This document shows, piece by piece, positions 1 through 64,000 of a stretch of DNA of 64,000 bases (position 1 is the stretch's first letter; each line of letters begins with the position of its first letter). Source of the DNA: Octopus vulgaris (taxonomy: Eukaryota); assembly GCA_951406725.2 (NCBI GenBank), contig OX597826.1, forward strand, positions 45,570,001 through 45,634,000, in the 5' to 3' direction. The notes under the pieces were generated by a model. The model worked only from the letters and a program-made list of their open reading frames with translations, had not been told where the DNA came from and searched no databases. The translations under genes were made by a program, and so were the position numbers.

Positions 1-93
1 TGTGTGTATATGTTTATGTTTGTGTGTCTGTTTTTGTCCCACCAACATCGCTTGACAACAGATGCTGGTGTGTTTACGTCCCCGTAACTTAGC
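1..93 (+). mobile_element. SINE family A, partial 3' module cut by window start and by a SINE B insertion
   Basis: Matches the catcgcttgacaaccgatgctggtgtgtttacgtccccgtaacttagc module of the full copies. Confidence 0.8.
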
Positions 94-308
94 TCTTTGA
101 AATACAGGTACAACAGAAACAGGAAGTAAGAGTGAGAGAAAGTTGTGGTGAAAGAGTACAGTAGGGATCACCACCATCCCCTGCCGGAGCCTCGTGGAGC
201 TTTAGGTGTTTTTGCTCAATAAACACTCACAACGCCCGGTCTGGGAATCGAAACCGCGATCCTACGACCGCGAGTCCGCTGCCCTAACCACTGGGCCATT
301 GCGCCTCC
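94..308 (-). mobile_element. tRNA-derived SINE family B
   Basis: Minus strand begins gaggcgcaatggcccagtggttaggg...ggtttcgattccc (Pol III A/B-box-like); same head at 17570-17688. Confidence 0.8.
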
Positions 309-605
309 TCATTTATTTATATATAATTAGAAGAAAAATAGGATTAAAAAATCCTGGCAGATATCAATACAGCACTCACTATTAAAACAATTTAGTTAAC
401 AATATTCAACAATTAGACACGGATAAATGTAAGTAGAATACAGATCCCAGGTAGATCTTGATATATGAGTGGCAAATCCAAATACCCTTTGACAGAATAT
501 CGAGAAATTTAGAGTATTTGACAACAAAAAATACGTATAGAGAAAATGATATCTTTATTATAAATCTCACATTATAAAGCCGACACTTGTTTCTATTGTA
601 TTGAC

Positions 606-671
<66 letters not shown>

Positions 672-673
<2 letters not shown>

Positions 674-872
674 CCGGGTGTGTACCGTTAGCGATTTTTT
701 TTTCCTCTGTCTTCCTTTCTCTGGATCTTTCCTTCTCCTATGTTTCCGACGAAGAGCTCCGCTCGAAACGTTAAACCTTCCTTCTTCCCTTCCTGAGTGT
801 CCAATAATACTATATTTGTTCCACGTCCTCGCGTTGTTGTGTTTTCTCTTTGTGTTTTCATGTTTGGATTAA
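672..872 (+). mobile_element. Penelope-like pseudo-LTR repeat (family P1) carrying a minimal hammerhead
   Basis: ~200 bp repeated at 4625-4815 and 48840-49030, each beside a microsatellite; hammerhead core inside. Confidence 0.7.
742..776 (+). ncRNA. Minimal type I hammerhead ribozyme motif (U4C variant)
   Basis: gttt-CCGACGA-A-GAGC tcc GCTC-GAAAC-GTT/aaac; stem I gttt/aaac, stem II GAGC/GCTC, palindromic ACGT stem III. Confidence 0.6.
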
Positions 873-1652
873 CTTTATATATATATATATATATATATTA
901 ATCCGCTTTAGAAAGGTGGGGGTGGAGTAAGTGAGAGGTGGAGTGAGAGAGAGAGAAAGATAGAGAGAGGGCGAGTGAAGAAAGAAGAGAGGAAGAAGTA
1001 GAGAAAGGTGGTTAATATTAATACGCTTTGGCCAAATGGTCACGTGGTCAGCTGAAGCGAAAGACGAAGAACGAAAGAAAAAGACGACGAGAGAAAAGGA
1101 AAGATAGAGAGAGAGGAGTGTTAACGATATGCGGTGGGTGGGGAAGGAATACTTATTACGTGATTAAAAAGTTAACTGATAGGAAAGATAGATAGAGAGA
1201 AATGGAGAGAGAGAGAGAGGGGTAGGTAGCAGTGGTGGTGTGTGGATAGTGAAAAGTAGTTTCATTTATTGAACCAATTCTTTTTATATAGGGAGCCTCG
1301 TTTAATGCATGCTCGCTTAAGGAATTGATATTTGTTTATAAGGGACAATTTAGCCGAAACCCTGGATTCACAAGAAACACGATTGCAAGCTACTCGAGAA
1401 AGGTTGTACAGATATAGATCACGGGTCAGAGAGGAACAGCGAGAAAATATAATAAAAAGACGGAGACGCGAGGAAATTAATGTAGACGAATGTGAAGAAT
1501 ACTTAAAGAATGCTAAACTATGAATGCTATGAAAATGCAATTCATCCTTTTTTTCTTAAATAGATCCTCTTAATTTTTTCCATCCCGTGGAATTTCCATG
1601 GTCCCACTAGTATACATACATACACACACATACACACATATACATACATATA

Positions 1653-2995
1653 TAAAAGAAAATAGAAAGATAATTTATAAATTAGTATGTATTAATTAAG
1701 AAATTGACAAACATCCTTTACAGCTGTTTCAATTGAAGACCTTAAGAAAATTAATTAATAAAAATTTAAAATTGTTTGAAAGTCGAATCTCGTCTGGCGT
1801 AGTTTAAGATATACAAAATAAGCGTTAAATTCCTGCATGTTGGCTAAACGGCTGCAAACCGTTAACTGATGAATTTATATATAGAGAACATAGTATAAAA
1901 CATGGTATAGACCCAAGAAAGGTGAGTAAGGTTGTGTATATTAGAGTTGTAAAGTAATAATAGATCAATATATTCATCTAGAGTGTTTAGTATTAAAAAA
2001 ACTGAAGTAGATATATTGTATAAATGTCATATATTGTGATATTATGTCCATCCATATTAAATCAATAGGAAATTAGTTTTTTAACCCTTTCGATATTTAT
2101 AATAAGTAATAGATTGCCTGGAATGTCTTTTACCATAATTAGATATTAATAATAACTATACACACGTGAATTAAACTCTACATACTAATTTTTTATTGAT
2201 TTAATATGGATGGACATAATATCATAATATATGACATTTATACCAATATATCTACTTGAGGTTTCTTATACTAATCACTCTTGATGATAGGCGTAGGAGT
2301 GGCTGTGTAGTAAGTATCTTGCTTACCAACCACATGGTTCCGGGTTCAGTCCCACTGCGTGGCACCTTGGGCAAGTATCTTCTACTATAGCCTTGGGCCG
2401 ACCGAAGCCTTGTGAGTGGATTTGGTAGACGGAAACTGAAAGAAGCCCGTCGTATATATGTATATATACATGTGTGTATGTTTGCGTGTCTGTGTCTGTC
2501 CACCCAACATCACTTGACAACCGCTGCTGGTGTGTTTACGTCCCCGTCACTCAGCGGTTCGGCGAAAGGGACCGATAGAATAAGTAATAGGCTTACAAAG
2601 AATAAGTCCTGGGGTCGATTTTCACGACTAAAAGGCGGTGCTCCAGCATGGCCATAGTCAAATGACTGAAACAAGTAAAAGAGAGTATTCTTACTTTACA
2701 ACTCCAATATACACAAACTTATTCCCCTTTCTAAGGTCTATACCATGTTTTATACTATATTATTTATGTATAAATTTCATCAGTTAACGGTTTGCAGCCG
2801 TTTACTCAACATGCAGGAATTGAACACCTATTTTATATATCTTAAACTACGTCTGAGGAGATTCGACTTCAAATAATTTTCAATTTTAGTAATTATTTTT
2901 CTTAAGGTCTTGAACTGAAACAGCTGTAAGGGTTGTTTGACACTTTTTTAATTAGTAACTAATAATTCATTAATTATCTCTCTATTTTCTTATCT
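1653..2995. repeat. Long imperfect inverted repeat (foldback), right arm interrupted by SINE A
   Basis: 1653-2080 is the reverse complement of 2183-2288 plus 2687-2995 (e.g. aaacggctgcaaaccgttaactgatgaa / ttcatcagttaacggtttgcagccgttt). Confidence 0.85.
2290..2686 (+). mobile_element. SINE family A, full length
   Basis: tRNA-like head (tggctgtgtagtaag...ggttcagtccc), ccttgggcaagt segment, internal (TA)/(TG) tract, gtaaaaga tail. Confidence 0.9.
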
Positions 2996-3080
2996 TATTT
3001 TAATAAATAAATACATATAAACTACGGTAACTAACCAGTAATTTCATCGAATTTTGCTATCCCTCAATGAGGTTTGCAAT

Positions 3081-3148
<68 letters not shown>

Positions 3149-3202
3149 GCGTATGCGTGTTTGTGTGATTGTAAATATAATATATATATATATATATATA
3201 TA

Positions 3203-4244
3203 TTGGGTTTGCAAGAAGGTAATTTCGTTTTCGCAAATAGAGCTGCGATCTTTTTGAATGACTTTTGTCAATGCTATGATTTTTTCCCTTTTGACATTTG
3301 AAAGTTGTTACTGTTAGCTTACTTTAGAAGCAAATTCCGCGTAATTTTGTTTACAGCTGTTATTTCAGTGTCAATTTTATCATGGAGTGCAAAAACGAAC
3401 ATTTTCGCCATATTTTGTTTTTTTTTTATTTCCGGAAAGGCAAGAAAGCTTGTGAGGCTCACAAAAACATCTGTGAAGTTTATGGTGTTGATTGCATAAC
3501 AGAAGGCACATGTCAGAAATGGTTTTCCAAATTCCGTTCTGAAGATTTTTCACTCAAAGATGATCAACGTTCTGGTCGACCTACCGAAGTTGTTGATGAC
3601 CAAATCAAAGTCAAAATTGAATCTGATTGTCATATAACTGTGTGAGAGATTGCCGAGATGTTAACCACATCACACACATCAACTAAAATCACTTAAAATA
3701 CCTTGGACTCGTTAAGAAACTCGATATTTGGGTTCCGCGCAAATTGAAAGAGATTCACTTAATACAACGTATCGATATTTGCGATATGTGTCTCGAACGC
3801 AATGAAATCAACCTTTTTAAAAACCAATCATCCCTGGTGATCGAGAATGGATTATCTACAATAAAATCAATCGAAATCTATCATGGTCCAAGCGTAATGA
3901 ACTAGCAAAATCTGAATTGCATAAAAAAGGTCATGCTGTCAATTTGTGGGATTTACAAAGGTGCTGTGTATTTTCAGCTGCTTTGAAGGAACCAAACGAT
4001 CAATTTAGATGATTACTGTCAACAACTAATGAAACTGGAGGAAGCAATCAAAGAAAAACGGCGAGAATTGGCTAATAAGACCCAGAAGTTCTGTGAGCAC
4101 GGAATCAGGAAGTTGCCATAAAGATGGCAAAAGGTCATCGAACAAAATGGAAAATATATAATTGATTAACGTTCATTCTTTGTAAGAAGAAAAATGACTT
4201 TTACTTCACACTAAATACCCGAAATTACTTTCTTCCCAACCCAA
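3203..4244 (+). mobile_element. Mariner DNA transposon, internally deleted
   Basis: TIRs ttgggtttgcaagaaggtaatttcg / cgaaattactttcttcccaacccaa, flanked by TA. Confidence 0.9.
3382..4169 (+). pseudogene. Mariner transposase pseudogene
   Basis: MECKNEHFRHIL..WFSKFRS..RSGRP HTH region, WVPxxL-like motif, GDxxW catalytic start, KYIID* end; stops, frameshifts and a deletion. Confidence 0.9.
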
Positions 4245-4492
4245 TATATATATATGTGTGTGTGTGTGTGTATACATATATATAAAACTACTAACTAACT
4301 GGAACATAAACAAACCAAAACCGGTGGGCAATGGAAACAAACATACTCATATATGTATTGATTGGCCCGTGACAACAGTAAAATATATGATGATGAGCAG
4401 TGGAACTGAACACAAAACCGCATGATTGCAAAATGAGCTTCTTAACTACATAGCCGTGTTTACGTATCTATCTATCTGTCTATCTATCTATC

Positions 4493-4523
<31 letters not shown>

Positions 4524-4624
4524 CTATCTATCAATCTATCTATCTATCTATCTATCACTCTATCTATACGCATTTTGTATGTGTGTATGTATACATATGT
4601 ATGTGCATATATGATTCAAAATGT

Positions 4625-4815
4625 GACCGCGTGTCTTTTTCCTCTGTCTTCTCTTCTCTGGATCTTTCCTTCTCCTATGTTTCTGACGAAGAGCTCCGCT
4701 CGAAACGTTAAACCCTCCTTCTTTCCTTCTTTCCTGAGCGTCCAATAATACTATATTTGTTCCACGTCCTCGCGTTGCTGTGTTTTTTTGTGCTTTCATG
4801 TTTGGATTAACTTTA
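4625..4815 (+). mobile_element. Penelope-like pseudo-LTR repeat P1, second copy
   Basis: High identity to 672-872. Confidence 0.7.
4679..4713 (+). ncRNA. Minimal type I hammerhead ribozyme, intact core
   Basis: gttt-CTGACGA-A-GAGC tcc GCTC-GAAAC-GTT/aaac. Confidence 0.75.
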
Positions 4816-4820
4816 TATTT

Positions 4821-4912
<92 letters not shown>

Positions 4913-4935
4913 GAGGCTGTCAGAATGATGTAGAC

Positions 4936-4978
4936 GCCTCTGATGAGAACCCAATAAGGTTCAAAAGTTGATTAAGGT
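4936..4978 (+). ncRNA. Degenerate hammerhead motif (G12A)
   Basis: gcct-CTGATGA-GAACC caataa GGTTC-AAAA-g ttga t-TA/aggt. Confidence 0.5.
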
Positions 4979-4994
4979 TGTTTATTATTTTATA

Positions 4995-5398
4995 GGCGCA
5001 GGAGTGGCTGTGTGGTAAGTTGCTTGCTATCCAGCCACATGGTTCCGGGTTCAGTCCCACTGCGTGGCATCTTGGGCAAGTGTCTTCTGCTATAGCCCCG
5101 GGCCGCCCAATGCCTTGTGAGTGGATTTGGTAGACGGAAACTGAAGGAAGCCTGTCGTATATATGTATATATATATATGTGTGTGTGGGTTTGTGTGCCT
5201 GTGTTTGTCCCCCTAGCATTGCTTGACAACCGATGCTAGTGTGTTTACGTCCCCGTCACTTAGCGGTTCGGCAAAAGAGACCGATAGAATAAGTACTGGG
5301 CTTACAAAGAATAAGTGCCGGGGTCAATTTGCTCGACTAAAGGCGGTGCTCCAGCATAGCCGCAGTCAAATGACTGAAACAAGTAAAAGAGAAAAGAG
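4995..5398 (+). mobile_element. SINE family A, full length
   Basis: Same head, tail and internal microsatellite as 2290-2686. Confidence 0.9.
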
Positions 5399-5400
5399 AA

Positions 5401-5431
<31 letters not shown>

Positions 5432-5565
5432 TATAGATATATAGCTATATATATGTATGTGCATATATATAAACACACATATATATATGTGTGTGCATTA
5501 TGTATGTATGTATGCCTGTATGTGTGTGAGCATACACGCACATACACTCCCAGACACACAAACAT

Positions 5566-5639
<74 letters not shown>

Positions 5640-6129
5640 GCACGTATATTACACCGACAACTAGAATACAATAGAAGGCTTCCGCTACAATTCAAGCTTT
5701 CCAAATCCGCTGTTTTATCTATTCATAATTTATTCCTAGAGATAATAATTTATTTCTAGAGATAATACATCTAACATTGGTTATTAATGACCAGAAATTT
5801 CATTCACAATAAAAACATGATTTGTGTAGGTGGATCCGTATCTTCACAAAAAGAAATTGGTTTCTTATCCTCTATCATTCATAATTGTTTCACTTGTTGA
5901 TATTTTTGTTGAAATAGTAGACGGTGTTGTTATTTAACCCCCTAGGAAACCTCAGTTCTTCATATATATGATGAAAATTGTTCTAGTTGAGATCAGTCTG
6001 TGCTTGTTTCAAGCAAAGTATATGGAGAACTAAATTACTCAGTGTATCGTTCCGACATTCGAAGGGAACAGGAAGATATTCGAGGGAAATTAAGTTGTTA
6101 TTTCTAGCAGATCGAGTGAATGTATTCAG

Positions 6130-6436
6130 CAGGGCTTTCTAAACTTTGTGCCGCGGAACTTTAGTGTTCTTCTGATTGATAATCTCTTGGTGTGCTGCGA
6201 AATCAAATCAAATTTAATTTAATTTTTATGAATAAGCCGGCTGTGCGATATTTGAAGGATGTTTGAGATCTAATGGCGCTGCGTTTAATTAGACTTGTGA
6301 CACGTGATATTATATTTAATTTTTTTTTTAATTTATTTTATTAATTTTGTGTTTGGTAACAAATGTAATTAATGTGTCACGAACAATTTTATTTTTAAAA
6401 TCAGAACCACCATTTTGAAAAGTTTGGAAAGCTCTG
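6130..6436. mobile_element. hAT-type non-autonomous element (MITE)
   Basis: TIRs cagggctttctaaactt / aagtttggaaagctctg; 8-bp flanks gtattcag / gtattaag (7/8 match). Confidence 0.75.
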
Positions 6437-6904
6437 GTATTAAGAAACTTTATCACTGGCAGGGGCTGAAATAATTGACGCCATTCATTCATAGTGTCAT
6501 ATAAAACAGTAGATCGGTCAAGTTGTTAGAGCGTCGGACAGTATTCCACGCGGTATTTGCTATCTGAGTCCATGCACCCATAGGGCGCGATTTTGTCTTT
6601 CATCCATTCGGATTTATTTTCTATATTTTTTTAAAAAACAGAAAAATAAAGATAATCCAAAGCGGTGGATTGATAGAATTAAAACATCGGATCAGATACA
6701 TGACGGCAATTTATTCCGTCTCCTTGCATTGTGAATGCAAATTGCTCCATGGCAACATGAGTATCATTCGGTTCGCTAACACCACGTAGCAGCTTGGACC
6801 CTTCAATGGTATCCATACGATTTCAAGCATTCGAGCCAGGTCCCTCGATTTGAGAAGGCCTTCTTCTATGTCATCCCCCTTCCCTTCCACTAGTTTTAGT
6901 GTAA

Positions 6905-7232
6905 AGAACCCCTTCGGTCATGTATGACCATGAGATTGCACCTTGAACGTGCCTCCTCCTAGGTACAAGTCCGAGGCAAGATTGTTTATGGAAGACTAGC
7001 AGTCGCCCAAGCATACCAGTCGACCCCTCTCCGCGCGCCAGGGGAAGGGCAAAGGGGCTGATACAGCTTGGCACCAGCGACATCGCGGCTCATTCCTACA
7101 GCTGAATGAACTGGAGTAACGTGAAATAAAGTATCTTGCTCAAAAACACAACACAAAGCCCGGTCTGGCAATCGAACCCACTATCTCATGATTGTGAGCG
7201 CGACGCTCTAACTACTGAGTCATGCACCTTCA
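6905..7232 (-). mobile_element. tRNA-derived SINE family D
   Basis: Head ggtgcatgactcagtagttagagcgtc...ggttcgattgcc followed by ttgagcaagatactttatttcacgtt; related copies at 19712 and 54865. Confidence 0.8.
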
Positions 7233-7624
7233 CATGTCTTAGAGGTCCAGCAAAAGGTCGTCGGTACTGTTCTGTCCTTCTGACGATGAGACTTTTAAAA
7301 ATGCGGCTTGAACAAAACAGTTTCTTCGCTACTACACAATAACGTTGGAAATAAAAAAACATCATGGTAAATTAAATATATATATATTGGAAATATAGAA
7401 ATTATATCTAAAAAACTAGATGTCGATGACATAGAATGTAGGTTTTCCTATCATAAATCATTTAAGCCTTTCCTTTCACACTTTTCTCTCCTTTATTTCT
7501 AGTTCTTCCTCTCTCTCTTTCTCTTTCTCTCTCTCTCTCTCTCTCATCTCTTCCCCCACCTCTCTCTCTCTATCAACCTATCAATCTTTCTCTATATCTA
7601 TTTTTCAAATTATCCGTTCAAACT

Positions 7625-7689
7625 CTATCAATCTATCTAACTATCTATCTATCTATCTATCTATCTATCTGTCTGTCTGTCTGTCTGTA

Positions 7690-7721
<32 letters not shown>

Positions 7722-7744
7722 AAGCTATATATCTGTCTATCTGT

Positions 7745-7794
<50 letters not shown>

Positions 7795-7803
7795 GTCTAT
7801 CTG

Positions 7804-7835
<32 letters not shown>

Positions 7836-7888
7836 CCTATCTATCTATCTATCTATCTACCTATCTATCTATCTATCTATCTATCTAT
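7625..7888. repeat. (TCTA)n microsatellite
   Basis: Direct reading. Confidence 0.95.
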
Positions 7889-9155
7889 ATTATCTACCAA
7901 ACTCCGTGACGTTATATCTCTTATTCTCATATGACAGCTTTTATATCCCTCTCATACTTCCTCCCATTTTCTCCCTCTATTTCTCTTTCTCTCTATCTAT
8001 GTGCCTATATCTCTCTCTTCCTCTCTCTCTCTCTATCTCTCGATCATTCATTATGTACGTTTATATGAACACTGTCTATTTATTTATATTTAATTCATCA
8101 CTACGTTTATCCTACACTGAACTAGTTCATTTTGACTTCTTCACTTCATACATCTGTCATCATATCCAACCTCACACCTAAGTCCCTGTATATCTCTGCC
8201 AATGTCATCACGGCAGTTATACCCTTCTCCTTTCCATCCTCTTCGTTCTCTGTAATTTCACTCTCCAGCCTCCATTTAAACTTCTGTTAATGTAACAAAT
8301 ACTAACCATAATCTCTACCTGCGAACGTCTTCGGAACAATGAAATGATATGAGCCATTAGTCACACTTACCGGCCCCGCTTGGTGTTTTTGTGAGCATTC
8401 TGTATCGTCAGTGAAATGCCAGGAAGTAATAGCAAAGACCTAATGGTTAGGGTTTTCGGTTAATAATCATACGGCAATGGGTTCGATTCGTGCACCGGGA
8501 GCTTTTGGCTTGTGCCCTTCGGTCAAGAACATCATTTCACGTTGCTCCAGTCCACTCACCTGTAAAGAGTACTGAGTACTGGGACAGTTCTCTTTCCTAG
8601 ATGCTCCGTAGGGTTAATGAAGAGGGAGCCGAGAAGTTGTTTATGCTTGCTCGCGTTTTAAGTAGACATTTCTAATAATCAAAGAATGTACGGTTCATTT
8701 TACAAAGCAGTGCACGCTTGCAAGTGACTTGTGGTTGAACTATGGTGAAGAGCTTTATTATATTGTTTTATAGTTGTTTTGTTGTCATTTTTCTTTTTTG
8801 CTGTTTGTCAATTTTTTTCTTTTTTCATTTTAATTTTCACCTATTTGTTCAAGTTTATATTTATTTATTTGTTTGTTTCAATTATTCATTTATTTAGAAT
8901 ATAATTCAAATTTCAGTCATGAAAATGAACGTCAGTGTGTTTCAAAGCCATATGTCTCAAAAAAAAAAGGTCATTGGAAAATGTGGCTGCACTCGAACAT
9001 AGTTTGAGAGATCATTGAATGAACAGAACTGATTTGTGGAATGTCCTAACTCAACCAAACCAGTATTCTATTGGGTTTTTATGACTTTAAATTATATTTT
9101 GTTTTAGTTATGTTTTATTGTAATTTTTATATATTTCTGTGCAAATACGTCTGTA

Positions 9156-9275
<120 letters not shown>

Positions 9276-9387
9276 GAGGAATATGGTACTTAATTTGAGG
9301 CACTAGAATTTAGTACGGTATTATCCATACAATTTCAAAGTAAGGTGATTAAAATCAAAATAAGCAACAAGGATATCCAGAAGCAAT

Positions 9388-9472
9388 GCAGTACGATCGT
9401 TTCATGTAACTCCATTTAATTGAAAAATGCAATCATTGCATCAATTTAAAATGCAGAGCAATCTTCAGCAGC
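9388..9472 (-). ncRNA. Type I hammerhead motif with long stem II
   Basis: Minus strand: gctg-CTGAAGA-ttgctctgcattttaaattg ATGCAAT g ATTGCAT ttttcaattaaatggagttacat-GAAACGATCGTA/ctgc. Confidence 0.6.
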
Positions 9473-9760
9473 ACAAAGACAGGATTAGAACAGATGGACA
9501 CATTAGTATAATTATACCTAAACTCTCCAGGAAGTTAAGGAGATACACAAAGAACATGCTGTCTCACTCCGTCTATCTCCTTAACTTCTTGGAGATTTTA
9601 AGTATAATTATACTAATATGTCCATCTGTTCTAATTTAATTAAATTCTAGGGCGGAACACTTTAAGAAAAGGATAAAAAACTTAGTTACTAAAACTATTT
9701 TTAAAAATATGTCATTACTGTATAAAATTGATTTAATCTAGGTAAATTCTATGTATTTGG

Positions 9761-9845
9761 GCAGCTGAAGATTGCTCTGCATTTTAAATTGATATTATGA
9801 TTGCATTATTCAATTAAATGGAGTTGCATGAAACGATCGTACTGC
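9761..9845 (+). ncRNA. Type I hammerhead ribozyme with long stem II
   Basis: gcag-CTGAAGA-[long hairpin]-GAAACGATCGTA/ctgc; perfect stem I gcag/ctgc, palindromic ACGATCGT stem III, GUA cleavage triplet ending at 9841. Confidence 0.7.
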
Positions 9846-9880
9846 ATTACCTCAGGATATCCTTGCTGCTTATTTTGCTG

Positions 9881-9942
<62 letters not shown>

Positions 9943-9967
9943 ATATATATATGTATATATATATATA

Positions 9968-10003
<36 letters not shown>

Positions 10004-10064
10004 AGAGAGAGAGAGAGAGAGAGGAGAGGATAATATCAATTTCAAATTTTTAAATAAATTTTTT

Positions 10065-10168
10065 AGCCCCGAAAGGATGAAAGGTAAAGTCGACCTCGGC
10101 GGAATGTGAACTCAGAACGTAGCGACGGGCGAAATACCGCAAAGCATTTCGCTCGGCGTGCTAACGAT
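10065..10168 (-). mobile_element. SINE family C, 5' part
   Basis: ggcggcgagccggcagaatcgttagc...gagttcacattcc...gtcgactttacctttcatcctttcgggg. Confidence 0.8.
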
Positions 10169-10189
10169 TCTGCCGGCTCGCCGCCCTTA

Positions 10190-10952
<763 letters not shown>

Positions 10953-11005
10953 ATAATAATAATAATAATTGTGTGAGAAGGGGGCCTTCTACTACTAGTA
11001 CTACT

Positions 11006-11274
<269 letters not shown>

Positions 11275-12546
11275 AAGAGGGAGGCCGTGGACTTTTACAA
11301 CTAGCAATAACAATGAAGATTGCTACAATTGGCCTAGACACCTACCTGAAAAACTCTGAGGACTGGATGTTTAAACTTGTCTCAAAACATGAAAACAAGA
11401 AAGCATCATACTCAGTAACAAAACAGGCAAAGGAATATCTAAGTGAATTCCGAATACAACAAATTTCGGAATTAGAGATAGACATACAAGAAACAGGCAC
11501 AGAAAAAGCTAAGCGCATGAAAACCCGTGCTAAATCTGCGGCCTTAGCTATTCTGAATGATAAATGGCAAGAAAAACCTCTCTATGGCAAATACCCAAAG
11601 AGAGCAAATAATGCAGATGTTGACAAAGCCCAGACCCATCAATAGCTAATGGCCTCTGGCTTAAAATCTGAAACAGGGGGGGGGGTTATCATAGCAACTC
11701 AAGATCAATGCCTACCAACAAGAAACTACCAGGCCAACATATTAAAGATCAGAAGCAGTCCAACGTGTCGTGTATGCCAGCAACAAAATGAAACCATTGA
11801 CCATGTGGTCTCCAAGTGCAGTCTTCTAGCACCTACAGAGTATCACAACAGACACGATAGGGCTGCACAATATATTCACTGGGTAATCTGCAAAAACCTG
11901 GATTTGCCCCATGAAAAAAACTGGTGGGAACACAAACCACCCCCAGTGCTTGAAAAATGACCATATCTCACTCCTCTGGAACTTCACCATTCAAACTGAC
12001 AGAAAGATAGATGCAAATAGGCCAGACATCATATTGAAAGACTTCAAACAAAGAACATGCCTCCTCATTGATATGACTGTCCCAATCGATATAAACGTAT
12101 CTGTCAAGACCTACCAAAAACTGAGCAAATATAAAGATCTTGAAATAGAAATCAGCAAAATGTGGAACCTGAAGACTAAAACAATAACTGTTGTCATAGG
12201 TGCCCTGGGAATGATAGCAAAAGGGGCTGGTAGCTACCTAACTCAGATACCAGGAAACTCAAAAATGGCAGAAATTCAAAAGATAGTGCTCATGGGAACT
12301 GCTCATATCCTACGCAAAATACTTTCTATGTAATCTCAAGGTTTAAAACAAACATAATTTTCGGTTTTTAAAAAAATTTTTTTTTTAGACATTCATTAGT
12401 ACAACACCAAAAACTCCCCCCCCCCAAAAAAAAAATATGGCACACTAGGCATAACAACAACATGAACTTCCAACCTGTTGTCTCTTGAGGTCTCTGGGTG
12501 AGACTTGGAGCCAACTTGTACAAATATAAAGCAAAAGTCAAACATA

Positions 12547-12547
<1 letters not shown>
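11275..12547 (+). mobile_element. 5'-truncated R4/Dong-like non-LTR retrotransposon (RLE endonuclease), pseudogenised
   Basis: EGGRGL, CRVC..ETIDHVVSKC zinc knuckle, RHD, RPDII, LIDMTVP, KLSKY, GTAHILRKIL*; 3' UTR ends in (AAT)n; TAG at 11643 and frameshift near 11955. Confidence 0.88.
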
Positions 12548-12612
<65 letters not shown>

Positions 12613-13149
12613 CAACATCGTATTTTCGAAATGCATTATCTTTTCTTGTAGAGTTATATATTAATTTTGTTGTTAATTTTTTTCCTTTTTCTAATTTTTT
12701 TTTTTATTTTTCTGTTTTTCATTTCAATTTGCATTTTTCAATTATTTGTTTATGAGTGTTTTTCTTCTTTTTTTTCTTTTTCTTATTCTTATTATTATTT
12801 TATCTATTTATATATTCATTTTATTATTATTATTATTCTTAGAATATAATCTAACTTTCAGGCATGAAAAACAAAAAGTCTTCAAGATCTTCGAAATATA
12901 TTCATCTCATTCTCAAGACTGCAAGAAAGCATATAATTTAGCATTCAGCTTCTTCTCTCGGGTTTACCTTTCTTTATTTCTGATAGCCAGAAAATCTACG
13001 TGGCTGTCCCAATGCTAGTCAAAGTGACGGTACTGACCAAGCAAAGAGACTTTATCATTCACACAGACGGGCATATTACATATATCTCTCGTCCTATCTC
13101 ACACAACAGACAAAAACAACTTGAGCAAATTCCAGCATAAATGCATTGA

Positions 13150-16922
<3,773 letters not shown>

Positions 16923-17182
16923 AGTATTCAATATATGTTCACACGACCTTGTTCCAGTTCATATATTTGCTTACTTATTTCTGGAAGCTCATTTTGTTTT
17001 AATATTGCAAATTACTCTAGATCATAAATTTTCCCGCTTGTTTTTCTGTTTTTGGTTACGTAACACAACTGTTGCGATGATGACGCCAATTGAGGCTGAA
17101 GCATTTGTCTACAGCTATCCTCTAGTGAGAAAGACATTCAGCCATTTTTCACTTAACGGTGTATTGATTATAACTGTTCAGG

Positions 17183-17246
17183 AGTTTCATGTAACCGATC
17201 ATCAGCCTGCTGTCTGATGATCCGTTACGTGAAACTTTGAGTAACA
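17183..17246 (+). ncRNA. 23-bp stem hairpin whose 3' arm contains a hammerhead-like core
   Basis: agtttcatgtaaccgatcatcag cctgctgt ctgatgatccgttacgtgaaact; tgt-CTGATGA...GAAAC t ttg a GTA/aca. Confidence 0.4.
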
Positions 17247-17414
17247 CTTTGAAAAGGTTTTCTGCTTCAAGGAGACATTCTGTGTGTGTGTGTGTACGAT
17301 TGATACACTTACAGGAATATAAATATGTATATGTATTTTTACATACATAGAATCGCATGTATACATATATGTATACATACATGTATGCATATATATATAT
17401 ATTTATTTATTTAT

Positions 17415-17688
17415 GCGCCCTTTTAAAGCCTAGCCAGGTTCATGGGCCCGGTTTCCCGATATCTATGGCGTATGTGCTTCCCCCCCAGCTGGCCGGACGC
17501 CAGTCCATCGCAGCGTTGCTCAAGAAAAAGTGAGAAAAAGTTGGGGCGAAAGAGTACAACAGGGGTCGCCTAGTGGAGCTTTTAGGTGTTTACGCTCAAT
17601 AAACACACACAACGCCCGGTCTGGGAATTGAAACCGCGATCCTCCGACCGCGAGTCCACTGCCCTAAACACTGGGCCATTGCGCCTCT
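17415..17688 (-). mobile_element. SINE with family-B head and the 3' tail also seen at 54865-55060
   Basis: Head matches 200-308; tail gggcccatgaacctggctaggctttaaaagggcgc. Confidence 0.75.
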
Positions 17689-18539
17689 ATATATATATAT
17701 ATACGTCTGTTTGTGTTTGTTTGTGCGTGCGTGTGCGTGTGTGTGACTGTGCGTACTTGCGTGTGTTTGTATAATTCGATTTTATGTACATTTCGAATGT
17801 TTGTTCCAATATTTTCTGGCAACTTCTGAAAGCAATCTTAATGTCTTCGATACCGCAATATTGCATCTGTAGTGATCGAACCCTTGGTAAAAAAAATAAA
17901 ATAAAATAAACCCTCGCTAGTGATTGTTCTAATACACCTTATCACACGTAGATATTTAGAAGTCAAATATACAAACATTCACATCTTTGATACAGATGTA
18001 AGTAAATATGCACACTGATAACTATGGCAGCTATAGTATTTATGAAATTGCGAGCAAGTTCTACTGATATTAATGGTAGCGATAACGTTGTGTGCTTATC
18101 TCTTCACGGAAATCACCGCACCTTTGTTTATTTAGAGAACTCCACGGTGGGTGGTTAGTTGTTTGCATGTAGCTGTTGGGTTTATTTACTTTTGTCAAGC
18201 TCTGACAGTTTGTTTAATGTTTGAGGAGCTGTCTAGCGCATATGGTTTCGATCCCTGATGTCTATCAGCAATGTTATTCTACTTTGCAGTTTTACTCCTA
18301 ATGTCAAGAAGAGCAATGCTTGTAAACTTGTAGATGTTGTTGGAATTTGTGGTACAAAAATGTAACAGTCGTTGCCAATGAGGTAAAAATAACATCCAGT
18401 GACTAGTTATCATACACAGCTCAGATAAATATATATTACATACCAGTAAATATTTTAAAAAAAAATAGACGCTTATCTTCCAAATTCCATCCTTAAGTCC
18501 TTTGTTCTAAGAAAGTATAAGCGATTGATAACTTTTCTT

Positions 18540-18946
18540 ATTTCTTTATTGCCCACAAGGGGCTAAACATAGAGGGAACAAATAAGGACAGACAAAGGGA
18601 TTAAGTCGATTACATCGACCCCAATTCGTAACTGGTACTTAATTTATCGACCCCGAAAGGATGAAAGGCAAAGTCGACCTCGACGGAATTTGAATTCAGA
18701 ATGTAGCGGGAGGCGAAATGCCTATTTCTTTACTACCCACAAGGGGCTAAACACAGAGGAGACAAACAAGTACAGACAGACGGATTAAGTCGATTATATC
18801 GACCCCAATGCATAACTGGTACTTAATTTAATAAAGATGAAAGGCAAAGTCAACCTCGGCGGAATTTGAACTCAGAACGTAGCGGCAGACGAAATACTGC
18901 TAAGCATTTCGCCCGGTGTGCTAACATCTCTGCCAGCTCGCCGCCT
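18540..18946 (-). mobile_element. SINE family C, dimeric
   Basis: One head plus two ~180-200-bp bodies, junction at 18720/18721. Confidence 0.85.
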
Positions 18947-19711
18947 TAGCGATCGATAACTTTTCTTTACTGTTCTCGACCCTGTGTTTTCCTTTCTGCT
19001 TCTCACGAAAAGGATCCCAGCTTTCAGGTAAGCCTCATATATTTCACTGAGGGAAGCCCTTCTTGTCTTAGGTTTTGTTGGTTTTCAGTTATAATCCGTA
19101 ACATGTGTCTGTGACTCTGTTTTATTTGGGTTGGGTTGTTGATACTATGCAAAGCCATTTTTATATCTTGGAAGAGGTGGTCAATGTGTGGCCTATAACC
19201 TTTGACCTGCCAAGCAATGAGGATTCTATCAAGAGCTTGCGCTCTGCTGGCATAGCTGGCGTGAGTGACGCAACTTGATACACTCCAACAAGGACTGGAA
19301 AATGTAATGACTTTTTCCACATTCTTTTAACTGTTAAGGAATTCGATTAGGTAAGTATTTGATATTCGTGATACTGGAAATATTTCTTGCCGTGCATTCT
19401 GCACTGCAGAGATCTAGTAAAGCATGGACTAACATATTTAATGTTGTGAGACGAGAATAATTTCTATTCATCAGAAATGAAAGCTTTAATGTGAAGAAAA
19501 TATTATTTAATGAAAAGTTTACTTCAAAAATAAAGAGAATTATAAAATTTCAATTGACAAAAGATTAAATGGATACATTCATGCGTGTGTGTGTGTGTGT
19601 GTGTGTGAGTATGTATGTGTGCGTGTGTGCGTGAGTATGTATGTGTGCATGTGTGCCTGCGCATGTGCATGCGTACATGCACATATGCATGCACAGGAAG
19701 AGACATTAGTC

Positions 19712-19868
19712 TGTGACGTCGCAACTCATTTCTACAGCTGAGCGAACTGGAGCAACGTGAAATAAAGTGTCTTGCTCAAGAACACAACACATAGCCCGGT
19801 CCGGGATTCGAACTCGCAACCTCCCGATCGTAAGCTCGACGCTCTAGCTACTGAGCCATGCACCTTCA
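19712..19868 (-). mobile_element. SINE family D, 5' part
   Basis: ggtgcatggctcagtagctagagcgtc...gagttcgaatccc. Confidence 0.8.
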
Positions 19869-20042
19869 CACACGCACACACATATATATACATATATATA
19901 TATACATTCATACATTCATACATACATACCCACATACATAAATATATATTCATATAGATATAGATATAGATATACAGATATATGTAACCAGTGAGCCATG
20001 CACATTCACATATATATTTATAATTATATATATATAATATTC

Positions 20043-20190
20043 GACGGGTTTCTTTCAGTTTCCATCTACCAAATCCCCTCACAAAGCTTTGGTCGGTCCA
20101 AAGCTATAGTAGTCTAAGTTGCCACGCAGTGGGACTGAACCCTGAACCATGTGGTCGGGAAGCAAACTTCTTACTACACAGCCACTCCCA
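20043..20190 (-). mobile_element. SINE family A head
   Basis: Similarity to full copies. Confidence 0.75.
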
Positions 20191-20744
20191 TATACATAAA
20201 TATATATATATACGTACATACATAAAATATCAGCGATATTTATTGGCAACAAGTGTAATCAACGAAATTTTCTGTAAAATTCCGTTGATTACAAAACTTT
20301 ACAAGATGGGTTTGCTTTCCGAGTTGATTCCCAACATCTCCGTTCCCTTTCGCAACAACATTACACGTATTGTTTCCTAAATGATTGATGAATACTGAAA
20401 CCGGATGGTGATTAGCATTGAGAATATTTTTACATAATCAATCTAAATTATAAGTGTCAAGTTGTGTTGAAAGTCATTAAATTATCTTCGGATAAATTCC
20501 AATACAGCAATTCCAAGAAATATTTTAACGACCAACTCAAACATTGAAGTCACATTGAAACAAATGTTGCACACTGGAAGTGAGGGGAGAAGATGAAGAC
20601 GAGGTTGTATTTTGTTTGGAGAGTTGCAGCTGACCGGCCGACCGCCCCATTACAGCTCCGGACAACTAGTTGACATGTCGGCGATTCGTTTCTTGTTAAT
20701 GGCTTTGTATTTATCCATGTCAAAGATAATTATTTAATTCCTTC

Positions 20745-20935
20745 TGCTACAGGCACAAGGCCCTAAATTTTGAGGGAGGAAACTAGTCGATTGCGTCGAC
20801 TCCATTTATCAACCCCCCGAAGGATAAAAACCAAAGTCGCTCTTGGCAGGATTTGATCTCGAAGCATAAATCCAGAAGACATTCCGTTAAGCGTTTACTA
20901 TGGCGTGGTAACGATTTTGCCAGTTCGCCGCCTTA
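20745..20935 (-). mobile_element. SINE family C, diverged
   Basis: gccagttcgccgcctt end and aaggat..aaagtcg body. Confidence 0.65.
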
Positions 20936-21000
20936 AAGACACTTATTCGTGACCGTTGATGTAAATTAGCATCGTAATGTTTGTACGACTGACCACGATA

Positions 21001-21393
21001 TACTCTTTTACTTGTTTCAGTCATTTGACTGCGGCCATGCTGGAGCACCGCCTTTAGTCGAGCAAATCGAGCCCAGGACTTTTTCTTTGTAAGCCTAATA
21101 CTTATTCTATCGCTCTCTTTTTGCTGAACCGCAAAGTTACGGGGACGTAAACACACCAGCATCGGTCGTCAAGCGATGTTGGGGAGGGGACACAGACACA
21201 CACACACACACATATATAAACATATACATATATACGACGGGCTTCTTTCGGTTTCCGTCTACCAAATCCACTCACAAGGCTTTGGTCGTTCCGAGGCTAT
21301 AGTAGAAGACACTTGCCCAAGGTGCCACGCAGTGGGACTGAACCCAGAACCATGTGGTTGGTAAGCAAGCTACTTACCACACAGCCACTCCTG
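21001..21393 (-). mobile_element. SINE family A, full length
   Basis: Reverse complement of 2290-2686. Confidence 0.9.
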
Positions 21394-22040
21394 TAGTTTA
21401 TGGCCATTATCTAGTACATTATGGTTTTTGTTACATTACTGCACTCAGTACAAGATCTAAAGCTTTCACGTGTCAACATTTAGCATGTACCTGCATTTTT
21501 GTACGCAAGACCGAGTAAGGCTTATATTGTGGATGACAATCAGTTTTTCAAACACACGAGTCTCACCGCTCCATACTATTAATTTTTATCCAAGGGAAAC
21601 TCAAAGCAAAACAAAGAAGGTTGATAAAATCTTAGCATCCGTGTCGGTGTTAGTGTTGCTGTCAGAAAAGAAAGAGAAATGAATAGCACAAAGCAACTTG
21701 GCCGCCCACTTCTAATAATTCTGCCAAATCCACTGATCTGGTTCCGTATACTACTTTATAATCACTTCGAAAGAATTAAAAGACAAAATTGGTCTCGTTG
21801 GGGTTTGAACTCAGACTGTAAGTTCTCGGAACCAATGCCATGTGGCATACTGTCCAACATTGTAAAGGTTTAACTAATTTGCTGCATAATAGTTCAAAGC
21901 GGTCATCTTTTTCCGTAAGTCTAGTTTACTGGGTCTGCGCTGAAGCAAGCTGTCATGACCAAGATTAGTAAAGCTGATCTTTTTTTTCACAATACACCGG
22001 AATGATATATGATGCTCTTTCTTTCTTTCTTTTTTTCTTC

Positions 22041-22071
<31 letters not shown>

Positions 22072-22649
22072 TATTTATTTATTTATTTATCTATTCATTT
22101 CCCTCTCTCGCTCTCTCTCTATATCTATCTACCTATCTATTTATCTATCTATCTACCTATCTACCTATCTATCTATCTATTTTTATTTTTTTATTTTTTA
22201 TTTTATTTTAATTTTTTTTTGTTCTTTTCTTCCCTTTTACTATCCCTCTTGATCGAAAACCTACGCCACCCCTTTCTTTTTATTTTTGGTTCTTTTGTTT
22301 TTTGTTTTTTTTTCATCCCCCAAAAGAAAAGCTCTACCTTGTAACTTGTTCCATCTGTGTGCAGCCCTGTGTGGCCAATAAAGAAATATATCTATCTATC
22401 TGTCTGTCTGTCCATCTCACTACACGCGCGTGGCACATGCATACACAAATAGTCATTCATAACTTAGCGGTTCCTGCAAACGCCATCGATAAAATAAGTA
22501 CCAGCGTTAAAAACAGGTACCGAGGTCGTTTCGATCGACCATATTGTTCGAATCGATGCCCCAGTATGGTCGCAATCTAATGACTGAAACAAGTAAAAGA
22601 TAAAATGAAGCTTAAGGATACATACATACAAGCATGAATCTTTAAACAT

Positions 22650-22664
22650 AAATATATATATATT

Positions 22665-22726
<62 letters not shown>

Positions 22727-22880
22727 ATATATATGTATATATATATATATGTATATATATATGTATATATATGTATATGTATATATATATGTATATGTAC
22801 ATATATATATATGTATATATGTATATGTATATATATATATATGTATATGTACATATATATATATGTATGTATATATATAC

Positions 22881-22913
<33 letters not shown>

Positions 22914-23042
22914 TATATACATGTATATATATATACGTGTATATTTATGCATATATATATATGAACGTATGTGTGTGTATGTATATATATATATATGTAT
23001 ATATATGTGTGTATATATATACATGCATATATATATACATGC

Positions 23043-23106
<64 letters not shown>

Positions 23107-23170
23107 GCATATATATATATACCCACGCACATATATGAACACAGTTGTATGAATATATGAGTTATATATA
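22650..23170. repeat. (TA)n/(TATG)n microsatellite
   Basis: Direct reading. Confidence 0.95.
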
Positions 23171-24194
23171 TGTCATAACGGAAATTATAAAGCATTATTT
23201 CGGTTCTTCATGAATGAGCTACATCTTCAAGAAGAAAAGACAATATAATAATCTCTTTATTGCTGTTGTATTTATTGTGGTCGTTGTCACTGTTGTTATT
23301 GTTGCTGTTGTTGTTTTACAGCTTCTGTTGTTGTTTTCTTGTTTTTGCTTTGTTTGTATTTCTTTTTTATTTTGTGTTCAACATAATTTAAGTACAACAT
23401 CGAACAAAAGGAAAGTCACGTGGGCTTCTGATGGGATATCTGAAGCTTCGAACAGGAAATAGAGATAGAGTTGTTTTTATTTATTATTTATTTCTTTTAT
23501 ATAGTTTCAAATAGTTTTGTTTATCGTTTATTTCTTTGAGAGTGAGAAGTTGATTAATGCGGTCGAATGTCGAGAATTATATCAGTATACTAAATGTCCG
23601 CAAAGCAGTGCTTTTGATCTGCAGAAAAAGGAAATTGGAACCAAAGTAGAATAGCCATGATAAAAAACAAAACAAAAAAAAATCTATTTTTAAGAAAAGA
23701 CAAATTATTGTCTCCATAAAATATACTTTCATTTTCTTGGTTTTCTTTTTCTGTAAGTGTTAAGTAACAGCAATGCTTCTTCGTATAAATGGAACTGAAC
23801 AGAATTCTACGTTTTTAAATGGCCAATTTGGGAAAATAGTGAAGCATCCAGAGAATTACTGTAGATTTCAATTAGGTTTCGACTTATTATCAAAAGAAAA
23901 TTAGGCAAATAGATATTTGTTCGTATGTAGGTGTGAGAAACTCTGGCGGGAAGAATATAATCTTAAGGCCAGTTCAAATAAGTTGGAGTTATATTTAGTT
24001 AAGGTTTTTCCACTGTAGTTCCTTGTGGAGAAAATAAGTTCTCACTTAACACAAGAAGTTGTTAAAACACCGCGGTCAACTCAGAGCGCCTCTTATTGGA
24101 CTCATGGATGAATTTTCAAACTCGTTATTTCTCCTCTGTAGCAGATACCAAGAGAGACAACTCTGAGCTAATACGCATCAAAGAAGATGAGTAA

Positions 24195-24392
24195 AAAGAT
24201 CAGCAATTTCGGGTGAAAGGTTTAGTTAAATGCATCAACCCCAGTGCTCAACAGGTACTTATTTTATCGACCCCCAAAAGGATGAAAGGCAAAGTCGACC
24301 TCGGCGGAATTTGAACTCAGAACGTAAGAACAGACGAAATCCCAATAAGCATTTTGCCCGGCATGCTAATGATTCAGCCAGCTCGCTGCCTT
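24195..24392 (-). mobile_element. SINE family C with target-site duplication
   Basis: gaagatgagtaa at 24183-24194 and 24393-24404. Confidence 0.8.
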
Positions 24393-24508
24393 GAAGATGA
24401 GTAAGAATATTGAAGCCTTTTTTTTATTTTGCTAGTAAAATGGTTCTCAATACAGAAACCATTTTACTATGAAGGCCAGAAATTTTCAGAGAAGAGGATT
24501 ATTCTATA

Positions 24509-24657
24509 CAGGTCTTGAGCAAAGTGTGGCCCACATGACCTTCTGAATGGCAAGCCAACGAGAAAACGTAATTTGAATTGTTTTTGTACTGCGATCCGCC
24601 TAATGATAATTCATGTCTCATGACCTACTTCTCGAAAAAATAAGTTGCCTATGCCCA
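24509..24657. mobile_element. Old hAT-type MITE inside a degenerate SINE C
   Basis: caggtcttgagcaaagtgtggccc ... aagttgcctatgccca; tctatac on both sides. Confidence 0.45.
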
Positions 24658-25871
24658 GTCTATACCAGGAACCTCGGTACTTGTCTGGTTGGCACTTTAT
24701 TTTCATCAACTCTAATAGGGATGAAAGGCAAAGTTCACCTGACGGAATTTGAACTCAGATCATAGATAGCCATAACAAATCACATTTTTCGGACGATCTA
24801 TCGATTCCACCAGCTCACTGTCCATTACTCCTCCGAAGTAAAAGTAAATAAAAAAAAAATCCTTGTTCACTAAGTATTCTATTAGTGTCACATTAAGAGT
24901 AGTGTAATAGAGACGTTAATGTTTTATATACATTAGTATCGTGTATAGTATACTGTAATGTATACATTATTAGTGTCACACACCATTAATGACATATTCA
25001 CATTAGTGCCATATATGGAGTGGCACGTTACAGACGTTGGTGTCAAACATATAAACAGGAATAGTGGTTAATTGATAAGCTGTTGTTTTAACGTAAAAAC
25101 CGTCTATTTTTCCATTTCGTTTCCATTATATATTTTTTTTATAACTATTTTATCGTTGTTTAATCTTCCAGTGGTATCGAATCAACAGTGTAAAACGTAA
25201 TTTTAAGAGGTCTTTCCATTAGCACACACATCCCAGGAGATATTCTGTTAAAACTCAACAATATTCGAAACATTACAAACATCTATTGGGTGATCAAATT
25301 CTACGAGATGCCTTTGAAAGCTTACATCTATTGCTTCGGTGTGTGATGGTTTTTGTCAAAAGGACTTTTCAAATAGATAGTTGACTAACGAATGGACATA
25401 AAGTGAGTGTGTAGTGTAGGAGAAAGCGATCCGGTTTCAGTGTTTGGTTAGTAGCAACTACTTAACGTCAATGCTTTGTTAAAGACCTTAGGGATATGAA
25501 TGAAGGCCACAAGCCCTACTCCTAATTTACCTTATGCCAGATAGATTTTAATAGATACTATTAGGTTGTTAGATAAATTCATTCACTTTTTTACTTTTCT
25601 GTGTATTTTAAGCCTTTCCATCTTTTATTTGAATGGAGACAAAAAAATATTTTTGTCGTAGTTCTTTATGTTTTTTTATTTGTTTTTGGTAGTTCTATTC
25701 TTACTCTACAATTTTTCATATCATTTTTAAAATTTGAAAAAATTTTTACCTCTTTTCAGACATATTACAATGGCGTAGTGAGTAGGAAAAAAACGAACGA
25801 ATTTATCTCACAACGCAATACAAATTACGTAAAGATAAATATGCTAACGTTGAAGACCCGAAGTCTATTTA

Positions 25872-26107
25872 CGAGTGGATGCTAAACATTTCCTGGCTTT
25901 GGGTGAAAACAAAAAACAGGAGAATAAGTTATGATTTTATTTAGTAAGTAGCTTGCTTATGAACCACATGGTTCCGGGTTCAGTCCCACTGCGTGACACC
26001 TTGGGCAAGTGTCTTCTACTATAGCCTCGGGCCGACTAAAGCCTTGTGAGTGGATTTGGTAGACGGAAACTGAAAGAAACCCATCGTATATATGTATATT
26101 TGTATGT

Positions 26108-26196
<89 letters not shown>

Positions 26197-26545
26197 TGTC
26201 TCTGTGTTTGTCCCCCAAAAAATCGCTTGACAACTGATGCTGGTTTGTTTACGTCCCTGTAACTTAGCGGTTCGGCAAAAGAGACCGATAGGATAAGTAC
26301 TGGGCTTACAAAAGAATTAGTCCTTGGGTCGATTTGCTCGACTAACGGCGGTGCTCCAGCATGGCCGCAGTCAAATGATTGAAACAAGTAAAAGAGTAAA
26401 AGAGTATACCCTTCTTTCAGATTCACTCGTTTATTGCAATGTTCCTTCAGTTTTTCTATGCTCTGTCAAAGAACTTGGAAAGTTGGGCCTCAAATCAGGC
26501 CTTTCGCGATACCTTTAAAGTCAGGAACTTTTCAGGACACACTCG
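25872..26545. mobile_element. Deleted mariner-type element containing a SINE A insertion
   Basis: TA-cgagtggatgctaaacatttcctggcttt ... aaagtcaggaacttttcaggacacactcg-TA; similar TIR fragment at 47148-47206. Confidence 0.6.
25943..26404 (+). mobile_element. SINE family A
   Basis: Similarity to other copies; long internal (TA)/(TG) tract. Confidence 0.9.
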
Positions 26546-27693
26546 TAGTCAATGTATAAAATAACACAACTATCTTCATTTAAAAATTTAACGAACAGAA
26601 AGAAATGAGATCGAACGTGTTGAAAAAATCATCTTTGATTGGGAAATTTTCGTTGATAAATATTCTAAAAATCCAACTTGAATTAATCCAACGTGTAACC
26701 TGTCATGTGTAATTATATAGCTCTGATATTTATGCAATCCATTGAACAAATTAAACAACCTTTAGTCAGTTAACCTATTATATCTAATTAGCTGACACTT
26801 CGCTGGCATTATCCTCCGAAGCTCACAAATCTATAGTTAACCGATTAGATCCGTTTCCACCACATACATATATACGTGTATGCCTGCATTCATGTATATA
26901 TGTGTGTATGTGTGTGCGTGCGTGTGTGTGTTGGGGGCAATTATGTCTGTGTGTGTGTGTGTTTATTTCTGGTTACCTTGGCTTTCACTAATTTAATTAC
27001 CGCCTTCGGGTCAGCTGCGGCATAATTCCTTAGAAAAGTCCCTTCTTGTGTAAATATCGTCCCATAGTTAAGGCGGCTTGCTACTTGCATATGCCATGAG
27101 ACATTCAAAAATGTAATAACTTCGACCTCTCGCCCAACATTAACCGAGATGATTCCATTCCGAATAGAACGCTATTTTAGGGTTGTTCATTCTGATGAAC
27201 TGCATTGAAGCACGCCACACACACACACACACACATACACACACACACACGTGCGCACACTCATATACACACATACAATACACAAACAATATACAAACAC
27301 AATTATACACACACGAACGCGTAGATAGATATAGAAACAATTGTATTATAAATACATTCACATACAAGCTTATAATCACAGCCGCTCTACAAGGGAGTAA
27401 TTCATGAAATCAGTAATGAATACAAATACATACAACATACATGCATACACAAAGACACAAACGCACAGATAGACTCACAAACACACACACATATACACAC
27501 GCGTACACATATGCATACACACGAGCGAAGGCGCATGCACGCTTAAGCAAAGACAGAATGACGCAGAGGTGCATGTGCGCTGGAATACACACACAAAAAT
27601 TATATGCACACACACTTGTATAAAGCTGCATACAGAACCTTAGTTTTACACACACACACACATACTTCAAACATATTCATGATCAGAAATATT

Positions 27694-28096
27694 GTGTGGT
27701 AAGTAGCTTGCTAACCAACCACATGGTTCCGGGTTCAGTCCCACTGCGTGGCATCTTGGGCAAGTGTCTTCTGCTATAGCCCCGGGCCGACCAATGCCTT
27801 GTGAGTGGATTTGGTAGACGGAAACTGAAAAGAAGCCTGTCGTATATATGTATACATATATGTATGTATGTGTGTGTTTGTGCGTCTGTCTTTGTTCCCC
27901 TAGCATTGCTTGACAACCGATGCTGATGTGTTTACGTCCCCGTAACTTAGCGGTTCGGCAAAAAGAGACCGATAGAATAAGTACTAGGGCTTACAAAAAG
28001 AATAAGTCCCGGGGTCGAGCTGCTCGACTAAAGGCGGTGCTCCAGCATGGCCGCAGTCAAATGACTGAAACAAGTAAAAGAGAACAGAAAAAAGAG
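27694..28096 (+). mobile_element. SINE family A
   Basis: Similarity to other copies. Confidence 0.9.
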
Positions 28097-28286
28097 TATG
28101 TATATACATGCATACACAAACTTACAGTAACTCACACATTAATGCACAAGTTAACCAATTAGATCCTTTCCACCACATTCATATATACGTGTATATTCAC
28201 ACACGCACACATACTCACACACTCACTCACTCACACACTCATACACACATCATTTGCTCTCTTAAACATAAATACACAGAGAACTC

Positions 28287-28712
28287 GCACAGTGGCTGTG
28301 TGGTAAAAAGCTTGCTCCCCAACCACATGGTTTCGGGTTCAGTCCCACTGCGTGGCACCTTGGGCCAGTGTCTTCAACTATAGCTTTGGGCCGACCAAAA
28401 CCTTGTGAGTGGGTCTGGTTGACGTAAACTGAAAGAAGCCCATCGTATATATGTATATGTGTGAGGGGGGATGCGTGTGTGTTTATGTATGTATTTGTTA
28501 TTTGTCTCTGTGTTTGTCACTCCACCAGCATTTGACAACCGATATTGGTGTGTTTACGTCCTCGTCACCTAGCGGTTCGGTAAAAAGAAACCGATAGAAT
28601 AAGTACTAGGCTTATAAAGAAAAAGTTCTGGGGTCGATTTGTTCGACTAAAGGTGGTGCTCCAGCATGGCCGCAGTCAAATGACTGAAACAAGTAAAAGA
28701 ATAAAAGAATAA
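28287..28712 (+). mobile_element. SINE family A
   Basis: Similarity to other copies. Confidence 0.88.
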
Positions 28713-28762
28713 AATACATACATAAACACACACATTCATGCAGATACCCACACAACACACAC

Positions 28763-28858
28763 CTACACGCACGGGCAAACACACGCACGGGCAAACACAC
28801 GCACGGGCAAACACACACGCACTCACGAACCTACACGCACGGGCAAACACACGCACAC
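28763..28858. repeat. 16-bp minisatellite (acacgcacgggcaaac)
   Basis: About four imperfect units. Confidence 0.8.
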
Positions 28859-29478
28859 ACTCACAAACACAAACGTACGCACAAACCTTTAGAATGTATT
28901 TATCAGAAACTCCCAAATATATTGTTGAATTTGTGAATTCGCGGCCATTACGCCATATCGTCTGCTTGTGTTTTCCTTTCATTTTCTCTTGCCTGGTTTG
29001 TTTTCGTGAGAGAGACAGTGTGTTTCTAAGAATAGGTCTGAACAAAGTGCCATTATTATATTATTTTATTTTATTTTATTTTATTGCCATTTATATTCCT
29101 TTGAATCCAATCGCAGTCGTTATTTTCTGCGTGAAATAATCCTTAAACATCAAATAACCCGAACGCTTACATTGGGAGATTCGGTCCATATTAAATATGC
29201 ATATCAGCAGTTTTATACATATACGAACGTTCATACATATATATATATATATATACACACACTTACAGACAAACACAAATGCATATATACATACACACAT
29301 GTATGCATGCATATACATATATATACATACACAGACACACACATATACATATACACACACACATATATATACTCACACACATACATACATATATACATAG
29401 AGAGAGAGAGAGAGAGAGAGAGACGGACAAACACACATATATATGAGAGAGGGACAGCCAGACATATATATATATTCC

Positions 29479-29880
29479 TTTACTCTTTTACTTGTTTCGG
29501 TAATTTGACTGTGGCTATGCTGGAGCACCGCCTTTAGTCTAGCAAATCGACCCCAGGAAGCCTAGTACTTATTCTATCGGTCTCTTTTGCCGAACCGCTA
29601 TGTTACGGGAACCTAAACACACCAGCATCTGTTGTCAAGCGATGTTGGGAGACAAACACGGATACACAAACACACACATATATATATATATATATGTTTG
29701 TGTATCCGTGTTTGTCATCTTTTAGTTTCTGTCTACCAAATCCACTCACAAGGCTTTGGTCGGCTCAAGGCTATAGTAGAAGACACTTGCCCAAGGTCCA
29801 AAAGTGCCACGCAGTGGGACTGAACCCGGAACCAAGTGGTTCGTAAGCAAGCTACTTACAACACAGCCACTCCTACGCCT
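29479..29880 (-). mobile_element. SINE family A
   Basis: Reverse-complement similarity. Confidence 0.88.
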
Positions 29881-29974
29881 ATATATATATATAATACACG
29901 CACGTAAGTATATGAGTATGTATGCCTTTATTTTGCATCCATTCATACCTATAGTTATATGCATACATTCACAC

Positions 29975-30005
<31 letters not shown>

Positions 30006-30232
30006 TGTATGTATGTATGTATGTATGTATGTATGTATGTATGCATGTATACATGTGCATGTTTGCGAGAATGTGTGGGTTTGTGGGTGTGGGGTGTTGT
30101 CAAGCATATATATAGTTATGAGGGCATGTGTTTTTTTTAATTTCAATGTGCGTCAGTGCGTATTTGTGGAAGTGTGTGTAGTGTATACAAATATAAATCT
30201 ATGTGCCTACGCGTATGAGTGTATGTGTGTGT

Positions 30233-30296
<64 letters not shown>

Positions 30297-30433
30297 ATTT
30301 ACGTTTAGATATGTAGGTTTGTCTGAATCCATTTACGTAGAGGGAGTGGGTGGGGGTAATGGTTGTGATTAACATATATTGCGAAATAGAATCTATGCAT
30401 TGTCTCCATGTAGAAACGTACACATGTAGAGAT

Positions 30434-30633
30434 ATGATGGTTGTGCTGACGATGATGATGACGACAATGACGACGACGACGACGACGATGACGAACTTGA
30501 TGAAGGCAGTGGTGTTTTTGAAGGCAGTAATGGTTACGATGACGACGACGACACCAACGGCGATGTTCAAGAAGGTGATGATGGTGATGATGATGATGAT
30601 GATGATGATGACGACGATGACGGTGACGATGAC

Positions 30634-30668
<35 letters not shown>

Positions 30669-30990
30669 CGATGACGATGATGACGATGATGATGATGGTG
30701 ATGACGATGGTGATGATGATGATGATGTTGATGATGGTGGTGGTGGTGGTGATGATGATGATGATGATGATGATGATAACTCTGTTGATAACGACGACGA
30801 TGATGATGATAACAACGACGACGACGATGATGATGATGATGACGATGATGATGATGATGACGATGATGATGATGATGATGATAATGATGATAATGATGAT
30901 AACAATGATGGTGATGGTGATGATGATGGTGATTGTGAAGGTGAGGATGATGAATAATGATTGTAATGATGGTGATAATGATAATGTTGA
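30434..30990. repeat. (GAT/GAC/GGT)n trinucleotide array
   Basis: Direct reading. Confidence 0.95.
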
Positions 30991-31249
30991 TGGAATTGGG
31001 TGTACGGTTGAGGGTGGCGTTCGTGGTGATAGCAGTAGTCGTAGTGAAAATGACTATGATTTTTTTTATTATATAAGCTTAAATATCTGAATATGTGTAC
31101 AATATGTGTGTGTATGCATGTATGTATGTGTGTGTATATCTCTCTATATATACACACACGCACATATGCATGTATGCAGTATACAAATGTATATATATAT
31201 TTTTACAAATACACACACACACACACATTTATATATATAATTGTATATG

Positions 31250-31284
<35 letters not shown>

Positions 31285-31543
31285 ATGCGTGTGTGTGTGC
31301 GTGTACACACATATATGCATGCATGCAGTATACATTTACTTATATATATTTTTACATATACACATACATATATATGTATATATACATATATATATGTATA
31401 TATAAATATATATAGATATACACACACATATATATATATATATACATACACACATACACACATATATATATATACATATATACATATATATACATATATA
31501 CATACAATGGTGCCTTGTTGTACCACTACTCTATATTTATAAA

Positions 31544-31584
<41 letters not shown>

Positions 31585-31589
31585 GTATG

Positions 31590-31621
<32 letters not shown>

Positions 31622-32422
31622 CGTTCATGCCCGTATACCTGCGAGAGTGCGTATTTATGTATGTATTTACGTGTGCATGTATACAATAATAAGCAATTCT
31701 AGATTTCAATTAATTCTGATTCGCCGTTGTTTAATAAGAAATGTGATAGAAAGAAAAAAAGACAAAAGCATAAACCGAAAGAAAAAAAAATTATATATAA
31801 TAGAAAAAGAAAGAAAAGAGAAGAAAAGAAAAGAAAAGAAAAAGGAAAAACAAATCATGTTAGTTGGAGATCTATTGCAGTGTGTTCTCGAGTTATAAAG
31901 ACTGCAATAAAATATATCGGTTTTTGGCCTTTATTAAAAGTCTGTGAGTAACGAAGTCCGCCATAGCTTGTCTGAAACCATACTTTTATCAGACAGAACC
32001 ACATTTAGCAAAACAGTTATTTTGATTAGGTAGAAATTATTTGGCTGCAGGGAAGTGACTTTAGAATTAACTATTGTTGCTAGAGAACTTAGAAAATGGT
32101 AAAGATCACTACAAGGTCTTGTCTTATTTTTAGATTGTTATTAACTTCACAGTTAGAGTGATGTTGTGTCTACTTCCTCTTCACTTCGAATTAGCTGTGT
32201 ATGCGTGTGTACAGATCTGTGTACGGAAGTGTGTGTGTGTGTGTATAGGTGTGTGTATGCGTAAGGAACTGTGTATGCGTATGTGTTTGTGTGCATGTGT
32301 ATGTCTGTGTGTCTCTGTGTGCACGTGTGTAAGGTGTATGTGTGTATGTATGCATACACGTATGTATGGTATGTATGTAGGAATGTATGTACACACACGA
32401 ATCTATATATATATATACACAT

Positions 32423-32476
<54 letters not shown>

Positions 32477-32622
32477 ATATAAGCTCATATATGTTTGTAT
32501 CTATATGTGTATGTTTATTATATACATACATACATATATATTTCTCTTGAATGAAACAGTTCTAGTCCTGTAGAAGCTCCTTCTATATAATAAATATATA
32601 CATATATATATATATACATACA

Positions 32623-32728
<106 letters not shown>

Positions 32729-33139
32729 ATATTCTCATCTTAATAATAATATAAATCGTGTTTCTTGTTCAGAAGAAATTGTGTGTGCATCAGTATGCAC
32801 GCGCGCGTGCATCTGTATGTATGTATGTATGTGCGCGCACGCACATTCAGTTAACTATATATCTATATTGAGTTTTTTTTGTGCAATAATTATTTACAAT
32901 TTGTTAATCTACGAAGTTGTGTTTTAAATTCCAGTGGGAAAGAAAGTGCTAACGGTTGCTGTTTTCTCTTTATATCACAATCTCATCTTTTCCTTCTCAG
33001 TTTCTGAAGGAATAAATACAGAGTTTTGTCTTCGTGTGTATGTAGAGAATTATGTATGTGTCTGTGTGTATGTGTGTCTGTGTCTGTATATGTATACGCA
33101 CACACACAGAGACATATATATGTGTATGTGTCTGTATAT

Positions 33140-33204
<65 letters not shown>

Positions 33205-33398
33205 TGTGTGTGTCTGTATGTCTGTATGTATATGTATGTGTATGTGTGTATATATATATTTGTGTATATATATGTATATATTTGATGTATAAAATGTGCA
33301 TCTACGTGCTGATAATGACATATACATCCACACGCATATATATACATATATATATTAAATATTAGTGTATGTATATATATTATATGATACACATATGC

Positions 33399-33439
<41 letters not shown>

Positions 33440-33457
33440 TATACTTTTTGTATTTAG

Positions 33458-33595
33458 TAGTGGTGATGGTGATTGCGATTGTGGTGGTGGTGGTGGTGGT
33501 GGTGGTGATAGTGGTGATGGTGGTGGTGGTGGTGGTGGTGATGGTGGTGGTGGTGGTGGTGGTGGTGGTGGTGACGGTGGTGGTGACGGTGGTTG
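33458..33595. repeat. (GGT)n microsatellite
   Basis: Direct reading. Confidence 0.95.
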
Positions 33596-35274
33596 TATTG
33601 CAGCGAAAAACATTTGTAACATTACTTGGCATGATCAAAGCACAGAACGCGCGCGCGCACTCTCTCTTTCTCTTTCTCTTTCTCTCTCTCACATACACAT
33701 ACATACACACACACACTCACACACACATTTCGTATTTAAACAAACGCAGCAAGAATTATACCAATTATGATTTGATTGCGACTTTAATGACTTTCGCAAA
33801 GTGATTAACATCACAAGAGGTGGAGACTATCAAAAGTCAGATTTACAAATTTAGTTTACCAAAAAAAAGTCTGAGGAAGCCTGTAGGTGGTTGCTCAAAT
33901 TTCTAGAAATAACAACTAAATTTCTCTTATATCACACACTACAATCCTTATACATGAAGTGATACATTGGAATAATGTTGTCTCTAGATGCACAGTATAA
34001 GAACAGTAAACGAGGTGGTCAAATTTGGAAAGCTTTTGATCGTAGATCTAAATGATACCAGCTTTTTTATAGAGTGACAGAAATAATTCTTGTTTTGGGG
34101 AGCAAGACCAGAAAACTTTTAGTAGGAAAAGATGTATTCCATTACATCGGCGCCAGTACTTGCCTGGTATTTTATTTCATCGACCTAGACGTGATTTGAA
34201 CCCTCAATCTAAAGAACCAGAAGTCCCGCTGTGCATTTTGTTTGACTCTGCCAGTTTACTGCCTTAATAGTCATTTCTACTATAAAAAAAATGACCTGAA
34301 ATTTTAGGGGAGTGGCTAGTTAATTACATTGGCCCCCATTGCTTGACCACTACTTATTTCATGGACCCTGAAGAGATGTAAGGCAAAGTCGAATTTGAAC
34401 AAAGAATGTAGATGCATGAAATTCTTCAAGACATTCCAAAAGTTCGCTTTATGGTGATAGTAATAATTAAAGTTTCTAAAGTTAGCACTTGCTCAAAATT
34501 TGGCAGGAAGAGTACATTTGTTTAGAGTTATTCCGGTATATGACTGCTACTTTTATTTTATCGACCCTAGAAGACATAAAGTCTAAGTTGAACGCAATGG
34601 GGTTCGAACACGAGAACGTTAAGAGAAATAACGAAATATGAATAATCTTTTGTTTATTTTGCCGCAAGAGCGACGGATGAGGATAAATTAAAGGGAAAAT
34701 ATAGACCAGTGAGCTTTACACCGATGAATCACGCGTGTTATGAAGACAAATCGGTGAAAATATTCACGCTCGAATTTGCTAGAATATATTGAGGAGGATT
34801 GGATACATTATTTCTACCAAAAATAAATATGATATGAAATATCTCAGAAAGGGCGCTATCTTGCTCCAGTCAAGGAACCTCACAGATCCTGGAGTAATCT
34901 GCGTAATCATATGCCAGTAGCGCCTCTTCAGGTGTTTGTTTTTACCCATATTTCTCTAACTATTTTATTATACCGTATAAAAGGGCAGTGGATTATCGAA
35001 ACCGTTAGTACGTCGGACAAAATTGCGATGAAGTATTTAGTTGTGGCTCTTTGCGTTCTGATTTCAAATACTGCTGCGTTCAGCTTTGCCTTTCATACTA
35101 AAATATCGGTCTTGCAGTGGGATAGTGGTTTCAACTAAATCTCAGTCCTCCAATCTGCAGTCCTTGTGCTTGAATTAGAAACCCATTATACTGTTAATAA
35201 GAAAACTGTTTGGCTGAGAAGTCCTGTTGCGTTCCAAGATGGGAAAGAGACGAATGATTCATTGATCTAAATTG

Positions 35275-35600
35275 ATTAATTTAATCAAGACATTATCCTT
35301 TTCTATTCATAAAATAATCGCATTGGCAAATTGTTGATCCCTCGGGCGTAAAATTCTTTAGATTTCAAAACAAAGAAACACTCGCTGTAGTTTCTAACCT
35401 CTTCACATTGAAGAAACAATTCATAAGCAATTGTTGCAATGATCTGATAGTTAGATGTAATAAAGTCAGGAGAGTGAGGAGGGTGACGTAAATCTTTGTA
35501 TTTAGTACCATAATCTTTTCCTAAGTGAGTTGAGCGAAATGTGGTTTTGCATTATCGTGTAAGAGCAACACCCTTTCAGGATTGACCAATGATGTACAAA
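35275..35600 (-). pseudogene. Mariner transposase C-terminal fragment
   Basis: Minus strand reads KGVALTR/LHDNAKPH-like and HPPHSPDF (HPPYSPDL motif). Confidence 0.7.
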
Positions 35601-37675
35601 TATATCTTGCCGCTTCCATTGCTAAAGAGCTCCTTTTGAATTCATACAGCATGCAGTTTCTGATATGGGTCTGGCCTAAACTCATTTTGAAAGGGTAAAT
35701 ATTAATACATATTTAACCACTATGGTAAGAAGAGAAATAACATTAGAATGTTAAAATTAATTCTTATTTTACCTTAATTATTGAAAACGTGCCTTCCAAG
35801 TGATCATGTCAAAACTGCGACAAGACTTTCTTTCCAATCAAATACTTTCGAGATTTTTGTATTTCGAATATCAGATTCGGAATCCTGAAATAAATAAATA
35901 AATAAATTCAATTTTTTTTTCTCTCTTTTTATTTTGGAACTGAAACGCTTTTCATCTAAAAATAAACATTATTAACGAATCTCAATCTAGTACTTTATCG
36001 ATGTATTTATATATTAATTACAATGAGATGAAGAACACGACAATTTTGTAATGTAATGGCCGTATTAGTTTTCGAAATAATGGAAGTATTTTGTAATTCA
36101 TTAATGAAAGCTTTCGTATTGTAATCTTTCACTTTCTGAAAACTTAAAAGGCTGTCGTTTCAATTTATTCAGGATTGAAATGTAATTTCCGAATGCAATC
36201 AAAACATATATCTGTACATCTCAAATGCAAAGAAATATATATGTATACAAAAAGCATATCTTATATTCGTAAATGCACACATATGGAAAATATAGAAGGC
36301 AGTTTTGAAATCTCCTAACTTTAATCACTATCTGTTTTTCTTTCTTTTGTAATATTTTGTTTCTTTTGTTTTATTTTTGTTTTCTTTACTAATTATTGCA
36401 GATTATGATCTCTGATGTTTAAAACATAAAAATTCGAAAGCCGATTGTGTATTTAAAAGCATAATAGTAAAACTCAGAGCGGCGGGAGGTTAAAATATCG
36501 ACTCTTAGACGTATAAGCACCAGACAAATGCCTTCCCGCAGATGTGGCATCCGGCCTATAGGCATAGCTGAAAGTAAGCTCACTTATCTGGTCACACGTG
36601 TGAAAGACCCATACTTCCGTTGTTTTTGTCGCTCGTTTGGGCGCATAAAAGGTGTAGTTTAAGCAGGAACATTCATAAATCTTTGGTTTCCTGGATGGTT
36701 ATATAATTTGTTGTTGATACACGTTATGAAAATTTATCAGTACGTAAGAGATATACCTTAATCATATTTAGCCACCTAAGGTGAAGAAGACGGAGAGTTA
36801 ATAGGGGAAAAAATCGACAATATATTCAGGGAAAATCTAGACGTCAATGAAAATCAACCGATCGGTGTCTCACTGAGAATTTTCAGCTCTGGAATTATAG
36901 ACAAATTGTAAAAATACGTGGTCGAGCAGTGAAACTAGACTCTAATAGTATGGCAGTGCCGTCAACTGATGCTGTTTGACAAACGCGCAGAACCTTGAAA
37001 CCAATGCCATAATTGCTGCTATACAGAAGCATGCCGAACAGCTGTTATCCCGTGAAATACGATTCTGGGTGTTAGCGGAGTCTATGATGAAAATAGCAAA
37101 GCCGCATTTCTTTGATTAGTAAGGGTGGATTAGCATTTATCTGTCAATCAGATGGCTTTGGCAAGAAGTGATAGTATGACAAATGACATTGAACTGACTA
37201 AAGAGAGGCACTTCTCTCTTCAACGAAGCCCACATCAACTCTTTAAAATAATACTGGAGGAGAAAAAGGTGAAGATAGAGAGGGAAGTACGTTTCTCCAA
37301 GAAATTTGTTGAAAGAGCGTGATGTAACGTGTATGGCCTGAGTGAATTAGCCTAGTCTTAACATATGGCAGTAAACTGGAAATTACAGGTAACAGAAAAA
37401 TATTTTTTTCTTTTGGTACTTAGGTTAATCTAAGATGTGCCGAAGTCCTTAGTCTACCTAGGTCGATGTCATTCTCATGGGACTAGTGTTATATTATAAA
37501 GGTTGCTTTTTCTTTTTTTTTTTTTTTCATTAGACTTTATTTTATTCTTCGGCGCGTCTATGTAACATCTATCACTGCTTCTTTGAATTTGCCCTCGTAA
37601 TGTCCGTCCGACCTTGTATTTAAAGTATTAATATTTATTTCAAATTTTGGTACAATTTCAGTAGAGAGGGTGAGT

Positions 37676-38190
37676 AACAAAATGTGTAAGACCGCCATCT
37701 TGCATAGAAATCAAAATCTTCAATATTCTCCCAAGTACTGATCACTGTCCAGATTTTATCTTGCAGCATGGTGAGGTACCTTTCAGCATGGTGAGGTACC
37801 TTTCAGCATTCTTGGTATTGCAAAGGATAAAAGGACTCACGATCCTGTCCGAAGTTATTCCACACAATAGAGTTACCTTGTACCAATTCTGCATTTTTTC
37901 AGAGGTAATACGAGGATCTTCTCCTGCCCAGTAGTGGCAATTGTGACAGTTCACAAACCCACCGATGTGCAATACTGCTTCATTACTCCAAAGGATATTT
38001 TCTAAGAGATCAAACTACGTTTGTAGTGCTTCTAAATTTCAAATAGTTAATCGATCTGAAAAAAACAACAACAACGTAGAATCAATGCCTATACATTAAA
38101 GAACATACACAACAAATTTGAGGAAAAAAATTATAGTTAATACATAAATTATAAGTATCTTAAAATAGGGAGTTACATTTCAATCACGCA

Positions 38191-38193
<3 letters not shown>
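37676..38193 (-). mobile_element. 5' half of a DD41D-type (rosa/Visitor-like) Tc1/mariner element
   Basis: TIR at ~38130-38193; WSNEAVLHIGGFVNCHNCHYW..YLTMLK..QDGGLTHF. Confidence 0.75.
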
Positions 38194-38259
<66 letters not shown>

Positions 38260-38261
<2 letters not shown>

Positions 38262-38412
38262 TTCAAATTCCGTCGAGGTCGACTTTGCCTTTTATCCTTT
38301 CGGGGTCGATAAATTAAGTACCAGTTGCGCACTGGGGTCGATGTAATCGACTTAATCCCTTTGTCTGTCCTTGTTTGACCCCTCTGTGTTTAGCCCTCTG
38401 TGGGTAGTAAAG

Positions 38413-38415
<3 letters not shown>
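38260..38415 (+). mobile_element. SINE family C body
   Basis: gttcaaattccgtcgaggtcgactttgcc...gggtagtaaagaaa. Confidence 0.85.
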
Positions 38416-38505
<90 letters not shown>

Positions 38506-38577
38506 GTTAGGAGAGAATGAGGCTAGTGTGCTCTGTTAAATGTCTTAAGTATTCATGATCGACTTCCTCCTAGTTTA

Positions 38578-38640
38578 TTGAGGGAGAAGTTAGGCATAAG
38601 AGGAATTAAATGCTGCGTACAAGAGAGAAGATTGCGCTGA
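38578..38640 (+). pseudogene. RTE-like LINE C-terminal fragment
   Basis: LREKLGIRGIKCCVQERRLR*, resembling the RRLRW motif. Confidence 0.5.
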
Positions 38641-39638
38641 TGCACATATATATTATCTATCTATCTATCTATCTATCTGTATTCTCTTTCTTAAAACTGG
38701 TGCGTATTTTAAATTGCATGTAAATTAGTATATTTGTAAATTACATGTATTAGTATATACTTACTATGTATATTATGCATATGTGTATACATATACCTTT
38801 ATATATCCATATACATATGGATACATATATATATGTATACATACACATGTATACATACACATGTATACATACACATGTATACATACATATATATATGTAA
38901 ATATACATACATGCATATATATATATACTCACACCAGCACACATACCTGTATGTATAGGTATCTATCTGTCTGTCTGTCTATCTCTCTCATTATCTATCT
39001 ATCTATCTATTTGTCTATCTATCTATCTCTATATATATAAACACACATATGTATATATGTATATATGTATGCATAGAGGTGCACAAATGTGAGTGTGTGT
39101 CTGTTTATACATACGTGTACATGTAAACTTGAATAAGTTCTGGGACACGCATCAGGATATTTTCGACGAATCATATAATTATACAGCAAAGAAAGTAAAT
39201 ATTTCTATCTCTATGTTAAACCAACAGCTAAATGACTCTATTATACATTTACAAAACACACTTAAATTTCACAAACTTCTCTTGAGATTGATGATTCACT
39301 GTTTCTGTCTAGAAAAAGCCAATTTTTTTCAATTTTTTTTTCACAATTCTGCATTGAGTTAAGACCGTGTTTTTTTTTGTTTCATTTCTTTTTTATGTTT
39401 TATGTCTTTTAAAAAAATTATTTGTTTAGTGTTTGTATTCCGTGTACTGATACCTTCTTTACAGTTATAATCAAGGAGAGTCGTAGTTATAATAACGACA
39501 CAAATATGTTAAGCTTTCGTGTTTGCTTGTCGCTTATGATGGTTTTTATAGCGTAGAATTCACCTTTAACGGGAAAGATAAGTACTACTTGTCTACCATT
39601 GAACCTGACCTGAAAACACAATAGCCTTATCCTCTTAA

Positions 39639-39678
<40 letters not shown>

Positions 39679-39851
39679 AGAGAAATTCACACCAACACGG
39701 AAATACACACACAAATACACGCACACATCATACACGGTCAAACACAATTATATATACAGCCGTGTATATACACATATACAATATTTACATGTAGGAAATT
39801 TTAAAAGGAAAATAATTTGGAATATAATATATGCAGGTGACACGTAACATT

Positions 39852-39882
<31 letters not shown>

Positions 39883-40092
39883 TTGCTAAAATTGCTTCCT
39901 ACAGAGTAAGATGGTCGGTCAAATAAGAAATACGCACACAGAGGCGTCATTTCTCAAGCGTATACAGAGATACACATATGTGTGTATGAACGTATACGTG
40001 CAAACCTGTACATGCATATACGCACACACGTAGACACACATACACTTATATATGTACGTATATATGTATGTATATATAAATATGTATATACG

Positions 40093-40124
<32 letters not shown>

Positions 40125-40170
40125 TATATATATATACATATGTATATATAGATACACAGTTGTGTATCTA

Positions 40171-40212
<42 letters not shown>

Positions 40213-40242
40213 TGTATATATCTATGCATGCGTAAGTATAAA

Positions 40243-40292
<50 letters not shown>

Positions 40293-40295
<3 letters not shown>

Positions 40296-40712
40296 TCTTT
40301 ACTCTTTTACTCTTTTACTTGTTTCAGTCATTTGACTGCGGCCATGCTGGAGCACCGCCTTTAGTCGAGCAAATCGACCCCGGGACTTATTCTTTGTAAG
40401 CCCAGTACTTATTCTATCGGTCTCTTTTGCCGAACCGCTAAGTGACGGCGACGTAAACACACCAACATCGGTTGTCAAGCAATGCTAGGGGGACAAACAC
40501 AGACACACAAACATACACACACACACACACACATATATATACATATATACGACGGGTTTCTTTCAGTTTCCGTCTACCAAATCCACTCAGAAGGCTTTGG
40601 TCGGCCCGAGGCTATAGTAGAAGACACTTGCCCAAGATGCCATGCAGTGGGACTGAACCCGGAACCATGTGGTTGGTAAGCAAGCTACTTACCACACAGC
40701 CACTCCTGCGCC
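40293..40712 (-). mobile_element. SINE family A, full length
   Basis: Reverse-complement similarity; (tactcttt)n tail. Confidence 0.9.
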
Positions 40713-40749
40713 TATATACTATCTACTATATGCACAAGGATGAATTATT

Positions 40750-41264
40750 GGGGTCGAGGGCTAGTCGATTACATTGGCCTCGGTGTTCCACTGGTATCTA
40801 TTTTATCAATCCTGAAATCATGACAGGCATAAGTCGACCTCCGCAAAATTTGAACTTAGAACGTAAAACCGGAAGAAAATGCCACTAAGTAGTTTGTCCG
40901 GTATGTTAACGATTTTGCCAGACCGGTCTTTTAATTGTTTACAATAATATTGGTTTCAAATCTTGACACAATGCCAGTAATTTCGTGGTAGGTGGTAAGT
41001 CGATTACGTAAACCCTAGTACTCAGCTGGTACTATTTTATAAGGCAAAGTCAGCTTCAGACGAATTTGAACTCAGTACGTAAAGATAGTCGAAATGCCAC
41101 TATGCATTTCGACCGGCGTGCTAAATATTCTGTCAGCTCTCTAGCTTCGCCTTAATATTAATATTAGTCTGAACATTTTAAATCCGCGGTCGACTTTGGC
41201 TTACATCATTTCGGGGTCGATAAAATAAGTGATAGTTGAGCACTGGGGTCGATATAATCGACTC
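40750..41264. mobile_element. Cluster of diverged SINE C copies (two minus, one plus truncated at 41264)
   Basis: Family C motifs. Confidence 0.7.
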
Positions 41265-41657
41265 CGTGAATGGCTATATGCCTATTGTCCTGGGAGATGG
41301 ATGGTTCGTCGAGGACCGTATGACTGGCCGGTTAGAAGACCTGATTTAGCACCCAGCGCATTTTTTCTTTAGGGTTGCTTAAAGGAGCATGTCTACTCTA
41401 CCAAACCAACGACTTGGAGGAACTTGACTGGCGAATACGAAAAGTTATGTCTTCCATCCCACAAAAGTTCCTGATGAAATCAGTTGATGCAGTTCCCGGG
41501 CGGTTTCAGAAGCTGATGGTGAATGCTGATGCCTATATCGAATTTTAGATAAAACTCCATGCTATACGCTTTCTTCACATACTCATTTTTTTTTAACACT
41601 TATAGTTAATAAAGAAATTATAAGTATTTTAAAATAGAAAGTTACTTTTCAACCACC

Positions 41658-41660
<3 letters not shown>
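41265..41660 (+). mobile_element. 3' half of the same DD41D-type element family
   Basis: REWL..PGRWMVRRGPYDWPVRRPDLAP..LKEHVY..IEF*; TIR ending ttttcaaccaccctg-TA matches the 38130-38193 TIR. Confidence 0.8.
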
Positions 41661-41749
<89 letters not shown>

Positions 41750-41751
<2 letters not shown>

Positions 41752-41902
41752 CTCTCCTTGTTTCTCACCTTGTTTTTTCTGTGTCCTTTTCTGTAGAAGA
41801 GCATAGGCTCGAAACGTATTAGACTTTTTCTATTCCTGAGCGTTATACTAATACATCTGTTTGTTTTGTACACCACCTGTCTTCGTCTTCTGTTTTTTTC
41901 GT

Positions 41903-41905
<3 letters not shown>
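41750..41905 (+). mobile_element. Penelope-like pseudo-LTR (P1-related) with variant hammerhead
   Basis: CTGTAGA-A-GAGC atag GCTC-GAAAC-GTA at 41791-41818, then the ttcctgagcg..taatac motif shared with P1. Confidence 0.6.
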
Positions 41906-41981
<76 letters not shown>

Positions 41982-43369
41982 TTCTGAGTGTGTGTGTGTG
42001 TGTGTGTGTATGGAGTGGTTATAAATTTGCGCATATGTGTGTGAACCTAGAAAGTTAATTCTATGTCGACTATTTTAAATTAACTATTTCCCGCAAGATG
42101 GCTTCATCTAACTGAATATAAAATGTATCGGCTTTTCTATTTGTTGATCTGTTTCTGAAAGTTTCATATCTAATCCCCTGTGACGGATAGCCTTATGCAT
42201 TTCTTTAAAGAGAACTTTCAGCGCCGCAAGACTTGATTAAGACAACGCAAAATTCTTTTCTATAGGGCCCTAGAAGCTTACCATTTTCATTTCTTATTTC
42301 TCTTTATAGACTACAAATCATTCGTAATTTATATGGACATTTTCAGTGAACATTTATGTCTTCTGAAATTTATGTTTCGTGTTATATATTATATGTATGT
42401 GGTGTCTTATTTTATACGCTTGTTTCGAATAATTATGCAAGAACTTTCTTACATAATTACTTAGGACATAAGTTTTAAACGCATTTCAGATTTCATAACA
42501 TCAACATTTAGATTTGTTTTTATTACCTATACTGACTAATCTACCCATCTACGATTGAGGCATAAAATGAAGGAGGGAAGTCATATCAGCAGTATGAGTT
42601 GAGAAATGTGTAAATGGGCTTGATAGATTACTGAATGATGTCTTAGAGAAATCACATTATTGTTGGTGATACAGCATTCTATAGCAGCTATATGGCATGT
42701 GTTTGCGCTTAAGTGACATGTGATGACGATTTACTCCCGAGCTGAAATAGGCTCCCAGCCTCTGTATCATGAATGGTTATATGGACCACTCCCAACGAAA
42801 GCCAGAGCTTCCTTCGACCACTACATAAAAAGCATTAAGAAAAAATGTTATTTAGATATACTTTTATTTTAATTGAATACACTATTTTACGCTTGTTTAT
42901 ACTCTTATATATTCAAACTTCATAAATTTCCTTATCTAAGTTATGAATCATATTCCTTTCGATAACATCAATATGATTACAAAACTTCTTTGTAGACGAT
43001 ATTTTCTCTTTGGTCGACGCTAATTTTCAAATTATTAGAGTTCATTGCTCTGCTCATAGCGACGTATAACTGGCCGTGTGTAAACATCGGTGTGGGTAAA
43101 AATAGACTTATACGATCTAAAGTCTAGCCCAGTGCCTTGTTTGCTGTGAATACGCGAGCGGTATCTTTCGGAATCTGCCCATCTATGATGGGAAACAAAA
43201 GGATAGTATCGCAAATCTAAACCCTCTAAATTCACGAACTATACGGTTGGAAATCCAGAGTTAATCCTCGTCGCCGGAATTTTAACAAAAAAAAAATCAA
43301 AGGTGATTTATTAATACAAAACTCAATATCGGTATTTGTTCACTTTATGGGCTTCAAAAAAGGAAATAA

Positions 43370-43700
43370 AAATTAAGGGTGAGTGGGTCTTCGGCAGAAT
43401 AGAGAGAGTTTCTGAGAAATGTTTCTTAGTGGAAGCACCTGATTGTTCTGAGCAGATTTTGACAGCTTTGATTCAACGATGGATTTTGACAGGGAGTCAC
43501 ATAGTAAGTGATAGCTGTCGATCATACCATAATATTGGGATTTTAAATGGTGGCGCATACACTCACGAGGTGATTGTACATGAGGAAAATATTAGAAACA
43601 TGTAGATGCGTGTTAAACGCAAGTCACGCTGTCGGTTTGGCACTTCAAGACGTTTGTTTGTTTCATATTTGCACGAATTTATATGGCGTAATTCAGTGGA
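43370..43700 (+). pseudogene. Merlin/IS1595-family transposase fragment
   Basis: GEWVFGRIER..KCFLV..LIQRWILTGSHIVSD..SY..H; then NM*MRVKRK..SYLHEFIWR. Confidence 0.8.
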
Positions 43701-44979
43701 GAAAAATAAAATATTTGTTCACTGCTTGGATGCTGTATCAGCTGTGTATGCAGTATGACTTAAAAGTAGGTTGACTTATTTCCTTTTGCTTCTTTTATTA
43801 GTTATCTCCCCCTGTATTTTTTTATTGATTTTTTACGCCCGTAAACTGAACAGTTACCCTCAATATCGACTAAATCATCATACTTTTTCACATTTTTATT
43901 TTGGTATAAATCTTCCTGACTACTTCCTTCGTAATCTTGATAAACATCGTGACCATCGGTCCAGTCGTTTGACCGTAAATGTGAGTGTGTATCTTTGTTT
44001 TCGTGTTTATCATCCAGCACTGCTTGGCAACTGGTGCTGGTGTGTTTAAGTTCTTCTAGCTTAGTGGTTCGCCAAAAGAAACCGCTATACTAAGAAGTAG
44101 ATTAAAGTAGTGAGGTCGATTCGTTCGACCAAAATTCTTCAAAGTGGTGCCCCAGCATGGCCACAGTTTAACGACTGAAACAAATAAAAGATTATATATA
44201 TGTGTGTGTGTGTGTGTATATAGATACATACATAAATATATATATGCGGTTGTGTATATGTTATAGGTTCTTTGTATTCTTTGTGGTAATATTAACTCAT
44301 GAATTTCTTTAAATTCGTTTTTACGAATATTTATGAAATAATCGCTATATAACACCGCCAGTCCTGGTGTTATCAGTTACTGATAAAACACACACTTTTC
44401 GTTTCATCAAAATTTCAAAAATATTAAACAACACAAAAAAGGTCATTGAAGAAAAACATTTTTTAACCAACTCAATATTTATGTATTTACATAACGCTAA
44501 AGTTTATAGCGTTAAAACAGCTACATATGTCTGTCTGTTTTTTTTGTTGTTTTTTTCTTACTTTATTATTAAACTTTTAAAGTTTAGTGATTGAATCTAA
44601 GAAGATATTTGACAGAGACACACGCACATGAAATGAAAATAAAAAAAAACAACATTTCCGTGTTAGAAAAATATATTATTACCACAAATAAGAAAGAAGT
44701 TTTTTTCAAAATTATTTATATCTGGTACGTAGGGTTTGATAGAAATTGTTTCGTATTTTTGCAATTTCACGCCCGCTAATCACAAACGTACATTGTAGGT
44801 CACCTAAAATACACACGCTCACACGCACACACGCACACGCATACACACACACCACACCACACTCACAGGCTCATACACCCACAAACATGTGTGTAGATAT
44901 ACATACACATATATATATATATATATATAGACAGATAGATATATATATAGATAGATAGATATACATATATATACATACA

Positions 44980-45011
<32 letters not shown>

Positions 45012-45191
45012 GATATATTTCTGCGTGTGAATGCATGTGTGTGTGTATGTCTGTATCTGTATATCTTTCTTTCTCTTTCTCTGAAGATATATACACACAT
45101 ACACATACACACATATATGTGTATGTATATATAAAGCGGTGTTCCAGCATGGCCGTAGTCTATTGACTGAAACAAGTAAAAGAATAAAAGA

Positions 45192-45240
<49 letters not shown>

Positions 45241-45248
45241 GTAAAAGA

Positions 45249-45364
<116 letters not shown>

Positions 45365-45377
45365 AGGTCTAAGGACG

Positions 45378-45429
<52 letters not shown>

Positions 45430-45911
45430 CAGAGAGACAGACATAGACATACACTTGTGAGTTTTTGTCTATGTGTGTGCGTGCGTTTGTATGTTATATA
45501 CGAACTTATCTGTAGTTTCAGTGTTATCATTAAAATACATTAATCAGATGTAATAAGCTGAACACTGTGCTAGATTAAACATTGATTTCACTGTATTAAG
45601 TATCACCATTTAAAAGAAGACTGTTATGTATAAACAATACAGAATACCGTAGACAAGAGAAATTCTATCCAAAACATCCTTTATAGAAAATATAGTCTTG
45701 CTTGTCGTATTTGACAAGAGCACAACCATTGGGAAAATGTCCTCTGTAATCAATAAGCTGAAAGCACTAAGGTCCAACGGTATCACATCTGAATGTCACA
45801 AGTACTTAATTTGAGTGCAATGTCAGCTCTGTCGATTCATTATACTGTGGTGACCTCTGTAAACTATAACAATCACATGTGTTAAGCGTTATGATCATTA
45901 CTGTTTAAATG

Positions 45912-46004
<93 letters not shown>

Positions 46005-46030
46005 CATATATATATATACATATATGTGTG

Positions 46031-46075
<45 letters not shown>

Positions 46076-46226
46076 TGTATGTTGTATGTATGTATATATA
46101 TATATATAATATATATATATATATGTGTATTCATACAGAGAGAGAGAAAGGGAGGGAGACCTGTATGTGGTTGAGTATATACAAAGCTTATGTGTATGAG
46201 TACCATATATATATATACTTACATAT

Positions 46227-46259
<33 letters not shown>

Positions 46260-47219
46260 TATATAATTTTCTACTTGGTTATATACACATATACACACAT
46301 ACATATGTGTAATTCGGTGTATTACGTATATAAATATACGTGTATATATGTCGGTGTGTATGTATGTATATATATATATACTCGTGTATGTATGTATATA
46401 ACACAACAATACATAAATACACGTATGCGTATCTATGTAAATATACGCATATATATGTGTGTGTGTGCGTTTGCGTATGTATGTATATATACATACATAA
46501 TACATATACGTGTATATATATATTTATACATATATATACATATATCATATATATATACATATAATATATATGTATATATACACACTTGCATACACACGCA
46601 CGCACACACATACACACTCACACACACATACATAAACAGACACTCTATGTATATTTATGTTTTCCTTTTATGATATCAGATAGTTTCAGTACGCCCACAA
46701 CACAATATCTCAAAACTTCCTTCTCAGAAAATCAACAATTTATCAGCATTTATCAAGTATCTGTCACCTTTCCAAACACTCCATCTTTCTTTCGCACAAG
46801 TAGATATAGTATTAGATACCAAACACAAACTTTCACACTTTTTAACACATGTTCTTCCAACAGATAACATTAACAGCTCCCACCTGATTTCCAGGTTTTT
46901 TTTTCTGTAAACGACTCACCAACTTCCGTTCGTCTACTTATTCGATTGAATGTTCCGACGGAGAATTTTTAACAGATATAAAGCAACACAACAGAAAGGT
47001 CGTTTATTTCTAGATTGAGGAAAACTATGATGCTTACACGCTTCATACACAACCTCCGTACCTCTGAGCTGAAGAAATGAACTCTATATCTATTACAGCC
47101 CGCTTAGTCTTGATTCTTTCCCTTGTAAGCTAACATTTTCGTTTAAATACGAAAGAATACTGAATGAAAAGTTCCTGGCTTTGGGTAAAACAAAATACAA
47201 GAGGATCCTTTCTCTAATA

Positions 47220-47725
47220 CTTTTCCTCTCCCCTCCACCGTTCTCTAGCTGTCCGTCTCTCTTTCTCACTCTTCCTCTTCTCCTCTCTCGTTGCTCACAT
47301 GTGACCATCGGCCATCTTTCTTTTCGTAACTCGAGCTTCTTTCTTTCCTTTTGATCTGCCACACAGATCAGATGCATTCTTGACTGTCTCCTCTCCTATC
47401 TTTTCTCCTATCAAAGCTTGTTCCTCCAGCGGTCGCCACCTCACCTCGTTTTGGCTTAGTAGCCCTTACTGTTTATTTTCACTGTCCTGTTTTTGTTACC
47501 AGCTTTGACCCTTCGCAAATCCCAAATTTTATTTTGCTTTGCGGGAGCAAGTGTTTTCTTATCGTAATTGGGCGAAATGTGGGGTAGATAAACAGTCGAC
47601 AACTGCTGAAGGGTCGTTCTTTATGTTAATTTACTTGTTTTCCATTTGTTTTATTTTTTCGTTGTTCGCAAAAAAGTTCGTATTTCGTATTTCATGTTGT
47701 TTACGTTTTATGACGTCCTTTACCC
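47220..47725 (+). repeat. Pyrimidine-rich repeat, possibly a Penelope-like 3' region
   Basis: cacatgtgaccatcggcc resembles the reverse complement of 1030-1046; ends in (TA)n. Confidence 0.3.
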
Positions 47726-47781
47726 ATATATGCATGTGTATATATATATATATATAGTATATATATGTATATATATATATA

Positions 47782-47818
<37 letters not shown>

Positions 47819-47840
47819 TGTGCATATATGTATGTATATA

Positions 47841-47879
<39 letters not shown>

Positions 47880-47999
47880 TTACATTACATTATATTATAT
47901 TATATATATATATATATATATATATTACATTACAATTTATTATATATATATATATATAAATATATATATATAAATAAATAATAAATTGTAATGTAAATA

Positions 48000-48038
<39 letters not shown>

Positions 48039-48270
48039 GTTTTACCAAGAATCTGTCACCTTTCCAAAGACTCCATATTTCTTTCGCACAAGTAGATATA
48101 GTATTAAATTCCCAACGCGAACTATCACACGGCATGGAATTTTGTCAGTGAACAGGTCGCGGTTTCAAAGCGACGAAAATATTTTGGGAAATTAAATTTA
48201 AATGTTGAAGTGAATCTACCGGTTTTTGTGTGTTTTTAAATGGCTTATAAACACCTTCCCCGCTGCAATT

Positions 48271-48301
<31 letters not shown>

Positions 48302-48839
48302 CTCCGCGGGACCACTCTTCCATCTTCCCCTCCGCTGGAGTCCTTTTCCTAACCCCCCCCCTTTTTTTCGTTACACACACGCGCACACATATACACACAT
48401 TGCTTAAACATATACATCACTCTTACACACATTCAATCTACTCGCCACTAATACTACCACGACACTGGACACACACACACACTACTACTCAACACACGCT
48501 GGCACGCTACCTACGCCCCCACCCCTTCCCCTCCCTCCCTTCCTCCTTCCTCCCTTTTCTCACTACTGACCTTTGTCTGCTATGCTGCTGCTATGCTGAC
48601 CACCGTCTCGCCCTACCTCACACGCCTACACACAGACGCACACACTAACACATACATATATTTTTTGTTTTTTTACCTCGCCTCACACACACACATACAC
48701 ACACGCACACGCACACACTCACACATACACACACATCTGTTGCGTTACCAACCTTGTCTCCACTCTTTTGCCTTTAAAAACCCACTTTGCTCTTGTTATC
48801 GTAAACATCCGCCTTTCACCATGTGCTACTGCTAACACC

Positions 48840-49030
48840 AGCCGTTTTTTCTCTATCTCCGTTGCCCGCTCCGGGATCTTTCTTTCCTCTCTCTTCCTTC
48901 TTTATGTTTCCGACGAAGAGCTCCGCTCGAAACGTCATACCTCCCTGCTTCCATTTCCTGAGCGCCTATTAATAATAATACTGTAATTGTTCCCTTGTTG
49001 TTGTTTTTTTGTTTCCCGTTTGGATTAAAA
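48840..49030 (+). mobile_element. Penelope-like pseudo-LTR P1, third copy, hammerhead at 48906-48940
   Basis: gttt-CCGACGA-A-GAGC tcc GCTC-GAAAC-GTC/atac. Confidence 0.7.
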
Positions 49031-49051
49031 TTATATATATATATATATATA

Positions 49052-50297
49052 CAGGGTGTCCCCAAAAAATGTATACACACTTTAGCAGCTGATAACTCAA
49101 TTGATATTTTTTATTTCCAGATGAAACCTATAGAATTTAATGATGGCAGTCAGATTAAGCTTTGAACAAAGAAAATTCATTCTAAAATGATACTGGAAGT
49201 GTGAAAATACAGTTGAAGTGCAAAAACAGTTGGGGAGGGAGTTTCAAACAGATCCACCAATGCAACTCCCTATCACTTGAATTAGAGATAAGTTTGAAGC
49301 TGATGGAACTGTTCAGAATGTCCACGATAAGCATTCCAGAAGACCCCGAACATCAACAACACCAACAAAGCAAGGAGTACTGGAAATGAATCACCAAAGT
49401 CCAAGAAAATCTGTGCGGCAAAGCGAGTCATGAGGTAGGTATTCCAAAATCATCTGTCCAATGCATTTTGAAGCATTGTCAATGGAAAAGTTACATTCCA
49501 AGATTAGTCCATGCTATTAATGATGATGATCCAGACAAAAGAGTGCAGCATTGCGAGTGGTACTTGGAACGATTTGTAGAAGCTGCACACTTTCCAACAA
49601 AGATTGTGTGGAGTGATGAAGCCACATTCAAATTAAATGGTTCAATTAACTGCCACAATTGCACCTACTGGGGTCCTGAGAATCTGCATGTTATGGTGAA
49701 ACACCATGTTAATTTGATATTTGTGTGGTGTGGTTTATCATGAAGAGGATTAATTGGACCATTCTTTTGTTATGCTACTGTGACTGGTCCCGTTTACTTG
49801 AACTTGTTGCAACAGTCTGTTATGCCAAGCATAAGAGAAGACTTTGAAGATGAGGAGTTTTATTTTCAGCAAGATGGGGCACCCTCACACTGCCATTGCT
49901 ATGTTAGATCCTTCCTTGATGAGATCTTGCTAAACAGGTGGATTGGATGAAGAGGTATGGTTGAATTCACCAGACCTCACACCACTAGACTTTTTTATGG
50001 GGATACCTTAAAGACAAATTCTACGCTATGAAACCTACAAGTCGCTGATTTGAGAGCAGCCATTGGACGAGAGTGTACACAAATACCAAACAAATTCTTT
50101 TGTGATATTTGTGATTCCATTCCTTTGTGTTGTCAGCAGTGCCTGGACCAAACCGGACATCAGTTTGAAAACAGGCATTGACAAAACAATAAAATAATGT
50201 CTGTAGATTCTATTTAAGTTTGAAAATGAAGTATCTTTTAATAAACAACTACTTTACAATTGTTTAAAGTGTGCATACAATTTTTTGGGACACCCTG
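49052..50297 (+). mobile_element. Near full-length DD41D-type Tc1/mariner transposon with decayed transposase
   Basis: TIRs cagggtgtccccaaaaaatgtatacacacttta / taaagtgtgcatacaattttttgggacaccctg with TA flanks; [27 protein letters not shown]. Confidence 0.9.
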
Positions 50298-52554
50298 TAT
50301 AAATACGTCAAGTCTCCATGCATTTTCCATCTATCACATTCACTAACAAGACATTTATCGGCCTGTGCATTTATGAGCTAAACCCGAAATCATGAGGTAA
50401 GGGAACGAATTTCTGAACTACACAGCCATAACCGCGCGAATACATTCTATATTATATCGCTGGTCTCAGTCGTTTGATGCGACCATGCTGGGGCATGACT
50501 GTCAGGGGCTTAGAGTCAAATTCATTAAGCCTAGTACTTTTCTTATTGATTAGTTTGTCAACACTCTAAGTTGATACAGGTAAAATCTTCCTTTGCGTAA
50601 AGAGATACCAATATGAATCAAAATTTTATTAGTTTCTTCTTCGATGCACCGATTTTCGATTCTACACCGATGTGCATATGTGTATATTCGTGTGTAAATC
50701 TCTGTGCGTCATACCGATAGCATACGAGAACTAGGTAGAAATGGCGAAGTTTTAATTCGAACACGCTACTTTAGTTAATCATTGTTTTCTGATATGCTAA
50801 AAAGAATACAACAAACATGTCAAACTGCTAACACGTAAAATAACGAACATTAATTGTGATATTAAATTGAAAGTCCTTGAGAAAAGCAGGCCTTATATAA
50901 ATAATACAAAACGATTGTCATTTATGCGTGGGTAATAAAACTCAGACAAAAAAAAAGCAAAAATAATTCCGTGAATTATCTACAAAATCTGAGCTTCTCA
51001 CCAAATGTCACAACATCGGGAAATTATTCTTTAAGTTCTGAAAATTCGCATCACTGTAGAATAAAACAGAGAAACATGAAATAAACAGTTTCACTCTCTT
51101 TGTTAATTGACAATACTTTTATATAGAACTTCACATCATTGCAAGATAACATTTTGGACACCGCCTTTGCTAATTGACTCATCTATTATTATTCCTCGAT
51201 CCAATTCAACACTTAAATACACCTAAATCAAACCACAAGTGTCCTTTCCGTTGATAATCTTACACCTAAGTCCTGTTGGAGAAACAGTAAGTGATTTATG
51301 CCCTTTATATCATCTTATGACAGGATTTATTGTCTTCCGTTCGGGATAAACATAATATAACTTCCATTTGGATGCCCCTTAAAATACTTATGTATATCAG
51401 TGGATGATGTAAACCAGTCATAGACAAACTGCAGCCCACATGACTTTCTGAATGGCACACCTGAAAAGAAATTACCTCGAATTTCTTTCGATGTGCAGGC
51501 CGCCCGATGAGGAGCCATGTTTCATGCGGCCAGCTTCTCAAAACAAGTTGCCCACATGTCCGATGTAGACTCAAATGCAAAATCAGTACTCTTCAAACAC
51601 AAATTATTTGCCAGAGGAAAAGCTTCTGCACAAAATTAGATATACATTTTTTTTGCCAATCTTGTCGGCTGAAATGCAGTACAGTAGTAAATAACCCGTT
51701 AGAAACCTGTGACCACTTACAGTAGTAAATAAAATGAACTAAAATACATTACACAAGTCCTTTGTACCACAATCCGCTGCGTATATTTTGTTTTTAAGGT
51801 TTTAAGAGAATTAAGAGAATTTAGCTGCTATACCTAGCAAGGCTAAGAGTCAGGTAAAAACTTCTTCATTGGCTGCTTGTGTTTCATGACTAAATGTGAA
51901 GTGTGAATTTATTTCAGAATACTTTGTTTATAGCAATTTGTTTATACTCTGGTATTTTTTTTTCTCTAATTGATGACAGTAGCACACATATTTGTTGCTA
52001 CCGCTTTCATGTTTTCACCTTCAACTTACAAACTTTTTAATTCTCGTAACATATTTTTTTTTAATGTACTCATCCTCCACATAATCAAACATAACTTGCT
52101 ATACCATTAATATTTTTTCCAATAGTCAACACAGTAAATTGGAACTAATGTAGTATTCATTTCATCTATTACCAATAAAACACTTGGCTAGAGAACTGAT
52201 TCGGTGATTGATCAAGCATCAAACGGATCCAATGCTAGCAAATATGTCTACACAACAACTTCCAAATAGTCAAACATTTACACAAAAAATTTTAGGCCTG
52301 CAATTCTTAGTTTGTATAAGTTTAACAAATACCATAAAACTCCAAACATAATACACTGCTATGTGCATATAATACGCTACCATTCATGATATGCTGCTGT
52401 GTATAAGACGCTAGCATGTATAACATACATCTATTTACGGGACCTAATTATCATATAAACTTTATAATATCATGTATATCATGCAACGAAGGGGAGATAA
52501 TCTACCAAAGTCCAAATTGTTAACTGATTTTAATATTTTATTACTTTATTGTTA

Positions 52555-52960
52555 AGGCGGCGAGCTAGGAGAATCGTTACCACGCCAGGCAAAATGTTTA
52601 AATTCCGCCGAGGTTGGCTTTACCTTTCATCCTTTCGGGGTCGATAAATTAAGTACCAGTGAAGTACTGGGGTCGATATGATCGACTACCTCCTTCCCCC
52701 AAATTTCAGGCCTTGCATCTATAGTAGAAAAGATAATTATTAAGGCGGTGTGCTGACAGAATCGTTAGCACGCCGGGCAAAATGTTCAGCAGCGTTTCGT
52801 CCGTATATACGTTCTGAGTTCAAATTTTACTGCGGTCGACTTTGTTTTTCATCTTATCGGGGGTCGATAAAATAAGTACTAGTTTGTGCTCTGGGGTCGA
52901 TGTAATCGTCTTATCCCTAGTCCAAAGTTTCAGGCCTTGTTCCTATTGTAGGAAGGGATA
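52555..52960 (+). mobile_element. Two tandem SINE C copies
   Basis: Heads aaggcgg at 52554 and 52742. Confidence 0.8.
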
Positions 52961-52994
52961 TTTTATTATTTAATATAAAATAAATTAATATATA

Positions 52995-54655
52995 GGTGCA
53001 GGAATGGTTGTATGGTTAAGAAACTCCCTTTGCAACCACTTGGCTTCGGGTTCAATCCCACTGCATAAAATCCTTTAGCAGGAATTTTTTACTATACCAC
53101 CGGGTCGGTCAATACTTTGTGAGTGAATTTGATAGATAAAAGCTGTGTGGAAGCCGGTCGTATACAGGAGATGGACAAAATAATGGAAACACCTTAAATT
53201 TTCAAACAAATTTATTTTAATATGGGGTAGAACTGCCTTTGGCAGTAATTACAGCTTGAATTTTACGAGGCATAGACTCATACAAAGTTTGAATTGTTTC
53301 CCAAAAAATTTTGGTCCATTATTCGGCTAAAACAGTCTCCAGTTCTTGTAGTGATGATGGAAAAGGATATTGACTCCTTACTTGTTTTTCTAAAATGCAC
53401 CATAAATATCCAATAATATTGAGATCTGGGGACTGTGGTGGCCAGATGAGATGTTCAACTTCACTAGAATGTTCCTCGGGCCATTCAGTAACAACTTTAG
53501 CTATGTGAATTACTACATTTTCAACCAGAAAAAGTGCGATTCCCTCCGGAAACAGTTCTGCAACCATAGGATGAATTTGATCAGATAAAATGCTTAAATA
53601 GTCTTGACTATTTATTCTGCCATGAAGGGAAACTATTGAGCCGGTGGATTTTCAAGATATAGCCGCCCGCCCCACCTCAAATCATCACAGATCCTCGTTC
53701 TAACAGTTGGAAGAAGGCAGTCTGGGTCAAATGCTTCTTTTGGCTGTCTCCACACGTATACTCGGCGGGTGGTCGGGAATAAGGTAAAGGATGACGCGTC
53801 CGAGAAAATAATATTCTTCCACTGCTCTAGGGACCAATTCTGTAGGTTTTTACTCCACTCTAAACGCTTTGCAACGCTTGTTTTTGAAAGTAGTAGTTTT
53901 CTGATTGCATCTTTACGCAGCTCCCGGCGAGTAGTTTTTGTGGAAACTGGGTTCTTGAGGTGGTCATTAAGCTCTTCAGTAATTTTAGGAGATGTACTTT
54001 TGTGATCCTTTCTAACAATTCGCATAAGAGCCCAACGGCCCCCATCTGAAAGTTTTGGTTTTCTTCCGGAGTTTTGTTTCGACGAGGAGGTTTTTCCCTC
54101 TTTCTCAAAGGCTGTTATTACTTTCGAGAAAGTACTTGATACAGCAAACATTTCAGCTGTTTTCGTTATGCTAGCGCCTTCCATACGAGCATTAACCTCT
54201 TTGAAAGTCCGATAGAGCTGTCATTTTAATGAATTTTAATTGCCTTTTTTGATAATTGGAAAGAAACAGCAATTTTAGCAAAACATTAAGCAACACTAAT
54301 AATAAATCAAAAACAAAAAAATTAACAAGCTTTGATGGTTTTATAGATATTTCAAAATTATGATGCTATGATGCTAGGTGTTTCTATTATTTTGCTCAAC
54401 CCCTGTATATACATATATATGTGTGTGTGTGTTTCTTTTTGTTTGTACTTGTATCCACCAATGCACACTGACAAGCCAACCAGTGTTGGTTTGCTTACGC
54501 TCCCGTAACTTTGCGATACGGCAATACAATAAGTAATGAATACAATAAGTAATGAAAAACTAAAAATTAATATTAGGGCCAATTTGTTCGACTAAACCCT
54601 TCATAGAGGTTCACTCCCACTAGCACAGCCATAGTCCAATGATTGGAACAAATAA
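52995..54655 (+). mobile_element. Diverged SINE A split by a Tc1 insertion
   Basis: Head 52995-53160; tail 54420-54655. Confidence 0.65.
53165..54405 (-). mobile_element. Tc1-like (DD34E-type) transposon with decayed transposase
   Basis: TIRs caggagatggacaaaataatggaaacacct / aggtgtttctattattttgctcaacccctg; SGRKPKLS, WKNIIFSDAS, WPPQSPDLNII. Confidence 0.9.
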
Positions 54656-54864
54656 AAAAAAATTAATAACAATAATCTAAAAAATAAAACATTTATTCAT
54701 TATCATGTTATTTGCTTTAGTTTGTTAATAAAATTTGGTGGGTTAAAACTTCATAACATGATACCATGTTATAATGAGAATTCTTCACTTTACTTCACAT
54801 TTTAGTGAAACGAAAAGTGAAGCGTATTATATTGTAAATGTGATTCGTTCACATTCGTCGCTCT

Positions 54865-55208
54865 TTTCAAGCCTAGCCAGGCTCATGGGCCCGGTTTCCC
54901 GGTTTCTGTGGCGTATGTGCTCCCCCCAGCTGGGCGGGACGCCCGTCCTTTGCAGTAAATGCACCCTTTTAAAGCCTAGCCAGGCTCATGTGCCCGATTT
55001 CCCGATTTCAAACGTGAATGTGTTCCCTAGCTGGACGGGACACCAGTCCATCGCAGCGTTACTCATTTTCGCCAGCTGAGTGAACTGGAGCAACGTGAAA
55101 TGAAGTGTTTTGTTCAAGAACACAGCGCCTCGCCCGGTCCAGGAATCGAAACCACAATCTTACGATCATGATGCTGACACCCCTAACCCCTAAGCCATGC
55201 GCCTCCAC
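54865..55208 (-). mobile_element. SINE family D-like with duplicated 3' tail
   Basis: aagcctagccaggctcatg occurs twice (~54869 and ~54971). Confidence 0.8.
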
Positions 55209-55364
55209 TTTTAAATGTGAGGTTTACCATAACTAAACGCATATCGTCCCTGTAAAATACCTCACCTCATATAGTAGAGAGTTAAACCTTTCGAGAACCT
55301 TTCGAAGCAACTAAACAATTAGTAGCTAAGTCGTTTTCACAAGCGAATTACACGAATTTATATT

Positions 55365-55463
55365 TTACTGTTTTTCTTCTAATTACCTTATACCTACATT
55401 TCCTTCTAATTACGTTATATTTATATTTTCTTCTAATTAATTTATATTTATATTTTCTTCTAA
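55365..55463. repeat. ~27-bp minisatellite (ttctaattaccttatatttatattttc)
   Basis: Three to four imperfect units. Confidence 0.75.
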
Positions 55464-55633
55464 TGTTTCTGTGAAACTGGGGCTCTAGTTTCATATATAT
55501 ATATATGTATATACATATATACATATATATACATATATATATACATATATATATATACATACATACATATATATATGTATGTATGTATATGTATGTATGT
55601 ATGTATGTGTGTGTAAGTATATATATATCTATA

Positions 55634-55685
<52 letters not shown>

Positions 55686-55877
55686 TATATTCTTACGCTA
55701 TATTTATTTGTTTTTCTGCTGTTCATTAAATACAATTTCTGTTCAGACTAGTACAGAAATCGTATCTTCTGCATAACAACAACAAGGAAAAGAACAACAA
55801 CAGCAACAACAAACAACAACAACAACAACAACCACAACAACAACAATAACAACAACAATAAGAAGAATAATAGTAAA

Positions 55878-56317
55878 AGGCAGCGAGCTGGCAGAAACGT
55901 TTGCACGCTGGGCGAAATGCTTAGCGCTGTTTCGTCTGTCTTTACGTTCTGTGTTCAAATTCCACCAAGGTTGACTTTGCCTTTCATCCATTCGGTATCT
56001 ATAAATTAAGTACCAGTTGCGTACTGGAGTCGATCTAATCGACTGGCTTCTCTCCAAAAATTTCGAGCCTTGTGCCTAGAGTACAAAAGGATAATAATAG
56101 TAATGATTTCCAATTTTAGCTCAAGGCCAGCAAGTTCGGAGGAGGGAGTATGTCGATTACATCGACCCAAGTATTCAACTGGTACTTACTTTATCAACTC
56201 CGAAAGGATGAAAGGCAAAGTCGACCTCGGCAGAATTTGAACGCGGAACATAAACACGGACGAAAGGCTGCTAAGTATTTTGCCCAGTTTGTTAACGATT
56301 CTGCAAACTCGCTGCCC

Positions 56318-56356
<39 letters not shown>

Positions 56357-56460
56357 TTCTAATGTTGGCACCAGGCCTGAAAATTTGGGTTAATTCGATT
56401 ACATCAAGCCCAGTACTCAAATGGTACTTATTTAATCGATTCCGAAAAGATAAGGGCAAA
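55878..56460. mobile_element. Cluster of SINE C copies (plus, minus, minus partial)
   Basis: Family C motifs; first two are tail-to-tail. Confidence 0.8.
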
Positions 56461-56479
56461 CCTTCATGTTTCGCGTTGA

Positions 56480-57465
56480 AGAACTGGTCTAATGCCATTC
56501 TCGTTGCTAACACGTCGGTTGTAATGCCTCGTCTATTTTAGCTACTAATCCATCCTCTTTTCTATTTTTTTCTAACGCTATTTCTTTGCTAAACCCTATC
56601 GACATTACTCTAATCTCTCTTTTGAGAGCCGCCCACCAGCTGTCGTTGACGACACCCCCTGTCAACTTCTGCTTAACTAAATTGCTGACCCGGTCCCTAA
56701 ATGTCTTACGTGCCGGAAACGACATATTCAGCTTCCAGGGACCTAGTCTACGCGCCTTATCTAGGTCGACCTTATCTAAGTCGACCGTACAGATTACAAA
56801 TTTATGGTCTGAATAGGCGACCGTTTTAAAAAGTGGACACCCTACACTATTATTATCTATTTTTCTGGTGAAAATCCTATCTATATACGATCTAGATGAC
56901 CCTAAGCGGTTGATTTAGGTCCACACTGGCGCATTAGCGAAATCTTGTCGGTACATGTCAGACAGCTGGAACTGGCTGATCAGATGCTTGAGGCTTTTGC
57001 ACCTATCAGCTACTCCCACACAATCCCAACGTTGATCTAAGATCCCGTTCCAATCCCCTACAAACAGTAAAGGGCGAGATGTACCTAGTAAGGCTTCCAG
57101 ACGCCTAAATAAATCTGACCGTTTGGCTCCGGTTGGAGCGTAGATGGTCACCAGTCTAAAGGCATTACCTTGCTCACGTCCAAAACCACCAACCTCCCGT
57201 CCAGGTCCCGGAAGATCGACTTTACCTCAAGATCCAGTTCTTTCCTTAACAGCACTGCCACTCCACCTCCCATTCCCGGACTAACAGATGCAAAGACCTG
57301 ATAGTCGTCGAACTTGGGGGCCAGTGCGCGTGTATTAGAAATCCTGGTTTCACTGACAGCAATTATACCTAATTCTAGAGACCTAAGGTCGTTGAGCAGG
57401 CGTCCCTGCTTCAAGGGTGACCCCAGACCTCGCACATTTAAAAATCCTACTCTTAGTATGGCCAT
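56480..57465 (-). pseudogene. Tx1/L1-like LINE ORF2 APE endonuclease region, truncated before RT
   Basis: FLNVRGL, VSETR, DGRLVVLD, IYAP, VGDWN, SYIDRIF, SDHK, WKLN. Confidence 0.88.
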
Positions 57466-57539
57466 ATTGGCAAACTAAAGAGAGAAAGGAAAGGTTTTCT
57501 TACCTCCTATTGTCTTGTGAAGGTCGGATCCATAGTTGT

Positions 57540-58795
57540 TTTTAGGGAATCCCTTTAAGAGTCTCGTTGTGGGTCTCACGTTGGGGGTTCCCACGTCCTC
57601 CGGAAAGCGGGAATCTGTATCGAATTATTGTGTAGGAATCGAGTGACATTCGCACCAGAAGTAAATCTTCTGGTACACGAAATGTGTTCAATTCGAAGGT
57701 CACCCCCCCCCCCATCACCACTCGTTTCAAATACCGCGTTTTGTGTTACGAGTGCCATCAGTTCCTCGTCGTTCCTTCTGATGAGTACAAAGTTGGGTGT
57801 TTTGTGTTGGTATTGTTTAATTTCTTTGCTTGACTGGAGTGGTTGGGTGTTGGTGTTTCTATTGTTTCTGTGTGTGCTGTGAGTGTGGCGTCTGCAGTTT
57901 TAGATGTTTGTGTGAGTGTCTGTTCCTGTTTACGTTGTTTACGTTTGAGGGATTCTGGTGATAGCGACTGTGTTGGTTGTGTCTGTGATGGTGTTTTGGG
58001 GGAGATGTTTGCGTGGGTGGTACTTGTATTTTTCATTGTGGGTGTTGTTATGCTTTGTGGAGTTTTTCTTTTATGCCTTTTTTTTTTTGGCCCTTTCTTT
58101 CGGTTTTCCTTCATCTTCACTACTTGAAGAAGAAGGGTCTGTTGCTGTAAGTGTGTCTGTGAGTATATGTTTATAATCTTGTTCATGTGTGTATTTTTGT
58201 TTGGTGTGAGGGATGGGAGAGCTTTCTTTGTTTCCCACTAAAGTGGTTAATGCCTTTCTTTGATGTTGTTGCTAGTAGTTTTGCCGGTGCTGGTGATGTT
58301 TGTGTTTCTCGTCCCGGCGTAGGCAGCAGTTGAGGCCGTAGGCGGTAGCGAGCAGCCAAATGAGTCGTTTCTCCACACGTGAAACAATGAGGCCTTTTGC
58401 CCTCAGTCATGATATGTATCACCGTCCCGTTCTGGAGACGGATGTGGTCTGGGATTTTTTTTAATGTTTTCGGGTTTGATCTGGAGAAGTATCTACAGGT
58501 CAATCCCTGACCATTCCTTCCTGGTAGTTCTTGTCGCCTCTGTAGGGACAATATCCGTCCCCTCCACGATTACGCATCCCAGAAACCACCAAATATCTAG
58601 TCCTGCGGGGATTTTAGGAATGCAGACACGGGCTGTACGTTTCTCCGTGTGTGTGTGGGGGGGGGGGGTACATGATGACCTTGCTAGTTTTACTGAGGGT
58701 CATTGAATGTTTCACAGCGAAGGCTTCTGATTTTAACAGCACCGAAATGATACCGTATTGTTTGCCCTTCGCTATAAAGCGAAAGTGAATTTGCT
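57540..58795 (-). pseudogene. Tx1/L1-like LINE ORF1, decayed
   Basis: Upstream of ORF2; knuckle CFTCGETTHLAARY followed by a T/Q/K/P-rich tail. Confidence 0.65.
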
Positions 58796-58812
58796 AAATG
58801 ATTGAAACCATT

Positions 58813-58980
58813 AGGCGCAGGAGTGGCTGTGTGGTAAGTAGCTTGCTAACCAACCACATGGTTCCAGGTTCAGTCCCACTGCGTGGCCCCTTGGGCAAGT
58901 GTCTTTTGCTATAGCCCCGGGCCGACCAATGCCTTGTGAGTGGATTTGGTAGACGGAAACTGAAAGAAGCCTGTCGTATA

Positions 58981-59037
<57 letters not shown>

Positions 59038-59253
59038 TTGTGTGTCTGTGTTTGTCCCCCTAGCATTGCTTGACAACCGATGCTGGTGTGTTTACGTCCC
59101 CGTCACTTAGCGGTTCGGCAAAAGAGACTGATAGAATAAGTACTGGGCTTACAAAGAATAAGTCCCGGGGTCGATTTGCTCGACTAAAGGCGGTGCTCCA
59201 GTATGGCCGCAGTCAAATGACTGAAACAAGTAAAAGAGTAAAGAGTAAAGAGT
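58813..59253 (+). mobile_element. SINE family A, full length
   Basis: Similarity to other copies. Confidence 0.9.
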
Positions 59254-59732
59254 ATTATGTTCATTTGATTCAAGAATGGGAAGAAAGCAGTTGGAAAGTT
59301 TAAAAAAAAAATACAGCCCTTTAAAATTTGAGATTGTGTGGATTTCGAACATGAAATCTGTAAAGTTTGTACCTGTGATTAATTGGTACAGTGGAAACAG
59401 TGAGCAATAACATGGATAAATTGATAAAGGAGAAGGGAATGGAAAGTCTTGTTTGCCCCTTAGGAACAAGAGATATCACCAGATAGGATTTGAGCGCTTG
59501 GTGGTTTAGTGAAATCATCTGGATATTTAAGGTTACAGATAATAACCTGCAACCTATTCTAACAGGAACAACACCAAATTTGAGTCAAGTCAAATAACAA
59601 CAACAACGACTGCGATACCAGGCCCATATGACCCACACATACATCCTTTTTCTTCATTAGGGAATATGTCACTTTCTTTTTTAAAAAAAAACTACAAGTA
59701 TATTCAGTCAAGACAGATATTTTTACTATTAC

Positions 59733-59798
<66 letters not shown>

Positions 59799-59957
59799 CC
59801 TTTCTTCAATAATCTCAAGACTCTAAATTTTGGGGTGGGGTAGTGGGTTAGTCGATTACATCAGCCCCAGTGCTAAAATTGTACTTATTGGATACTGTTT
59901 TCAATAATAATAACAACAACAACAACAACAACAACAATAATAATAATAATAATAATG

Positions 59958-60014
<57 letters not shown>

Positions 60015-60526
60015 GTTCGTCTTTACGTTGGCTGCTTACATTTTGTGTCAGTGTAGTGTGAAATTCTAAAAGAATATATCGAGTTAAGATCAGAGAAAAC
60101 ATCTATGATTCTTTAGATCTACCGATTTAACTTTTGTCACATGATACCAATTATTCACAATAGGGAGAGGACTGTACTTGATTATAGATTATTTTCAGCT
60201 AAAACATTAGTTAAATACACTAATTAGTGTCTGCTTATGATGTAAAACTGAATGTAATATAAAATAATTCAATTATTATCAACTTACAAAATTAGAGCTG
60301 GAACAATATAAAAGAGAGTTTAAATATCGTCAGCCAACTAACAGCCAGATAGTATCTGACGGCCAAAATGATTCTAAGAAAGACTTTAATAGAGATGAGG
60401 CATAATTAGCAGCCGTCGAAACGATGATTACCGACGTGAGAACAGAAATGTTGGCCACGTAAATATCTTCATAGCGTTACCTTATTCTTACTCATACTGA
60501 TTCCATCAGTATTATTATTATTATTA

Positions 60527-60576
<50 letters not shown>

Positions 60577-61098
60577 GAGTGAGAGAGCAGTGCATGCCAT
60601 CAAAGTGACACTGGGGTAAAATATAAGAAGCCCAGTATATCCATCATGACTACCCGTCTGATAAGGATACACCAGGCACATGCATCACAACCATATGTGC
60701 GCGATATGGTGATCTCATAAAAAGATAAACAGCACATGACCTTGCAGGTGGGGCCCAGTTAGAATTTTCTTCAGGTTGAGTAGCCCATCCCGCTCAAAAG
60801 GCCCCTGAATAAGGGTTGTTTAAGGATGTTGAAAGAACCACCCATGTTTCCAGAGGTGAATTATTCAAACCCCAAAGAATCCCTCTCAACACATGGCTAT
60901 GATGCTCCCCCACTACTTCTACTCGTGATCAGAGATGCACATATCGTCAGCCACTAAGGGACATGCTCAACTGGTTAAGGTCAAACAACTGACAAGCAAA
61001 TCTGTGGTATTGAGCAGAATATTTGCTGTAGCCCATCTTTTATACCAAGACAAAACAATGTACATGATAACACTTCCAATCAGTTAAGATCAGAAGCC
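60577..61098. mobile_element. Second, inverted copy of the 10404-10952 element in a (TTA)n array
   Basis: Reverse-complement match over ~520 bp. Confidence 0.85.
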
Positions 61099-61112
61099 GT
61101 TATTATTATTAT

Positions 61113-61240
61113 TATTGGAACAGCTCAAGCGTTCCAGAGAGTGCTTGAAAAATAAAAGGGTGCTACTTCAGTTCACCGGTAGGGAACAGCTGACACCGTA
61201 ATAAATCCCTAGCATTAGGAACCGTACAAAGAAAACATAA
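61113..61240 (+). mobile_element. Probable 3' end of a second RLE retrotransposon family
   Basis: GTAQAFQRVLEK* resembles GTAHILRKILSM*; short UTR then taa-like repeats. Confidence 0.45.
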
Positions 61241-61380
61241 TGATAGTAGTAATCCTTTCTACTATAGGCACAAAACTTGAAATTTGGGGTGAGAGTTTTA
61301 GTCGAAATTTCTTCGACCCCAGAGCACATTTAGTGCTTATTTTATAGACCCCCGAAAGGCTAAAAAGACAAAGTCCCTTC

Positions 61381-61547
61381 GTTGACATCGCAGCTGCAAG
61401 TCAACGAAGTAAAACTAGTAAAGTCATCATGTACCCCTCCTACATGGAGAAACGTACAGCTCGTGTCTGCATTCCTAAAATCCCCGCAGGACTAGATATT
61501 TGGTGGTTTCTGGGATGCGTAATCGTGGAGGGGACGGATACTGTCCC
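61381..61547 (+). mobile_element. Fragment of the Tx1-like ORF1, inverted relative to 58545-58700
   Basis: ggagaaacgtacagc..cattcctaaaatccccgcaggactagatatttggtgg.. nearly identical to the reverse complement. Confidence 0.85.
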
Positions 61548-62039
61548 ATCAGCAGGGTTGCTGTTTGGCCGTCTAGAAATAGCAACCAAATTTCTCACAG
61601 ATTTCTTCCTATTGTTTAAGGAAAGAATATGTTGGATAAAGTTTGGGGGTTTCTTGTAGAACGGTAATGCTCGAGGTATACTCTCGATCTAGGCTGACAT
61701 GGAGTTTAAACAACACCGATAACGAAGCAATTAGATAAAGAGTCTGTACTCGATTCGAATAATTCGATGACAATTTAGAAACATTGTAAATTTAATTGCT
61801 GGACCGTCTCCAGCTTCCTTCCTGAACATATCTTGAGACAATTACGTCTTTGGCAACAAGACACAATCATTTTATATGTGAAATTCTCTGTATGTCTTTT
61901 GTTTTTGTTTGTTTTGTTTTTTTATTCTGATGTTAGATTGCCAATGTTGTGAGAGCTTTATAATACATTATAGAACAGAAGACATTACTGAGCATCATCA
62001 AATATACTTTATTTGCTTACTTAAAAAGTTTTAATATTC

Positions 62040-63025
62040 CTTTATACTCTAGGCACAAGGCCCGAAATTTTGGGAGAATGGGGCCAATCGATTAGATCGA
62101 CCCCAGTTCGCAAATGGTACTTAATTTGTCGACTCCGGAAGGATGAAAGGCAAAGTCGAACTCAGCAGAATATGAACTCGACAGACGAAATACCTATTTC
62201 TTTACAATACCTATTGTTTTACAAGGGGCTAAACACAGGGAGGACAAACAAGGACAGACAAACGGATTAAGTCGATTGCATCGAACCCAGCGCGTAACTG
62301 GTACTTATTTAATCGACCCCGAAAGGATGAAAGGCAAAGTCGACCTCGGCGGAATTTGAACTCAGAACGTAGCGGCAGACGAAATACCTATTTCTTTGCT
62401 ACCCACAAGGGGCTAAACACAGAGAGGACAAACAAGGACATACAAACGGATTAAGTCGATTATATCGACTCCAGTGCACAACTGGTAATTAATTTATCGA
62501 CCCCGAAAGGATGAAAGGCAAAGTCGACCACGGCGGAATTTGAACTCAGAACGTAACGACAGACGAAGTACGGCTAAGCATTTCGCCCGGCAGGCTAACG
62601 TTTCTGCCAGCTCGCCGCCATTAAAAAAGGATTGAATGTTCTTTTCTACACTAGGCACAAGGCCCGAAATTTTGGGGGAGGGGGCCAGTCGATTAGATCA
62701 ACCCCGGTATGCAACTGGTACTTAATTTATTGACTCCGAAAGGATGAAAGGCAAAGTGGACCTCGACTGAATATGAACTCAGAACATAAAGACAGACGAA
62801 ATACCTATTTCTTTACTACCCTCAAGCGGCTAAACACAAAGAGGACAAACAAGGACAGACAAACGGATTGAGTCGATTATATCGATCCCAGTTCGTAACT
62901 GGTACTTATTTAATCGACCTCGAAAGGATGAAAGGCAAAGTCGACCACGGTGGAATTTGAACTCAGAACGTAACGGCAGACGAAATACCGCTAAGCATTT
63001 CGCCTAGCGTGATAACGTTTCTACC
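62040..63025 (-). mobile_element. Concatemeric SINE C array (two heads, five bodies)
   Basis: Repeated ~200-bp units with junctions at 62192, 62386 and 62803. Confidence 0.88.
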
Positions 63026-63129
63026 ATCCTCGTCGCTCATTCTTGCTACACCACACGTCGTCCTTCTTGTAATAGCTTGCTTTCTCAGCGACTTCCGAAA
63101 GTTTTCAGAACATATTTTGACTCCTTCGC

Positions 63130-63395
63130 AGTTAGTCTAAGATCTCTGCGCATCGAGCAAACGCTGATTCCAACAAATTCTCTAAAAAACAGTCTTGTTG
63201 TATTACAGCTATTGCTTCCATAGTGTTCACCAACTCACAGTATTTTCTCTCTTTCTTGAGGAAAGTGTCTTCGAAGTTCCCTTGCCAGATAACTGTTAGC
63301 TTTCCTATGTTATCCACCTTCCTTTCTTGGTACAATATGAGAAGGTTGGGTCTTTTGGTGGTAAAATGTGAGAAGTGATATTTACTGTCAAGCAA
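63130..63395 (-). pseudogene. RLE endonuclease fragment, HERO/NeSL-like
   Basis: TTKRPNLLI..KLTVIWQGNFE..KERKYCEL resembles RPD..ELTVPWE..K..KY.EL. Confidence 0.65.
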
Positions 63396-63559
63396 TCAAA
63401 ATCCCCAGAGAACTGTCTTTATTGGAAACACTTATTACTATTATCTCATTATTTAAGCATCTTGACAAATCCCACACACACACACACTCACGCACACGCA
63501 CACATGGACACACACATAAGTAAGTATATATATATATGGATAGATAGATAAATAGATAT

Positions 63560-63626
<67 letters not shown>

Positions 63627-64000
63627 CGTATATATGGATATGCGTGTGAGTATACGTGTATATGTGTCTCACGATTGTGTATGTGTGTGTGTGTGTACAG
63701 CGGTAGACGCTTATCGTGGTTACTTTGGGATCAAAGCGTTTTCGATAATTATAACTGACTTTAGAGCACACTAATTTTGGAAACAATAACTAATCGATAA
63801 CATTATCCGTGATTAGAAAAAGCGATTTCTACTGTATGTGGGTTTATTTTTTTATTTTTTTCAGTCTTTGGATTGCGCGTCTCGCCGAGGCACCGCTTTG
63901 AATTATTTTAATCAACCAAGTTCCACCCCCAGTTCTTATCTTAATGACTGTGCATACTCATCGTTCCCTTTTTGCCGAACTACTAGGTTACGAGAAAGAA

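Follow-up and report, generated by a model that had tools for sequence, protein, structure and literature searches.

What event could have split a SINE and a DD41D transposon of Octopus vulgaris at once, leaving the two pieces of each 3.6 kb apart and in opposite orientations? The pieces lie in a stretch of 64,000 nucleotides (contig OX597826.1 of assembly GCA_951406725.2, forward-strand positions 45,570,001 to 45,634,000), referred to here as the window, which is AT-rich (27-44% GC per 2 kb) and crowded with microsatellites, SINE-like repeats and decayed transposons. A preliminary description, made from the sequence alone, had proposed that a segment of about 3.6 kb was inverted after both elements had inserted, through a 4-bp microhomology common to both junctions. 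The parts of the locus, in window coordinates, are as follows.

37676 to 41260, minus strand: inverted segment of 3585 bp, joined reciprocally to two different repeats (37672-41264 when both tetramers are counted)
37622 to 37675, minus strand: 3' end (tail) of the broken SINE, outside the inversion, recognised from paralog depth, a loose-end consensus and alignment with window copies
37672 to 37675, plus strand: GAGT, the tetramer at the left junction, assigned to the SINE from the letters themselves and from AGT in SINE copies
37676 to 38193, minus strand: 5' half of an internally deleted, dead DD41D-family Tc1/mariner copy
38194 to 38260, no strand: (TA)n array beside the transposon 5' end, read from the sequence
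38258 to 41142, no strand: passenger DNA with microsatellites, SINE fragments (38258-38412, 40722-40921 and 40943-41142) and, at 40300-40715, a younger SINE-like repeat that belongs to a different family (identity of 79-93% with window copies of nearly full length)
41177 to 41260, plus strand: body of the SINE that was broken, with a perfect 6-bp hairpin at its end
41261 to 41264, plus strand: ACTC, right copy of the tetramer, the reverse complement of 37672-37675
41265 to 41660, plus strand: 3' half of the transposon, corresponding to residues 258-351 of the related protein P0007, with the 3' TIR and then (TA)n

The edges of the segment are as first described: both tetramers can be read in place, the minus-strand frame ends in QDGGLTHFV at 37676, and the plus-strand frame begins with REWL at 41265. 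No host exon was recognised in or beside the segment among 73 ORFs of at least 45 aa between 36400 and 43400, ten of which were scanned with Pfam, a procedure that short exons could escape. Among those ten, the one match was to a transposase outside the segment; five ORFs from the rest of the window were also scanned. As a single event, the inversion has no visible function.

The two transposon pieces were found to be halves of one copy. Their TIRs (38131-38187 and 41600-41656) match, as had been noted; the identity is 87.7% over 57 bp (47/53 in a second comparison), and they now stand as direct repeats, the orientation expected if one half had been flipped; each borders a (TA)n array. The preliminary description had proposed looking for different subfamilies or for overlap between the halves. 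Both are nearer to the same relatives (P0007 at 55/76, 33/48 and 29/44 versus P0089 at 30/75, 26/45 and 9/35), and they abut on the family protein, the 5' half stopping at residue 253 of P0007 and the 3' half beginning at 258, with no overlap. In the 5' half, the catalytic region comes directly after the TIR and covers residues of about 150 to 253, and a position roughly 180 nt from the end already corresponds to residue 150 of the 351-aa P0007, indicating an internal deletion. This half also carries a 20-bp tandem duplication near 37762-37803 and a 1-nt insertion near 37713-37717, while the 3' half contains one stop and one frameshift. At the catalytic positions the first D reads N and the third reads A, and the copy is dead.

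Spacing between the second and third Asp is 41 residues in five of the seven close relatives examined, which is the defining motif of rosa/DD41D elements in the excerpted text of PMC5490172, and this spacing, the TIRs and the TA flanks agree with a rosa-like DD41D element. Its relatives resemble those of the same source in their length (about 351 aa), Asp spacing and TA flanks, and, as with rosa, the octopus copy is an internally deleted derivative, of about 0.9 kb. Its TIR similarity extends over about 55-60 bp as against 27-32 bp in aphid rosa and more than 460 bp in the LTIR form, and unlike rosa it is dead and split. Pfam returned nothing meaningful for the three transposase pieces of the window, and a sub-threshold DDE_3 match in one of four relatives. 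The 3' piece retrieved no relatives; the 5' piece retrieved 22 and, in a further search, 1146 at E<=0.001. Part of an element of the same family is present in P0022, a protein with the label Octopus vulgaris. At the DNA level, a same-family copy, L002, was obtained by scanning metagenomes, where 37 candidates gave 7 loci, and its TIR agrees with that of the transposon at 54/62 positions. Pattern searches turned up 10 loci in viral and 120 in prokaryote collections, which were rejected as chance because BLASTN of the element against 137 loci matched only L002.

The second broken element is a SINE. Over 35-50 nt, the left flank consists of a high-copy SINE end, with summed contig depth climbing from 66.6 to 3736 in run X1. 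In all four runs examined, paralogous contigs continue this flank into the core whose reverse complement is found at 41260, as the preliminary description had expected of what it called "SINE C", a label coined there. When the segment is re-inverted in silico, the SINE aligns with the window copies in register and with no gap at the join. The tail at 37622-37675 lacks 9 nt at a distance of 12-21 nt from the junction and matches the window copy at 40945 (BLAST, E=0.003). At the tetramer position, AGT precedes the SINE core in 12 of the 17 copies found in the window, the broken copy included, and different tails meet the common core at this same place. No Rfam or tRNA match was found in the window; an octopus SINE, OR2, is named in the text seen of PMC4758252. 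The subtype of the SINE halves was also tried as evidence. By eye it separated 4/4 from 0/11 copies, but it failed when automated and was therefore set aside: the tail scores 18 against type 2 and 14 against type 3, 12% of 2000 random 45-mers reach the score, and two copies classed as type 2 also bear the diagnostic bases. The sole surviving result is the exclusion of type 1 for the tail (0/6).

Independent sequencing data bear on the left junction. Of 24 runs listed, 12 contain the stretch or part of it, and four of these, one per organism label, were examined over 36800-38190. The boundary at 37675/37676 is bridged by contigs of X1 (record 1, 36800-37737), X11 (record 9, 36800-37742) and X2 (record 26, 37538-37742), and thus is crossed in three of the four runs, under three organism labels and in three studies; even on the shorter side of the boundary, each contig extends for 62 letters or more. 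Divergence from the window amounts to 0.2% in the X1 contig, 1.2% in that of X11 and 1.5% in that of X2, the latter two having in common substitutions and a 14-bp deletion relative to the window. Since the left junction recurs in contigs of three runs, it is no artefact of this assembly; since it recurs in diverged lineages, the inverted form would have been inherited. The assembly-artefact check called for earlier thus covers the left junction and speaks against an artefact there. X12, the run of the fourth label with a divergence of about 2%, lacks coverage at 37552-37598, and none of its listed pieces spans the junction, a gap that says nothing on orientation, as contigs show presence and not absence. 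No uninverted allele was seen in the four runs among the pieces listed, and no loose ends at 37675/37676 appear among the 24 listed. Judged from these sequences, the inversion appears to be real and to have been passed down in the lineages behind the three organism labels. That it postdates both insertions, as first proposed, agrees with the halves being of one family and abutting without overlap, and with the left junction in independent runs.

The preliminary description had also held that re-inversion restores both elements. This proved right for the SINE but not for the transposon, which is left 5 nt short and frameshifted relative to L002 and P0007. L002 agrees with the re-inverted element at 343/438 positions (78%) and crosses the breakpoint unbroken, with a 5-nt gap on the window side exactly at the join; it is a single copy with a GC-rich flank unlike the window, and the sole DNA-level relative across the site. 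At the break site L002 has no ACTC, and its 9-mer fits the tetramer at 2/4 positions when left-aligned (first and third bases) and 1/4 when right-aligned (the third only). In-host paralogs agree with L002 as far as the His codon, where the listed sequence ends. At the protein level, the His-to-Arg spacer comprises five residues in 30 of 31 scorable relatives and four in the other (169 proteins, of which 64 have a QDG-like motif and 31 could be scored), and five residues are likewise found in a second DD41D-like copy in the window. Along 621 nt, the diagonal against P0007 shifts by +20, +1, -5 (at the join) and -1; a position no more than 10 nt from the join would be expected for one of the other three indels with a probability of about 0.05. 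The break site is itself prone to indels, given a GTT-rich run and a 3-nt loss that the relative P0018 has undergone on its own.

The locus thus has two reciprocal junctions 3.6 kb apart, a middle segment in opposite orientation, a duplicated tetramer and a transposon that is 5 nt short on balance. Self-BLAST found no homologous inverted repeats at the breakpoints, placing the event among non-homologous inversions, and the small deletion and duplication are seen against family relatives rather than against a true ancestral allele. GAGT/ACTC is best read as SINE sequence retained at both junctions, an inverted duplication of at most 4 bp, and on the simplest reading of the alignments the transposon would have lost 6-9 nt. 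We consider the probable explanation to be one non-homologous inversion in the germ line, in which the SINE break was staggered or copied twice, the transposon break was trimmed, and the ends were joined with 0-2 nt of microhomology. Both elements would have inserted and decayed beforehand. At the SINE site, either the two strands would have broken up to 4 nt apart or two template switches would have copied the site twice; its tetramer would thereby have survived as an inverted duplication, while the transposon site would have lost 6-9 nt. The left join may have used 1 nt of microhomology, or 3 nt made imperfect by a G-T wobble, and the right join 0-2 nt; the SINE and the transposon would be bystanders that recorded the event. 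Staggered breakage and template switching may each have produced these junctions, as both fit and sequence alone cannot separate them. Fold-back synthesis from a hairpin as the source of the right tetramer was rejected, as it would add bases of the C-run.

The 4-bp microhomology originally put forward as mediator is not supported in that form, since the tetramer fits the SINE and not the transposon family as represented by L002, the one DNA relative, and 5 nt are missing at the join. Such an exchange, reciprocal and free of loss at a true 4-bp inverted repeat, is unlikely: re-inversion leaves a deficit of 5 nt, so that the transposon would have to have suffered an independent 5-nt deletion and one or two base changes at the exact spot beforehand. 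The same 4 bp at both junctions, the three other indels of the copy within 621 nt and the slippage seen in P0018 speak for this history; the lack of ACTC in L002, the five-residue spacer kept in nearly all scorable relatives and the required coincidence of an indel (about 0.05) with substitutions speak against it. Similarly unlikely would be a break that was blunt, fell within the tetramer of the SINE and duplicated hardly anything, where the transposon supplied part of the tetramer on each side, 1-3 nt of microhomology were used and 4-6 nt were lost. This variant invokes a transition in an Ile codon and a C-ending Val codon in the transposon copy. Each change is a single transition in a copy about 20% diverged from L002, and the net length change (-5) is identical, but the two particular bases that it requires have no counterpart in L002.

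Because both breakpoints lie inside mobile elements, ectopic recombination between repeats or rearrangement by the transposase of the element also comes to mind. We regard either as highly improbable: the breakpoints are in unrelated elements with no common homology by self-BLAST and lack the long, similar inverted repeats of an NAHR inversion, and the break lies about 0.4-0.5 kb inside the transposon, away from the TIR end of a copy that is dead. An assembly artefact is still harder to credit and can practically be dismissed. The region is repeat-rich, long (TA)n arrays lie inside the segment and the run contigs bear on the left junction only, yet that junction recurs in contigs of three runs, each run from a different study and two of them differing from the window by 1.2-1.5%, and the junctions are exactly reciprocal.

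Within the favoured explanation of a staggered or twice-copied SINE break, the cut itself might have been made by topoisomerase II, leaving a 4-nt 5' overhang for fill-in and NHEJ, perhaps drawn by a hairpin. In the re-inverted sequence, a perfect 6-bp stem closed by a loop of 3 nt (41248-41262) lies directly beside the SINE break, and two bases of this hairpin also belong to the tetramer. Such hairpins make up 0.75-1.6% of the window when filtered for GC and 8.2% when unfiltered (this hairpin is not scored at stem 7), under thresholds set after seeing it; its z is -3.1 against shuffles, 6% of 3000 random 41-mers fold equally well, and the stem is kept in two of four other SINE copies folded. 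The hairpin is therefore a weak, post hoc hint. Excerpts of a study of yeast (bioRxiv 10.1101/2020.05.03.075358) give 4 bp as the largest class of Top2-induced, NHEJ-dependent duplications, and the octopus tetramer has this length and is compatible with fill-in and NHEJ. In yeast, by contrast, the duplications are direct and arise from one resealed break, whereas that in octopus is inverted and comes from a two-break event. A 5'-overhang cut would moreover be expected 2 nt inside the 3' end of the stem rather than 1 nt beyond it, and the transposon break has no 4-nt duplication. With a geometry 2-3 nt off and only one event to judge from, a topoisomerase II cut is improbable, and it is a long shot indeed that the core/tail hairpin of this SINE is a recurrent fragile site drawing 4-nt staggered cuts of the topoisomerase II type. 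If it were, the SINE would seed small inversions across octopus-like genomes by breakage and not by recombination between copies, and the debated connection of SINEs with genome reshuffling in coleoids would thereby gain a direct mechanism.

The footprint is that of a known type of non-homologous inversion, and the event is ordinary and cleanly readable. According to excerpts of two human studies, small deletions or insertions accompany 18 of 21 non-homologous inversions (Giner-Delgado et al. 2019, PMC6748972), and of sequenced inversions only 20% are simple and 14% are classed as "Inv and Del" (Sudmant et al. 2015, PMC4617611). The octopus event resembles these in its kilobase size, its lack of inverted repeats at the breakpoints and an apparent small deletion in the derived allele. 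It differs in belonging to another phylum, in having an ancestral state drawn from repeat relatives instead of an outgroup genome, and in appearing common to diverged lineages rather than being shown to be polymorphic. Inverted duplications at the ends can arise from staggered breaks, and repair alone can leave the same marks, as stated in the available text of PMC7584159; isochromatid and chromatid models for staggered-break inversions of Drosophila are summarised there, and the duplications in O7 measure 58 and 534 nt, as compared to at most 4 bp around a 3.6-kb segment in octopus. Within the limits of our literature search, outside of which most subscription papers fell, no paper on this octopus inversion locus was found, and breakpoint analysis is described as still lacking for coleoids in the excerpted text of PMC12988792. 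The SINE seems to predate the break, which apparently used no SINE-SINE homology, and a single 3.6-kb event does not settle the question of SINEs and reshuffling in coleoids. Its value is methodological, as split-repeat pairs of this kind can be collected genome-wide from one assembly, which would make that question testable, and closely related species could be compared for presence or absence of the inversion junction as a marker.

The core/tail junction of the SINE copies in the window lies at about the same position as the inversion break, and in some copies the core forms a short hairpin at this junction. One SINE core carries at least two, and perhaps three, different tails. Some members of the SINE clusters are in opposite orientation.

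18607, 38349, 52684, 56154, 62089-62874 and others: SINE copies with differing tails on one core
52600-52950, 55880-56450 and 62040-63030: SINE clusters, several copies near each other
37762-37803: 20-bp tandem duplication within the 5' half of the broken DD41D transposon
49049-50298, plus strand: second DD41D-like copy, near full-length, of another subfamily than the broken copy
3328-3645, plus strand: decayed element, Mos1-type HTH (Pfam)
43315-43605, plus strand: decayed ISXO2-like transposase (Pfam, under the curated cut-off)
53319-54220, minus strand: decayed element, Tc1/Tc3-type transposase HTH (Pfam)
56915-57226, minus strand: decayed element, LINE endonuclease (Pfam, under the curated cut-off)

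The tandem duplication is a start or end point of sequencing-run contigs in three runs. In the second DD41D-like copy, which sits in a TA context, the TIR ends are intact (36 bp, 92%); its identity to the broken copy at the protein level is about 32%. The stretch at 11300-12333 (plus strand), which we take to resemble a LINE 3' end, had no Pfam match.

Residues 1-63 of P0022, an Octopus vulgaris protein annotated as LRIG3 isoform X2, are a piece of transposase from the broken copy's DD41D family, with 74% identity to residues 2-47 of protein P0001. This start may have arisen by exonisation of a transposon fragment, or it may be an artefact of the gene model. Outside the window, the broken copy's transposon family was found in the metagenome-derived copy L002 (1-432; 78% DNA identity), on a contig that is GC-rich, unlike the window. 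A mantis shrimp protein (P0020) has 87% protein identity to the DD41D-family query, over part of the query only. L002 and P0020 may reflect horizontal spread of the DD41D transposon family.
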